In this document: positions 1 through 64,000 of the stretch, piece by piece | Numbering within the stretch: the first letter of the stretch is position 1 | Layout of the letters: each line of letters begins with the position of its first letter | DNA from: Legionella sp. | Lineage (GTDB): Bacteria > Pseudomonadota > Gammaproteobacteria > Legionellales > Legionellaceae | Assembly: GCF_047605385.1 (NCBI RefSeq) | Contig: NZ_JASGFU010000002.1 | Location: 19,419 to 83,418 of the forward strand | Direction: 5' to 3' | DNA: 64,000 nucleotides | Made by a program: the position numbers and the translations under genes | Notes under the pieces: generated by a model | Seen by the model: only the letters and a program-made list of their open reading frames with translations | Told to the model about the DNA's origin: nothing | Databases searched by the model: none

Positions 1-1
1 G

Positions 2-898
2 TTACCTCCTTTGATTAATTTCTATTTGGTTCCTTATATAGCATTTATAATCAACGGTATTGCTACATATACAGCAGGGCTGCCCTTGCTTTGTATGCTC
101 CAGCTCTACGCAGGATCCGTGATTATTAATAATTCGGTAGATAATAAGTACAACTGGCTTTTCAATCTTGTGTTACTTATTACAGCACTTACCGCACCGA
201 CTGCTTTCGTGACGGAGATGTTTATACTTGAATTGGTGTATCTGGGTTGTTATTTATTTGCTGCTTTGATCGCAGCTTCGAGCGCTGTCTTCGGTACATC
301 CTGGTCACTTGCTGAAATTAATACATTGGCTTCGACTGCATTATGTCATTGGTTGTTCCCGAGTACCTTTTTCTTTCTATCTTCTGTAAGCGCAGTGATT
401 CATTTTGGTTTGCAATTAATTGTGGAATGGCCAAAACATTTTTTTGCACTGATTGTACCTTGGATTACTCGCAGCATAGCTAGCTGTTCTAATACGGATA
501 GCCCGGCTATTGGCGAGGACTTATTAAAAATCAAAGTGGAAAATAGTATTTCACGTTTGTTAGAAAGTGATTCGATGAGTGCTAATCTAAAAGGTATGGT
601 GCTAGAGTCCTTATGGCAAAAAATTCAATTGGATGTTGAACAGTCGAAAGCAACGCTAACTTTCGAAAAAGCACTCAATCGCAAATACACGTTGTCTACT
701 GATGGCAAGACCTGTGAAAAGAGTTTTATGGAGGTTGCACAAATGCACCGATCGGATAAAGAAAGATTTAACCTCAATACGACTCAAACACGTCATTCCT
801 TCTTTCGTATTAAATCAAAAACCTCAACGGCAAGTAATTTGCAGGAATACGCTGATAAGACGATGGATGCTGATGAAACACCGGCGATGGTTTTGTAA
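2..898 (+). CDS. hypothetical membrane protein, 5' end probably outside the window (candidate secreted effector)
   Basis: The frame is open from the window edge and the first possible start is TTG at 11. The N-terminal ~160 aa form several hydrophobic helices. The C-terminal ~130 aa are polar with a Ser/Thr/Glu-rich tail (..TSTASNLQEYADKTMDADETPAMVL). No family recognised. Confidence 0.45.
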   Translation, partial: LPPLINFYLVPYIAFIINGIATYTAGLPLLCMLQLYAGSVIINNSVDNKYNWLFNLVLLITALTAPTAFVTEMFILELVYLGCYLFAALIAASSAVFGTSWSLAEINTLASTALCHWLFPSTFFFLSSVSAVIHFGLQLIVEWPKHFFALIVPWITRSIASCSNTDSPAIGEDLLKIKVENSISRLLESDSMSANLKGMVLESLWQKIQLDVEQSKATLTFEKALNRKYTLSTDGKTCEKSFMEVAQMHRSDKERFNLNTTQTRHSFFRIKSKTSTASNLQEYADKTMDADETPAMVL

Positions 899-902
899 TA
901 GC

Positions 903-2297
903 TCAGTAATTTTTAATTAAATTAACTCCAATTTCACTCACAGTGGGTACTTTGCTGCGGCCATTTGCGCCGGTGTTAAATAACACTATTACTCCATATT
1001 GTTTTTTCGTGCTAATGCCAATAAAGCTACGAAAGTTGATGTGTCCACCAATTTTTCCGCAAATGCGGTCATTGTTAATTATTTCGCAGACCCAGGCATA
1101 GCCTTGCCCACCTTTGATAGGAAATTGATTCCCAATATTCCATTTTGCTGGTTGATTGATGGGCGAAGGAAGATATTTATTGGCTGCATGAGCTATTTGC
1201 ATCCCCTGAATTAGATCTATTTGTTTGGGGTTATTGTTGGTGCGAATGCCTAAATTAGCACGAATGTATTTAATCATGTCACTTGCATTACTGCGTAGGG
1301 CACCGGCACCCGCCCAAGGAATAAATGGGAAGGGAGCGCCTTGCTGATAGTGTTGGTTATTAAGGTGGTAGCCCATGGCATATTGAGCATTTTTCCAATT
1401 ATGGGTATTACAAGGCGTACCATTGACTGTTGTTTTAGTAGGGCAAGTCCCATTTTTAGCTTGCTTAGGTAAACAGGCATTAGTGCTGTTCATCTCTAAA
1501 GGATTAGTGATATTTGAGCAAATCCACCCATTAAAACTCCCTTCTAAAGCATCTGGGAAGCCTTCATAATTCATGAGTGCTTGTGCTAATAAGCCGAGGC
1601 TACTGTTTGAATAATGATTTTGCGTTGGTAAAAGTGTGGTTTGATAGATTGATCTTGGGTTAGCGCCAAGTCGTTGTTCACCAAGACAATATGGAAATGA
1701 CGGATCCAAGCGATTTATTGCGCGTACATAATTTTTTTGATTTAAAATCGGATTGCCGCTGTGTATGTTGACATCAGGTGGATTAGAAAAACATACCCCA
1801 CCAGAAAAGGTTACCAATTGTTCTAAGGTTACCGGAGCCTCATTAGCGGTTAACGAAAAATTGGAAGGCAGTAATGTACTTGCTAAATTGGATGGTTTTA
1901 ATAATCGTTTATGTACTAGAGTGCCTAACACTGCGCCGGTAAAGGTTTTCGTGACTGAGGCTAATTCAAACATCGTATTTTCATTAGGTGCCTCGCCATT
2001 TAATCTTTGTAGCCCGCAACTGATGTAACAGGTTTGCTCACCATTGTTAATATGCCTATAAATACCTATGATACCTCCTAAAGTTTGCCCTGGGATAACG
2101 TTTTGATTTTGAGTATTAAACACATGAGGGGTAAAGTGTATTATTTTTTGGTATTGGTTTTGGCAAAAAGGTGTTTGGTAATTGGCTACTGGTAATAATG
2201 TACAGGCAGAGTCTGCATGAGATAGAGATAAGGGAAGTAAACCTAATAATGCGCAAAGAATCATTTTTTTTGCTTTTGAATCTGATTTTTGTTCCAT
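903..2297 (-). CDS. secreted serine hydrolase, class C beta-lactamase / penicillin-binding-protein-like family
   Basis: N-terminal signal peptide (KKMILCALLGLLPLSLSHA). SxxK motif in FELASVTKTF and YxN motif in HYSNSSLG. 464 aa. Confidence 0.7.
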   Translation of the reverse strand: MEQKSDSKAKKMILCALLGLLPLSLSHADSACTLLPVANYQTPFCQNQYQKIIHFTPHVFNTQNQNVIPGQTLGGIIGIYRHINNGEQTCYISCGLQRLNGEAPNENTMFELASVTKTFTGAVLGTLVHKRLLKPSNLASTLLPSNFSLTANEAPVTLEQLVTFSGGVCFSNPPDVNIHSGNPILNQKNYVRAINRLDPSFPYCLGEQRLGANPRSIYQTTLLPTQNHYSNSSLGLLAQALMNYEGFPDALEGSFNGWICSNITNPLEMNSTNACLPKQAKNGTCPTKTTVNGTPCNTHNWKNAQYAMGYHLNNQHYQQGAPFPFIPWAGAGALRSNASDMIKYIRANLGIRTNNNPKQIDLIQGMQIAHAANKYLPSPINQPAKWNIGNQFPIKGGQGYAWVCEIINNDRICGKIGGHINFRSFIGISTKKQYGVIVLFNTGANGRSKVPTVSEIGVNLIKNY

Positions 2298-2343
2298 TGG
2301 GCCCCCTTATTATTGTCATGCTGTAAACAGTATAGCAAAAGAA

Positions 2344-2793
2344 TTAACTGCTTGTTTTTTTAGCAACATAAAGTATTTTTTTAACCTCTGCTATGAGTTT
2401 TCCTTGATCATCGGTAATCGGTACTATAAATTCGGGTTCAACTTTATCTTCTTGTTCTATTTGTTGGCGAATTCGAGTAATTTGTTCTGCTGATAAAGTA
2501 AATGTGGCATAAATAGTACCTTTAGCTGGTTTTTTGTAGTGGATGGAAGCAGATTTATCCCAAATAATATACTCTTTACCTAAGAGATTCATAAGCATGA
2601 GCATATAAAAGGGGTCGGTCATTGAATAAATCGAGCCCCCATATTGAGTTCCCACGTAGTTTTGATTCCAAAAATGCAACTTCATTTGCACTACAAGATG
2701 AGTATAATCAGGGCTAAAACTCTTTACGCTAATGCCGGCACCTAAAAATGGAGGCCAAATTCGCATTAATTTTAATAAATTTGAAAATTTCAT
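2344..2793 (-). CDS. DUF4442 / PaaI-like hotdog-fold (thioesterase-like) protein
   Basis: 149 aa. Overall resemblance (..WNQNYVGTQYGGSIYSMTDPFYMLML..IWDKSASIHYKKPAKG..) to the YiiD C-terminal/DUF4442 family, from memory. Confidence 0.5.
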   Translation of the reverse strand: MKFSNLLKLMRIWPPFLGAGISVKSFSPDYTHLVVQMKLHFWNQNYVGTQYGGSIYSMTDPFYMLMLMNLLGKEYIIWDKSASIHYKKPAKGTIYATFTLSAEQITRIRQQIEQEDKVEPEFIVPITDDQGKLIAEVKKILYVAKKTSS

Positions 2794-3079
2794 AAAATTT
2801 TCCTAGTTAAAATAGAAGTTTAGTTTCATTTCTCTGAAGCTGCTAAAGTCAGTTAATTTTTGTGCGGTGTAGTGATATTGGAAGCTAAAAAAATTAGGTT
2901 TTTTACCTTCGTATTTTTTTGTGGATCCTTCAATAAATAATGGCATGAAATGAAGATCTTTTAAAACACATGAGTTCTTATTTTGAACATTAAGTGAATA
3001 TGTACTAGAGTTAGTTTCACTAATAAAATTTTTTTATTAGTTTAGGGTGTGCCCTAATATTTGACTAAGGAGAGTTCAA

Positions 3080-3283
3080 ATGAATGAGAATATTTTTGAA
3101 GGAAAATGGGAAGAAATGAAAGGGAAGATAAAACAATTTTGGGGTAAATTAACTGATGATGACCTCAAAAAAATTAAAGGTAACCAACAAGAGTTATATG
3201 GAGTATTGCAAAAACATTATGGTTACACTGAAGAACAAATAAAAAAAGCAATTAAAGATTTTCAGAATAAAATGCATCACTAA
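3080..3283 (+). CDS. CsbD-family general stress protein
   Basis: 67 aa. Typical CsbD pattern GKWEEMKGKIKQFWGKLTDDDL..GNQQELYGVLQKHYGYTEEQ. AGGAG-type RBS upstream. Confidence 0.8.
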   Translation: MNENIFEGKWEEMKGKIKQFWGKLTDDDLKKIKGNQQELYGVLQKHYGYTEEQIKKAIKDFQNKMHH

Positions 3284-3294
3284 TAGTGAGACGG

Positions 3295-3323
3295 CCTATT
3301 TTCCCAGGGAAGATAGGTCTTTT
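3295..3323 (+). terminator. rho-independent terminator after csbD-like gene
   Basis: CCTATTTTCCC/GGGAAGATAGG stem (one G-U pair) followed by TCTTTT. Confidence 0.6.
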
Positions 3324-3595
3324 ATATGTTTAAAAATAGCAACACAACAAAAATCTTAACTATGTTATTACTAAGAGATCATATTTTACTTACATTAAAC
3401 CTAATTTAAGGTCTAAACTTTATATTTAGATGACAAAAAATTATAGGAAATAATTTGTTTGCTCCATCTAACGCATTTATTTGGTTTATTAAATTAAATC
3501 AGAATATTTTAGAGCATATTTGAAGAATTGAACTTTTTTACCTAAGCTAAAATGACTTTTTTATTAATTTCATCATGATAATCAAAGGAATGAGA

Positions 3596-6235
3596 ATGAA
3601 AATTTTAAAAACTCAAGTTTTACGAGGTCCAAATTATTGGTCAAACTATAGAAAACATTTGATTGTGATGAAACTTGACCTTGGAATTTATGAAGAATTG
3701 CCAACTAATTTACTCGGTAATTTCAATCAACGCCTCTTGGGATATCTTCCTAGCTTATACAGTCATCGTTGTTCTGAGGGTGTTGAAGGTGGACTTAAAA
3801 TCAGACTTGAGGAAGGCACGTGGTTAGGGCATGTAATCGAACATGTTGCCTTGGAATTACAATGTTTAGCAGGAATAGATTGTGGTTTTGGTAGGACTTA
3901 TGGCACAAAAGAATATGGAATTTATTATGTCATATTTGCTTACAAAACTGCAAATGCTGGACTATATGCTGGAGAAGCTGCAGTAAAATTTATTACTGCC
4001 TTGGCAGAGGGTAACGATTATCCTATTCAAGAGAAGATTGCACACTTAAAAGAAATTTATAAAAAAGAAAGTCTAGGACCAAGCACTCAAGCAATTGTTG
4101 ATGAGGCGATTCGCCGTAAAATACCGTATACCTGCTTACATGACAGTTCCTTAATCACTTTAGGGCATGGTTGTAACCAAAAGAAAATTTGGGCTGCTGT
4201 TACTTCTAAGACCAGCTCTATTGCTGTGGATATTGCTTCGGATAAGGAATTAACAAAACAAATTTTAAGTACACATTGCCTCCCTACTCCTAAAGGGCTT
4301 ACAGTGAAAACTAAAGAAGAATTAACCAAAGCCATTGAAGAGTTGGGCTTTCCTTTAGTTATTAAGCCCTTAAATGGTAACCATGGTAAAGGTGTGACCA
4401 CCAACATTACCACTAGCCAAAAAGCACTTTTTGGATTTGAGCAAGCACAAAAAATCTCCGCTAACATGATTATTGAACGCTATATCACTGGCAATGATTA
4501 TCGATTTTTAGTGATTAATTATAAAGTAGTTGCCGTAGCAAAACGTACACCAGCAATGATTGTTGGTGACGGTATTTCTTCAATTGAAGAATTAATTCAA
4601 CAAGCCAACCAAGATCCAAATCGTGGTGAAGCACATGAAAAGATATTAACAACAATCAAAATTGATGATTCAACCTTTTCAATTTTACGTCAAAATAATT
4701 TGAATTTAGCGAGCGTGCTTTCTTTAGGTCAGGTTTTGTATTTAAAAGAAGCAGCTAATTTAAGCTCAGGCGGCACGGCTACTGATGTTACTGATGAAGT
4801 GCATCCATTGAACTTATTCTTAGCAGAACGTGCTGCACGTTTAATTGGATTAGATATTTGTGGTATTGATGTAGTTGCTAAAGATATTCGTCAGCCTTTA
4901 GGAGAGCATCACGGAGCAATTATCGAAGTCAATGCGGGGCCTGGTTTAAGAATGCATTTAGCTCCTAATGAAGGCCAACCAAGAAATGTTGCAGAACCGT
5001 TGATGAATATGCTTTATCCTAGCGCTGCTGCAGCAAGAATACCTCTTATTGCAGTGACTGGTACCAACGGTAAAACAACCGTTGTCCGGTTAATTTCCTA
5101 TATAGCGCGACATGTCGGTTATACTACGGGAGCAACTACTACGGAAGGGATATATATCAATAATAAAATGATTATTGAAGGGGACTGTAGTGGTCCTGCA
5201 AGTGCAGAGATGGTTTTGCAATCACCAGAAGTTGATTTTGCTGTATTAGAATGCGCACGTGGCGGTATTTTACGTTCAGGATTAGGCTTTGATGAATGTA
5301 ATATAAGTGTGATTACCAACATTTCTGAAGATCATTTAGGCCTTGAAGACATTCATACTATTGAAGATTTAGCGGATGTAAAATCAGTAGTAGCGAGGAG
5401 CACGAACAAATCAGGTTATAGTATTTTAAATGCTGATGACAATTTAACCTACAGTATTAAAAAAGATTTGGAGTGTAATATTGCATTATTTAGTATGTTT
5501 GAAAGCCCACGGATTAGAAAACACTGTGATGGTGGTGGGTTAGCTGCTTATATTGCTGATGGACAAGTGATGATTCGTCGTGGTGATGAGCGTTATTGTC
5601 TGTGCCGTGTGAACGATGTACCCATTAGTTTTCAAGGAGCAGCAACGTGTATGATCCTCAATATGTTGTCAGCGGTATTGGCGGCAGTGATCAGCAATTT
5701 TTCCTATGACAAGATTAAAGAAGCCTTGCACCAATTTCAGCCTACTCCTGAAAATCTTCCAGGACGGATGAACCTTTTTCGTTTTCCGCAATGTGATGTA
5801 ATGATTGATTATGCTCATAATGAAGGGGCTCTTTGTGAGATAAAAAATTATCTGGAAACCATTGAATGCGAGACCAAAATTGGCATTATTGGGGTTCCAG
5901 GAGATAGACGCGATGAAGATATTGAAAAATTAGGATACCATTCAGCATCAATGTTTGATGAAATTATTATTCGTCATGATAAAGATGGCAGAGGGCGTAA
6001 CAATACTAATATCACTCAGCATTTATGTGCTGGAATTGCACGCTCTGGATTTAAACCGGCAGTAAAAATCATCTCAGATGAAATCAATGCAATTGAGTGT
6101 GTATTGGAGCGTTCTCATTCAGATACTTTTGTATTTTGTGCTGTTGAAGATGTGTTTGGAGTAACAAGCTTACTTAAAAAGAAAGAAAAACAATACAACA
6201 AAATAAACGAGGTTTACAATGACGCCCAAGGCTAA
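3596..6235 (+). CDS. cphA: cyanophycin synthetase
   Basis: MKILKTQVLRGPNYWS N-terminus. ATP-grasp segment (..VIKPLNGNHGKGV..) followed by a Mur-ligase-like domain with P-loop AVTGTNGKTT. About 880 aa. The ORF is open from ATG 3575, but ATG 3596 has AAAGGA 6 nt upstream. Confidence 0.9.
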   Translation: MKILKTQVLRGPNYWSNYRKHLIVMKLDLGIYEELPTNLLGNFNQRLLGYLPSLYSHRCSEGVEGGLKIRLEEGTWLGHVIEHVALELQCLAGIDCGFGRTYGTKEYGIYYVIFAYKTANAGLYAGEAAVKFITALAEGNDYPIQEKIAHLKEIYKKESLGPSTQAIVDEAIRRKIPYTCLHDSSLITLGHGCNQKKIWAAVTSKTSSIAVDIASDKELTKQILSTHCLPTPKGLTVKTKEELTKAIEELGFPLVIKPLNGNHGKGVTTNITTSQKALFGFEQAQKISANMIIERYITGNDYRFLVINYKVVAVAKRTPAMIVGDGISSIEELIQQANQDPNRGEAHEKILTTIKIDDSTFSILRQNNLNLASVLSLGQVLYLKEAANLSSGGTATDVTDEVHPLNLFLAERAARLIGLDICGIDVVAKDIRQPLGEHHGAIIEVNAGPGLRMHLAPNEGQPRNVAEPLMNMLYPSAAAARIPLIAVTGTNGKTTVVRLISYIARHVGYTTGATTTEGIYINNKMIIEGDCSGPASAEMVLQSPEVDFAVLECARGGILRSGLGFDECNISVITNISEDHLGLEDIHTIEDLADVKSVVARSTNKSGYSILNADDNLTYSIKKDLECNIALFSMFESPRIRKHCDGGGLAAYIADGQVMIRRGDERYCLCRVNDVPISFQGAATCMILNMLSAVLAAVISNFSYDKIKEALHQFQPTPENLPGRMNLFRFPQCDVMIDYAHNEGALCEIKNYLETIECETKIGIIGVPGDRRDEDIEKLGYHSASMFDEIIIRHDKDGRGRNNTNITQHLCAGIARSGFKPAVKIISDEINAIECVLERSHSDTFVFCAVEDVFGVTSLLKKKEKQYNKINEVYNDAQG

Positions 6236-7085
6236 ATTACTCATTATTGGTGGTGCTGAAGATAAAGGAGGCGATTTACCTGAATGTGTGGAGCAAGATG
6301 AAGAGTTTACACGCTATGAGATTTTACGGGAGTTATTGCCACCCTCGAATAAAAAAATAGAAATTATTACTACAGGCTCAGAAATTCAAAGCGAAATCAA
6401 AAAAGAATATCAAAAAGTATTTAATAATATGGGGTACAATAATATTGGGTTTTTACCTATTAAAAAAAGAACGGAAGCGAGACTTCCTGAGTATATAAGT
6501 CGGGCAGAAAATGCGGGAGCCATTTTTTTCACTGGCGGCGATCAATTTCGTTTATCCACTATTCTTGGTGGGACACCCATTGTTGAGATTATCAAAGAAC
6601 GTTACATGAAAGACAGTGAGTTTATTGTTGCTGGGACCAGTGCTGGGGCTATGGTGATGTCTTCGGTTATGATCATGGGAGGAGGCCTTTCAGAGGCATT
6701 AAGGTACCGTAATTTGTTAACTTGTTCTGGTTTAGGTATTTTACAATCGTGCATTATCGATACTCATTTTATTAAACGCGGACGTTTTAGCCGTCTGGCG
6801 CATGCGATCATTATGAACCCCGAACAATTAGGTATTGGTCTAGGGGAAGATACTGCACTAGTTATTCGTAATGGGACAGACGCAGAATGTCATGGTTCAG
6901 GGATGGTAGTTATTATTGATGGACGCTATATCGATCAAACAAATATTACTGAGGTTGAAGAGGAGGAAGCGGTTTTTGTGGAAAATTTACGTGTTCACCT
7001 TTTGGTTAAGGGTTGCCAATTTTCAATTTCAAAACGTGTTTTAGCTAATCCCGCTATTCCTCCAAAAGCAAAAGATCATTTTTAA
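6219..7085 (+). CDS. cphB: cyanophycinase (peptidase S51)
   Basis: KLLIIGGAEDKGG N-terminus and nucleophile motif GTSAGAMVM. No signal peptide. The start overlaps the cphA stop by 17 nt. Confidence 0.85.
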   Translation: MTPKAKLLIIGGAEDKGGDLPECVEQDEEFTRYEILRELLPPSNKKIEIITTGSEIQSEIKKEYQKVFNNMGYNNIGFLPIKKRTEARLPEYISRAENAGAIFFTGGDQFRLSTILGGTPIVEIIKERYMKDSEFIVAGTSAGAMVMSSVMIMGGGLSEALRYRNLLTCSGLGILQSCIIDTHFIKRGRFSRLAHAIIMNPEQLGIGLGEDTALVIRNGTDAECHGSGMVVIIDGRYIDQTNITEVEEEEAVFVENLRVHLLVKGCQFSISKRVLANPAIPPKAKDHF

Positions 7086-7091
7086 TGGATA

Positions 7092-8009
7092 ATGAGCATG
7101 AATAAAATAGCAATTGCAGTACATGGTGGTGCAAGTGATAACAGTCCTTTTTTACAAGCGCATCAAGAAGAATGCAAACACGGCTTAGCGGCAGCAGTTG
7201 CGAAAGGATACACCGTTTTAGAAAAAAAAGGCAGCGCTTTAGAGGCAGTGCAAGAAGCGGTGTTAAGCCTTGAGGATAATCCTCTATTTAATGCTGGAAA
7301 AGGCTCGGCATTGAATAATCGTGGTGAGGTTGAAATGGATGCATCCATTATGGATGGGGAAACCTTACAGGCTGGTGCTGTGTCTATGATACGCTCGGTT
7401 AAAAATCCTATTTTGTTAGCACGTGTGATTATGGAAAAAACCAAACATGTTTTTCTTTCTGGTTATGGGGCTTTAGAATTAGCAAAAAAGTATGGTTTGG
7501 CATTGGAGCCCGAATCTTATTTTATCATGCCTAATCAATTGGAAGAGTATAAGCGCTTGAATCAAATTGAGACTTTGGAAGATATTCAACATAAACGTAT
7601 GAAAGGTACGGTAGGAGCAGTTGCTTTGGATTATGCGGGAAATTTGGCCGCAGCTACTTCAACTGGAGGGCTTAGTAATTGTCTGCCTGGGCGTATTGGT
7701 GATAGCTGTGTGATTGGTGCAGGGTGTTATGCAAACAATAATAGCTGTGCTGTCTCAGGAACAGGCGAAGGGGAGTTTCTTATTCGAGAGGTTGTTGGGC
7801 ATACAATTGCGATGATGGTTGAAGCAAAAATGAATGTGCAAGATGCCTGTGATTATGTGATTCATAAACGTAATCTTTTACAAGGGGAAATGGGGGTGGT
7901 TTCTCTGAATAAACACGGTGATTTTGGGATTTCATTTAATACAGAACTTATGAAAAGAGCATGGAAAAGCTCAACTCAGGAGATGCAGGTAAAAATCTAT
8001 GAGGAGTGA
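7092..8009 (+). CDS. iaaA: isoaspartyl dipeptidase / plant-type L-asparaginase (Ntn hydrolase)
   Basis: AIAVHGGA N-terminus, autoprocessing site ..MKGTVGAVALD.., GAGCYAN. 305 aa, starting 6 nt after cphB. Confidence 0.85.
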   Translation: MSMNKIAIAVHGGASDNSPFLQAHQEECKHGLAAAVAKGYTVLEKKGSALEAVQEAVLSLEDNPLFNAGKGSALNNRGEVEMDASIMDGETLQAGAVSMIRSVKNPILLARVIMEKTKHVFLSGYGALELAKKYGLALEPESYFIMPNQLEEYKRLNQIETLEDIQHKRMKGTVGAVALDYAGNLAAATSTGGLSNCLPGRIGDSCVIGAGCYANNNSCAVSGTGEGEFLIREVVGHTIAMMVEAKMNVQDACDYVIHKRNLLQGEMGVVSLNKHGDFGISFNTELMKRAWKSSTQEMQVKIYEE

Positions 8010-8255
8010 GGTATGAAAACCTCGTAGTAACATATAAAAATGAGTAAGCGATTTTGGTATATAGTTCTGAATTCTTCTGAAATTATTAGAAGAGTGTAAA
8101 CGCTTTTTAGTGTGATCCCTCTTTAAAATGGTTAGTCTTTTGTTGCTCGCGTGCATAGGGTACTTATATTTTGCCCATAAGATATTCTAATTGTTCCTTA
8201 TATTTGGGAACAGCAAATTGCTAATCGCTTAAATAAGAGGGAGATTTCTTCTTTA

Positions 8256-9392
8256 ATGGCGACTTGCAATTTTTTTTATCATAATGAAAATATTCAAAAA
8301 CACAGAGGTGAAATCCCCAAATATAAAATAGACTCAGGAACATTCCATACTGTAATCCTCACTGATAAAAATGAGCTTCTAGTATGTGGCATTAATTGGA
8401 CCGGTGCGCTTGGAATTAGAGAAGAAAAAGATCATTCTTCTATCAAGCCTCAATTAAAATGCATCAACGTCTCGATATCACATATTTTGCATAAAAGCGA
8501 ATATATTAAAAGAATTGCTGCAGGTAACAAGCATACAATAGTGCTGACTTCTAAGAACAGAATTCTCACTTGTGGCGAAAATGAAATGGGTCAACTGGGA
8601 ATTGCTACTCAATCTAAATCAAAATTTAGAAAAGATTGTTTCTTTAAATTTACCGATGTTTTTTTACCTTTACACGAAAGGGAAGAAATTGAGCAAATTG
8701 GTGCGGGTGATTCTCATACTGTACTCCTTACTTCTAAAAATAGAGTTCTAATGAGTGGAGTCAACAACTATAACCGATTTGGGTTTGACCTAAAGGCCTC
8801 CCAAAATAAATTCATTGAGTCCCCATTACCGATTTTATATGAAGAAGAGAAGATTTTACAACTTTTTGTTGGCAAGTGTAGCACGATGTTAGTCACCTCT
8901 AATAATAGACTTTTGGTTAATGGAATGAATAATCATGGCCAGCTTGGGCTAGGGCACACCAACTTTCAATTAGAATTCACCGAATCCTCATTATCGGTTT
9001 TATTCGAAAAAGAAAAAATTCAACAAATTGCTGCGGCAAGAGACCAAACTGTGTTACTTACCTCCAAAAATAGAGTTTTAGTAAGTGGATATAATAATGA
9101 TGGACGACTGGGGCTTGGAAATACTAATGATCAAACCAAGTTTAGCGAGGTTTTATTATCAGATATTTTATCTGTAGGAGAAAAGGTTGAGCAAATTGCC
9201 ACAGGAGAGGATTACATCATATTACTTACTAAAAAAAGAGTTTTAATGTGTGGACGTAACGAATTTGGCCAACTTGGTTTGGGATATAAGAAGAAGCAAG
9301 TTACTTTTACGCCAAGTTCTTTGAAAACTTCATACCATGAGCCTATTAAGCAAGAGCAATTAAGTACCATAACCACGTGCTTGCTAATGTAA
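8256..9392 (+). CDS. RCC1-repeat (beta-propeller) protein with C-terminal CaaX box, eukaryotic-like candidate effector
   Basis: Six clear blades with G.N..GQLG-type motifs (CGENEMGQLGI, NGMNNHGQLGL, SGYNNDGRLGL, CGRNEFGQLGL ..), alternating with AG..HTV.LTSKNR.L strands. The last four residues are C-L-L-M. Confidence 0.85.
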   Translation: MATCNFFYHNENIQKHRGEIPKYKIDSGTFHTVILTDKNELLVCGINWTGALGIREEKDHSSIKPQLKCINVSISHILHKSEYIKRIAAGNKHTIVLTSKNRILTCGENEMGQLGIATQSKSKFRKDCFFKFTDVFLPLHEREEIEQIGAGDSHTVLLTSKNRVLMSGVNNYNRFGFDLKASQNKFIESPLPILYEEEKILQLFVGKCSTMLVTSNNRLLVNGMNNHGQLGLGHTNFQLEFTESSLSVLFEKEKIQQIAAARDQTVLLTSKNRVLVSGYNNDGRLGLGNTNDQTKFSEVLLSDILSVGEKVEQIATGEDYIILLTKKRVLMCGRNEFGQLGLGYKKKQVTFTPSSLKTSYHEPIKQEQLSTITTCLLM

Positions 9393-9438
9393 ATTATTTG
9401 TTGGTGCAGGAAGCTAAATATGATTAGACTACTATTTA

Positions 9439-9467
9439 GAACCGCTATTAACTTGGCGGTTCTATTT
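9439..9467 (+). terminator. rho-independent terminator after RCC1 gene
   Basis: GAACCGC / GCGGTTC stem with a 10-nt loop, followed by TATTTG. Confidence 0.5.
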
Positions 9468-9519
9468 GAAATCATGAGATGGTTTCGAAATTGAGTTGGG
9501 GTTCAATCTGAGCAGAAGG

Positions 9520-10710
9520 CTAACCATTAACCGCTATAATAAGCAATCCACTGGCAATCAAAGCGATTAATGCCAAGCTAAGATTTCCTCCAGGCACTAA
9601 ATGACTGTCAGGAGCCACACTTACTTTTCTACCTCTCCAAGCCATAAAGGCAGGAAGTAATAATAATAAAATCACACAGCAAATACCTGCATAGCTTAAA
9701 GCATTTAAATAAATACCAGGGTAAAAAAGGACTACTGCTAAGGGTGGGAGAAAGGTTAAGATTAAGGTGTATTTTCTTTGAATGCCAGATTTTTGTAATT
9801 TTAAACCATCGGCTAAAAAGTCAAATAAGCCTAGCGATACTCCAAGAAAGGCCGTGAGCATACAAATGGAAGTAAAAAAGCCAAAAAAGCCGCTGATCCA
9901 TTGATTTTGTATGGATCGGCTTAAAGCTTCAGTTAAGCCACTGGTGGCATGCTCTGAATTCATTAAAGCTATTAAACCATGCTCGCCTTCTCGCGATATA
10001 ACGCTCATAATCACTCCATCCCAAACAATGTAACATGCTAGGGGGATTAAGGAGCCTAGCAGAATAACACGTCTTAAAGCATGTGTATCATCAACAAAGT
10101 AGTCTCTTAGGCTTGGGATGATGGTTGCATAGCCAAAAGAGGTGATTAGTATCATCAAAGTGCCAGTAAACGCACGTGCAGAACCACCGGCTAATTCTGT
10201 AGGGGAAGTGTGAGGGCTAATAATGACTACCAATAGTAAATAGATGCCTAATTTGCCAAACATTAAGCCACGATTGACATAGTCTACAGAACGTATGCCT
10301 TTATAAACGATAAAGCCAAATAAAAGAGTAAAGATAATCGCGGTAAGACTGTTAGGAAGATTGATATTGGCTTTATGCAATAAACTGCTGAATACATCAG
10401 TACCGCCAGAAATATAAGCTGAAAGTAAAGTATATAATAAAAATAAATAAGTGATCCATGCGATGATTTGTCCAGGTAAGCCTAAGGTGCTTTTGGCCAT
10501 GGAAATCATATTACTGCCTGTTGGGAGGCGTAAATTAACTTCCAGGATGAGCAAAGCGCCTGCGGTCATCACCAACCAGCAGAAAAAAAGGAAAAAAATT
10601 GAATTAGTAAATCCTACTTCTGCTGTGGATACAGGTAAAGCAAGCATTCCACCACCTATGGAGGTTCCGACAATCAGCAGAATACCACCAAGCAGTTTTG
10701 AATTGATCAT
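9520..10710 (-). CDS. aromatic amino-acid permease, HAAAP family (TyrP/Mtr/TnaB-like), copy 1
   Basis: MINSKLLGGILLIVGTSIGGGMLALP N-terminus, about 11 TM segments. ATG at 10710 is preferred over the TTG at 10725 used by the ORF track. Confidence 0.8.
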   Translation of the reverse strand: MINSKLLGGILLIVGTSIGGGMLALPVSTAEVGFTNSIFFLFFCWLVMTAGALLILEVNLRLPTGSNMISMAKSTLGLPGQIIAWITYLFLLYTLLSAYISGGTDVFSSLLHKANINLPNSLTAIIFTLLFGFIVYKGIRSVDYVNRGLMFGKLGIYLLLVVIISPHTSPTELAGGSARAFTGTLMILITSFGYATIIPSLRDYFVDDTHALRRVILLGSLIPLACYIVWDGVIMSVISREGEHGLIALMNSEHATSGLTEALSRSIQNQWISGFFGFFTSICMLTAFLGVSLGLFDFLADGLKLQKSGIQRKYTLILTFLPPLAVVLFYPGIYLNALSYAGICCVILLLLLPAFMAWRGRKVSVAPDSHLVPGGNLSLALIALIASGLLIIAVNG

Positions 10711-10794
10711 TATGATGTAACCCAAATTGTTTAATTATTGAACACAATGGTATATTGTTTTTCACACGAAGTCAATGATGACATGAGACTCTGT

Positions 10795-11985
10795 CTAAGG
10801 CCATAACATATAAACTTCATGCGCTAAAAGAGCAAACGAAACCAGCATCACCATGTATTGAGTTATTTTGCCACCTGGAACAGTAAAGACTGCCTGGTGA
10901 TTTTTTCTGCCAAAATAACACATAAGTGCAGGAAGTAATAGTAGCAAAATAATACAAAAAATCCCTGCATAACCTAAAGCATGAATATAGGCGCCAGGGT
11001 AATAAATAACAATCAAGAGAGGGGGAGCAAAAGTTAATAGAAATAAACCAATACTGTAACCTCCTTCATCACGTAATTTTAAACCATCTGCTAAAAAGCT
11101 ATACAAGCATAAAGAAACACCCAAAAAGGCAGTAAGCATGCATATGGATGTGAAAAAATTAAAAAAAGCATTAATGGTAATACTTTGTACCTGCTGTGCT
11201 AATAAATCAGCAAGAGCACTCGTAGTATGTGGGTTTTGCATCAAGCTTTCCAGGTTTTGATTACCTTCAGCAGGAATGGCACCCATAATAATGGCATCCC
11301 AAGCTAAATAACAAAATAAAGGAATCAATGAACCTATAAAAATCACTTTTTTCAGGAGCTTAATGTCATCATCAAAATAGTCACGAAGATTAGGCACAAT
11401 AATGGCAAATCCAAAGGAAGTGATTAAAATCATGATGGAGGCACCAATATAACGCCAATGACCATGCTGAAAATGGCGAACATCAATATGGGGAGTAATC
11501 AGAATAACCAAAAGCACATAGATGGCTAATTTACCAAACATTAAGGCACGGTTTACATAGTCAACATAACGAATACCGCCATACACAATGAGGCCGAAAA
11601 GAAAGGTAAATAATAAACTCACTTGCCAATTGGCAAGTGTTACTCCCATTTTTAAGAGTAGGCTGTTTAAAACGTCCGCACCACCAGAAATATAAGCAGA
11701 TAGCAAAGTATACAGTAGAAATAAATAACTAACCCAGGCCACAAGAATGCCGGTATTCCCTAAGGTTGCAGCTGCCATGGATATCATATGTGTGCCGCGG
11801 GGAAGATAAAGGTTGGCCTCAAGAATAAAAAAAGCGCCCAAAGTCATGAAAATCCAACAAATAAATAGAAACAAGGAGGATTGCCAAAAACCTGTTGCTG
11901 CATTGGCAACTGGCAGGGCAAGCATTCCGCCACCTATCGATGTTCCTACAATTAAAAGAATTCCACCTAAAAACCTTGAATGCAT
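10795..11985 (-). CDS. aromatic amino-acid permease, HAAAP family, copy 2 (tandem paralogue)
   Basis: FLGGILLIVGTSIGGGMLALP N-terminus. Collinear with copy 1, with long identical blocks (YLFLLYTLLSAYISGG, SICMLTAFLGVSL). Confidence 0.8.
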   Translation of the reverse strand: MHSRFLGGILLIVGTSIGGGMLALPVANAATGFWQSSLFLFICWIFMTLGAFFILEANLYLPRGTHMISMAAATLGNTGILVAWVSYLFLLYTLLSAYISGGADVLNSLLLKMGVTLANWQVSLLFTFLFGLIVYGGIRYVDYVNRALMFGKLAIYVLLVILITPHIDVRHFQHGHWRYIGASIMILITSFGFAIIVPNLRDYFDDDIKLLKKVIFIGSLIPLFCYLAWDAIIMGAIPAEGNQNLESLMQNPHTTSALADLLAQQVQSITINAFFNFFTSICMLTAFLGVSLCLYSFLADGLKLRDEGGYSIGLFLLTFAPPLLIVIYYPGAYIHALGYAGIFCIILLLLLPALMCYFGRKNHQAVFTVPGGKITQYMVMLVSFALLAHEVYMLWP

Positions 11986-12007
11986 TAATACACCTTTTAC
12001 ACCATTA

Positions 12008-12721
12008 TTATTTCATTGCATAGTTAATTGGTTTTGTTAGCGGAGCGACACAACATAGCTTAGGTGTTCTCCCAATAAACCATTGGATTTCTACTCGTCG
12101 ATTCATTGCACTGGCATGAATCCATGCATTATCCGCAACGGTATTTTTTTCTCCATAGCCCTCAGTTTTGAGCCTTAGGGCATGAATGCCATTCGCCCAC
12201 AAATAAGTCATCATGCTTTCTGCTTGAGCTTGCGATAATAGATCTTTATGATGCTCGGTGCCAACATTATCAGTAAACCCAGCAACATACACTGGTTTAT
12301 CTGGGTAGAGTCGTAAGAGCGCGGCAATATTTTGTAAACTTTTATAACGTAATTCATTAAGCCTAGGACTGTTAAACATAAAGTACTTATCTGTTGGGAT
12401 AATAAGCGTCATTGTATCGCCGTACTGCACGAATTGAATATCGCATTTTTGTAATGCCCTAATAAGTCCACGTTTGGGGTTAGTTCCTGTACCTAATATG
12501 GCTCCAGTTACTCCTCCAATAGCGGTACCCGCTAATGCACCAGGTACTGTTCCAGTGGTTGCTGCACCAACAGCTGTTCCCATGGTAGCACCAATGGTTG
12601 CCCCGCGTAAGACGTAATTTCTTGGCCTGAAATTGTTGTAGGGTGGGTATGCACAACTACTCAGTAAGCAAGCGATTAGGCCACAATAAATGATTTGCGT
12701 TTTTAATAAATTGAGTGGCAT
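12008..12721 (-). CDS. OmpA-domain lipoprotein (peptidoglycan-associated)
   Basis: Lipobox LLSSC after MPLNLLKTQIIYCGLIA, a Gly-zipper segment (GATIGATMGTAVGAATTG..), and a C-terminal OmpA domain (..GFTDNVGT..NRRVEIQW). ATG 12721 with a GGAG RBS is preferred over the ORF-track start at 12826. Confidence 0.75.
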   Translation of the reverse strand: MPLNLLKTQIIYCGLIACLLSSCAYPPYNNFRPRNYVLRGATIGATMGTAVGAATTGTVPGALAGTAIGGVTGAILGTGTNPKRGLIRALQKCDIQFVQYGDTMTLIIPTDKYFMFNSPRLNELRYKSLQNIAALLRLYPDKPVYVAGFTDNVGTEHHKDLLSQAQAESMMTYLWANGIHALRLKTEGYGEKNTVADNAWIHASAMNRRVEIQWFIGRTPKLCCVAPLTKPINYAMK

Positions 12722-12872
12722 ATTCACTCCATAGTTTAGCGATTTTACCATTATTAAACATCTGGTTAATTTTCGCAATGCAGCAGCTAAGGACTTAGGC
12801 ATATTAAAGAAATTAAACCTGTCCATAAGTTTTTTTGAGAGGTTTAATTTGAGTTGGAATATAATTATTAAG

Positions 12873-13571
12873 TCAGTAAAAAATTAGGTCACTTGATGAC
12901 TCATCTTGTTCATAAGAGTTAGGAGTGTCAATCTGCTTTTGTAGTGGAGGCGGTTTAAAAAAATCAAGTAAGTATTTTTCATTGTTATATTCGTCATCAT
13001 GACGGCTTGAAGTCCTAAACTCCTTTATTGATTGAAAACATTTAGTGGCCGCTGCTAATAATAAACCACCACAGGTTATCATGACTGTAATGCCTAAAGG
13101 GGGTTGTACTAGCATCATTGGTAATGCAATAAGAAATATGGAGGCATACATTGATAAGGCAGCAGCAGCTGAGAAAATTAATTCTGCAATTTTATACAAA
13201 TCATAAAGAAGAACATCAAAATATCTTGACTGAATTGTGTTTAGGATCTCAGTTTTGGCATTTTTATATATTTTATCGACGTTATAAAAAAAACTCTGTT
13301 GTTCTGCAAATACCTTACTTACATCTGCAGCGTTATAATTACTCCAGATACTTTTTAATTTAGCAAGTAGCTCAATATAATTCTTATAAGTCTTAAGTAT
13401 TTTTTCTGATGTCTCATAGTGTTTTGATTTTCGCAAAGATAAATCATAATAATCTTGTATTTTTTTTATACACTCTTGTGCGTTTGGGTAGTTTGTTGCC
13501 GCAAATAAGTCGCTTAATTGAGTATGATAATTATTTAATTTATCAAACAGTGCATGTGTATTTTCAGGCAT
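12873..13571 (-). CDS. hypothetical protein with helical N-domain and TM hairpin (candidate effector)
   Basis: 232 aa. Two adjacent hydrophobic helices (..IFSAAAALSMYASIFLIALPMMLV..ITVMITCGGLLLAAA..). Acidic/Ser-rich C-terminus ..NSYEQDESSSDLIFY. No family recognised. Confidence 0.5.
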   Translation of the reverse strand: MPENTHALFDKLNNYHTQLSDLFAATNYPNAQECIKKIQDYYDLSLRKSKHYETSEKILKTYKNYIELLAKLKSIWSNYNAADVSKVFAEQQSFFYNVDKIYKNAKTEILNTIQSRYFDVLLYDLYKIAELIFSAAAALSMYASIFLIALPMMLVQPPLGITVMITCGGLLLAAATKCFQSIKEFRTSSRHDDEYNNEKYLLDFFKPPPLQKQIDTPNSYEQDESSSDLIFY

Positions 13572-13721
13572 GGTGATTCTCTTTATAAAATCAATGGGGT
13601 ATTTAATCTGAGCAATTCAACTTGCAATGAGGGTGGCAAGATGGCTTTATAACATAAATTTGCAAAGATACCAAGTGGATTGTTTTTTATTTGTACATTT
13701 TTATGGCTGGATTTTAGGTGT

Positions 13722-16253
13722 TCATTCATTAGTTTGATAGCGGCATAAATTACGGTAGTCACAATATTGACAGATGGCCGGTTGATCTGGTTGAGGAGGG
13801 CAATGACCTTGTTGAAACTCTTCTGCTAATAGGGTTAATTGCTGATGCCAGACAGTTCTGTATTCCTCCCATGCTTCTCCTTTTTTTAAGAAAGCAATCC
13901 CGGCAATGTCTTGTTTTTCTTCACTAAAACCACTACACTTAATTTTCCCTGTTTTTAGTTGCATTAATAGTAAAGCATTAATTTGCTCATCTAATAAAGC
14001 ATAAAGTAATAATTGTGGTTCTTTTGGTCGCTCTTCATTCCAAGGCTTGCTTCCTGGTAGGCTGCTTTTATAATCAATAACCCATTTCTTACCAGCAACT
14101 TGATCCAAACGGTCGACACGCACTTGAAAATCAAGTCCTGCGAAATTTATAGTGTACGATTGCTCAATAGCACCAATTTGAAATGGTATTCGTTGTTTTT
14201 CCCATTCCAAACAATTTTGTGCCAGATGTTTTAGGCGGGTATGTTCTATTTCTTGTAGCACCGTTGAAAAAGACTCTGGATGTTTCTGTTGTAATGTGGA
14301 TAAAACCGTATGAATGGTTTTTGCAATTAAACCATCTAGTTCTAGTCTATCCAAAGTGGATAAAGTCTGATGGTTTTTTATTTTTTGCCATAAAAGCTCC
14401 ATGATTTTATGAATAATTTGCCCTCGCTCTTTGGCATTGAACCCATCGTTAGTATAAGCAGACGCTTTAGCGCGTAAGCGATGCTCAGCAAAAGCTTTAA
14501 AGGGACATTTGGCTTGATTGGCCAATAAAGTCGTACCACCTGAAATGGTTTCATCAATCTTAAGTGCAATGGAGTAATTTTCTTCCTCACAACAGAGTTC
14601 CTGGTTGCTTGATTCTACTGCGATAGGCAGTAATTTAAATGGAGGATAATTTGCAATTAATGAACAGGGTAAATTAGGATTATCGCCTTGTAATTCGGCA
14701 AAACTGAATACTATCTCATCTGAACTATACTGAAAGCGTTGTAAGATTTGCTGAGCATAGTGTAGCTCACGCGCAGGCAGGCTGTGGGGCATGCTTAACT
14801 CGCGTTGTAGTTGCGGCGGGATAAAGGCAGACAAATGTACTTTTTGTGGTAAGCATTGATCAGTTAGGCCCATAACCCATAAACGATCGAACTCGCATCC
14901 TGAAGCTTCTAATAAACCGGAAACGTGAATGAACGCTCCAGTTTTTTGGGCCTGGAATATGGTCTGGTCTGCAAGGACTTTAATAGCAGTAAGTGCTTCA
15001 GTTTTTTTGAGGCAAGGATTTAAAATATAGAATAGTCGCAATTCGTCAAACAGCAGTGCAAAACGATTAAAACACTGATAATTTTCAGAGTTTAATCCAT
15101 AATCACCTGGAAAGCCTAAATCATTTAAGCGTTCTTGAAATAAGTCTATCCATTCATGCACACTGGCTTCTTTGGGATAGGCCTTAATTTTTTTTAATGA
15201 GGATGCAAGCCGCTCGGCGGCAGGTTCTAGGTCATGAATAAAAGCCTTTAGAGAAAACATTTGCTCTTCTAATAAAGTACTGTCTTGGAGATATTCCGAA
15301 CGTTTGATAAATTCCTTTTGCGAACCGCTAAGATAGGGGGATTGTAACAATAAGGCTGCCTGATGATGAGTCAGTTGCGTATCCTCTAAATTGAGCCAAC
15401 ATAGGGCATGGGCTACTAGAGGAAATTCACTAAGAGCTTGACCTAAAGAGATGTTAAATAACGCAGTATCAAAATGTTGTGCCAGTATTCTTTGTAGCAA
15501 ATGTGATTTTTGTTGTAAATCTGGGACTACAACCCCAATTTGGTGTGCTCCAGCATTAAGCTGTACCCGAATCCAGGCAATTAATTGTTGGTATTCTTGT
15601 TGGTCGTCTTTTGCAGCCAATAATTGTGGTTTGGTTGAACGCTCTGATAATTCATAACGGTACTGCTCTAATCCTAATGTGTGTAAATATTGCTGTAAAC
15701 TTTTTTGCTGCGGGCTAAAATCATCAAAGCATACCCAGACTATTGGGTGAGCAAATAATTGGCTCTTTGCTTGAATGAGATAAGGAACAAGTTGGTTTTC
15801 CGTGATTAAATGTCCTTGTTTTAATTGTTGATTGATAGATTGCCACCATTGTTGAAACTGTCTTGTTTGAGGGGTGTAGAAAAAGGATGCATCCTCAGAG
15901 TCTACTTGCCATTGTTCACACCATTCCCAAGCGCTGATAATGGAGTCAAGTAAACCTTCACTGTAGGTTAGTTGTGGGTGTTTTTTTATTGTATTACGCC
16001 ATAAATATTGGCTTTGGGAGGCATTTAATAAAATGGGTAAATTTATTTTGGGGTTTTGTAAAGAAAGTTCTTCATAAGCTTTAACAAGCATCACGCTATA
16101 AGGTAAGCATCTTGGTTTATTTATGGTTTTATCACCGCAATAGTTAAAATATTGCTGTATTATGGATTCACTCAGCCGATTATTGGGGGTAATAACAGTT
16201 ATTCCTTCAGCCAATAAGGCAAAAAGATGAGCTTTATCATCAAGAGTTCGCAT
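13722..16253 (-). CDS. AddB-type PD-(D/E)XK nuclease family protein (DNA repair)
   Basis: 843 aa. C-terminal RecB-like nuclease region (..RVDRLDQV..WVIDYKS..) bracketed by Cys in KCPFKAF and CQYCDYRNLC (C-x2-C-x5-C), matching the AddB iron-sulfur staple pattern. Confidence 0.7.
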   Translation of the reverse strand: MRTLDDKAHLFALLAEGITVITPNNRLSESIIQQYFNYCGDKTINKPRCLPYSVMLVKAYEELSLQNPKINLPILLNASQSQYLWRNTIKKHPQLTYSEGLLDSIISAWEWCEQWQVDSEDASFFYTPQTRQFQQWWQSINQQLKQGHLITENQLVPYLIQAKSQLFAHPIVWVCFDDFSPQQKSLQQYLHTLGLEQYRYELSERSTKPQLLAAKDDQQEYQQLIAWIRVQLNAGAHQIGVVVPDLQQKSHLLQRILAQHFDTALFNISLGQALSEFPLVAHALCWLNLEDTQLTHHQAALLLQSPYLSGSQKEFIKRSEYLQDSTLLEEQMFSLKAFIHDLEPAAERLASSLKKIKAYPKEASVHEWIDLFQERLNDLGFPGDYGLNSENYQCFNRFALLFDELRLFYILNPCLKKTEALTAIKVLADQTIFQAQKTGAFIHVSGLLEASGCEFDRLWVMGLTDQCLPQKVHLSAFIPPQLQRELSMPHSLPARELHYAQQILQRFQYSSDEIVFSFAELQGDNPNLPCSLIANYPPFKLLPIAVESSNQELCCEEENYSIALKIDETISGGTTLLANQAKCPFKAFAEHRLRAKASAYTNDGFNAKERGQIIHKIMELLWQKIKNHQTLSTLDRLELDGLIAKTIHTVLSTLQQKHPESFSTVLQEIEHTRLKHLAQNCLEWEKQRIPFQIGAIEQSYTINFAGLDFQVRVDRLDQVAGKKWVIDYKSSLPGSKPWNEERPKEPQLLLYALLDEQINALLLMQLKTGKIKCSGFSEEKQDIAGIAFLKKGEAWEEYRTVWHQQLTLLAEEFQQGHCPPQPDQPAICQYCDYRNLCRYQTNE

Positions 16254-16274
16254 GAATATGGGACGCCTTCATTT

Positions 16275-16847
16275 TTATTTTCGATGCATTGCATGGGCCT
16301 TCGCTTTATTGTGTGCGGTAACAAAACGGGGAAGACGCATGCTTCGTCGTTTATCTGTGTGTAAGATATCGTATACCAGCCAACCTCGTAAATAGACAGC
16401 AGCAATTCCTGCAGCAATAGCAAGCAAAAAGCCAAAGAGTACATAGCTGTATGCTAAAATTACGACATAAGTATAAGCTAACTCCTTAAAGTTAGTAATC
16501 GAAAATAAGAGTGAGCCTTCTTCACTCATGCCAAGCACTAAACCTAAGGCAAAAAATGGTAAGGAGGCAAGCACCATCGTAAAACCTATCCAAAATGTTT
16601 TGAACTTAAATGGTTTTGGACAATAGATGATTTGTTTACTACATAAGGCTCCTGTTGCAGAGGCTACAATCATTCCGATAAGAATTGCTTGATATAAGGG
16701 AATAATCTCTTTAATACCAAGAAATGTCAGCAGCGCATCAATAAGGATTGTGCCAACGACAGAAAGTAGGCCAAAATAAATAGCACCCAATAGCCGAGGG
16801 TTAGAAAAATAGAGCGCAGGATCATGTTTTTTCATGATGAACTCCAA
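16275..16847 (-). CDS. hypothetical integral membrane protein
   Basis: 190 aa, about 5 TM helices, basic C-terminal tail. No family recognised. Confidence 0.5.
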   Translation of the reverse strand: MEFIMKKHDPALYFSNPRLLGAIYFGLLSVVGTILIDALLTFLGIKEIIPLYQAILIGMIVASATGALCSKQIIYCPKPFKFKTFWIGFTMVLASLPFFALGLVLGMSEEGSLLFSITNFKELAYTYVVILAYSYVLFGFLLAIAAGIAAVYLRGWLVYDILHTDKRRSMRLPRFVTAHNKAKAHAMHRK

Positions 16848-17008
16848 AATTAATTGTATACTTATATGTACAATATTAGTACAATTTTGTCTGTTTAAAA
16901 TTTTTAATTTTAAGGCATGGGGGTAAATGCAGGGAATAAATAAAGCTATAACTAATTATTTAACCCGTATATACTAACTGAAAAATTACTATAGGAATCT
17001 ATGGTTCT

Positions 17009-17572
17009 ATGATACAAGCATTTGGGCGCTTTTTTTTAAAATTATTTGGGTGGAAAGTCGTTGGTGAGCTTCCCAAAGAGCAAAAATATGTTGTCGTAGT
17101 AGCTCCTCATACAAGTAATTGGGACTTTTGGGTGGGGTTATTTGCTCGTTTTTCAATAGGTGTTAAGATTAATTTCCTAGCTAAACGTCAGTTATTCTTT
17201 TTTCCTTTAGGAATTTTGCTACGTGTGTTAGGAGGCGCGCCTGTAGATCGCTCTAAAAAAAATAATAAAGTAGATAAGGTGGTTGAATTATTCAAACAAC
17301 GCAATACTTTTAAATTGGCTATTACTCCTGAAGGTACTCGCGGTCCGGTAATGCGTTGGAAAGAAGGTTTTTATCATATTGCGTGTAAAGCAAAGTTACC
17401 TTTAGCGATGGTGGCACTGGATTATGGTTCAAAAGAAATACGTATTCGTGAAGTATTTTGGCCTACTGGCGATATTAATAAGGATTTCCCACAAATTCTT
17501 GATTACTATCGAAAAATCGTTGGCTGTTATCCAAAAAAAATTCCTTATTACTTGCCTCATAAGAAAGATTGA
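17009..17572 (+). CDS. lysophospholipid (1-acyl-glycerol-3-phosphate-type) acyltransferase family protein
   Basis: HX4D motif in VVVAPHTSNWDFW and ..ITPEGTRG.. block. 187 aa. Confidence 0.7.
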   Translation: MIQAFGRFFLKLFGWKVVGELPKEQKYVVVVAPHTSNWDFWVGLFARFSIGVKINFLAKRQLFFFPLGILLRVLGGAPVDRSKKNNKVDKVVELFKQRNTFKLAITPEGTRGPVMRWKEGFYHIACKAKLPLAMVALDYGSKEIRIREVFWPTGDINKDFPQILDYYRKIVGCYPKKIPYYLPHKKD

Positions 17573-17578
17573 ACTCTA

Positions 17579-19144
17579 TTATGATTTCATAGGAGAGTTA
17601 ATTGGCAATTGAATTTTCCCATCTATGCCGTTGGCTGAAAATAAAGCGTCATTTTTATCGGATTGTTGTGCTTGAATTTTAATACGCGAAGCGATCGGTT
17701 TCTTTTTAGGTCCACATTTGTATAAAAAAGAATAAGCTATATCCCAACTCTTGGGCATAATACAAAAGCTTTGTTGCCCTGAGCGTCTATCAATAGAGAT
17801 TAATGTTGTGGTTAAAACAACAGGCAAGACATTATTTTTTTCTAAATTTATCCAGACATATTGACTTGGTTGAGTTAGTTTTTTAATACTATTCACGGCT
17901 TGTTTCAATTCCTTTCCATTGATTCCTATTTCTAATGAGCGAAAAGAAAAGTGCTGGATAGAGTAGATAGCCCACAATGACGCTGTACTGAATAAAATCA
18001 CTTGTATTGTTTTATGATTGATTTTACTGATTAAGATAACAGTGGAAATTGCGGCAGCGGCAGCATAAAATGCTGTTGCCCAAAAGAGAGGATATTTATA
18101 CACTAAAATATCTAATCCTCTAAAAGCATAAATCAAGGTTGCAGGTAATATGACTGCTAGAATTAATAACGGTAACTTAATAAGGGTTTTGTTTTTTGTT
18201 TTAAAAGCCATTAAAAAACAGGACGGAATAGTCAATAGTGACCAGTGCCAAAAGGAAGCAAGAAACGTCCAAACATCTGCAGTATGCACATGTACTTTGT
18301 TTTTTGTAAAATCAAAGTAGTGAGGTATCTCACCAGGCCAATTTATCCATGTGTTCATTGCAATCGGGAACATAAATAAAACGATGAGTCCTAGTGAAAT
18401 GAGTACTTGATATTTTTTCTTTTTCCAAAAAATAAGAATGGCTTCTTTGATTTTTAAAAAAGAATGGGGCTTATAAAGAAAATGAGGATAGAAAGACACA
18501 TTAGAGGAACTAAAAAAATAAACGAAGCATGCCCATGAATGAGCATTAAAAAACCCAGGGTTAAGATAGGTAAGCCATTCTTACTTATGCTGATACAAAC
18601 CAATTAAACCTGCGATAGCTAAAATAGTTGCTGTGACATATATAAAAGGCATCCAGGGATTTATAAAGAATAAGATGCCAATGTAATATTGATAAGTATC
18701 CATCATTAAACACGTAATGGCTATGGTAAGTAAAACAGATACCATAGCTTGCATGCGAGATTGAAAAAGATCGATAAAATTATTAAAAAGCAGTGCAATA
18801 GCAAAACTATTGAGTAATATAGTGGCGAGCATTTGAGCGGCAATAGGTGACTGAATGATTCTTATCCAGTCATAAAAAAACCATTCGCAAATTGCCATCA
18901 GTTGTAAAAAAAAGGGACCTGGGTGAAAAAAACCAACACGACTGTAATTTCCATGAAGTAAAGAAAATGATTTTGCATCCAAAATAAGCAAATCATTGGC
19001 AGCAAAATCATTAATTGGAACCAGATCAGGCGTAATAAGCAGCTGAAGCTGCATTAAAATAAAAAAGAACATCATGCAAAGAAAGGATAAATAAAAATCC
19101 ATTCTTAAAACTGGTGTTTTTAAATGATGATTAAGGCTATTCAT
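17579..19144 (-). pseudogene. polytopic membrane protein gene interrupted by a single in-frame TAA (ORFs 18581..19144 and 17579..18499)
   Basis: Both ORFs are in the same minus-strand frame. The only stop between them is TAA at 18581-18583. The 27 intervening codons are open and hydrophobic (EWLTYLNPGFFNAHSWACFVYFFSSSN). The downstream ORF begins only with GTG. Confidence 0.55.
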
Positions 19145-19292
19145 TAAGATTCCTTGAATTAAATTCTAATTTTGCCGAAAATAAAGGCATGGAATATGCG
19201 AATAATTAGCATAATAAACGTCAATTTTCTGGGCATTGGGTTAATTTATGATATATCTATAACTCCCGTTAAATTAACCCAAATGATAAAAC

Positions 19293-20573
<1,281 letters not shown>

Positions 20574-20589
20574 TTATGATGATTTTTAT

Positions 20590-21192
20590 TTAAAAACGTA
20601 CCGCCCCTAGTTTCATTAATGCCGTGGTTAGAGGCAGCAATGGTAAGCCTAAAATCGTATCTTCATTTCCTTCTACTTCTTTAAATAACCATTTTCCTTG
20701 CGTTTCAAATTGATAAGCTCCACAACTTTGATAGGGCTTTTCAGTTAATAAATAAGCTTCAATGGTTGATTTGTTTAAATGATGCAAGGTTACTTGTGCT
20801 ATTTCATGATGTTGCCACAACAAATTGCCATTCTTTGCAATGCATAGACAGGCAATTTGTTGATGCTTTTTTCCGCTAAGTAAACAGAGCTGTTCTACTG
20901 CTGTCACATGATTTAGTGGTTTATTAAGGCAGAGATCGCCAAGAAGACAGAGTTGATCGGCAGCAATAACAAAATGTTCTGGATGCTGCTGACTCACATC
21001 CAGGGCTTTACATGCGGCCAGAGCATAACCTAAATCAATTTTATTTGCAGAATGAAAAGAGGCTTTAATGGCATCTTCATCGCATTGCGAAGGAATGACT
21101 GAAAATTCTATGCCCAAGGACTGTAATAATTTAAAGCGTATGGCAGAGCCTGAAGCAAGGATGATCGGTTGTTGGTGAAGGAATTTAGACAT
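20590..21192 (-). CDS. maf: Maf-like nucleoside triphosphate pyrophosphatase
   Basis: IILASGSAIRFKLLQSLGIEF.. N-terminus, ..GAYQFE.. block. 200 aa. Confidence 0.8.
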   Translation of the reverse strand: MSKFLHQQPIILASGSAIRFKLLQSLGIEFSVIPSQCDEDAIKASFHSANKIDLGYALAACKALDVSQQHPEHFVIAADQLCLLGDLCLNKPLNHVTAVEQLCLLSGKKHQQIACLCIAKNGNLLWQHHEIAQVTLHHLNKSTIEAYLLTEKPYQSCGAYQFETQGKWLFKEVEGNEDTILGLPLLPLTTALMKLGAVRF

Positions 21193-21943
21193 AAATTGCT
21201 ACTGCGGCCATGAGTAAAAAACCAATAATAACAAAACTGAAGTCACGAAGATTACAACAGCGCTCCACCATCACACAGCGCTCTAAGCCATGTAAGGTTC
21301 CTAAATAGAGAAAAGTTCCGGCAGAGGCAGCCATAAGAACTGGATCAAAAACGGAATTGGTTTCAACTTCATGGCCAAAATACCAACCAAAATAAATACC
21401 CAGAGGAGTCATCATACTAAATAAAAGAAAAAAGACCAAACTTTGATTGGTTGTCATTGAGCTTTTGTTTAGTTGTACGGCAATGGCAAAACTTTCAGCC
21501 CATTTATGAGTGATAATTGCCAAAAATAGCATGATAATAATGGAATTATAATGTGCTAGACCCAATGCCGCCCCCAACATTACTGAATGTATTGAAAGCA
21601 TTCCCCAAGCCAGCAGCGCAAACGCTGGATGTTCTGCATTTTTGTGGTGATACAGTTCTTTGCCTAAATGTTCAAACCATAGGAAAATTAAAAAAACAGC
21701 GCCTGTGATAATAAATGCAAAAGGATAGTTATAACCCATGGTTTTAAATAAAGCGTTAGCCTCAGGCAACATATGCAGCAAGGCGGCACCTAAGAACACA
21801 CCTGTAGCGAGTGTTTCACCAACAGGAAAATCAATATGTTGCTCCTCTTTGATGCGCTTTTTAAATGGGTACCAGCCTGCAAGCAAGATCACAATAAAAA
21901 TAGAAAATGCAAAAAATATTTTTAAACTGGTAGCACAGACCAT
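21185..21943 (-). CDS. ZIP-family divalent metal (zinc) transporter
   Basis: 252 aa, about 8 TM. His-rich loop (HHKNAEH) and conserved HKWAESFAI helix. Overlaps the maf start by 8 nt. Confidence 0.7.
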   Translation of the reverse strand: MVCATSLKIFFAFSIFIVILLAGWYPFKKRIKEEQHIDFPVGETLATGVFLGAALLHMLPEANALFKTMGYNYPFAFIITGAVFLIFLWFEHLGKELYHHKNAEHPAFALLAWGMLSIHSVMLGAALGLAHYNSIIIMLFLAIITHKWAESFAIAVQLNKSSMTTNQSLVFFLLFSMMTPLGIYFGWYFGHEVETNSVFDPVLMAASAGTFLYLGTLHGLERCVMVERCCNLRDFSFVIIGFLLMAAVAIYV

Positions 21944-21998
21944 GAATGATGCCTATCTTTAAATCAAAATCTTTGGCCACGTAGTTTACCTAAAAAAA

Positions 21999-22125
21999 GA
22001 ATTTTTGTAACTCCCCAGGTATTTAATTGAGCTCATCGGGCTTCCCCTCTCTCCCACGCTGCGCGCGGTGGAGAGAGGGGAAGCCCGATGAGCTCAATTA
22101 AATACCTGGGGAGTTACGAATTTTT
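21999..22125. mobile_element. MITE-like perfect palindromic element (111 bp) with 8-bp direct flanking repeats
   Basis: Arms 22007-22054 and 22070-22117 are 48/48 complementary (checked base by base), with a 15-nt GC-rich loop. GAATTTTT occurs immediately on both sides (21999-22006 and 22118-22125). Confidence 0.7.
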
Positions 22126-23260
22126 AACTACTATGTACCGTTTGATGTAGACTAAACAAGCGGATTTCTTCGATACCGTTACTTTGTTTTAAAGCCATAG
22201 CAACCTGATTATATAATTCTTGCCATTGAGTAAATTGCTCAGTACAAGTGATGTCTATACCTATTTTGCCATCGAGGTAATGTAAATTCCAAAAAAGAAT
22301 TTGTGGAAAATTTTTGTGAACATCACGTAGTATTTCTTCATAAATAGTTTTTCTGCTTGGTAAATTCAATGAAGGGCTGCATGTTTCATCATCTTCTGGG
22401 TCCACGTGAACAATAACGTCTTTAATGCTGTCAATTTGCTCAACAAGCGCTTGATGCACATGTTGAGCAATGTAGTGCCCTTCGGAAACGGAAATTTTTG
22501 GAGATACTAAGATATGTACATCAATTAAGACGTCCTCTCCCATAAAGCGACTGCGTAATTGGTGTATTTTCTTTACACCTGGTACTTTTTGTATAACCTG
22601 TTCAATTTGATTTAATAGCCTGGGCTCTACGGCGGTATCTACTAATTCTTTAATGCTGTTCCAACCATAATCCCAGCCCATTTTTACAATCAATAAAGCC
22701 ACGATGATTGCTGCTACCGTATCAAGATAAGTAAAACCAGCCAAACTGCCAATCAAGCCTATGAAAACGACTAAAGAAGAGGCTGCATCGGAACGGTGAT
22801 GCCAGGCATTGGCAATAATGAGTTTTGAATTGATGTGCTTGCCTACATGTAAGGTATAACGAAAGAGCAGTTCATTGGCAAGAATAGAGATGCAAATGAC
22901 AGGTAATGATTTCCAATTAGGCATAGTAAATGTTTTATGGATGAGTTCATTGATTGAATCCCAGGCAATGCCAAAACCTGCAAGAATAAGTAATAACGAG
23001 AGTAGGAAGGTCGCTGCTGTTTCAATACGTTGATGCCCATAAGGATGAGTATGGTCTGCATCAATGCTTCCGTATTTAGAAGCCAATAAAACCATGCTGT
23101 CAGCTACTAAATCAGAAAAAGAATGCAAGCCATCAGCAACAAGTGCATGCGAATGGAATAAAAAACCACCAATTAATTTAATTACTCCTAAAAACGCGTT
23201 AGAAAAGGCGCCGAGAAGGGTTACCTTTTTAGCATGCCAATATCTGTCTTTTTGAGTCAT
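22124..23260 (-). CDS. cation diffusion facilitator (CDF) family metal efflux transporter
   Basis: ..HSHALVADGLHSFSDLVAD.. and ..HPYGHQRIE.. motifs, six TM segments plus a cytoplasmic C-domain. 378 aa. Confidence 0.85.
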   Translation of the reverse strand: MTQKDRYWHAKKVTLLGAFSNAFLGVIKLIGGFLFHSHALVADGLHSFSDLVADSMVLLASKYGSIDADHTHPYGHQRIETAATFLLSLLLILAGFGIAWDSINELIHKTFTMPNWKSLPVICISILANELLFRYTLHVGKHINSKLIIANAWHHRSDAASSLVVFIGLIGSLAGFTYLDTVAAIIVALLIVKMGWDYGWNSIKELVDTAVEPRLLNQIEQVIQKVPGVKKIHQLRSRFMGEDVLIDVHILVSPKISVSEGHYIAQHVHQALVEQIDSIKDVIVHVDPEDDETCSPSLNLPSRKTIYEEILRDVHKNFPQILFWNLHYLDGKIGIDITCTEQFTQWQELYNQVAMALKQSNGIEEIRLFSLHQTVHSS

Positions 23261-23347
23261 GATTTATTTGGATTTTAAAGTTTAGTCTATTTAAACATGC
23301 TTGAGGCATTAAATGAAGTTTCACAATGTTTTACATGCTATACACAG

Positions 23348-23374
23348 AGTTATCCACAGATTTTGTGGATAACT
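23348..23374. promoter_or_regulatory. inverted pair of perfect DnaA boxes
   Basis: AGTTATCCACA-gattt-TGTGGATAACT. Each arm contains the 9-mer TTATCCACA. A third 8/9 box, ATATTCACA, lies at 23483-23491. Confidence 0.5.
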
Positions 23375-23608
23375 TTATGAGCGAAAATTTGTATTCTATA
23401 GAGCTAACATCCTTGTAAAATAAGGACTTTTCATATTTATCGATGTGATTTGTATTTAAGTTAAGCGAAGTGCTTAGAGAAGATATTCACAGACAAACTT
23501 AAGGCATAAAGAAAGAAAACCTATGTATATTAACTAAAGAAAAAAGTAAAAAACAGTCTTGACGTGATATTTTTTCAAAAAATTTTAGTTTGTTGTTGGC
23601 CTGCAATA

Positions 23609-25771
23609 CTACCCTTGCAAAAACTGTTCAAAATCACCTAGCCAACGTTGCGTAATGAGGCGCGCAGTATCTGGCGATTCAGTGATTAATTTTTTTGCAA
23701 CAGAGGGGAGAAACTCTAATAAATCCCGGTCGCGAGTAAGATTTGCAATTTTAAATTGGCGATAACCGGTTTGCTTTGTACCTAATATTTCACCAGCACC
23801 GCGTAACTCCATATCTTTTTCAGCAATAATGAAACCATCATTTGTAGCACGCATGATTTTCAATCGCTCTGCCCCTTGCTGTGAAAGCGGTGCTTGATAG
23901 AGTAAAATACAGTGTGATTGCGCACCGCCACGCCCCACCCGACCACGTAATTGGTGTAGTTGCGATAACCCAAGACGCTCCGCATTTTCAATAATCATTA
24001 AACTGGCATTGGGCACATCTACACCCACCTCAATTACCGTAGTTGCGACTAATAAGTTAAGCTCACCTGATTTAAATGCCGCCATAGTTGCTTCTTTTTC
24101 TACAGATTTCATCCGCCCATGTACCAAACCAATGGTCGCTTGAGGAAGCTGAGTTTGAAGTACTGCTGCAGTTTCAGTTGCTGCCATGCATTGCAATTTT
24201 TCTGATTCTTCAATCAGAGTACACACCCAATAAATTTGCCGGCCATCAGCAATAGCCACTTGTAGTCGCTCAATGACTGCTTCACGCTTACTCTGACTTA
24301 AAACAGCAGTTGTTACAGGCATACGCCCAGGAGGTAATTCATCAATAATCGAAATATCTAAATGTGCCAAATGAGTCATGGACAAAGTTCTGGGAATAGG
24401 TGTTGCGGTCATCAATAGTTGATGTGGAATCAGTTGCGCTTGCTGCCCTTTTTGCTGCAATAGTAAACGTTGTTCAACACCAAACCGATGTTGCTCATCA
24501 ATAATCACTAAACCCAAATGCGCAAACACAACTTCTTCTTGAAATAAAGCATGGGTGCCAATGATCAATTGGCAACTACCATCTATTAATGCTGCAAAAG
24601 CTGTACGACGTTCGTTGGCTTTCATTTTGCCGCTAAGCCTTAAGATTTTAATTCCTAAAGGTTCCAACCAACGAATCACATTATCGGTATGTTGTTCGCT
24701 GAGTAAATCGGTAGGTGCCATAAAAGCAACTTGTTGGCCATTAGCTATAGCTTGTAGCGCAGCTAAAACGGCAATAATCGTTTTTCCTGCACCAACATCT
24801 CCTTGCACCAAGCGCAACATGGGCTTACTTTGTTTTAAATCATCAGCAATTTCCTGGGCAACTCTTTGTTGTGCTTTAGTTAAGGCAAAGGGAAGGGAAT
24901 CAAGAAAACATTGTTGTAAATCAGCATCAACAGTCAAAATGGGGGCATGGAAGGTGCTGCGTGACTTTCTTGCAAATTGCATACTTAAGTGTTGTGCTAA
25001 TAATTCATCAAAAACTAAACGTTTTAATGCCGGATGCTCACCTTGTTCCAACGCTTTTAGGGAACTATCCGGAGGTGGATTATGCAATAACTTAATCGCA
25101 TCTGCTGCGTGATAAAAGTGTCCATGAGCCAATTCTTCATCACTCATCCATTCGAGTTGCCACAATTGTGCTTCATATTTTTTTAAAGCAGCAGCAACAA
25201 TTTGTCTGATTCGCGTTTGGGTAAGTCCTTGAGTTGCGGGATAAATAGGGGTTAGTGTTTCGTTTACAGTGCACTGTTCTCCTTCTTTCAGCAATTGGTA
25301 TTCAGGATGAGTAATCATCAACTGCCCATTGAATTCACGCACCTCACCAAAAAGATGAATCAGTGCACATTGATTGAGCCCATTTATCTGTTGTTTGTTA
25401 AAGTGAAAAAACTGCAGTCTTAATAAACCTGTTTTGTCTTCAACATAACAGATTAAACGTGCGCGTTTTCCCGGTTTAACTTCCGTTTTACAAACACGTC
25501 CAGCAACAACCGCCCACTCATTAGGGTGTAAATCTTGAATAGGGGTAATTCGTGTACGATCTTGATAACGATAGGGTAAATGAAAGAGCAAATCCTGTAC
25601 GGTATGAATACCGCATTTGGCTAATTTTGCTGCCAGTGTTGGTCCTACACCAGTCAAAGTGTCACAAGCGTTGGAGAGCACAATATTATTTATCGTGAAA
25701 AAATTGATGCTGCAGTGTAACCTGAATTTAAGGTTTAGGACACTACTAAGTAAAATCTTTGCAATTGGCAT
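23609..25771 (-). CDS. recG: ATP-dependent DNA helicase RecG
   Basis: ..LTGVGPTLAAKLAKCGIHTVQDLLFHLPYRYQDRT.., Walker A GDVGAGKT, DEQHRFG, QLHQLRGRVGRG. The start is uncertain (ATG 25771 or 25792). Confidence 0.93.
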   Translation of the reverse strand: MPIAKILLSSVLNLKFRLHCSINFFTINNIVLSNACDTLTGVGPTLAAKLAKCGIHTVQDLLFHLPYRYQDRTRITPIQDLHPNEWAVVAGRVCKTEVKPGKRARLICYVEDKTGLLRLQFFHFNKQQINGLNQCALIHLFGEVREFNGQLMITHPEYQLLKEGEQCTVNETLTPIYPATQGLTQTRIRQIVAAALKKYEAQLWQLEWMSDEELAHGHFYHAADAIKLLHNPPPDSSLKALEQGEHPALKRLVFDELLAQHLSMQFARKSRSTFHAPILTVDADLQQCFLDSLPFALTKAQQRVAQEIADDLKQSKPMLRLVQGDVGAGKTIIAVLAALQAIANGQQVAFMAPTDLLSEQHTDNVIRWLEPLGIKILRLSGKMKANERRTAFAALIDGSCQLIIGTHALFQEEVVFAHLGLVIIDEQHRFGVEQRLLLQQKGQQAQLIPHQLLMTATPIPRTLSMTHLAHLDISIIDELPPGRMPVTTAVLSQSKREAVIERLQVAIADGRQIYWVCTLIEESEKLQCMAATETAAVLQTQLPQATIGLVHGRMKSVEKEATMAAFKSGELNLLVATTVIEVGVDVPNASLMIIENAERLGLSQLHQLRGRVGRGGAQSHCILLYQAPLSQQGAERLKIMRATNDGFIIAEKDMELRGAGEILGTKQTGYRQFKIANLTRDRDLLEFLPSVAKKLITESPDTARLITQRWLGDFEQFLQG

Positions 25772-25815
25772 GAAAAAGCATAATAATCTCATTTTTTTGA
25801 CGGAAAATAAGTAGC

Positions 25816-27576
25816 ATGAAACATACTGTAGAACAACTTTTAAAACAGGCTTTAGCTTCTCTAAAAAATTCTGGCACTGTTTCTACCGATGTGGATGTTG
25901 AGATTAAAGTAGATCACTCAAAAGATTCTGCTCACGGTGACTATGCCAGTAATTTGGCATTGATTTTAGCTAAGCCATGTCGTCAGGAACCACGCCAAAT
26001 TGCTGAGCTTTTAGTGCAGGCACTGCCCGAGGACGCAGCTATTGATAAAGTGGAAATTGCCGGTGCAGGGTTTATTAATTTTTTTATTCGCAGTGATGCT
26101 CGCTCACAAATTATTGCGGATATAGTCCGTAAAGGTAAAGATTTTGGCCGCAGTACTATTGGGCAAAATCAAAAAGTATTGGTGGAATATGTTTCTGCTA
26201 ACCCCACAGGGCCTTTGCACGTAGGTCATGGTCGGAGTGCTGCTTTTGGTGCCACTTTGGTTAATGTTTTAAAAGCTTCAGGTTATGATGTGACTGCGGA
26301 ATATTATGTCAATGATGCTGGGCGTCAAATGAATATTCTAGCAGTGAGCGTATGGTTACGCTATTTAGAATTAGCAGCTGAGCCAGTGGTATTTCCAGCG
26401 AATGCTTATAAAGGTGAATACGTTACCGATATTGCGCAAATACTCTGGGATATGCATGGCACTGAATTTGTTCATCCTTGGTCTGTTGTTCTTCAAGGGA
26501 TGCCGGCAGATGAGCCTGAAGGCGGAGATAAAGAGATTTATATTGATGCGATGATTGACCGCGCCCATGAACTTTTGGGGCAGAAAACTTTTGTGATATT
26601 CCATCAACATGCATTGAATACTGTTTTAGATGATATTAAAGAAGATTTATCTGAATTTGGGGTAATTTATAATAACTGGTTTTCTGAACAATCTTTATTT
26701 GAAAGTGGGGCCATTGAAAAAGGGATTCAAGCACTTAAAGACAGTGGTCACACATTTGAAAAAGAAGGCGCTTTATGGTTTAAGGCGACCGATTTTGGTG
26801 ATGAAAAAGATCGTGTTTTAGTGCGTGCTAATGGCCAAAAAACCTATTTTGCTTCGGATGTGGCTTATCATTGGAACAAGTATGATCGTGGTTTTGATCG
26901 AGTCATTAATATCTTTGGTGCCGATCATCACGGCTACATTACCCGTTTACGTTCTGCAGTAAAAGCGTTAGGACATGATGATAATGCCTTAACGGTGCTG
27001 TTGGTACAATTCGCCATTCTTTATCGTGGTGGTGAGCGTGTGCAAATGTCAACACGTAGCGGTTCTTTTGTGACTTTGCGGGAATTGCGTGAGGAAGTAG
27101 GTAACGATGCTGCACGGTTCTTTTATGTCGCACGTAAATCAGAGCAGCATATGGATTTTGATTTGGATTTAGCAAAATCAGAGTCTAGTGATAATCCGGT
27201 TTATTATGTTCAATATGCACATGCGCGAATTTGTTCGGTATTAAGACAATTAAAAGAGCGTGGTTTGTCTTGGGAGCAAGAGATTGGCCTAGCGAATATT
27301 CATTTATTAGAGCAGACGCATGAAGCAGCGTTAATTGCGTTACTGGCTCGTTATCCTGAAGTTGTTGAATTAGCAGCTTCTGGTTGTGAGCCACATCAAA
27401 TAGCCTACTATTTACGTGATTTGGCTAATGGATTGCATAGTTATTATAATGCCGTCCAGCTCTTATGTGAAAATGAGCAATTACGTTGCGCGCGCTTATG
27501 TTTGCTAGAAGCAGTTCGCTATGTGATTAAAAATGGTTTGGATTTATTGGGCGTAACCGCTCCTGAGAGTATGTAA
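25816..27576 (+). CDS. argS: arginine--tRNA ligase
   Basis: ..[16 protein letters not shown].. (HIGH), ..MSTRSG.. (KMSKS-equivalent). 586 aa. Confidence 0.95.
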
Positions 27577-28268
27577 TGGGAAGACAATACAACAACAGGC
27601 AGTCTACACGCACGCACGCTAGCGCGCCGAATCAGTTTTTAGTGATGACCATAACTTTTTTACTGGGTTATTTTGTTGCGACAGTTTGTGATCTTGAAAC
27701 GATAACAAATTGGATTAATACACAGATTTTGGCTCATCATGAAGGGGAAAAAGCACCAGCACAACCGCAAGAAGCACAACGCCAGGCAGCTATTCCTCCT
27801 AAACCTAAGTTTGAGTTTTATACTTTATTGGCCAATGAAAAGGTGCCAAATTCAGAAAAGCCAGCGGCAGCTACTCATTCGACGGCAGTGCAGACTGCTG
27901 CGGTAAATACCGCAACTACAACAGTTAATAAATCTGGGGTAACTAAGGCGCAATTAGCTGTTGCAATTAAAGTAGCTGAAGCAAAACCAGTGACAGTGAC
28001 ATCACAAATACCAACTTCGGCTTTAGCAGGACGAGGTACCTATTCTGTTCAAGTTGCATCATTTAAAGCACGGCATGATGCAGAGCATATGAAAGGATTG
28101 TTAACACTTAAGGGATTTAATGTGAATGTGGTACCGATTAATCATGCGACTCGTGGTGTGTGGTTCCGGGTAGTTGTTGGACCTTATGCAAATCGTACTT
28201 TGGCACAGAAAGCGCAGATAGATCTTGCCCGTAATGAACGTTTACGTGGGATGTTGACCGCTGGGTAA
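27576..28268 (+). CDS. SPOR-domain cell-division protein (FtsN/DedD-like)
   Basis: N-terminal TM anchor, Pro/Ala/Gln-rich linker, C-terminal SPOR domain (YSVQVASFKARHDAEHMKGLL..WFRVVVGPYANRTLAQKAQ). The start overlaps the argS stop. Confidence 0.75.
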   Translation: MGRQYNNRQSTRTHASAPNQFLVMTITFLLGYFVATVCDLETITNWINTQILAHHEGEKAPAQPQEAQRQAAIPPKPKFEFYTLLANEKVPNSEKPAAATHSTAVQTAAVNTATTTVNKSGVTKAQLAVAIKVAEAKPVTVTSQIPTSALAGRGTYSVQVASFKARHDAEHMKGLLTLKGFNVNVVPINHATRGVWFRVVVGPYANRTLAQKAQIDLARNERLRGMLTAG

Positions 28269-28446
28269 GAGCATTCTGGTGGCTAAAAAACGCTTTTTAG
28301 GGGTCATTAGTTTGAGCTGGATATGCGGGAAAATCTTCTTTTTTGGCTGATGCGGCACTTAGCTATATAGAAGCTCATAAGTAATTGTTTTTATATTATA
28401 ATTCTACAAGCGAATTCTAATTTAGAAGAGGATGAGTATCGTTAGC

Positions 28447-28791
28447 TTACCGTACTATGACCACTTGTATATTTCCCGCATTGTTTACCGCATGTGGCTT
28501 ACTCACTCCAACAATAACCTTAACTACATGAAACTGCTGGTGGATTAACTCAGCTACTTGGTTTGCCACAGTTTCAATTAATTGAAATGATCTGGATTCA
28601 ATAAATTGCGTCACCATCTCGCAAAGTGCTGCATAATCAATGGTCTTACTTAAATCGTCCTCACATCCACTAAAATCAGTTTCAATGCTGATATCTAACA
28701 GCAATTGTTGATTAATACTTTGCTCCCAAGCATAAACCCCAATCCGAGTACTCACACTTAACGCTTTAATACTTAAAGTATCCAATCGCAT
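28447..28791 (-). CDS. folB: dihydroneopterin aldolase
   Basis: 114 aa. ..IGVYAWEQSINQQLLLDISI..DDLSKTIDYAAL.. typical FolB pattern. Confidence 0.8.
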   Translation of the reverse strand: MRLDTLSIKALSVSTRIGVYAWEQSINQQLLLDISIETDFSGCEDDLSKTIDYAALCEMVTQFIESRSFQLIETVANQVAELIHQQFHVVKVIVGVSKPHAVNNAGNIQVVIVR

Positions 28792-28923
28792 TCTACCTAT
28801 TTCTAACTCATGCTGCTTATTGTACCTAAAATTTTATTTTTTCCCAGAGCACTATTCTAGAGTGTGTAAAATTGATAAAGTCTTGGTCTTCTATAAACAA
28901 TAAAATGAGCTAAGCGTCCAGTT

Positions 28924-29979
28924 ATGTATGATTTAAATCAATCTTTATTTTTACGCGCATTAAGACGCCAGCCTGTAGAGCGTACTCCTGTATGGATGAT
29001 GCGTCAGGCGGGACGTTATTTGCCAGAGTATCGCCAGGTGCGAGCACAAGCTGGGGATTTTTTAAGTTTATGTAAAAATCCTGAATTGGCTTGTGAAGTT
29101 ACTTTGCAGCCTTTACGCCGTTATGCGATGGATGCTGCGATCTTGTTTTCTGATATTTTAACTATTCCTGATGCTATGGGGTTGGGCTTATATTTTTCTG
29201 AAGGTGAAGGGCCTTGTTTTAAATATCCAGTGCGGGATTTGGAAGCAATTAAACGTCTTCCTCGTCCTGATATGCGAGAGTCTTTAGGCTATGTGATGGA
29301 TGCCGTTAGTTTAATTCGTCATGAAATGCCAGAACAATTGCCCTTAATTGGTTTTGCTGGCAGTCCTTGGACTTTAGCCTGTTATATGGTAGAAGGTAGA
29401 AGTAGTCGTGATTTTAAGCAGATTTTAAAATTAATTTATACTGAAAAAGAAGCCGCAGATTTGTTATTGCAGCAATTAGCTGTTCTTGTGAGTGATTATC
29501 TCAGTGAACAAATCAAAGCTGGTGTGAATGCAGTGATGATTTTTGATACTTGGGGTGGAATTTTAACTCCTGAAAATTATCAAAATTACTCATTACGCTA
29601 CATGCAACAGATTGTGCAACAGCTCAAGGCAAATTATCCTGAGATACCTGTGATTTTATTTACCAAAAATGGAGGGCAATGGTTAGAACTAATGGCTGAG
29701 ACTGGCTGTGATGCTTTAGGTTTAGATTGGACCTGTGATTTGAGGCAGGCGCGTCAGCGTGTAGGCCATCAAGTTGCTTTACAGGGTAATTTAGATCCTG
29801 CGGTATTATTAAGTTCTCCTTCATGCATTCGTGAACAGGTAAAAAAAGTACTGGTCTCATTTGGGCAAGGTACTGGCCATATATTTAATTTAGGGCACGG
29901 AATTACACCAGATGTACCTCCGGAGCATGTTGCGGTAATGGTGGAAGCAGTTCATGAATTTAGTCCTAGGGTATTATAG
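28924..29979 (+). CDS. hemE: uroporphyrinogen decarboxylase
   Basis: ..[16 protein letters not shown].., ..[14 protein letters not shown].. 351 aa. Confidence 0.95.
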
Positions 29980-30081
29980 AGAAGCCGCGTGGGGTTACCA
30001 AGGCTGATACGGGACCTCCTGCAACATTCAGGAGATTCCGGGTGCTATGGCTGGGGGTTGCCCCCATTACAGTGCCCAACC

Positions 30082-31413
30082 TCAGATTCTAAACTGACGA
30101 CTTAATTGTAAGGCCATTTCAATTGATTGTTCATAATTAAGCCTTGGATCAACCAAGCTATGGTAGGCAATTTTCAAATCATCCACTGCTAATCCACGTG
30201 CACCACCGATGCATTCAGTGACATTGTCTCCAGTAAGCTCAAAATGTACACCGCCAAGATAACTGCCCATACCACGATGGATTTCCAGAGCATGTTTCAG
30301 CTCCAGGAGGATATTATCGAAATGTCTGGTTTTAATTCCATCTGCGGTGGTTTCAGTATTCCCATGCATGGGATCGCAAGACCAAGTGACTGGGATCTGA
30401 ATTTTCTTTACTGCTTCAATAAGAGGTGGCAATAGGTGCTCAATCTGTTTTGCACCTAAGCGTGTAAAAAGTAACACTCGACCTTCTTCATGATTAGGGT
30501 TGACAATATTTAAGACCTCTTCCAACCATTGAGGAGTTGCGCTTGGGCCAATTTTAATACCTATTGGATTTTCCACTCCTCGTAAAAACTCTAAATGCGC
30601 ACTTTCAAGTTGTGCTGTTCTCATGCCAATCCACGGTAGATGAGTTGAGAGATTATACCATTTGCCATCATCTAATTGACGAGTTAAAGCTTGCTCATAA
30701 TGCAGATGTAAGGCTTCATGCGAAGTATAAAAATTAACTTTTGACAAATTACTGGATTGAATTCCATCAATGGTCTCCAAAAAGTCCAGTGCATCACCTA
30801 TGGATTTAACCAATAATTGATATTCTTCTTTTTGTTTGGAATGTTCTACAAAGCTTAAGTCCCATTGCTGTGGATGATTTAAATCAGCAAAACCACTGTC
30901 GAGTAATGCACGAATGAAGTTTAAGGTAATTGCAGAGCAGTTATAGGCTTGCAATAATAAGTTAGGATTGGGTTCACGTGCTTGAGGGGTAAATTCTGGA
31001 GAATTGACTAAATCACCGCGATAGCTAGGTAAAATAACCCCATTAATTGTCTCAAAATCTGAAGAACGAGGTTTGGCGTATTGCCCCGCAATACGTCCTA
31101 CACGAATAATCGGTTTACGCATGCCATGTAATAAAATCAAACTCATCTGGAGTATGATTTTCAATTTATTACTGATGATATCGGGCCGACAATCATTAAA
31201 CGATTCTGCACAGTCACCACCTTGGAGAATAAATGTTTCCCCACGACCTGCACGAGCAATTTCATATCTTAAGTGTTTAATTTCACTACTTGTGACTAAT
31301 GGGGGTAAGAGACTTAATTGAGCGACAACGTCTTTTAATTGTGCTTCATCAGCATAAGCCGCAGCTTGCAAATAAGTGCGTTGGAGCCAGGAATTCGGCG
31401 ACCATTCTTGCAT
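30082..31413 (-). CDS. class II (plant-like) 3-deoxy-7-phosphoheptulonate (DAHP) synthase
   Basis: 443 aa. N-terminus ..WSPNSWL..AAAYAD.., ..ILQGGDCAESF.., ..RIAGQYAKPRS.., ..DPMHGNT.. are typical of type II DAHPS. Confidence 0.88.
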   Translation of the reverse strand: MQEWSPNSWLQRTYLQAAAYADEAQLKDVVAQLSLLPPLVTSSEIKHLRYEIARAGRGETFILQGGDCAESFNDCRPDIISNKLKIILQMSLILLHGMRKPIIRVGRIAGQYAKPRSSDFETINGVILPSYRGDLVNSPEFTPQAREPNPNLLLQAYNCSAITLNFIRALLDSGFADLNHPQQWDLSFVEHSKQKEEYQLLVKSIGDALDFLETIDGIQSSNLSKVNFYTSHEALHLHYEQALTRQLDDGKWYNLSTHLPWIGMRTAQLESAHLEFLRGVENPIGIKIGPSATPQWLEEVLNIVNPNHEEGRVLLFTRLGAKQIEHLLPPLIEAVKKIQIPVTWSCDPMHGNTETTADGIKTRHFDNILLELKHALEIHRGMGSYLGGVHFELTGDNVTECIGGARGLAVDDLKIAYHSLVDPRLNYEQSIEMALQLSRQFRI

Positions 31414-31653
31414 AATAAACTCAGATGACTTTTTTGGTGCCTAAGTATGGAATAAATGAACAGATACTGCAAGATACGAGATTATTATATGTCCTATAGC
31501 TATTAATCCAGAGATCAAAAAATATCTTCGCTATCTAAAAGGGCATGGACACTCTAGATAAGTCGCTTTAATCTATTGAACTAATTTTTTACAAAACTTC
31601 AAGCTGTAGTCTAAAATTACACTAAGGTAATTATGTGTTTAGAGGGTGTAGAA

Positions 31654-32136
31654 ATGGGATGGAGACTTGGTGCAATAGGTTATGCTTTGGATACAGTTAT
31701 CCAGATAATGGCTCCTCAAAGAGGGCGGACTACCAATTTTGCGAGAATGCTTAGTGGGGATAAGCCCTGGGATGTAGAATATTTAGAATATTTGGAAGAA
31801 CAGAAGAAACCCGAAGAACAATTGAAACCTGCACAACAGCTGAAACCTGCAGAAAAGAAGAAAGCTGAAGAACAAAAAAAGAATGAGTATGAAGCTACTA
31901 CTAGTACCATAAAGCCATCTCATGCCAGGCCACAATCTGGTACAGCAGAGTCTACTCTTAGACAAAATGAAATTAGTCCATCGGTTAATAACAGATATAA
32001 TCGTATGATTGAGGAATATAAGAATTATAAACAAAATGAACAAAAAAATTTAAATCTGGCTTTAAAGAACCTCAAGTTCATGAAGATAAACTTTATCTGG
32101 TTTTTCCTAATAAAAAGACAACAACAATTTTTCTAA
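31654..32136 (+). CDS. hypothetical Lys/Glu/Pro-repeat protein; the 3' end looks frameshifted at an A7 tract
   Basis: GAGGG RBS before ATG 31654 (the track start is 31633). KPEEQLKPAQQLKPAEKKKAEEQKK repeats. After A7 (32042-32048) the annotated frame becomes implausible (..NLKFMKINFIWFFLIKRQQQFF*), while another frame reads KFKSGFKEPQVHEDKLYLVFPNKKTTTIFLIGFAQKNK*. Confidence 0.45.
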   Translation: MGWRLGAIGYALDTVIQIMAPQRGRTTNFARMLSGDKPWDVEYLEYLEEQKKPEEQLKPAQQLKPAEKKKAEEQKKNEYEATTSTIKPSHARPQSGTAESTLRQNEISPSVNNRYNRMIEEYKNYKQNEQKNLNLALKNLKFMKINFIWFFLIKRQQQFF

Positions 32137-32158
32137 TTGGATTTGCTCAGAAAAATAA

Positions 32159-32443
32159 ATGAACAGTGTCGTTCGTAATGAAAAGGGTGAAATAATAGCA
32201 AAAATAGAAGGAGGAAAACTAAGTGTCTATGAGGGTAAAGAAAGATTATTTAAAGAAGCTAACGAAAATACCCCTCTTCCTTCAAATGGATTATCAGAAG
32301 AAGAGTTTATATCAAAGAATACTGCTGCTCAAAAAGAAATGAGAAAAGCGCTCCAAAATGAACGAAATACAAAATCAGAACTAAAAACTCACGCTTCTGA
32401 TAGTGATGCTTCAAAACCAGAACCCAAACCTCGCCCTGTTTGA
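32159..32443 (+). CDS. hypothetical small protein
   Basis: 94 aa. The ATG overlaps (ATGA) the stop of the alternative-frame continuation of the upstream gene. Polar, Lys/Glu-rich. Confidence 0.4.
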   Translation: MNSVVRNEKGEIIAKIEGGKLSVYEGKERLFKEANENTPLPSNGLSEEEFISKNTAAQKEMRKALQNERNTKSELKTHASDSDASKPEPKPRPV

Positions 32444-32488
32444 GAATATTCATTTAACTACCTAATTCATTTTTTGTTTATTGTTTTG

Positions 32489-32516
32489 CTTGAAATTTTA
32501 TTCTTTGTCCCCATTT
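32489..32516 (+). promoter_or_regulatory. sigma-32 (heat-shock) promoter of grpE
   Basis: CTTGAAA (32489-32495), 13 nt, CCCCATTT (32509-32516). Matches the CTTGAAA-N13-15-CCCCATNT consensus. Confidence 0.75.
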
Positions 32517-32547
32517 GTTAAATTCACGTTAGTCAGGAGTAATTTGG

Positions 32548-33150
32548 ATGAGCACAGAGAACAAAAAAAATTGGCAGAAAATTAAAGAAGAACATGAGCA
32601 ATATGAAGAACATGATGAGAAGCATATGAATAGCAAGTCTAATCATCATGAAGAATCCCATCATGAAGAGTCTTTAGAACACTCCAGTTACAAAGAACTT
32701 AGCGAACAATTGACCTTAGTAGAACAAAAAGCTCATGAAAACTGGGAAAAGTCTGTACGTGCAATGGCTGAGTTAGATAATGTTCGTCGTCGCGCTGAGC
32801 GCGAAATTGCCAATGCACATCGTTATGGTGCTGAAAAATTAATCAGTGCGTTACTACCTGTGGTTGACAGCTTGGAGCAAGCGTTACAAATGACAGGTAA
32901 AGGTGAAGATGCTGCGATGAGTGAAGGCTTGGAATTAACTATGAAACTCTTTCTTGATGTATTACAAAAATTTGATGTACATCAAATCGATCCTATGGGC
33001 GCTTCTTTTGATCCGCAAGAACATGAAGCCATGTCAATGCAGGATGCTCCAGATGCTGCCCCAAACACTGTATTAGCAGTATTCCAGAAAGGGTATAAAT
33101 TAAATGACCGTGTAATTAGGCCTGCGCGAGTCATTGTCTCAAAAAAATAA
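32548..33150 (+). CDS. grpE: nucleotide exchange factor GrpE
   Basis: ..ELDNVRRRAEREIANAHRYGAEKL.., ..VIRPARVIVSK. 200 aa with an unusually His/Glu-rich N-terminal extension. Confidence 0.93.
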   Translation: MSTENKKNWQKIKEEHEQYEEHDEKHMNSKSNHHEESHHEESLEHSSYKELSEQLTLVEQKAHENWEKSVRAMAELDNVRRRAEREIANAHRYGAEKLISALLPVVDSLEQALQMTGKGEDAAMSEGLELTMKLFLDVLQKFDVHQIDPMGASFDPQEHEAMSMQDAPDAAPNTVLAVFQKGYKLNDRVIRPARVIVSKK

Positions 33151-33161
33151 TAAATTAATGG

Positions 33162-33189
33162 GTTGAAATAAAAGCAATACTCCCCATAT
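33162..33189 (+). promoter_or_regulatory. sigma-32 (heat-shock) promoter of dnaK
   Basis: GTTGAAA (33162-33168), 13 nt, CCCCATAT (33182-33189). Confidence 0.7.
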
Positions 33190-33236
33190 AAAATTCATCA
33201 CATTAGAATACTCACTAATTTGGAGCACGAAATAGA

Positions 33237-35174
33237 ATGGCAAAAATTATAGGAATCGACTTAGGTACAACCAACTCATGTGTTGCCATAATGGAAAGCA
33301 ACCAGCCTAAAGTCATTGAAAACAATGAAGGTCAACGTACTACACCCTCTATCGTTGCTTACACGGATGATGGAGAAACTCTGGTTGGTCTGCCTGCAAA
33401 ACGTCAATCTGTAACCAACCCTGAAAAAACTTTATTCGCAATCAAGCGCTTGATTGGTCGTCGTTATGATGATGCTGTAGTGCAAAAAGACATTAAAATG
33501 GTTCCCTACAAAATCATCAAAGCAGACAATGGCGATGCTTGGGTCCGTGTGCAAAATCAGGATAAAGCACCACCACAAATTTCTGCTGAAGTATTACGCA
33601 AAATGAAAAAAACGGCAGAAGACTATTTGGGTGAAGAAGTTAAAGAAGCAGTAATTACTGTTCCTGCATACTTCAATGACTCTCAACGTCAAGCAACTAA
33701 AGATGCGGGTCGTATCGCGGGTCTTGAAGTGAAGCGTATTATTAATGAGCCAACAGCTGCAGCTCTTGCTTATGGAATGGACAAAAAACGCGGTGATTCC
33801 ATCATTGCAGTATACGACCTTGGTGGTGGTACTTTCGATATTTCTATTATTGAAATTGCGGAAGTGGACGGTGAACACCAATTCGAAGTATTAGCAACTA
33901 ATGGAGATACATTCCTAGGAGGTGAAGACTTTGATCTAGCCTTAATCGACTATCTGGCTGCTGAATTCAAGAAAGATTCAGGAATTGACTTGCACAATGA
34001 TCCATTAGCGTTACAACGTTTAAAAGAAGCTGCAGAAAAAGCAAAAATTGAATTGTCTTCTTCGCAACAAACAGATGTAAATCTGCCTTACATTACTGCG
34101 GATGCTTCTGGACCCAAACACTTAAACATTAAACTGACTCGCGCTAAATTAGAGTCGTTGGTGGAGAAATTAGTTGAACGTACTATTGAGCCTTGCAAAA
34201 TAGCACTGAAAGATGCTGGATTAACTGTATCGCAAATCAGTGAAGTAATTTTGGTTGGTGGTCAAACTCGTATGCCATTAGTACAAAAAACTGTAGAAGA
34301 GTTTTTCGGTAAAGAACCGCGTAAAGACGTGAACCCTGATGAAGCAGTTGCTGTTGGTGCTGCAATTCAAGCAGCGGTATTGTCTGGTGAAGTGAAAGAT
34401 ATTTTATTGCTTGATGTTACTCCGTTGTCTTTAGGTATTGAAACAATGGGTGGTATCATGACTAAACTTATTGAAAAGAATACAACTATTCCTACTAAGG
34501 CAAACCAAGTATTCTCAACTGCTGATGATAACCAAACTGCAGTAACTGTCCATGTATTACAAGGCGAGCGTGAGCAAGCTTCCGCAAACAAATCCTTAGG
34601 GCGCTTTGATTTGGGAGATATTCCTCCTGCACCACGTGGTGTGCCACAAATTGAAGTTACTTTTGATATTGACGCAAACGGTATCTTAAATGTTTCTGCT
34701 AAAGACAAGGCTACTGGTAAGGCACAATCAATTGTGATTAAAGCTTCCAGTGGTTTAAGTGATGAAGAAGTAGAAGCAATGGTACAAGATGCAAAATCTC
34801 ATGCTGAAGAAGATAAGAAGTTTAAAGAAATGGCTGATCTGCGTAACCAAGCGGACAACATGATTCATAGTTGTGAAAAATCAATGAAGGATTTGGCTGG
34901 CGAACTTTCTGATGATGAGAAAAAAGGTATTGAAACGGCAATTGCTGAATTAAAAGAAGCAATTCAAGGTACGGATAAGGCAAAAATTGAAGACAAGCTA
35001 AAAGTCTTAACTGAAGCTTCTTCTAAAATGGCTGAGCGTGTTTATGCGAAAAACTCAGCTGAGGGACAGCAACAAGCAGGTGCTCATCAAGAGCAAGCAC
35101 AAGAATCCGCAAAGGCAGATGACGGTGTTGTTGATGCTGAGTTCGAAGAAGTCAAAGATGAAGATAAGAAGTAG
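33237..35174 (+). CDS. dnaK: molecular chaperone DnaK (Hsp70)
   Basis: [17 protein letters not shown].., [13 protein letters not shown].., full-length 645 aa. Confidence 0.99.
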
Positions 35175-35326
35175 ATTGTCTTTGAATTTGCATAAAATTA
35201 TATATTGAGCCGTAAAGCTCAACAATGTGTGCTTAAACTCGCTATGCTGCAAGTAATGGTACTGTTGTTGGGTTTTGCGGCTTAGTTTGGTATTAAACAT
35301 TAATCTTTAAATTATTGTGAGTGGTT

Positions 35327-36457
35327 ATGGAACAGCGGGATTATTATGAACTTTTAGAAGTGAGCCGAACGGCAAGTGATGCGGAAATTAAAAAAGCCTA
35401 TAGAAAGTTAGCAATGAAGTATCATCCAGATCGTAATCCCGGTGATTCCTCCACAGAAGAAAAATTTAAAGAAATTCAAAATGCATACAGCATTCTTTCA
35501 GATCAGAAAAAACGCGCTGCTTATGATCAATTTGGGCATGCAGGTGTTGATCCTTCCATGCGCGGTGGTCCAGGTGGTTTTGGTGGTTTTGGTGATGTGT
35601 TTGAAGATATTTTCGAAAATATCTTCTCAGGCGGTCGTGGCGCAGGCCGACAATCGCGAGGGCAACGTGGTGCTGATTTACAATTTAATGTAACACTTAC
35701 CTTAGAAGAGGCCGCTTTAGGAAAAGAAGTAGAAATTACTGTGCCACGATTAGGTGCGTGTACAATTTGTAGTGGTACTGGAGCAAAACCTGGAACACAT
35801 CCTAAAAATTGTGAAACTTGTAGTGGGATGGGGCAAGTCCGAATTCAACAAGGTTTCTTCTCTATCCAACAAACCTGCCCAACCTGTCATGGAGAAGGAA
35901 AAGTTATTACTGATCCTTGTACCAGTTGTCATGGTCAAGGCCGTATTCGTGAAAGCAAAAAATTAACCGTTAAAATTCCAGCTGGTGTAGATAATGGCGA
36001 TAGAGTCCGACTTAGCGGTGAAGGTGAGGCAGGAATAAATGGTGGGAGTTCTGGAGATCTGTATGTACAGATCAATGTGAAAAAGCATGCCATATTTGAA
36101 CGTCAAGATAATGATTTACATTGTGAGGTTCCCATCAGCTTTATTACAGCGGCTCTAGGTGGTTCTATTGAAGTACCCACACTTGAAGGGCGAGTAACTT
36201 TAAAAATTCCAGCCGAAACTCAAACAAGCAACGTATTTCGTTTAAGAGCTAAAGGAATGAAATCCGTACGTGGACACGGACAAGGTGATTTATTGTGTAA
36301 GGTTGTGGTCGAAACACCAGTAAATTTATCGCGTGAACAAAAAGAGTTACTTGAGAAATTGCAAGAATCATTAGAAAATGCCAAAGCCAATCATTCTCCA
36401 CGAAGCAGTTCTTGGTTTGCTGGCGTGAAAAAATTCTTTGAAGACATGAAATTTTAA
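35327..36457 (+). CDS. dnaJ: molecular chaperone DnaJ
   Basis: J domain with HPDRN, G/F region, four CxxCxGxG zinc motifs. ATG 35327 ([10 protein letters not shown]) is preferred over the GTG at 35321. Confidence 0.97.
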
Positions 36458-36601
36458 GATAAGTACGTTACAATTACTCATTTTATTTTTATGTGCATTT
36501 CTTGAGCTCTTATTAACCCCCTTTCTTAATTGCATAGAAAAGGGTCATGAGGGCTAGGTGAACGAACAATGGCGTCAACTTAAGGATTTTTAAATAGAGT
36601 T

Positions 36602-36633
36602 GTAGGTTGGGCCAAGGCCCAACCTACGATTTT
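36602..36633 (+). terminator. rho-independent terminator downstream of dnaJ
   Basis: GTAGGTTGGG / CCCAACCTAC 10-bp stem, loop CCAAGG, followed by GATTTT. Confidence 0.6.
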
Positions 36634-36745
36634 CCTTAACTTAATGACAGAGAGAAAGAGGAAATAGCCTTTGGGTGAACGAATCGAAAACAATGCTTTT
36701 TATTCACCAAACACCACGTCAAAGAAGCATGAACTTAGAGTATGT

Positions 36746-37879
36746 ATGATGAATCAACCAGCAATTTTAGTATTAGCCGACGGTACTGTTTTTGAGGGTA
36801 TCTCAGTTGGAACACAAGGCGATTGTGTTGGCGAGTTGGTTTTTAATACTTCCCTAACTGGTTATCAAGAAATGCTTACTGACCCATCGTATGCGCGCCA
36901 GATTATTACTCTAACCACAGCACATGTCGGTAACACCGGCTGTACTTTTGAAGATATGGAATCAAATAAGGTCTGGGCGGCGGGGTTAGTAATTAGAAAC
37001 TGTTCACTCATTGCTAGCAATTATCGTACACAGCAATCACTCCCTGTTTGGCTTAAAAAAAATAAGGTTGTGGCTATTGCGGGCATTGATACCCGTGATT
37101 TGACTTTGAGATTACGTGAGCATGGAGCCATAGGCGCTTGTATTAGTACTGATGTTGCAAATTCCGAGCGGGCTTTAGCAAAAGCCAAAGGCTTTGCTGG
37201 TTTGCAAGGTGTTGATTTGGCTTTAGAGGTTTCACGCAAAACAAGTGAACGTTGGGATGTGGGGCGAGGTGAATGGGGAGAAGGCTCACAACCACAGCAA
37301 TATCATGTTGTTGCCTACGATTTTGGGGTAAAGCACAATATTTTGCGGATTTTAAATGATAAAGGTTTCCATTTAACGTTGGTACCTGCACAGACCTCAG
37401 CTGCTGAAGTTTTAGCAATGAATCCTGATGGTATTTTTTTATCGAATGGTCCAGGAGATCCAAAAGCCTGCGATTATGCGATTCGTGCAACACAAGTTTT
37501 TTTAGAACAAAACATTCCTGTGTTTGGTATTTGTTTAGGATTTCAAATTCTTGCTTTGGCCTGTGGTGGTGTTACTAAAAAAATGAAGTTTGGCCATCAT
37601 GGTGCCAATCATCCGGTTATAGAAACTCAAGGGAGCAAACGCGTTTTTATAACCAGCCAGAATCATGGCTTTACTGTAGATGAAGACAGCTTACCGGATT
37701 GTTTGACTGTAACGCATCGTTCGTTGTTTGATGATTCTTTACAGGGAGTACGTCATAAAGAAAAGCCTGCTTTAGGTTTTCAAGGACATCCAGAAGCGAG
37801 TCCTGGCCCTCATGATATAGAAATAATTTTTAATGAGTTTATCGAATTGATGAGTATCGTCAAAAACAAAGAGGATTAA
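36746..37879 (+). CDS. carA: carbamoyl-phosphate synthase small (glutaminase) subunit
   Basis: ..[12 protein letters not shown].., catalytic [32 protein letters not shown] 36746 is preferred over the TTG at 36671. Confidence 0.92.
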
Positions 37880-37881
37880 CA

Positions 37882-39030
37882 ATGAACGAGAGTTATGTCT
37901 TTACTTCCGAGTCAGTTTCAGAAGGACATCCAGATAAAATTGCTGATCAGATTTCAGATGCAATTTTAGATGAAGTTTTACGGCAAGACCCAAGAGCACG
38001 AGTTGCTTGCGAAGTTTTGGTTAAGACGGGGATGGTTTTGGTAGGCGGAGAAATTACGACTACAGCTTGGGTTGATGTTGAAGCGGTAACACGACAAGTG
38101 GTAAAAGACATTGGCTATAACAGTTCACAAATGGGATTTGATTGGGAGTCTTGTGCCGTTCTTTCTGCTATTGGTAAACAATCTCCGGATATTGCTCAGG
38201 GCGTAGATAATGAATTAACGAAAACTTTAGGTGCTGGAGACCAAGGAATTATGTTTGGTTACGCTAGCCGTGAAACGGATGTTTACATGCCCGCTCCAAT
38301 TGCGTATGCGCATCGTTTGATGGAAAAGCAGGCAAGCCTTCGAAAATCAGGAGCTTTACCTTGGCTGCGTCCTGATGCAAAGAGTCAGGTAACTTTAAGA
38401 TATGAGAATGGCATTCCAGTTGAGGTGGATACCGTAGTCATTTCTACTCAGCATGCAGATTCGATTAGCCACAAAGAATTAACTGAAGCTGTTCGCGAGG
38501 AAATTATTAAGACGACTTTGCCCGCAGAGTGGTTGACTGATAAAACCCGTTATTTTATTAATCCTACAGGTCGTTTTGTAATTGGCGGACCATTAGGGGA
38601 TTGTGGTTTAACTGGCCGTAAAATCATTGTTGATACTTATGGTGGTATGGCAAGACACGGTGGTGGCTGTTTCTCAGGAAAAGATCCATCAAAAGTTGAT
38701 CGATCAGCGGCCTATGCGGCACGCCATGTAGCGAAAAACATTGTGGCAGCAGGGATTGCGGATAAATGCGAGATCCAGGTTTCTTATGCTATTGGCGTGG
38801 CAGAGCCTACATCAATTTTTGTTGAAACGTTTGGCACGGGTCGTTTAAGCAGTAAAGAAATTATCGAATTGATTCATACTCATTTTGATTTAACACCACA
38901 AGGTGTTATTGAATATCATAATTTATTACGCCCAATTTATCGGGAAACAGCAACTTATGGTCATTATGGTCGTGAGCAGTTCCCTTGGGAGCGTTTAAAT
39001 AAAGCAGCAGAACTACAGAAAGCTTTATAA
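37882..39030 (+). CDS. metK: S-adenosylmethionine synthetase
   Basis: ..[21 protein letters not shown].., GAGDQG, ..[19 protein letters not shown].. 382 aa. Confidence 0.98.
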
Positions 39031-39074
39031 AAAGATATACTTAAGGATATTGATTAAATTGACATAAGGATGTG

Positions 39075-40391
39075 ATGATGGACTTAGTGAATAAAGCCAA
39101 GCAACAGGCTGATTATAAAATCGCAGATAAGTCTTTAGCATCCTGGGGGCGTAAAGAAATTGCTATTGCTGAAACGGAAATGCCCGGTTTAATGGCTTTA
39201 CGTGAAGAATATGCGGCAACCCAACCTTTAAAAGGTGCACGCATTGCAGGTTGCCTGCATATGACTATTCAAACCGCTGTGTTAATTGAAACTTTGATGG
39301 CTTTAGGCGCGGAAATTCGTTGGTCTTCTTGTAATATATTTTCCACTCAAGATCATGCTGCCGCTGCTATTGCAGCAGCAGGTATTCCTGTTTTTGCCTG
39401 GAAAGGAGAATCAGAAGAGGAATATTGGTGGTGTGTGGAACAAACTTTGTCTGGTTCTAATGGTTGGACTCCTAATTTATTGTTGGATGATGGGGGTGAT
39501 TTAACCTTGGTTGTCCATAAAAAATATCCGCAATTGCTTGCTGGGATCAAAGGCGTTTCTGAAGAGACAACAACTGGGGTTGCTCGTTTATATGAAATGG
39601 CAAAAAATGGTGAGTTAAAGATTCCGGCGATCAATGTGAATGACTCGGTGACTAAATCTAAATTTGATAATCTTTATGGTTGTCGTGAATCCCTGCTGGA
39701 TGGTTTAAAACGCGCAACTGATGTGATGATTGCTGGAAAAGTGGCTCTGGTTTTAGGCTATGGTGATGTGGGCAAAGGCTGTGCCCAGGCTTTACGTGGT
39801 CAAGGTGCCACAGTATTGATTGCTGAAATCGATCCTATTTGTGCTCTTCAGGCAGCAATGGAAGGGTATCGTGTGGTAAGGCTCGATGATGTGGCCGAAC
39901 AAGTTGATATTGTGGTGACCGCCACCGGAAATTATCATGTAGTTGGGTTAGAGCACATGAAGCGCATGCGTCATCAAGCTATTTTATGCAATATTGGTCA
40001 TTTTGATTCAGAAATTGATGTGCAGAGTTTAAGGCAATATCCTTGGGAAAATATTAAACCGCAAGTTGACCATGTTATTTTTCCTGATGGTAAACGAATT
40101 ATTCTTTTAGCTGAAGGCCGTTTAGTCAATTTAGGTTGTGCTACCGGGCATTCTAGTTTTGTTATGTCTAACTCTTTTAGCAATCAGGTACTGGCACAAA
40201 TTGAATTGTTTCAAAAAGAGGGGCAGTATCACAAACAGGTTTATGTATTACCTAAGTTTTTGGACGAAAAAGTAGCTCGCTTGCATTTAGGCAGAATTGG
40301 CGCCAAATTAACTCAACTCACTCCGGAACAAGCCAGCTATTTAGGCGTTGCTGCCGATGGGCCTTATAAAGCCGACCATTATCGTTATTAA
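39075..40391 (+). CDS. ahcY: adenosylhomocysteinase
   Basis: ..[29 protein letters not shown].., NAD site [10 protein letters not shown], ..YKADHYRY C-terminus. Confidence 0.97.
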
Positions 40392-40520
40392 AATATCATT
40401 TTGCCTATTTATAGGTGTGCTACCCCTTTGCCACATAGGATCATTCAATGAAAAAATCATTTAACTTTTCATTTCTTCGATCGCTATAAATCTTTATTGA
40501 CCGCGCATATATGAGCTTTT

Positions 40521-41807
40521 TTAAACAGGAGCAGGAGTATAAGGCTCGGATGTAGGCAATAATAAAGGTTCAGGTTTGGATTTAAAAAATCCTATTATTT
40601 TCCTTATTCCGTTGTTGTTAGGTTCTTGCCTGTCGTCAAGATGATTTTTCTTACTATAATCAGTTGCTATTTCTTTGATCGTTCCAAAGTTTGGAGCAGG
40701 ATGAATGTCTTTAGGGCTAAAAAGAAGCTCATTCCAATGCTCCATCAGAAACCCTAATCCTTTCATGCCTAAGGTTACTCCGTCTATTACTCTCTCTCTT
40801 AAGGGAGGTATAACAATAGGATGAAGCAGTAAGGCGGATAGGATACCTGCTGATATACCTGCTAAATTTCCGGCTTGTATGCCAATTAGTATTCCTATAA
40901 CGGTAGCACCTAGGGCACAAAGAAAGCCTAATAATGTTACGTTTACTACAAGCAGTACGGCGAACAAAAAGAAACCAATTTTCTGCAGCATGCTGTCGCG
41001 TTCATTCATTTCTTTAATGATATCATTTTTAATAATTGAGCCCATTGAGCAATACAAATATAATAATCCCCCTATATAGCCAACGATAACTCCTGCCATT
41101 ATAGATCCCAGAGTATTATTGGAAAATTTTTGCGAGAAAGGAAGATTGGCTTTAAGGGTTTCATCATTCCATATGGTATAAGCTAGTTTAGGACTTTTCT
41201 TACCGAGGAGAGTTAAAGTTGAGGACGTAAACTTCTTTTTAATGGCAGGCGTAGGAGTAAGCAGTAATTTTTCTATTAACGCATTTAGCTCATCATTCAG
41301 TGTGTTATTTGGTATCTTCGAAATTTGAATATCCTTATCAAAATGTATTTCCAGGAGACAAGGAGTATTTGAATTCATAACATTCGTAATAGATAAATTT
41401 TTATTTTTTTTGGCATAATCCCAAAAATCAATATTATGAGGATTATCCAGTATTTTATTCAAAATAGACGGGTAGAATAGTGCTAATTTGATATCTAGTC
41501 CTTTTGCTTTTAATAATTTCAGATACGTTTCATTTTCATATAAAAAATCTACTTCTTCTAATTTTAGGGAATGCAATAAAAGTTCCTTAAATTTCTGAAA
41601 ATCTTCACCACAGTCAACAAGTTTTTTTAATCGAGATTCTAAAGAAGCCAAATAATTAGGTTTCACTTTTAAAACATCAGCTATATGTTTGCTTGTTTCG
41701 GGAAAAGAATTTTTGTCTTTATCTCCTTTTAAGTAACTATTTATTTTTTGGATAATAAGATCATTTGATACGATGGGAGCAGGCTCAGGAATTTGTACTT
41801 TGGTCAT
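40521..41807 (-). CDS. hypothetical protein: ~230-aa soluble N-domain followed by a Gly-rich multi-TM region (candidate effector)
   Basis: 428 aa. TM cluster ..IMAGVIVGYIGGLLYLY.. and ..FLFAVLLVVNVTLLGFLCALGATVIGILIGIQAGNLAGISAGILSALLL.. Pro-rich tail ..KPEPLLLPTSEPYTPAPV. No family recognised. Confidence 0.5.
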   Translation of the reverse strand: MTKVQIPEPAPIVSNDLIIQKINSYLKGDKDKNSFPETSKHIADVLKVKPNYLASLESRLKKLVDCGEDFQKFKELLLHSLKLEEVDFLYENETYLKLLKAKGLDIKLALFYPSILNKILDNPHNIDFWDYAKKNKNLSITNVMNSNTPCLLEIHFDKDIQISKIPNNTLNDELNALIEKLLLTPTPAIKKKFTSSTLTLLGKKSPKLAYTIWNDETLKANLPFSQKFSNNTLGSIMAGVIVGYIGGLLYLYCSMGSIIKNDIIKEMNERDSMLQKIGFFLFAVLLVVNVTLLGFLCALGATVIGILIGIQAGNLAGISAGILSALLLHPIVIPPLRERVIDGVTLGMKGLGFLMEHWNELLFSPKDIHPAPNFGTIKEIATDYSKKNHLDDRQEPNNNGIRKIIGFFKSKPEPLLLPTSEPYTPAPV

Positions 41808-42102
41808 AAAATTCTTCAGGAAATGATGAGTAATTGCCCTAAACTAACAATTTTTAACTAAAAAGTCAAAATTTATTGTTATGTAGGGGTTTTCGCTTAA
41901 GAAATTCAAAAGTAGGTACCTGGATTTGATTGTATTTTATTGTGAAAGATGGTTAAGTAGATAATATTTTAATAAATTAAACCCATAAAGTACATTAATA
42001 TTACATATTGAAATATATTTGCTATTCTTGTTTTACGATTTGTCCTATTGCATACTGAATTTTGTCTGTTTAGGTTTTTAGGGATTTTATAGGAGGTAGG
42101 GC

Positions 42103-43788
42103 ATGCATTTTAAATCAGTGGTTTTTGGCTTAGGGCTTTTATCTCTAGCTCATAACGCTTTAGCTTTACCTAATCAAAATACGGTACGAGTCATTATTAA
42201 ATACAAGCATCAAGTAAAAAATACAGTGGCATTAAAGCTACAGATTGCTCAATTAGCACAATTACCTGTTAAAGAGCTAAATCCCATGGCCAATGGCGCT
42301 TATTCATTAATTTTAATTGCTCCCCAAACTTCTTTAGCACAAAAACAAACAGAAGATCCTACAACACTTGTTTTAGAGCATCTACGGCAAAACCCCGAAG
42401 TACTTTATGCAGTGAGGGATCGTGTGGGCCATTTTACTCCGGTTTCTGATCCTGTGTTGTCTTATGTGGTGGTGGATTTATTGACTCATGAAAGTCAGTG
42501 GGATGAATTTACTCGTCCTTCAGGGATTATGCTTGAATCCAAGGCGGGTTCACGAGATGGTGCTTGGGCATACACCACAGGTTGGGCCAAAAAACCAGTA
42601 GTTGTTGCTGTTTTAGATACTGGTATTTCCTTAAATGATAGCATTGTGAACAATTTGGTAAAAGGGAGTGAGGGAGCTATTTGGGGATGGAATTTTTCTG
42701 CAAATAACAATAACTTGGCTGATGAAACCAGGTCATTTCATGGCACTCATGTGGCTGGAATTATTGCTGGCTATGGCAATGTAATGAAGGGAGTAGGAGA
42801 GGATTTAAAAATTTTACCCATAAAAATTACTAATTCATCAGGCATGTTTTATGAAAGCTCAGTGATCAATGCAATTTATTGGGCTGTTGGTGGTGATGTT
42901 TCTGGAATACCTAATAATATTTATCCTGCTAAAGTATTAAACATGAGTTTTGGCGTTGATAGAGGTCCTAAAGACGAAATTGATTATTGCGATCAAGCGC
43001 TGCAAGAGGCTATTTTTTTTGCACGTAAAAAAGGAGCTGTACTGGCAGTTGCCGCTGGAAATGATAATCTTTGGGAGCATTATAATGCTCCAGCAGTATG
43101 TAATGGCACCATTAAAGTAGGGGCAACTGGCCCTGAAGGTTTACGTTCTTATTTTTCGAACTATGGTCCAAGCATTACTTTGGCTGCTCCAGGTGGTGAT
43201 AAACGTTATGGTTTGTGGGGCGGAATTTTATCAACCGTAAATCCTGGTGGTGGTTATAATGGGTCTGGTTTTGATTATTATCAAGGCACTAGTATGGCGA
43301 CCCCTCATGTTGCTGGTGTTGCCGGATTAATTTTTTCTGCAAGCGATAAAAATTTAACTCCAGAACAGATAGAACAGATACTTTATACAACCACTCATGA
43401 GTTTGGGGAGAGCAATGATCCTAATAAGTCTTGTGTTGGTAAGAAACCTTGTGGGCATGGGATTCTGGACGCTGAAAATGCGGTTAAAGCGGCACTGGCT
43501 TATTATGATGTTTTATTTTCAGCACCTAAAGTGGAATATTTGGGGACCAAAATTTGTGGTATACAAGGTTTAAGGCCAGGTAAAAAACGTGTTGATATAC
43601 ATGGCGTGGTGTGGATGCTTGAGCATGCCGATTGTCAAGCGAAGCTGAAATATCAAGCTCCACATACATTGCAAACTAAAGATGGTGCTATTTTGGTATC
43701 TTATGGTGTGGTAAACTACAGATTAGATCAAAGTGCCTATAAGTCATGTCACGTTATTGGTTATGATGGTGTTGGTTGCTATTTTTAG
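42103..43788 (+). CDS. secreted subtilisin-like serine protease (peptidase S8)
   Basis: Signal peptide, propeptide-like region, and catalytic triad motifs VAVLDTGI (Asp), HGTHVAG (His), GTSMATPHVAG (Ser). Cys-containing C-terminal extension. Confidence 0.88.
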   Translation: MHFKSVVFGLGLLSLAHNALALPNQNTVRVIIKYKHQVKNTVALKLQIAQLAQLPVKELNPMANGAYSLILIAPQTSLAQKQTEDPTTLVLEHLRQNPEVLYAVRDRVGHFTPVSDPVLSYVVVDLLTHESQWDEFTRPSGIMLESKAGSRDGAWAYTTGWAKKPVVVAVLDTGISLNDSIVNNLVKGSEGAIWGWNFSANNNNLADETRSFHGTHVAGIIAGYGNVMKGVGEDLKILPIKITNSSGMFYESSVINAIYWAVGGDVSGIPNNIYPAKVLNMSFGVDRGPKDEIDYCDQALQEAIFFARKKGAVLAVAAGNDNLWEHYNAPAVCNGTIKVGATGPEGLRSYFSNYGPSITLAAPGGDKRYGLWGGILSTVNPGGGYNGSGFDYYQGTSMATPHVAGVAGLIFSASDKNLTPEQIEQILYTTTHEFGESNDPNKSCVGKKPCGHGILDAENAVKAALAYYDVLFSAPKVEYLGTKICGIQGLRPGKKRVDIHGVVWMLEHADCQAKLKYQAPHTLQTKDGAILVSYGVVNYRLDQSAYKSCHVIGYDGVGCYF

Positions 43789-43795
43789 TCTTTAT

Positions 43796-43830
43796 CCCTT
43801 CTCTTAATTCATTAAGAGAAGGGGTTTTCT
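43796..43830 (+). terminator. rho-independent terminator after S8 protease gene
   Basis: CCCTTCTCTTAA / TTAAGAGAAGGG perfect 12-bp stem, loop TTCA, then GTTTTCTT. Confidence 0.8.
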
Positions 43831-43897
43831 TCCTATTTATTAGCGAATGTCTTAAAATTCACTCCAGGTTAAACAGAATATTTATTTAGAGAGCGCT

Positions 43898-45478
43898 ATG
43901 TCTGATTTTTATCAGGATTTCAATAAACGACGCACCTTTGCGATCATTTCCCACCCTGATGCGGGTAAAACCACAGTTACTGAAAAATTGCTTTTATTCG
44001 GGGGAGCAATTCAATTAGCTGGAACAGTAAAAGGGCGCAAGGCAGACCGTCATGCAACTTCAGATTGGATGGAAATGGAAAAGGAGCGAGGAATTTCCAT
44101 TACTACGTCGGTGATGCAATTTGTTCATAACGAGCATGTGATGAACCTATTAGATACACCTGGCCATGAAGATTTCTCAGAAGATACTTATCGTACCTTG
44201 ACTGCGGTGGATTCAGCGTTAATGGTTATTGATGTGGCTAAAGGAGTAGAGGATCGCACGGTTAAATTGATGGAAGTCTGTCGTTTGCGTGATACGCCAA
44301 TCATGACCTTCATTAACAAATTAGACCGCGAAGGGCGAGAACCAATTGATTTGCTTGATGAAGTTGAATCCGTGTTAGGTATTAAATGTGCACCGGTAAC
44401 TTGGCCTGTGGGTATGGGCAAGCGTTTTAAGGGAATTTATCATCGCTACCAGGATATTGTGTATCTTTACGAACCTGGGAAGAATGCGCAAAAGCAGGAT
44501 GCTTTGCAAATTAAAGGTTTGGATAATCCACAATTGGATGAATTACTTGGTGACAGTGCTCAGGAGTTGCGTGATGAAATTGAATTGGTGAGAGGTGCTT
44601 CGCACGAATTTAATTTAGCGCAGTATTTGACGGGTAAAATGACACCAGTTTATTTTGGTTCAGCGATCAATAATTTTGGTATTAAAGAATTGTTGGACGA
44701 CTACGTGAATTATGCTCCAGGTCCACAACCACGGGTTGCACAGGAGCGTTTAGTCTCACCGGACGAAGAATCTTTTAGCGGTTTTGTATTTAAAATTCAA
44801 GCGAATATGGATCCCAAGCATCGTGATCGTATTGCTTTTTTACGTATCTGTTCCGGGACTTATAAAAAAGGGATGAAATTATCACATTTGCGTATGAGCA
44901 AAGAAGTACAAATAGCAAATGCCTTAACCTTTATGGCGGGTGATCGCTCTCATACTGAAATTGCTTTATCAGGTGACATTATCGGCTTGCATAACCATGG
45001 TACTATTCGCATTGGTGATACGTTTACGCAAGGTGAACAATTGAAATTTACCGGAATTCCTAATTTTGCTCCCGAATTGTTTCGTTTGGTACGTCTCAAA
45101 GATCCTTTAAAAAGCAAAGCTTTATTAAAAGGATTAATTGAATTATCAGAAGAAGGTGCTACGCAGGTCTTTAGACCTTTAAACAGCAACCAGCTGATTT
45201 TAGGAGCAGTTGGAGTGTTGCAGTTTGACGTGGTTGCCCATCGATTGAAACATGAATATAAAGTAGATTGCATTTACGAAACAGTCAGTGTTGCTTGCGC
45301 GCGTTGGGTTTATTCTGGTGATGATAAAGCCATGTCAGAGTTTCGCACTAAGGCTTATGATTATCTTGCTTTAGATGGAAGTGATGCTTTGATGTATTTA
45401 GCGCCTACACGAGTTAATTTAACCATGGCTGAAGAACGTTATCCGAAAATTAAATTTCATGCGACTCGCGAACATTAA
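43898..45478 (+). CDS. prfC: peptide chain release factor 3
   Basis: ..[16 protein letters not shown].., [13 protein letters not shown] GTPase motifs. 526 aa. Confidence 0.96.
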
Positions 45479-45548
45479 TTGCAGCAGATGTTCCATTTCT
45501 CCTATCCTCAAAGATGAGGGGAAATGGGGCATTTTGTGAACTTTTTCT

Positions 45549-45935
45549 TTAGGTAGTGCAAATTGCTCTAACCGTATGTTCGCCATGGTTGGTAATTTCA
45601 ACTTTTGCACCAGACTCAGCAGAAATTTTTAAATTTTCTTCAGGATAAATGGTAACTTCTAGAGATTCACCAGCCATTAAAGGAATATCATTAATCTTTC
45701 CTTTTTTAGCTAAGGCTCTAATATGAAGAGTATTACTTAAATCTTCAGTACTCATCGTACAATGAGCTTCTACAGTCCAAAACATACGATTAATAAACTC
45801 TTGTGGCTGATTTGGTGGTAATGGATATTCCATGGTGAGGCCTTTCTGCCGCAGACTATTAGGCTCTATCGCGTATAAACTAGAGCTTACTGAGGCAATC
45901 ATGCACAGTAAACCAAGGCTTGTTTTTTTTAGCAT
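45549..45935 (-). CDS. hypothetical secreted protein
   Basis: Signal peptide MLKKTSLGLLCMIASVSSSLYA, starting at ATG 45935 with a GGAG RBS (the track start at 45992 is less likely). No family recognised. Confidence 0.5.
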   Translation of the reverse strand: MLKKTSLGLLCMIASVSSSLYAIEPNSLRQKGLTMEYPLPPNQPQEFINRMFWTVEAHCTMSTEDLSNTLHIRALAKKGKINDIPLMAGESLEVTIYPEENLKISAESGAKVEITNHGEHTVRAICTT

Positions 45936-46052
45936 AGATAACTCCAAAGTAAAGTTGCCAGCTAAGATACCTTCTTTTTTTAGTCTTGGCAAACTTGTGT
46001 TTTAAATTTGAACAGTAATGCTTTGAGTGTTTACCCGCATAAAATATGCGAT

Positions 46053-47447
46053 TTATAATTCTTCAAGCGCTTTTACAATAGATTCCGTCATGACTTTAGC
46101 ATCACCAAATAACATGTAAGTATTATCATGATAGAACAATTCATTTTCCACTCCTGCATAACCAGGGGACATACTGCGTTTAACAAACAATACAGTATTT
46201 GCTTTTTCAACTTCTAATACCGGCATACCATAAATTGGTGAGCTAGTATCTGTTTTCGCAGCGGGGTTAGTAATATCATTTGCCCCAATAACAAAGGCCA
46301 CGTCACAGGTTGCAAAGTCTCGGTTTATCTCACTTTGTTCAAACACATGGTCATAAGGAATATTTGCTTCAGCAAGTAATACGTTCATATGACCAGGCAT
46401 ACGACCTGCTACTGGATGAATTGCAAAACGCACCTTAACACCACGTTTTTCCAATGCATCAACCAGCTCTTTCACCGCATGTTGTGCACGTGCTACCGCC
46501 ATACCATAACCAGGAATAATAATGACATCTTTGGCGTTACTTAACAAAAATGCTGCATCTTCGCCATTACCTTGACGTACGGTGCGTGATTCACTGCCAG
46601 TAACATGTGATGAACTCTCCGAAATCTGGAGCCCACCAAAAATAACGTTAAAAATGGAGCGATTCATCCCAACACACATAATGTAGCTAAGGATTGCCCC
46701 GCTCGCCCCGACTAAAGCTCCGGTAATTACCAATAAATCATTATTTAAGGTAAAACCAATGCCTGCCGCTGCCCAGCCTGAATAAGAGTTTAGCATTGAA
46801 ATCACCACAGGCATGTCGGCACCACCAATAGGGATAATAAGCAATACACCGATTAAAAAGGACAAGGCCGCCATGGTAATGAATAGATTAAGTGTTTGTT
46901 GTGTGAAAAACACAATCAGTACTACTAATAGGGCTAGAGCAATCAATAGATTTGCTATGTTTTGCCCCGAAAATTTAACAGGTATGCCAGACATAATTCC
47001 TTGCAGCTTCAAAAAGGCGATGACCGAGCCAGAAAAGGTAATGGCACCAATAATTAATCCCAAACTCATTTCAACTAAACTGGCCTTGGCAATAGCTCCG
47101 GCGCTGCCAATATGGAATGATTCAGGTGATAAAAAAGCGCAAAATGCAACTAAAACTGCGGCCATACCAACCAAGGAGTGGAATGCAGCTACTAATTGCG
47201 GTATGGCAGTCATATTAATCTTTAACGCAATGAAGATTCCAATAATACCTCCACCAATAATTAAGGCAATCAGTAAGGGTTGATGATGAGTAGTAGGCAT
47301 TATTAAAGTCGAGCCTATGGCTAAAATCATACCGAGGATGCCCAGCATATTTCCTCTTCGAGAACTGGCAGGGCTAGCTAAACCTTTTAATGCCAATATA
47401 AAACATACAGCGGACAATAAATAAAACAAGGGCACCAAGTTTGTCAT
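46053..47447 (-). CDS. pntB: NAD(P) transhydrogenase subunit beta
   Basis: 464 aa. N-terminal TM domain, C-terminal NADP(H) domain (..[32 protein letters not shown]..). Confidence 0.95.
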
Positions 47448-47525
47448 AAGAATCTATCCTTTATTTTTATTCTTTTACTTCCTTCACGAATAAACACAAA
47501 AATTCGAGAAAGAGGGTCTTTGTTA

Positions 47526-47804
47526 TTATTTTTTATACATTCTTAGCATGCGTTGAGTGACCACAAAGCCACCGAATATATTAATTGAGGTAATAAAGAT
47601 TGCTATCCCGCCAAGCCAGGTAATTTGGCCAATCATTTCATTTGCCGCGGCAATTAAGGCACCCAAAATAATAATACTGGAAATCGCATTCGTTACTGAC
47701 ATCAAAGGAGTATGCAGCGCCGGGGTTACTTTCCATACTACGTAATATCCTACAAAACATGCCAGGACGAAAATGGTGAGTATAGTGACATAATTTTCAT
47801 GCAT
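47526..47804 (-). CDS. pntA: NAD(P) transhydrogenase alpha subunit, membrane part (PntAB)
   Basis: 92 aa from ATG 47804 (AAGGAG RBS). [43 protein letters not shown].. Overlaps the stop of the upstream subunit. Confidence 0.85.
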
Positions 47805-48930
47805 GTTGATTCTCCTTGGTTGCCTGGAACGGTAAGTATTTGTCATGATGACAAAGAACTGCCTGTTGAATGATTTCATCTTCAGGATTTAAGTGTATTT
47901 CTGAAGCAGGGCTGGCCAATAAATTAATCAGATGTACTAAATTATTGGCATAGAGTTCGCTTGCCGTTGTAGGAATCAATCCTGCCATATTGCTTAAACC
48001 AATAATGGTAACGTTCCCATGTTTGATTGTTTTATTTGCAGTGCTTAGTTCACAGTTGCCGCCACGAGATGTTGCCAGGTCAACTATTACTGAACCTGGC
48101 TTCATCGCTTCGACAGTTTTTTTATACAATAATATTGGTGCTTTTCGTCCAGGGATAAGTGCGGTTGAAATCACGATGTCAGCTAATTTAGCGTATGCAT
48201 CAATTAATTTTCCCTGTAGTTGTTGATACTCTTCACTGGTTTCAGAAGCGTATCCACCTTTAGTTTCATTGTTTTGCCCTTGACTGACTTCTACAAATTC
48301 AGCACCTAAACTTTCTACTTGTTCTTTCGCAGCACGGCGCACGTCAAAAGCATAAACTACAGCTCCCAAACGTTTTGCGGTAGCAATAGCTTGTAATCCT
48401 GCAACTCCTGCACCAAGAATCAGTATTTTTGCTGGTTGAATCATTCCTGCAGCAGTCATCATCATTGGAATTGCACGATGGAATTGATTAACGGCTTCTA
48501 AAACGGCTCGATAACCCGCTAAATTTGCTTGTGAAGATAAACTATCCATGCTTTGAGCACGGCTAATGCGGGGAATAAGATTCATTGAGAATAAGCTAAT
48601 TTTATTTTTTTGACACCAGCTAATCAGTTTACTCTCGGGGTTATTGTCAATATGACCAATGATCAATGCGTCTTCAGCCAAGCCTCCTAATTGTTTCGGA
48701 TCTGGCTCATTGATGCAGAGCAAAACTTTGGTGTTTTCTAAAAGCTTTTTTTTGTCATTGAAAATTTGCGCGCCAACTTTTTTATAATCTTCGTCAATAA
48801 ATCCTGCTGTAAGCCCGGCGTTTTTTTCAATGCCTACTTCAAATCCAGATTTAATATAACTTTTGGCTGACATAGGGGTGATGGCCACTCGGGTTTCGTG
48901 GTCGCTTTCTAGTAAGGTGCTGAGCATCAT
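47797..48930 (-). CDS. pntA: NAD(P) transhydrogenase alpha subunit, NAD(H)-binding part (PntAA)
   Basis: Alanine-dehydrogenase-like fold, Rossmann motif [20 protein letters not shown]. 377 aa. Confidence 0.93.
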
Positions 48931-49023
48931 GGTAAATCCTTTTTACCTAAAGAAGTATTTCATCTTATTGTAGTTTATACCATTTTTCCAGAATCGCGAG
49001 TTTCTAAAATAGAAAGGGCGTAT

Positions 49024-49050
49024 AAATTACGCCCTTATTTTGAAATTGGA
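49024..49050. terminator. bidirectional-looking hairpin terminator
   Basis: AAGGGCGTA / TACGCCCTT stem, loop TAAAT. T-rich on both sides (ATTTTG on plus, TCTATTTT on minus). Confidence 0.45.
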
Positions 49051-49288
49051 ATAGACAGTAAGATTGAGTACAGTCCTTATTATTCATTAAAGTGGACTCC
49101 TCCGGAGCATTTCAGGCTTCTTAGTTCAAACTAAGCATGCACACCATACTCTCAATCTGGCTCCCAAAATCATGATGTTGGCTGAACAATGTATACCGTC
49201 TATGATTCTATAATAGGCTACTCTTTTGTCTAATTCCACCGCCTTTTTGCTATTTATTGCAAAAATTGTGTAAGGATAGAATCATTGC

Positions 49289-49819
49289 TTAAGAGGCTCT
49301 TCTAAAGGAGACACCGAAAAATGGTCTTCTTACACTCACCTGATGTTGCTTGTCATCTGCGCGTAAAAAAATTTGTGTATAATAAAGATGACCTTGGTTA
49401 TCTCGAGCAACACCAATACCTGTTAAATTATAATTTCCATCAATATTTCTTTTATGTCCAGGGCTGAGTAACCATTGTTGCACAACGGTATGCGCATCTT
49501 TATAGTTATAGGCAATGTTTTCAGCGCCAGCGCCAGAATTTTTAATGCGGCGATGTAAACGCTCAACTCGTTTGAGAAAACCCTGATGGCCGAAAGGCAT
49601 TCTATGGTGAGCCATATCGAGTGAATGCTGTTTTGCTTCTCTGACCATGTCATTATTCATATGTAATGTAGAAAGCCCATGTTTGTGTCTGTATTCGTTG
49701 ATGTGGACTAAAACAGCATTTTGGATGGCGGTCTCACTAAGTGGTGGCTGTGCATAGCTTGTTTGCCAGAGGCTCAGAAAAAGCGCACCGAGGATTATTA
49801 TTTTCTTTTTTAAACTCAT
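49289..49819 (-). CDS. secreted CAP (SCP/PR-1-like) domain protein
   Basis: Signal peptide. ..INEYRHKHGLSTLHMNN..AKQHSLDMA.., ..GAENIAY..VVQQWLLSPGHKRNI.. Confidence 0.7.
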   Translation of the reverse strand: MSLKKKIIILGALFLSLWQTSYAQPPLSETAIQNAVLVHINEYRHKHGLSTLHMNNDMVREAKQHSLDMAHHRMPFGHQGFLKRVERLHRRIKNSGAGAENIAYNYKDAHTVVQQWLLSPGHKRNIDGNYNLTGIGVARDNQGHLYYTQIFLRADDKQHQVSVRRPFFGVSFRRAS

Positions 49820-49996
49820 CAGTAGTTACCAGGTAAAATAATTTGAGCTGCATGGTGACTAAAAATGAATCACTTGTCCAGATGTAAGTATTAATTTAGT
49901 TCAATTATATTCAAATATTTTCTTTTTTGTATTAATTTTTTAATACCCTTCAAAATTGAGTGCGATTGCCATATGCTGGAAAGATACGTTGGATAT

Positions 49997-50278
49997 TTAA
50001 TGATCCAAACGATGAATTGTTTCTTTAAGACCTTCTACATTACCCGAATAATGATAATAGATTCGGTCTTTAGGACAATCAACAATGCACAGTTGTTCTT
50101 GAGGATTATTGTCAAACTGTTTAAAAATCCAGAATAAACCATCGTAATGTTGATGTTCTATTTCTTTAAGCAAATCCACCATTTTTTCTTTTTGTAATTC
50201 GAAATGAGGATAAAGAAAGCCACACGAGCCACGAGTTATTTTGTAGGCAAAATGATTTTCTTTCATGACATGCTCCAC
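49997..50278 (-). CDS. hypothetical protein
   Basis: 93-aa ORF with no recognisable motifs. Supported only by ORF length and context. Confidence 0.35.
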   Translation of the reverse strand: MEHVMKENHFAYKITRGSCGFLYPHFELQKEKMVDLLKEIEHQHYDGLFWIFKQFDNNPQEQLCIVDCPKDRIYYHYSGNVEGLKETIHRLDH

Positions 50279-50355
50279 TTGAATAAAACTAGCCCTCTAT
50301 TATTTAAATTATAGCTTCCTTACAAAAAATAGAGATGAAAAAGCGAGATGCGTTC

Positions 50356-51000
50356 TCAAAGATTAATGGATAATCCTACCAAAATAGCATGTAGGGTAGG
50401 AATGTTGGTTAGGGTTTCTTTTTTCGAGTATGAATTAATTTGTATTGTGGGCGTATTGCCATAAATTCCTTGGTACAATAAGTTTAAACTGGCTAAAGCA
50501 GTAATAGGATAGCCAAAACCTGCTTGCACTTCTCCAGCAATTTGTGAAATTTCATTAACTGGAATGCGATCAATTTTCCAATGTCTGTAGGCAACTCCAC
50601 CTTTGATTTGAGCAAAAAAATCACTATTGCCCAAAGGATCGGATTTAGTGGTCACTAAGAAATCAAGTGTCGGTGAAAGCGTCGTTTCTATAGGTGTCCA
50701 ACGAATCAAACTTTGCTTTTCTTTAAGGATATTAAGGCAAATTTTTGTGCCAGTTTGTAAGCCTAACTCTAAACCAAGGGCAACATTGCCTGCAAGAAGC
50801 ATTTCGTTACCCAGTGCTAAACGGCCTAAGGCTAAATGTTTGTTATCGGATTTAACTTGATAATCACCGGTACCTGTGCTTGCAGTAATAGACCAGGGTT
50901 GATCTTGAGATGTGAGCTGCGGAGAATAGCGTCCAGCATAGGGAATTGATGACAATATAATTCCTATGGCAATGTGTAGTAACGCTAAGTATCTCTTCAT
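50356..51000 (-). CDS. putative outer-membrane beta-barrel protein
   Basis: ATG 51000 gives MKRYLALLHIAIGIILSSIPYA.. followed by alternating hydrophobic beta-strand patterns. The longer track ORF (to 51129) runs through a tRNA gene. Confidence 0.45.
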   Translation of the reverse strand: MKRYLALLHIAIGIILSSIPYAGRYSPQLTSQDQPWSITASTGTGDYQVKSDNKHLALGRLALGNEMLLAGNVALGLELGLQTGTKICLNILKEKQSLIRWTPIETTLSPTLDFLVTTKSDPLGNSDFFAQIKGGVAYRHWKIDRIPVNEISQIAGEVQAGFGYPITALASLNLLYQGIYGNTPTIQINSYSKKETLTNIPTLHAILVGLSINL

Positions 51001-51047
51001 CGCTTTATCCCTAATGAACTGTTCATATATATTGGGAATATTAATCT

Positions 51048-51135
51048 TGGCGGAGAGAGAGGGATTCGAACCCTCGATACGTTTCCGTATACACACTTTC
51101 CAGGCGTGCGCCTTCGACCGCTCGGCCATCTCTCC
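51048..51135 (-). tRNA. tRNA-Ser (anticodon GGA)
   Basis: Reverse complement reads GGAGAGATGGCCGAGCGGTCGAAGGCGCACGCCTGGAAAGTGTGTATACGGAAACGTATCGAGGGTTCGAATCCCTCTCTCTCCGCCA. It has a 7-bp acceptor stem, anticodon loop CTGGAAA, a long variable arm, T-loop GGTTCGAATCC and an encoded CCA. Confidence 0.92.
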
Positions 51136-51328
51136 ATCATTCGGGCAAGCTTATACATGTCGCGGCATAAAATCAACCCTTACAGGGTCTACGCATGAAA
51201 AATACGTTTACGTTCATGAATTTGCTCCTAGAAAAGTCGAGCATTGCGTGAAGGTATCGATTTCAATTGGAGATAATCAGTTTTGTATTGTGTATACTTA
51301 TAGGAAGTGTACATGAAAGGGATTAATT

Positions 51329-51787
51329 ATGTGGTTAAAAGTGGTGCTTTTATCTCTCAGTGGTATTGTTAGCAGTCCAATTTGGGCAATTACATGTTAT
51401 TATACGTTGGCTAAAGATAATTGTTGGCTTAAATATAATGTTTCTGTTGATGTGATGGATGCGGTTAGCGCAAAAGTTTTGACTACTGTGACTATTCCTG
51501 CCGGGCAAGCGTGGTCACGTGTTACTTTTCCCTGTGAAACGAACGGGCAAAAATTGTTGTATCACGCGCAATTTTCGCCTTTAATCTGGGAAAGTGAAAA
51601 GGGTAAAATTTATGTCTCTAAGAATTATTGGTCTTTACCAAATGGTGTGAAACCCGGTGATTCTGCATGGAATGTTTCTGTGTGTTACCCCTCTGATTTT
51701 TCTGAAGTACCACTGCCTCCTGAGGCGACAAATACTTGTAAGTGTGATTTCTCGAGTATTCCTGAAATTCCACCAAAGCAACTCTAG
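51329..51787 (+). CDS. hypothetical secreted Cys-rich protein
   Basis: Signal peptide MWLKVVLLSLSGIVSSPIWA, 8 Cys in the mature part. No family recognised. Confidence 0.5.
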   Translation: MWLKVVLLSLSGIVSSPIWAITCYYTLAKDNCWLKYNVSVDVMDAVSAKVLTTVTIPAGQAWSRVTFPCETNGQKLLYHAQFSPLIWESEKGKIYVSKNYWSLPNGVKPGDSAWNVSVCYPSDFSEVPLPPEATNTCKCDFSSIPEIPPKQL

Positions 51788-51845
51788 GGGTGAGGCTATG
51801 TGATGCAAGAGTATGGCCTGAATCTCTCTGCAAAAGGATAAAAAA

Positions 51846-52910
51846 GTGATAACTTTAAGAGCTAAAATCGGTCAAATGCTTATTATGGGTTTTGCAGGCA
51901 GTGAAGTTAATGATAAAAGTCTGGTCGCTGAATGGTTGTCTCAGGATGGAGTGGGCGGGGTTTTATTATTTGATCAAGATGTTTTAACCGGCGCTCATGG
52001 AAAAAACCTGAAAACTCCGCAACAAATAAAGCAATTAATACATCAGCTAAATTACTATTCTGCACAGCAAGCCGATGAAGATAATAATCAATTACCTTTA
52101 TTTGTAGCTATTGATTATGAAGGAGGCGCCATTGATCGACTCTCGATGATTGAAGGGTGCATGGCAACCATGCGTGCTCATGAGATGGTGAATTTATCGC
52201 CCGAGGCTTTAGATGCAGAGTTAAGTGATATGGCTAAGACGTTAAAAGAATTTGGGTTTAATCTTAATTTTGCTCCAGTAGTTGATTTACATTTGCATGA
52301 TCAACATGGCATTATTGGTGCGTTGCACCGTAGTTTTTCCGATAAACCTGAAACTGTGACTTGTCTAGCACGTACTTTTGTTAATGTATTTAGTCACTAT
52401 GGCATTGCCAGTTGTTATAAACATTTTCCTGGGCATGGTAGTGCTTTGGGTGATACTCATAAGGGTTTTGTTGATGTAACTCAAACCTTTAAAGAAGAAG
52501 AATTAATTCCCTATTATCAATTAGTTAAAGATACTCACAACCCCGTGATGATTATGACCGCTCATGTCATCAATAAACATTTAGATCCAGATGGATTGCC
52601 AGCTACCTTATCGCATCGAATGTTAACCGGTTTGCTTCGTGAAAAAATAGGTTATGAGGGTGTGATCGTGAGTGATGATTTGCAAATGCAGGCAATTACT
52701 GATCATTATTCTTTAGACGATGCTTTATGCCTGACAATTAACGCAGGTGCAGATATGATTATTTTTGCTAATCAATTAGGAAAAATTAGCGCTACGGAAG
52801 TTATTGAGCATATTGAAAGTTTGGTTTTGACTCATAAAATTGATTTACAGCGCATTGAAGAAGCATATCACAGAATAGTCCGATTAAAACAACAACTTAA
52901 CTGTTTGTGA
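51846..52910 (+). CDS. nagZ: beta-N-acetylhexosaminidase (glycoside hydrolase family 3, NagZ-like)
   Basis: ..IGQMLIMGF.., ..DYEGG.., KHFPGHG, ..VSDDLQM.. GTG start with an AAGGA RBS. Confidence 0.85.
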   Translation: MITLRAKIGQMLIMGFAGSEVNDKSLVAEWLSQDGVGGVLLFDQDVLTGAHGKNLKTPQQIKQLIHQLNYYSAQQADEDNNQLPLFVAIDYEGGAIDRLSMIEGCMATMRAHEMVNLSPEALDAELSDMAKTLKEFGFNLNFAPVVDLHLHDQHGIIGALHRSFSDKPETVTCLARTFVNVFSHYGIASCYKHFPGHGSALGDTHKGFVDVTQTFKEEELIPYYQLVKDTHNPVMIMTAHVINKHLDPDGLPATLSHRMLTGLLREKIGYEGVIVSDDLQMQAITDHYSLDDALCLTINAGADMIIFANQLGKISATEVIEHIESLVLTHKIDLQRIEEAYHRIVRLKQQLNCL

Positions 52911-53006
52911 GTGAAATTAGTTGGAGTTATTCGTGATTAAATACTCATCTGTCGGTAGAGATTTTTATTTTTACTTTGGTCGGGCAATTTTTAATGAAAT
53001 AAGCTA

Positions 53007-53034
53007 TTGACGGATGGTTTGAATATGTTAAAAT
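53007..53034 (+). promoter_or_regulatory. sigma-70 promoter with extended -10
   Basis: TTGACG (53007-53012), 16-nt spacer, TGt-TAAAAT (53026-53034). Confidence 0.6.
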
Positions 53035-53075
53035 GTATTCTCATTGCTCATATTTTGATCATTTATGGGGTTTAT

Positions 53076-53153
53076 ATGTTCGTTTCTTTAGTCCAAATCA
53101 TTTTTCCCTCTATTATCCCCTATGCACGTCCATATTCTTGTTGCTGTTGTTAG
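53076..53153 (+). promoter_or_regulatory. candidate Cys-rich leader peptide ORF (MFVSLVQIIFPSIIPYARPYSCCCC*)
   Basis: ATG 53076 preceded by GGGG. 25 codons, the last four being TGT TGC TGT TGT (53139-53150), then TAG. Lies in the ~160-nt leader of the transporter gene. Confidence 0.5.
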
Positions 53154-53199
53154 TCCTTGTTTTTATTGATTTTTACCTATTTATTTTAAGGATTTAACT

Positions 53200-54474
53200 A
53201 TGTGTGCAGCGCTTAATCAAAAGAAGAATTTTATATTCAGTACCCCAATAATTTATGCCGTGATGATTCTTTTAGGTATAGTCAGTGGTATGTCTAATCT
53301 GATGTTTTTAAAGGATCTTGGTTTATTACTTTCTGATTTATTTATTAAAATCTTTAAGTGTATTAGTTTGCCCATTATTTCTTTATCCATTATTGTGACT
53401 TTAGCAAACTACAGTTCTGATGGGTTAATGAAAAAGATTTGGCAGCGTACAATCAAATACACTTTTTCTACGACTATTATTGCTGCGATGATCAGTTGCA
53501 TACTTTATATTCTTATTCAGCCTAGTTCGGTACAGATAAGCGATGTTCCTCTTCAGCAATCGACTAATAACTTGGGTTATTTTGGCTATTTGACTAATAT
53601 TATTCCTACTAATTTATTATCACCTTTCCTTGAGCAACAAGTTATGGGTGTTTTATTTTTAAGTATTATTGTTGGGATTGCAATGCGACAAATTCCTGAT
53701 GTGGACTCTCGTGACACGGTTACTCGTTTTTTCCGCGGGATTCACGGCATGTTTTTGATCATGACGCGCTGGATTATTACTATTATTCCTTTAGGGTTGT
53801 TTGGCTTTATTACCTCAACAGTAGTGCAATTGCGTTCAGGAATGGACATCAAAGGTATAGGACAATATTTGCTAATTATTGTATTGGCAAATTTATTGCA
53901 AGGGTTTATTGTTTTACCTTTATGGCTTAAGAAAAATGGTATAAAGCCTTTTGCTGCCATGCGTTTTATGTTACCTGCATTATCCGTAGCATTTTTTTCC
54001 AAGTCTTCAGTGGGAACTTTGCCTGTGACCATGAACACGATTGAGAATAATCTACAGGTAAAGCCTGAGGTTAGCCGTTTTGTATTGCCTTTATGCACCA
54101 GTATTAATATGAATGGTTGTGCTGCATTTATTTTTGCTACTGTGATTTACCTTATGCAAAACCATGGGATGCCGATTTCTTATGCCACAATGGGATTATG
54201 GGTTATGGTGGCAACTGTAGCTGCAATTGGTAATGCGGGTGTTCCCATGGGCTGTTTTTTTCTTAGTATTAGTCTCTTATCCAGTATGAATGTTCCTATT
54301 GTATTGATGGGAGTTATTTTACCTTTCTATGGTTTAATCGATATGTTAGAAACGGCTTTGAATGTTTGGTCTGATGCGTGTGTGACCAAGATTGTTAATG
54401 ATAAGGCTATTGCGGAAGAAACCGGGGAAACTAAGCCTAAACGTCGATTGGTGATGATGCCTGAATTAGGATAG
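53200..54474 (+). CDS. DAACS-family amino acid:cation symporter, SstT-like (neutral small amino acids)
   Basis: 424 aa. ..FFSKSSVGTLPVTM.., ..CTSINMNGCAAF.., ..IDMLETALNVWSDA.. Glu replaces the substrate-carboxylate Arg of acidic-substrate carriers, and ETALN is as in SstT (from memory). Confidence 0.75.
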   Translation: MCAALNQKKNFIFSTPIIYAVMILLGIVSGMSNLMFLKDLGLLLSDLFIKIFKCISLPIISLSIIVTLANYSSDGLMKKIWQRTIKYTFSTTIIAAMISCILYILIQPSSVQISDVPLQQSTNNLGYFGYLTNIIPTNLLSPFLEQQVMGVLFLSIIVGIAMRQIPDVDSRDTVTRFFRGIHGMFLIMTRWIITIIPLGLFGFITSTVVQLRSGMDIKGIGQYLLIIVLANLLQGFIVLPLWLKKNGIKPFAAMRFMLPALSVAFFSKSSVGTLPVTMNTIENNLQVKPEVSRFVLPLCTSINMNGCAAFIFATVIYLMQNHGMPISYATMGLWVMVATVAAIGNAGVPMGCFFLSISLLSSMNVPIVLMGVILPFYGLIDMLETALNVWSDACVTKIVNDKAIAEETGETKPKRRLVMMPELG

Positions 54475-54486
54475 TCTTCTTTAATG

Positions 54487-54513
54487 GTGGAGCTAAAAAG
54501 CTCCACTTTTACT
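54487..54513. terminator. rho-independent terminator between convergent genes
   Basis: GTGGAGC / GCTCCAC stem, loop TAAAAA, then TTTTACTTTT. Confidence 0.7.
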
Positions 54514-54527
54514 TTTCTACGGAGCTA

Positions 54528-55391
54528 CTAGGCAGGTTTCAAGCAGCGATGATTTTCGTATTTATTACAATGATGCATGAAGTATTGCTTTAAACCAGAT
54601 ACAAACACTTCCTCACCACTGCTCATTAAGAAAATGCGTTCAGGCTGTAATTCGGTGTAATTAGAATCTCTGAGTATTCCTTTATACAACGCACCTGCAT
54701 AAGCAAATACCCACTTATTCAAGAAAGGTAAGACTAGCTCAGGATCGTTAGAATAGAAATTTTTATAGATATCAGTAAATAAAGTATTTTCCATCTCATA
54801 ATTATTTTTGAAGTAGAAATTGCTACGGTCGCGTCGATATTCTATAAAAGGAGGTTTTCCTGGTTTATTTTTCATTCCTGCTGCAGTACTTAAGGAAATA
54901 ACTAAACCTTTAGCGGATTCTATGTTGAATTGGGTTCCGAGGAAATTTGTACCATTATATTCTTGTAAAAATGAATTGAGAAAGGCTACAGCATTATCGT
55001 TTAGTGGATCAAAATAGCTGTTGATAACAAATTGAGTGGCAAGAAAGGTTTCTGGGTTATAATGGCAGCTGATGTAAATAGCATGAGCAAATTGATTGGT
55101 AGCAATATTGGCTACCAGAACTTTATTGATTTGTTCATTCACTACCGCACAATTTATTTGAAGCGCTTCAATGTTGGCTTCCATGCGAATGATCTGGGTT
55201 GGGTAATCAATACTGCGGTTAAATGATTTAAGTTGCTTTAAATTTCGGGGTTCATTTGTATAGATGAAGGTTTGCGTATTTTCTAGCTGGCTATTGGGGA
55301 CCAAGGACATGGTTTTTACTTTTTCTGAAGAGGAGCTAAAGGCGTAAAGCGGTAATAAAATCAGGGAAGTAACTAAATAATTAAATTTCAT
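54528..55391 (-). CDS. hypothetical secreted protein
   Basis: Signal peptide MKFNYLVTSLILLPLYAFS. 287 aa. No family recognised. Confidence 0.5.
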   Translation of the reverse strand: MKFNYLVTSLILLPLYAFSSSSEKVKTMSLVPNSQLENTQTFIYTNEPRNLKQLKSFNRSIDYPTQIIRMEANIEALQINCAVVNEQINKVLVANIATNQFAHAIYISCHYNPETFLATQFVINSYFDPLNDNAVAFLNSFLQEYNGTNFLGTQFNIESAKGLVISLSTAAGMKNKPGKPPFIEYRRDRSNFYFKNNYEMENTLFTDIYKNFYSNDPELVLPFLNKWVFAYAGALYKGILRDSNYTELQPERIFLMSSGEEVFVSGLKQYFMHHCNKYENHRCLKPA

Positions 55392-55621
55392 GACAAACTC
55401 CTTTTATACAATCCTCCATTACTCTTCATGGATCTGAGCATGTAGGGCTTACATTTTGAGTATAGATTAGTGTGTTTAAATTGAACATAGTGATTGTAAG
55501 TTCGAAAAAGAAATATTCTGTGAGAAATCTCTTGAGGTTATAGAAAATTTAAATGCGAATTACGGGTAAAATTCAGACCATAAAATTAGCTTTATAGGCA
55601 AAGATGTTACAATTGCTCTGG

Positions 55622-55657
55622 TAAAAATCCCTCAGCCTGCATGGTCACATGCGGCTG
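55622..55657 (-). terminator. rho-independent terminator after licD-like gene
   Basis: Minus strand: CAGCCGCATG / CATGCAGGCTG stem (one bulge) followed by AGGGATTTTTAC. Confidence 0.5.
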
Positions 55658-55701
55658 TAATAGCTTGCTTTTTGTAATAATTTCTTGTGAGAATCTATTC
55701 A

Positions 55702-56625
55702 TCAAATTGCGTTCTCACTTTGTTTATGAGATGGTTTACCTTCTACGCGGGAATGACAGGATTTTTGTCCGGAACAAGGATCTAAATACGGAATTAATTC
55801 TTTACAGTGCCGCATAACTCGCTGATTTTCTGGAGGTAAAGTTAAATAATCACCAAATTGCTGCGTCAAAATTTCTTTTGCATTGCAGGGAACATTAAAC
55901 AAAGAAGTTTCGAAGAGAACCTTTTTTAGAGGATAAATATCCTTTTTGTGAATAAAATTTTCTCCCACACAGTTGTAGCCGCGGCCAAGATAAGGGCTAT
56001 TGCTGGTGTTGGCTTTATGGATAATATTTTGTAATGAAGATTCCAGTATTGCAGTAGGTAAAAATTTTCCTAGAACTTTATATACGGATGCATGATGACC
56101 AATATTCACTACACCATATTTAGTACTCAATAAGCGAGAAATTTTTTTTGCCATAAATTTATAGCGCTTACGCAATTTAGCATCTTCTGGCATGCTGTCA
56201 TAAACAAAAACATCAATGAATATCCCTTGCACGTAGGGCTCATTGCCTTGTTCGTGTTTTTCAACATAATAACTGTGGCGATCACGGATTTTTAATGGTG
56301 TGGCCATATTAAAATAACCTGGGTCACTATGAATTGTTTGCAGCCAAATGTGCTCTGGTAATTCTTGAGGAGCAATACGCAAAAACTCTTCATAACTGGC
56401 TCTAGGCATGCCAATATCCATGTCATCATCCCAGGGAATGAATCCTTGATGACGAATTGCGCCTAAAAGAGTCCCTGCATCCAGCCAATAATCTAAACCA
56501 TGCTTTTGACAAAGGGCATCAACTGCTTTGAGCATGTTAAGCATTTTTAATTGTGCTTGTCTTAACCGGCCATCTGTAAGAGCAGTATCTGCAGAGTAGG
56601 GGGGCATTGTTGTTTTTAATTCCAT
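55702..56625 (-). CDS. LicD-family phosphotransferase (cholinephosphotransferase / fukutin-related nucleotidyltransferase fold)
   Basis: ..LDYWLDAGTLLGAIRHQGFIPWDDDMDIGM.. is the LicD signature. ATG 56625 is preferred over the track start at 56676. Confidence 0.75.
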   Translation of the reverse strand: MELKTTMPPYSADTALTDGRLRQAQLKMLNMLKAVDALCQKHGLDYWLDAGTLLGAIRHQGFIPWDDDMDIGMPRASYEEFLRIAPQELPEHIWLQTIHSDPGYFNMATPLKIRDRHSYYVEKHEQGNEPYVQGIFIDVFVYDSMPEDAKLRKRYKFMAKKISRLLSTKYGVVNIGHHASVYKVLGKFLPTAILESSLQNIIHKANTSNSPYLGRGYNCVGENFIHKKDIYPLKKVLFETSLFNVPCNAKEILTQQFGDYLTLPPENQRVMRHCKELIPYLDPCSGQKSCHSRVEGKPSHKQSENAI

Positions 56626-56959
56626 AGATCGATCTTTATTAAATCGACAATTTGTGATGCTAACAAAATATGCCAATAATCGTCAAGCGAAGTTGCAACA
56701 GGCTCGCATGTAATGACAATAGCTTAAAATTTTATGGATGCGTCTACGCTTTTCTCTGATTTCACCGTGCTCTTGAAGAAACTTGCCGGCAGCGGCCAGT
56801 TTTCATCTTTTAAAAAGAGCTTCTTTAAGGTAAAATTTATTCGGAGAATACATTAAAATATAAGATCTTAATATCACATAACACACCACAAGTCTGCAAC
56901 TTCGTTGGACTTAGCGCCGAGGTCGCCTTGATGATAATTAAAATGGATGTAATTTTTTT

Positions 56960-59246
56960 ATGGAAAAAAATAGTCAGAAGACAACTTTTATAAAGGTTAA
57001 TTTGCTTGTTTGTTTTTTTATTAGTGCCCTATTTATGCTTTCTAGCCAAACGGTATTGGCAGCAGTGCCTGGTGCACCAACTATAGGTATAGCCACGGCA
57101 GGTAATGCGCAAGCTACAGTTACTTTTACTGCACCGTCTAGCGATGGTGGTTTTCCAATTACTCAGTATACGGTAACCTCCTCTCCGGGAGGGTTAACTG
57201 GTACTGCTGCCTCTAGTCCAGTCACAGTAACTGGACTTACTAATGGTACATCCTATACATTCACCGTTACTGCGACCAATAGCTCTGGCACCGGTCCAGC
57301 CTCTGCCGCATCAAACAGTGTGATACCTCAGGCCTCACAAGTGATTACTTTTACTAATCCAGGGTCCCAAACTTATGGTACCTCTCCGACTTTAACTGCT
57401 ACGGCTAGCTCAGGGCTACCTGTAACGTTCACCTCATCCACAACCTCAGTATGTACTATTACTACAAGCGGAACATTAACCTTTATCTCATCGGGAACTT
57501 GTACTATCAATGCGAACCAGGCGGGTAACGCCGCTTATACCGCGGCACCACAGGTGATACAAAGCTTCTCTGTTATTAAAGCCTCACAAGTGATTACTTT
57601 TACTAATCCAGGGCCTCAAACTTATGGTACCTCTCCGACTTTAACTGCTACGGCTAGCTCAGGGCTACCTGTAACGTTCACCTCATCCACAATCTCAGTA
57701 TGTACTATTACTCCAGGCGGAACATTAACCTTTATCTCATCGGGAAACTGTACCATTACCGCGTCTCAAGCAGGCGATACAGACTATTCAGCTGCGCCAG
57801 ATGTAGTACAATCATTTAATGTAATCGCCTCACCAGCTCCTGTTGCTCCTACCTTAAATGCAACAGCTTCTGCGGGTGAAAAAATTGAAATCAATTTAAC
57901 TGCTACTGCCACTGGAGGGCCTTTTACTGGAGCAAATATAGTATCAATTTCTCCATCAAATGCAGGCATAGCCATTATTAGCAATGTAGGTTCTACTTAT
58001 ATATTAAGTTTTACATCTTCAGCTACTGCTGCAGGAACAGTAATAATTAAATACACTTTAAGTAATCAATATTCTACTTCAGTAGAGAGTGTTATAACTT
58101 TAACGGTAATTCCTCTTTTGAATCCATCCACGAATTCTGAGGTATCAGGTATATTAAATGCTCAGACTAAAGCTTCACGAAGCGTTATGTTAGGACAGAT
58201 AACCAATTTTCAACGTCGATTAGAAACTTTACACGACAAAAAATTTAAAAGCAGTATCAAAAATAACATATCATTTAATCCAATAAGCTCAAATGATAAT
58301 CGTCCATCTGCTTCTATTAATAATCAACCTTATAACTACTCCATACCCACGAATGATCTATTTTTTTCCGGGCCTTCCTCTAATTTAGGAAATGGTATCG
58401 CTCTTCCTGGGAACAGTAAGATATGGACAGATGGGGTGGTTAATTTTGGTAAAACCAAATTAGATAAAAATGATAATCAAATCAGCTTCACCACCGCGGG
58501 TATTAGTTATGGGTAGCGACATACAACTCAACAAGTCTTTTTTTATGGGAGTTGGTTTAGGTTATGGCCATGATTTGTCCGATATTGGTCAACAAGGGAG
58601 CCGTAGTCTTCTAAACAGTTACAATATTGCCTTATATGCGAGTTATCGCCCTTCCGATAAGATGTTTATTGATGTACTTTTAAGCAATCAATGGCTATCA
58701 TTTGAATCTCATCGTTATGTTAGTAATAATGGAAATATCATAAAAGGAAATCGTAATGGCAATCAACAATTCGGATTTTTATCGTTAGCTTTTGAGCAAT
58801 CAATTAATAAATTATTACTTTCTCCTTATGTCCGTTTGGATTTGGCAAATGCAAAACTGTACGCATATTCTGAAAAGGGAGCAGTATATAGTGTGTTAAA
58901 TTATCACCATCAATCAGTACAAACAACCCGAGGAAATTTAGGATTGCGAGGAGAGTTGCCTGTAAAAAAAGAGTACGGTATTTGGCTTCCGACGTTTCGT
59001 TTGGAGTATGGGCATGAATTTCAACGTGATGGCATGGCAGCGATGTTTTATCCTAACATATTAGGAAGTCCTGATTATTTTGTTTCTTTGCCTGGTTTAT
59101 CTAGAAATTATATTTTGTTTGGTCCGGGGCTTAAATTAGAAACATTAAAAGGCTGGTTACTACGATTTGAGTATCTTGATATAGTTAATAATGCGAGTTC
59201 AACGAATCAATCAGTACTCTTCGGCATTGAAAAAATATTTGCCTGA
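56960..59246 (+). pseudogene. frameshifted surface protein/autotransporter: signal peptide, Fn3 domain, two 83-aa repeats, passenger, C-terminal beta-barrel (ORFs 56960..58516 and 58470..59246)
   Basis: Fn3-like ..PGAPTIGIATAGNAQATVTFTAPSSDGGFPITQYTV..GTSYTFTVTATNSSGTG.. The barrel-like C-part is in a different frame. Reading ..ISFTTAGISYG|SDIQLNKSFFMGVGLGYG.. is restored by removing 1 nt near TAG 58514-58516. Confidence 0.65.
57332..57829 (+). repeat. in-frame tandem duplication, 2 x 249 bp
   Basis: The copies start at 57332 and 57581. The first ~190 bp differ at only about 5 positions by eye and the last ~60 bp have diverged. Confidence 0.85.
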
Positions 59247-59596
59247 CCTAACTATTCAATTGCGCTGTTTTAAGAGATTTTTAAAAGTCAGCGCTCTTAA
59301 ATGTTTCCGAATAAATCCTATTAAGACAACCTCTTATCTATTAGATACTTACATCTTTTTCAGCGTACATATCACATAGTGGGTTGGTTTCTCTTAAAAT
59401 GCTGAGAGTACCTTCACACTCAACGAAGTTGGCACTGAGCGAAGTGCATTGAGATCTTGTAAATTGATTTTTTTGAAATAAATGATGTATATTTATACAT
59501 AAAGATTTCTTTTAAATCATAAATTGGATATAATAATTACATCTAATTAAAAAATATCTTTGATTAAAAAAGAAGAATTGGAGCAGAAATATTATT

Positions 59597-60310
59597 ATGG
59601 AAGAAAATTATGCAACATATCATTGTAGTATTTGTAATAAAAACTATAAAAAATGTCACATTATTCCAAGTGAGATGATTAGTTCACAAATAACGAAAGA
59701 AATTAAAGATCTTTGTCCTGATTGGGATGTAGATCATTTCATTTGTCAAAATGATTTAGCATTGATCCGTTCTCGTTATATTGAGTCAATGCTTCTTGCT
59801 GAGAAAAGTGAATTAACCACATTAGATCGGACCGTTATAGACAAATTGTATAAGCAAGAGCTTTTGTCTAGCTATGTCGATGACAATATTGAAAATAATG
59901 CTTCTTTTCTAGATCGCTGTACAGATCAAATAGCTTTATTTGGAGGAAGCTGGTGGTTTTTAAGTGTATTTACACTGTTTCTTTTTATTTGGATTGGAGT
60001 CAATACTTTTTTATTTTGGTTAAAACCCATTGACCCATATCCTTATATTTTTCTTAATTTATTATTATCGTGTCTTACTGCAATTCAAGCACCTGTTATT
60101 ATGATGAGTCAAAATCGCAAAGAAGCCAAAGATCGAATTCGTACGCAACACGATTATCAAATTAACTTAAAAGCAGAACTTGAGATACGTCATTTACATG
60201 AGAAAATGGATCATTTACTATCACAGCAATGGGACAAAATGGTTAAAATACAAAAAATTCAAATCGAATTATTATCTGAACTTAATAAGAATAAAATTTC
60301 AGTGGACTAA
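59597..60310 (+). CDS. DUF1003-family membrane protein
   Basis: ..FGGSWWFLSVFTLFLFIWIGVNT..DPYPYIFLNLLLSCLTAIQAPVIMMSQNRKEAKDR..DYQINLKAELEI.. The N-terminal Cys-containing segment may be a Zn ribbon. Confidence 0.7.
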   Translation: MEENYATYHCSICNKNYKKCHIIPSEMISSQITKEIKDLCPDWDVDHFICQNDLALIRSRYIESMLLAEKSELTTLDRTVIDKLYKQELLSSYVDDNIENNASFLDRCTDQIALFGGSWWFLSVFTLFLFIWIGVNTFLFWLKPIDPYPYIFLNLLLSCLTAIQAPVIMMSQNRKEAKDRIRTQHDYQINLKAELEIRHLHEKMDHLLSQQWDKMVKIQKIQIELLSELNKNKISVD

Positions 60311-60512
60311 ATCTATAAACTGCGCCATATTTTGGAAAAATATCACGTAGGAAATGACAACTTAATTGTTATGATTAATAAGGGTACAAAGAGTAAAAAA
60401 AAGCCAAGATGGCATACAGAATGTTGCGTTAATAACATTGGAAAATATAATTAATAAGCAAAAGCAAGCCAATCTATTTGGATCACAACAACACTATAAA
60501 ATTTAGAATTTT

Positions 60513-61331
60513 ATGAATAGCATATCTAACAATATTGATCTTTTAATTAATGAGGCAAAGTTATCTCTTAATGAGACCCAATCTCTTCTATGTGAACTTC
60601 TTCAAGTAACAACTCACACTAACAATGAATGCTCTTCTGATGAAGATAAAATTTTCAAAATTCAATTAACGTTGCAATATCGTTTAAGCTGTGAAGATGC
60701 TTTGAGCTTTTTATTAAAACTGGATCATAATTTGTTATATTTTCTTGGAATTCAACCTTCACAGTCTGCCAAAATAAATATTGATCGATTAGCTTATGCT
60801 ATAGGAAATGAAGATTTAAAACAAATCTTAAACGTTTTAGCCATATTAACTGGCTCTCTTTCTAAAATTGTTGCTCATTATAAAAATACTCATACTTCTT
60901 TTGCATTAAAGGACAGAAGTTCTCACGAACATCACATAACAAAAAAATTATCCAGCCTACTTGTCAAACAAAATCAGTTTTTAGAAGTACTACACCAGCT
61001 TGATTCGGAAATTGAACAGCTCATAAAGCTACAAGCTGGTGAGCCTATTTTCGATTACATTGCTGCATTAAGAGGAGCAATTTCGCATTTTCATCAAATC
61101 ATCATCAATGGCCTTGAGCAGGGAAAGCAGTTGTACCTCCAAGTAAATAAAACGCCTTTGATTGACTATCAATTAAATACTTTGCTCAAGGATACGGAAC
61201 AAGTACTTCATTTAATGCCAAGTATCTATAACCCTCATTTAAATTATCCCATCAAACAGTTTGATCACCTGACTTCTGAACAATTAGAACAACGTGCTGC
61301 CGCAAAACGATTACAGCCTTTTTGGAAATAA
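60513..61331 (+). CDS. hypothetical helical protein (candidate effector)
   Basis: 272 aa, Leu/Gln-rich and predicted helical, with no TM segment or signal peptide. No family recognised. Confidence 0.45.
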   Translation: MNSISNNIDLLINEAKLSLNETQSLLCELLQVTTHTNNECSSDEDKIFKIQLTLQYRLSCEDALSFLLKLDHNLLYFLGIQPSQSAKINIDRLAYAIGNEDLKQILNVLAILTGSLSKIVAHYKNTHTSFALKDRSSHEHHITKKLSSLLVKQNQFLEVLHQLDSEIEQLIKLQAGEPIFDYIAALRGAISHFHQIIINGLEQGKQLYLQVNKTPLIDYQLNTLLKDTEQVLHLMPSIYNPHLNYPIKQFDHLTSEQLEQRAAAKRLQPFWK

Positions 61332-61685
61332 ACAAGAGGTATTATAGATTCTGTCTAAAATAGAAATCTCTAGTTTATAATTGGGGGAAGAATAATACCC
61401 GGTAACGAGGCATTTTTATTTTCGCGGAGTGGGCTGATATGTATTCTCCACTCATCTCATATGCTGACGATGTTCTGTGCCCTTACTCATGAGTTGAATG
61501 AGTTTATAACTTCTTAGTTTGTCCGTCACGATGAGTCGGGGTTTTGGATAACAGCTAATAGATTAGATAGAAAACGGATAGCCGACTTTTATTACGGCAC
61601 TTTTGTAGCAAGACGTCCAGCTGGGTCTTGCTCTAATATGTGTTTTCTTATAGTGTATATCTTTTTTTCACAAAATGAATTTTTT

Positions 61686-62267
61686 ATGAGTGATACCTGC
61701 AATTTAGAACAGATGCCATTATCTTCCTTAGCCAATGAAGTTGCTGCCTGTACTCGCTGCTCATTGCATAAAACGCGCAAGCAAACGGTTTTTGCTCGTG
61801 GTAGTACTAAAGCCAGACTAATGATCATTGGTGAAGCCCCGGGATTTTATGAGGATCAGCAAGGGAAACCCTTTGTGGGTAAAGCCGGTGGTTTGTTAAA
61901 TCAAATGATGCATAGTGTGGACATGCATGAAGAGGATTTTTATATTGCCAATGTTTTAAAATGTCGACCGCCTAATAATCGTGATCCACAAGCAGAAGAA
62001 ATTGTTCAATGCAGCGGCTATTTAGAACAACAAATTGCCCTCATTAATCCTTGTCTGATTCTTGCTTTAGGACGTTTTGCGGGTCAGTTTTTATTAAATA
62101 AGCCTCTAGCATTGCGACAATTACGCAATACAATTCATTATTACAAAAACATCCCCATTATCGTCAGTTATCACCCTGCTTATCTTCTACGTAATCCACG
62201 TGATAAGAAAAAGACATATCTTGATCTACTGTCAGTGAAAAATTTCTTAGAGGAAGTTAATAGTTAA
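61686..62267 (+). CDS. family 4 uracil-DNA glycosylase (Fe-S type)
   Basis: ..CTRCSLHKTRKQTVFARGSTKARLMIIGEAPG..EDQQGKPFVGKAG..NVLKCRPPNNRDP.. ATG 61686 is preferred over 61638. Confidence 0.85.
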   Translation: MSDTCNLEQMPLSSLANEVAACTRCSLHKTRKQTVFARGSTKARLMIIGEAPGFYEDQQGKPFVGKAGGLLNQMMHSVDMHEEDFYIANVLKCRPPNNRDPQAEEIVQCSGYLEQQIALINPCLILALGRFAGQFLLNKPLALRQLRNTIHYYKNIPIIVSYHPAYLLRNPRDKKKTYLDLLSVKNFLEEVNS

Positions 62268-62459
62268 TTATATTTTTATGCCCTCATTATTGTGTGGGAC
62301 GTGGTTTATTGGCTCATTGGTTTTGTTGCGAACCGAAGTTTTCCATGAATTGTAGCGGTTTTCAGAAAATGAGGTTACTGTGTGGGCAAATCCAGCAACA
62401 GCAAGCGTTAAGGTTGTGTTGATGGCCGTTCCGGTCGCTAGTCTAAGAAAGAAACGCAC
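62268..62459 (-). CDS. questionable small ORF (signal-peptide-like N-terminus)
   Basis: 63 codons with a GTG start, supported only by ORF length. Lies downstream of the 62544..63623 gene on the same strand. Confidence 0.2.
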   Translation of the reverse strand: MRFFLRLATGTAINTTLTLAVAGFAHTVTSFSENRYNSWKTSVRNKTNEPINHVPHNNEGIKI

Positions 62460-62543
62460 TATGATATTAACCTTATATTGTTCAAAATAATCTATATTGT
62501 ATCTTAATTGATGACTAATTAAACTTTTTTATGTGCATAACGC

Positions 62544-63623
62544 TTAAAAAGGTGAATGAATCTGCTCAGAAAATAAAGGTTTTTCTGCAGGTGATGCATT
62601 CACTGAGGCAGAGAAAAAGCGCAGCGCAGTTGGTTTGGAAACAATTTTTGCCAAGGGCTCATGGCTTAAGACTTGTTCTGTTGTCGCAACGATAGTAAAA
62701 ATAACTCCAGAAAACCCAGATTTTATAACAATTTGTGTTTTTGCCATATTTATAAATTGTTTGCTTGCCTGTCTGGGATTGATTTTTAGCTCATTAAATA
62801 GCTCTTTTAAAATATTAAAAGAACCTTTATTTACTAAATTTCCTTCCTTATTTATTGTCATTTGTACTGATGCATAGTCTTTAAATGCTGTAAAAGGATA
62901 GGATAAAACGGCAGCACTTACCCCACTGAGCATTCCTGCTACTGCATGTTTTGTCGTTTTTTCTTTAATAGGCAACGAATCGGCAATTTTATCTTCCAGT
63001 TGCAACATAGCCGCAAAATTAATCAGCCCTGTACAGTAACGTGTACCAATACCATTACTGAAAAGCACGCCAAAGTTAGCAGGTTTATACCATTTAAATT
63101 TATCAGGAAGAAGTTCAGGAATTTTCTTTAATTGCGATAATGATTCTGGAACTTGGGTAAGTAATACCTCACCTAGCGCGGAAGCGGCAACATAGGTTGT
63201 TTTTACTTTTTGTCTGGAGGGACTTCCTTCTTCAATAACGGATTTCTCTTTAGGCATGCCTTCATAAGCCATGTTTTCATTCTGTTTATTGCCACGAGTA
63301 TTGGTCACATAGGCACTACGTATCGCTGCCGTAGAAATAGAGGCTTTAGTACCTGCATAATAAGCTGTGATGATACCTAAAAGACCACTGTTGTATGGGG
63401 AGATTGGTGGAAATACTGTATTGTATTTCATGAGGTTGATTAGCGCCGTTTTAACTGGCGTTTGTATGCTCAGTACTAAACTACTAGTAACGGCGGAAAT
63501 TAACGCAAAGTTAGCAATTTTCCATGTAGTATTAAGATATTCTAAGGTAGTAAGGTCATTTTGACTTGTTGGTGAATTAGCTGTAGTCACCGGGTTTTCA
63601 ATTTTTTCTGTTTTGCTTGGCAT
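62544..63623 (-). CDS. hypothetical protein with three-fold helix-pair repeat, possibly mitochondrial-carrier-like (eukaryotic-like candidate effector)
   Basis: Three ~100-aa segments, each a hydrophobic helix ending in P-x-x-x-x-K/L (..LSIQTPVKTALINL.., ..LLTQVPESLSQLKK.., ..AVAGMLSGVSAAVLSYPFTAFKDY..) followed by a second helix after a G-rich turn (..GLLGIITAYYAGT.., ..LFSNGIGTRY.., ..KSGFSGVIF..). The family call is tentative. Confidence 0.35.
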   Translation of the reverse strand: MPSKTEKIENPVTTANSPTSQNDLTTLEYLNTTWKIANFALISAVTSSLVLSIQTPVKTALINLMKYNTVFPPISPYNSGLLGIITAYYAGTKASISTAAIRSAYVTNTRGNKQNENMAYEGMPKEKSVIEEGSPSRQKVKTTYVAASALGEVLLTQVPESLSQLKKIPELLPDKFKWYKPANFGVLFSNGIGTRYCTGLINFAAMLQLEDKIADSLPIKEKTTKHAVAGMLSGVSAAVLSYPFTAFKDYASVQMTINKEGNLVNKGSFNILKELFNELKINPRQASKQFINMAKTQIVIKSGFSGVIFTIVATTEQVLSHEPLAKIVSKPTALRFFSASVNASPAEKPLFSEQIHSPF

Positions 63624-63812
63624 AATATATCTCTACACATGAGTGTTTATGTTTAAAAGAAGCTTATTCTAACTGACTGATATTAACACAATATTATCAA
63701 TATGTGTAATTTATGACTCATTATGAGTTATAATTGGTCATTTAGTAGAAAAGATATCTAAAAAATGCCCTTATATGCAAGAAATACGAAAGCATAGCAT
63801 AGATAGAAATCA

Positions 63813-64000
63813 TTAAGAGTCTAGCTCCATTGCTAGCATTCTTGATTCTTGCTTATAACTCTCAGATGGATAAAGCAAAGAAGTTAAATTGTGTTCACCC
63901 CAACGGCGTGCAATGATTATTGCTCGTGGATCGTTATTGCTGGTTAATGCCCATTGCGCGTATTCTAATAATAATATTGCAATATAAGTTTCAGCCAGCG
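63813..64000 (-). CDS. 3' end of a CDS that continues beyond the window
   Basis: Minus-strand frame open from the window edge (..LAETYIAILLLEYAQWALTSNNDPRAIIIARRWGEHNLTSLLYPSESYKQESRMLAMELDS*), stop at 63813-63815. Not in the ORF track because it has no start in the window. Confidence 0.4.
   Translation of the reverse strand, partial: LAETYIAILLLEYAQWALTSNNDPRAIIIARRWGEHNLTSLLYPSESYKQESRMLAMELDS

Follow-up and report, generated by a model that had tools for sequence, protein, structure and literature searches.

A conserved polycysteine leader ORF upstream of a Legionella DAACS-family transporter is a candidate cysteine-responsive translational attenuator

Polycysteine leader ORFs are known from mycobacteria, in which the leaderless short ORFs Ms5788A, Rv0815A and Rv2334A have been described (Canestrari et al., 2020, Mol Microbiol 114:93; bioRxiv 10.1101/834739), and for Ms5788A of M. 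smegmatis mutagenesis demonstrated an attenuation logic based on the polyCys tract (bioRxiv 10.1101/834739). The Legionella locus studied here resembles this type in having a short ORF (25 codons in Legionella, 30 in mycobacteria) whose Cys run abuts the stop codon, and in both cases the ORFs are unannotated and their non-Cys residues drift. In the literature we found no description of a polycysteine leader in Legionella or any proteobacterium, no paper on the Legionella leader element or its transporter (the flanking lpg numbers likewise gave nothing), and no paper naming or describing a Legionella cysteine importer or cysteine sensing. Since polycysteine leader ORFs are known in mycobacteria, the idea of a Cys-run leader, which an earlier sequence-only reading had put forward as undescribed for Legionella, is new for Legionella and not in principle. 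Legionella cannot make cysteine, its need for L-cysteine being the trait that defines it in culture, and the element offers one candidate transporter gene and one candidate cis-acting sensor for the cysteine biology of the genus.

The analysed window is a 64-kb stretch of Legionella DNA, and all features described here lie on its plus strand. The strong predicted promoter consists of a -35 hexamer TTGACG (53007..53012) and, at a 16-nt spacing, an extended -10 element TGTTAAAAT (TGn-TAAAAT; 53026..53034), and the sequence-only reading had correctly placed this TTGACG-16-TAAAAT promoter with its TG extension at 53007-53034. TTGAC(G/A) was kept at the -35 position in most of 61 anchored loci, and the -10 element TGTTA(G/A)AAT was kept genus-wide, 34-52 nt 5' of the leader ATG. 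Transcription would accordingly be expected to start near 53041, giving the leader a putative 5'UTR of ~35 nt. The leader ORF (53076..53153) comprises 25 codons and a stop, MFVSLVQIIFPSIIPYARPYSCCCC*, from the ATG at 53076 to the TAG at 53151-53153, and is preceded, 5 nt before its ATG, by a Shine-Dalgarno (SD) sequence that is GGGG at the studied locus (53067..53070) and AAGG in most species, the latter being conserved across loci. It ends in the Cys codons TGT TGC TGT TGT (53139..53150), a putative sensor that is also the 5' arm of a predicted sequestering hairpin. From the leader stop to the transporter ATG (53200) the gap is about 46-48 nt (30-68 nt across loci), and the U-rich, G-poor spacer between the leader stop and the transporter SD (53154..53186) is the predicted hairpin loop. 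Coordinates previously read for the leader ORF, its Cys codons and stop, GTCCTT (53153-53158), AAGGAT (53188-53193) and the transporter ATG were all correct.

The absence of a canonical terminator hairpin from the leader, also claimed before, was confirmed: neither an intrinsic terminator nor any terminator-like site was found at 53007-53200, and the leader-transporter unit is closed by a terminator-like hairpin with a T-run at 54486..54507. An Rfam search of 50000-56000 (E<=10) gave no leader or riboswitch family match at 53000-53200. The leader peptides carry no annotation, and none of the six that were looked up exactly in a 15-billion-protein collection was present, MFVSLVQIIFPSIIPYARPYSCCCC being among those absent.

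At 68 of the 79 assessable orthologous Legionellaceae loci there is an SD-led ORF that closes with 2-20 Cys codons and a stop, in agreement with the expectation that a short Cys-run ORF is conserved while its other codons drift. In the leader set analysed (n = 67; the studied locus and 66 others), ORF length was 21-28 codons and the Cys run formed the extreme C-terminus of 58 leaders. The element spans L. pneumophila, where the leader is MSIQSLYHYNSSLFHSIYQAICCCC (locus L039), to Tatlockia. The non-Cys part of the peptide diverges among loci, and outside clades only the Cys run is conserved; in the Fluoribacter/longbeachae clade, most changes in the C-terminal half of the peptide, H(R/H)STLA(H/Q)FKL(V/I)S, are synonymous. 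Codon-position variability in one clade was 8/4/12 for positions 1/2/3, and this excess of third-position over first- and second-position variation indicates that the leader ORF is translated. A run of at least three TGY codons plus a stop is found a single time in the window, both strands considered; across the 80 orthologous loci searched on both strands (475 kb), the leader position accounted for 54 occurrences and all other positions for 2, placing the Cys tract plus stop far above chance. Two lineages have no leader ORF and have kept the promoter and the transporter. The transporter start ATG TGY GCN (MCA) is near-invariant in leader-bearing species, and the transporter orthologues of the leaderless sister clade do not have the MCA(A/Q)H N-terminus. 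At locus L082, an unrelated polyCys leader lies 5' of a gene for an amino-acid ABC binding protein. A metagenome scan for TGTTGTTGCTGYTAA yielded, among the matches listed, mostly out-of-frame chance occurrences and no DAACS loci.

The gene following the leader (53200..54474) encodes a 424-aa transporter of the DAACS/SDF family, which matched PF00375 (Pfam SDF) over residues 22-400 with 279 bits against a cutoff of 27.9. It represents a Legionellaceae-specific clade, with Legionella orthologues that are 73-100% identical, and its own SD, AAGGA, is strong and conserved. In acidic-substrate DAACS carriers (GltP/GltPh/EAAT, DctA), the Arg of the TM8 motif D-M-x-R-T-x-x-N-V binds the distal carboxylate of the substrate. 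This Arg is absent from the transporter, whose TM8 is DMLETALNV and in which NMNGC replaces NMDGT. The replacement of Arg by Glu in DMLETALNV, noticed in the sequence-only reading, was borne out when the protein was aligned with aspartate transporters of solved structure (dmaRt) and with ASCT2, Glu384 falling on the substrate-binding Arg; Glu384 is invariant in the Legionella orthologues, including the leaderless ones. An SstT-like identity, as suggested in the same reading, was not specifically supported, as the SstT equivalog (NCBIfam NF010151) scored 88.8 bits against a cutoff of 308 and GltP (93 bits) and DctA (88.9) were about equal to it, all far below the NCBIfam cutoffs, leaving the transporter equidistant from GltP and DctA. 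The putative substrate is cysteine, the obvious guess, or a compound close to it. Codon 2 of the transporter is a Cys codon, which would slow the transporter's own translation in starvation, an effect that counts against an attenuator.

The switch originally envisaged was a pairing of the bases directly after the leader stop with the transporter SD. This GUCCUU/AAGGAU pairing was recovered in silico, in the minimum free energy (MFE) as well as the centroid structure of the studied locus, as part of a helix (helix 2) between GUUAGUCCUUG (53149..53159), which holds the 3' part of the final Cys codon together with the stop and anti-SD, and UAAGGA-U-UUAAC (53187..53198), which holds the transporter SD AAGGA (53188-53192); RNAduplex puts this helix at -9.5 kcal/mol. 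As the sole conserved helix, however, the anti-SD/SD pairing was rejected despite being better than in shuffles (z -3.4): its species-specific covariation was not significant (p = 0.06), its positional dip was no deeper than at 2 sites within the leader ORF, and masking the footprint of a stalled ribosome in whole-leader ensembles lowered SD pairing only from 0.75 to 0.70. This shortfall led to the finding that the Cys tract has its complement in codons 3-7 of the transporter (GCA GCR CAY CAA CA). In the predicted fold of the studied locus, 53139-53144 pair with GCAGCG at 53206-53211, i.e. codons 3-4 (Ala-Ala), forming helix 1, which is predicted to reach codons 3-7 in most species and to enclose the anti-SD/SD helix as the inner helix of the Cys-tract hairpin. 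Local MFE structures contained at least 5 tract:codon pairs in 60/67 loci and a post-stop:SD helix in 46/67, so that the anti-SD/SD switch stands as an inner helix only, with the pairing to codons 3-7 better kept.

When the leader was scanned against transporter codons 1-5, the tract gave a mean of -7.8 kcal/mol, with 79% of values ≤-6, compared to -2 to -3 kcal/mol and 4-10% ≤-6 for other leader positions. Conversely, the tract scanned along the transporter CDS had a mean of -9.3 in the start window versus -3.63 +/- 1.58, placing the start in the top 2% per locus. The fold topology was common to 12/12 representative species and the studied locus. Fold z-scores, for which the analysis used mononucleotide and dinucleotide shuffles, averaged -0.98 +/- 0.17 (-1.60 in the major clade), and per-species values spanned -3.7 to +0.45; in L. 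longbeachae (z -3.66) 0 of 200 shuffles were as stable, and in a distant clade (L047-L080), where the leader ORF is still present, the region was no more structured than shuffles (z +0.20). With the tract and codons 3-7 left out, the region had less structure than its shuffles (z +0.49). For 55 aligned leaders, RNAalifold returned no consensus structure, as the UGY repeat has multiple pairing registers. The hairpin is modest, about -13 kcal/mol, and its helices are thermodynamic predictions in AU-rich RNA with a closing loop of roughly 30-60 nt. A further semi-conserved motif in the 5'UTR, TTGCTCATAT (53044..53053), is complementary to the transporter start AUGUGUGCAG (-7.8 kcal/mol at the studied locus) and shows a positional peak across loci, with 34% ≤-6 kcal/mol versus 4-10% background, and this pairing dominates the ensemble in only 12/67 loci.

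Much of the complementarity between the tract and the transporter start arises because the amino-acid sequence CAAHQQ itself dictates it, and synonymously recoded starts still average -9.3 kcal/mol with the tract. Synonymous sites are nevertheless biased: the Ala3 codon is GCA in 51/62 (27% expected) and the Ala4 codon is GCA or GCG in 41/42 (45% expected), and recoding loosens tract pairing by 1.47 +/- 0.24 kcal/mol. As the loci are related by phylogeny, binomial and SEM figures overstate independence. The pairing register differs by clade, with UGCUGC/GCAGCA for MCAAH and UGUUGU/ACAACA for MCAQH, and L055 retains GCAGC in a different frame. The synonymous-site bias points to RNA-level selection in the transporter start.

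Since the polyCys leader is conserved and its tract can pair with the transporter start, the element looks like a ribosome-based cysteine gauge. We therefore consider it probable, at about 0.7, that a ribosome-mediated, cysteine-responsive translational attenuator controls the transporter, a reading drawn from sequence comparison and folding models. From the predicted transcript we infer leader translation, stalling and the direction of regulation as follows. The leader ORF, 25 codons long, and the transporter gene would share one mRNA made from a constitutive sigma-70 promoter. In the free RNA, the Cys tract, the stop and ~8 nt beyond would pair with the translation-initiation region of the transporter, helix 1 joining the tract to codons 3-4 and helix 2 linking the stop codon with its adjoining anti-SD to the SD and the stretch between it and the AUG, and 30S subunits would load poorly on the transporter start as long as this hairpin is closed. 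With abundant Cys-tRNA(Cys), ribosomes would pass the tract, terminate and depart, and the hairpin would re-form. With scarce Cys-tRNA(Cys), a ribosome would pause while a Cys codon occupies the A site, and since its footprint would reach from the tract across the stop codon to about 10 nt past it, both helices would melt and the transporter would be translated. The wider proposition, that a genus-wide ribosome-based gauge turns on the cysteine importer of these obligate cysteine auxotrophs and that the MCAAHQQ codons evolved as the antisense of the polyCys codons, is more tentative, and we place it slightly below even odds.

Transcription could instead be the main controlled step, through a tnaC-like, Rho-dependent attenuation in which the leader and spacer constitute a Rho loading site that is bare after normal leader termination and masked by a ribosome stalled on the Cys codons and the queue behind it. 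Such a site would be in keeping with the composition of the spacer (55% T, 17% C and 6% G across loci) and of the leader ORF (25% C, 11% G), with the 73% pyrimidine content of the leader at the studied locus (top 0.01% of 110-nt windows), and with a whole leader that has less structure than its shuffles (z +0.5 and +0.69). Moreover, the leader has no intrinsic terminator, the Cys run adjoins the stop codon like the stall site of tnaC, and the distant clade retains the leader without a significant hairpin. The region at the leader stop is indeed G-poor, pyrimidine-rich and unstructured, but it is U-rich rather than C-rich, and its ~48 nt to the next start are far below the tnaC-tnaA spacer of about 220 nt. 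Since Rho would also leave the tract:start complementarity and the synonymous-site bias unexplained, we regard it as unlikely to be the principal mechanism; as a secondary layer, Rho-dependent termination may additionally act via polarity on untranslated transporter mRNA.

The mostly synonymous variation in the C-terminal half of the Fluoribacter/longbeachae leaders and the narrow range of ORF lengths would also suit a functional Cys-rich micropeptide, either metal- or redox-active or a partner of the transporter, with no sensing of tRNA charging. Against this, the Cys run alone is conserved beyond clades and ranges from 2 to 20 Cys, the composition is constrained at the RNA level (G-poor), the tract nucleotides match the transporter start, and two lineages dropped the ORF and retained promoter and transporter, all of which makes a micropeptide highly improbable. 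We give just as little credence to a reversed logic, in which transporter translation needs re-initiation by ribosomes finishing the leader and cysteine starvation would lower transporter synthesis. An unstructured, U-rich spacer would permit this, and the near-invariant MCA start of leader-bearing species would reinforce it through the Cys codon 2. However, a strong conserved SD belongs to the transporter itself, re-initiation would have to bridge a long gap of 30-68 nt, the codon-run leaders characterised so far all de-repress on starvation, and de-repression is also what the hairpin geometry predicts.

A translational attenuator at this locus would share with trpL, hisL, pheL, thrL, leuL and ilvL a translated leader with a codon run for the regulating amino acid, in which ribosome position reports tRNA charging. 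Unlike the trpL/hisL class, the Legionella leader has no terminator/antiterminator pair, and a GC-rich hairpin with a U-tract was absent from every locus inspected. Furthermore, its regulatory codons are the final ones before the stop, the predicted point of control is translation initiation, a transporter gene takes the place of a biosynthetic operon as the target, and no Rfam leader family is matched. As in ermCL and cat, a ribosome stalled on the leader is predicted to open a hairpin hiding the downstream SD and start; in those systems the stall depends on an antibiotic and the nascent peptide, whereas in Legionella it would occur at hungry codons. The 24-codon leader tnaC is similar in length and likewise has its stall site at the 3' extreme of the ORF, followed by an unstructured region, but tnaC senses free Trp via its nascent peptide and blocks Rho, whereas the Legionella sensor would read codon supply ahead of a spacer of ~48 nt. 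The transporter belongs with SstT and ASCT1/2 to the PF00375 fold family in which the TM8 Arg is replaced, and differs from them in that the replacement is Glu, not Thr or Cys, and in the change of NMDGT to NMNGC.

The closest parallel remains the Ms5788A type, in which the polyCys tract likewise binds the initiation region of the gene downstream, a pairing that is predicted in Legionella, and in which release by a ribosome stalled without Cys-tRNA was demonstrated, as is proposed here. The Legionella origin is independent and in a different phylum, and in contrast to the leaderless Ms5788A the leader is SD-led behind a putative ~35-nt 5'UTR. Its AU-rich RNA is predicted to form a modest hairpin instead of a near-complete stable duplex, and its tract to pair mainly with coding codons 3-7, whereas the mycobacterial tract pairs with the region preceding the target. 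If the attenuator is real, the first codons of a regulated gene would have been shaped by pairing with sensor codons, and polycysteine leaders, taken together with that of L082, would be a recurrent, convergently evolved sensor well beyond mycobacteria. The mycobacterial targets are cysteine-biosynthesis and sulfur operons, whereas the Legionella leader precedes a single transporter gene of a cysteine auxotroph; polycysteine attenuation, known for biosynthesis operons in actinobacteria, would then reach an uptake system in a proteobacterium.

Sequence analysis placed a 25-codon leader ORF, MFVSLVQIIFPSIIPYARPYSCCCC, on the forward strand of the window, starting at ATG 53076 and ending in four Cys codons (TGT TGC TGT TGT, 53139-53150) and a TAG stop (53151-53153). 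It is preceded by a promoter-like site (53007-53034; TTGACG-16-TAAAAT, extended by TG) and a candidate Shine-Dalgarno (SD) sequence, GGGG (53067-53070), and followed on the same strand by an SDF/DAACS transporter gene (53200-54474; 424 aa; PF00375, 279 bits) with a terminator-like hairpin at its end (54486-54507). Promoter, ORF, Cys codons and stop were all as described in the sequence-only reading, which had proposed a cysteine-sensing leader upstream of an SstT-like symporter. No intrinsic terminator and no Rfam family were found at the leader. The opposite-strand gene 3' of the transporter encodes an Lpg0189-family type II secretion substrate, and a tRNA gene (51051-51135, minus strand; Rfam RF00005, 58 bits) sits between a 257-aa ORF and a NagZ-like gene about 2 kb 5' of the leader.

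We examined 80 Legionellaceae loci encoding an orthologous transporter, of which 79 were assessable (L061 has no upstream sequence). As the sequence-only reading had anticipated, a short ORF ending in consecutive Cys codons and a stop was present in 68 of the 79, 29-71 nt upstream of the transporter ATG, with the other residues divergent. In the 67 leaders studied in detail (the window and 66 loci), the ORF spans 21-28 codons (median 25), the Cys run 2-7 (mode 4), the run forms the extreme C-terminus in 58 and 55 use TAA as their stop. Also conserved are the promoter (TTGACg, 17 nt, TGTTAgAAT) and a leader SD (AAGG, 5-7 nt 5' of the leader ATG). At least three TGY codons followed by a stop occurred 54 times at the leader position compared to twice elsewhere in 475 kb on both strands, and once in the 64-kb window. 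A chance origin is excluded by this conservation and these tract counts. The L. norrlandica leader ends in 20 consecutive Cys codons (L046:2391-2450) from an expanded TGTTGCTGC unit, indicating that the tract evolves by repeat slippage. All six leader peptides looked up were absent from 15 billion predicted proteins, hence the ORF is unannotated. In the Fluoribacter/longbeachae leaders (L005, L007, L010, L012, L013, L020, L026, and L060), the C-terminal half H(R/H)STLA(H/Q)FKL(V/I)S is kept mainly via synonymous changes, which hints at a role for the residues immediately preceding the Cys run, perhaps by influencing stalling through the nascent chain.

Among the loci missing the leader, two (L032 and L066) have lost the ORF while retaining promoter, 5'UTR and transporter start, L044 retains only MQRLSICC*, and in six sister-clade MAGs (L048, L065, L068, L070, L071, and L076) the promoter directly adjoins the transporter gene. 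Their transporters retain the diagnostic motifs DMLETALNV and NMNGCA, and those of the sister clade have no MCA(A/Q)H N-terminus. The Met-Cys-Ala start (ATG TGY GCN; 53200-53208 in the window) is found in nearly all leader-bearing species and not in these six MAGs; a Cys codon in second position is surprising in a gene supposed to be expressed during cysteine shortage.

In the predicted folds, pairing of the Cys tract with the first transporter codons is the conserved feature. The window fold (MFE -12.8 kcal/mol, z -1.42) contains the anti-SD/SD helix that had been proposed earlier (53149-53159 with 53187-53198) and, enclosing it, a second helix of Cys codons 1-2 (UGUUGC, 53139-53144) with transporter codons 3-4 (GCAGCG, 53206-53211), leaving the AUG in an internal loop. 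When 12-nt leader segments were scanned against the transporter start, the Cys tract averaged -7.8 kcal/mol and scored -6 or lower in 79% of loci, compared to -2 to -3 kcal/mol and 4-10% of loci for the rest of the leader. When the tract was in turn scanned across 1.2 kb of transporter gene, it scored -9.3 at the start window against position means of -3.63 ± 1.58, which ranks this window within the top 2% per locus. Typically, the last four Cys codons form 10-11 bp with nucleotides +7 to +18 (-10 to -12.5 kcal/mol). Local MFE structures held at least five tract:codon pairs in 60/67 loci and the inner helix in 46/67, and the common topology was predicted in 12 of 12 representative species, including L. 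pneumophila, L. longbeachae, L. maceachernii and L. massiliensis, with dinucleotide-shuffle z from -3.66 to +0.45. From tract to ATG+20 the mean z was -0.98 ± 0.17; the major clade gave -1.60 and the distant clade L047-L080 +0.20.

Moreover, the codon usage of the transporter start bears the mark of this pairing, since Ala3 is GCA in 51/62 (27% expected from the remainder of the gene), Ala4 uses one of the codons that can pair with U (GCA or GCG) in 41/42 (45% expected), and synonymous recoding of codons 2-8 weakened pairing by 1.47 ± 0.24 kcal/mol, with much of the complementarity already inherent in the amino-acid sequence CAAHQQ. Two clades use two registers, UGCUGC:GCAGCA for MCAAH and UGUUGU:ACAACA for MCAQH, and in L055 (MCSEH) GCAGC is preserved in a different frame. 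Because the loci are phylogenetically related, these statistics overstate independence, and because the repeat slips in register, RNAalifold found no consensus structure among the leaders. A semi-conserved 5'UTR motif (53044-53053, TTGCTCATAT; TTGCACATAT and TTGTACATAT in other loci) resembles the Cys tract, also reads as a 4-5-codon mini-ORF in many species ((A/T/G)TG-N6-TTT-TAA), and is complementary to the transporter start AUGUGUGCAGC, with duplexes as long as 12 bp and as strong as -14 kcal/mol in L008, L009, L017, and L019. Competition with the tract for the transporter start would be expected, and the motif's pairing dominates the predicted ensemble in 12/67 loci.

The inner helix fared less uniformly. 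GUCCUU:AAGGAU pairing was present in both MFE and centroid structures of the window, and post-stop:SD complementarity across loci exceeded shuffles (-5.40 vs -4.59 ± 0.24), but its species-specific covariation was not significant (p = 0.06) and its positional dip was no deeper than at two sites within the ORF. Masking a stalled-ribosome footprint lowered predicted SD pairing only from 0.75 to 0.70.

Conservation, complementarity and folds thus support and sharpen the proposal of a cysteine-sensing leader, and from its anatomy and precedent we consider a cysteine-responsive, ribosome-mediated attenuator probable (roughly 70%). When Cys-tRNA is scarce, the ribosome would pause with one of the tract's codons in the A site and cover the tract and stop codon plus about 10 nt of downstream sequence; since this stretch comprises the 5' arms of both helices, the transporter SD, AUG and first codons would be freed. 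With ample Cys-tRNA, the ribosome would terminate and the hairpin re-form. The opposite logic, operating through re-initiation, seems very improbable. Variable sites by codon position (8/4/12, gapless leaders of one clade) follow the expectation for a frame being read; outside the Cys run, the peptides are wholly different among clades (MFVSLVQ..., MLTHSNQ..., MSIQSLY..., MKDLDLL...), and we give a functional Cys-rich micropeptide little credence.

When Cys-tRNA is ample, untranslated mRNA may also undergo Rho-dependent polarity, to which an unstructured leader low in G would lend itself. Pyrimidine content is strikingly high in the leader (73% in the window, the top 0.01% of windows), with 55% T and 6% G in the spacer and 25% C and 11% G in the ORF, and the leader is less structured than shuffles both as a whole (z +0.51) and from the last Cys codons to ATG+6 (z +0.49). 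Rho-dependent control as the main step is nevertheless unlikely in our judgement, set beside the attenuator model.

A protein encoded by a Legionella sp. MAG matches the transporter at 100% identity, and those of named Legionella and Fluoribacter species do so at 73-91%. The transporter's sequence assigns it to a Legionellaceae-specific DAACS clade. Its scores against SstT, GltP and DctA were all about 90 bits and far under the respective cutoffs, and the label SstT-like is therefore not supported. Alignment did confirm Glu in place of the acidic-substrate Arg: Glu384 aligns with the distal-carboxylate-binding Arg of aspartate/glutamate carriers, and its counterpart in ASCT2 is the Thr/Cys position. 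In addition, this clade has NMNGC (53305-53307 region in the window) where glutamate-transporter homologues have the Na3/substrate motif NMDGT. As NMNGC and the Glu384 replacing the TM8 Arg are both invariant, leaderless orthologues included, this clade may depart from every characterised DAACS member in its ion coupling and substrate. Given the sensor, cysteine is the natural guess for the substrate.

Candidate polyCys leaders were also seen on other contigs. L082, which comes from activated sludge and an unrelated bacterium of low GC content, carries within 2504-2620 (minus strand) an 11-codon ORF, MKHIQKRCCCC* (tract 2565-2579), behind a TTGACA-17-TATAAT promoter and SD GGGAG, and 60 nt ahead of a LivK-like periplasmic amino-acid-binding lipoprotein (1344-2504, minus strand; Peripla_BP_6, E 4e-61) whose SD adjoins GGCAGCGA, complementary to UGCUGC; the arrangement suggests an independent polyCys leader for a further uptake system. 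On Bacteroidota-like contigs, three copies of a conserved ~35-codon frame ending C(R/L)MCCCC* (in the regions L088:1240-1650, L088:8920-9330, and L096, minus strand, ~1715-1729) precede SusC-like TonB-dependent receptor genes (Plug and CarbopepD_reg_2) and are followed after ~200 nt by tiny ORFs (MKKNMCCCN*, MKNKMCC*, MRKIMC*) and a strong hairpin, GCCATTTCTGCGGCAACAGAAATGGC, and may represent another Cys-codon leader system.

Unlike trpL and hisL, the Legionella leader lacks the terminator/antiterminator arrangement that defines those leaders. The closest known system is the polycysteine leaderless short ORFs of mycobacteria, of which Ms5788A has 30 codons with eight C-terminal Cys and a tract that pairs with the region around the next gene's SD; start-codon, nonsense, frame-shift and pairing mutants demonstrated cysteine-responsive translational attenuation, and six mycobacterial loci were cysteine-responsive (bioRxiv 10.1101/834739; Mol Microbiol 2020;114:93). 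The Legionella element would work alike but is not homologous: its leader is SD-led rather than leaderless, its RNA is AU-rich and the hairpin modest, its tract is predicted to pair chiefly with the target's coding codons, and its predicted target is one transporter gene in a natural auxotroph. Our literature search found nothing on such a leader in Legionella or on this transporter, and the element is apparently the first of its kind in a proteobacterium and on an uptake system.
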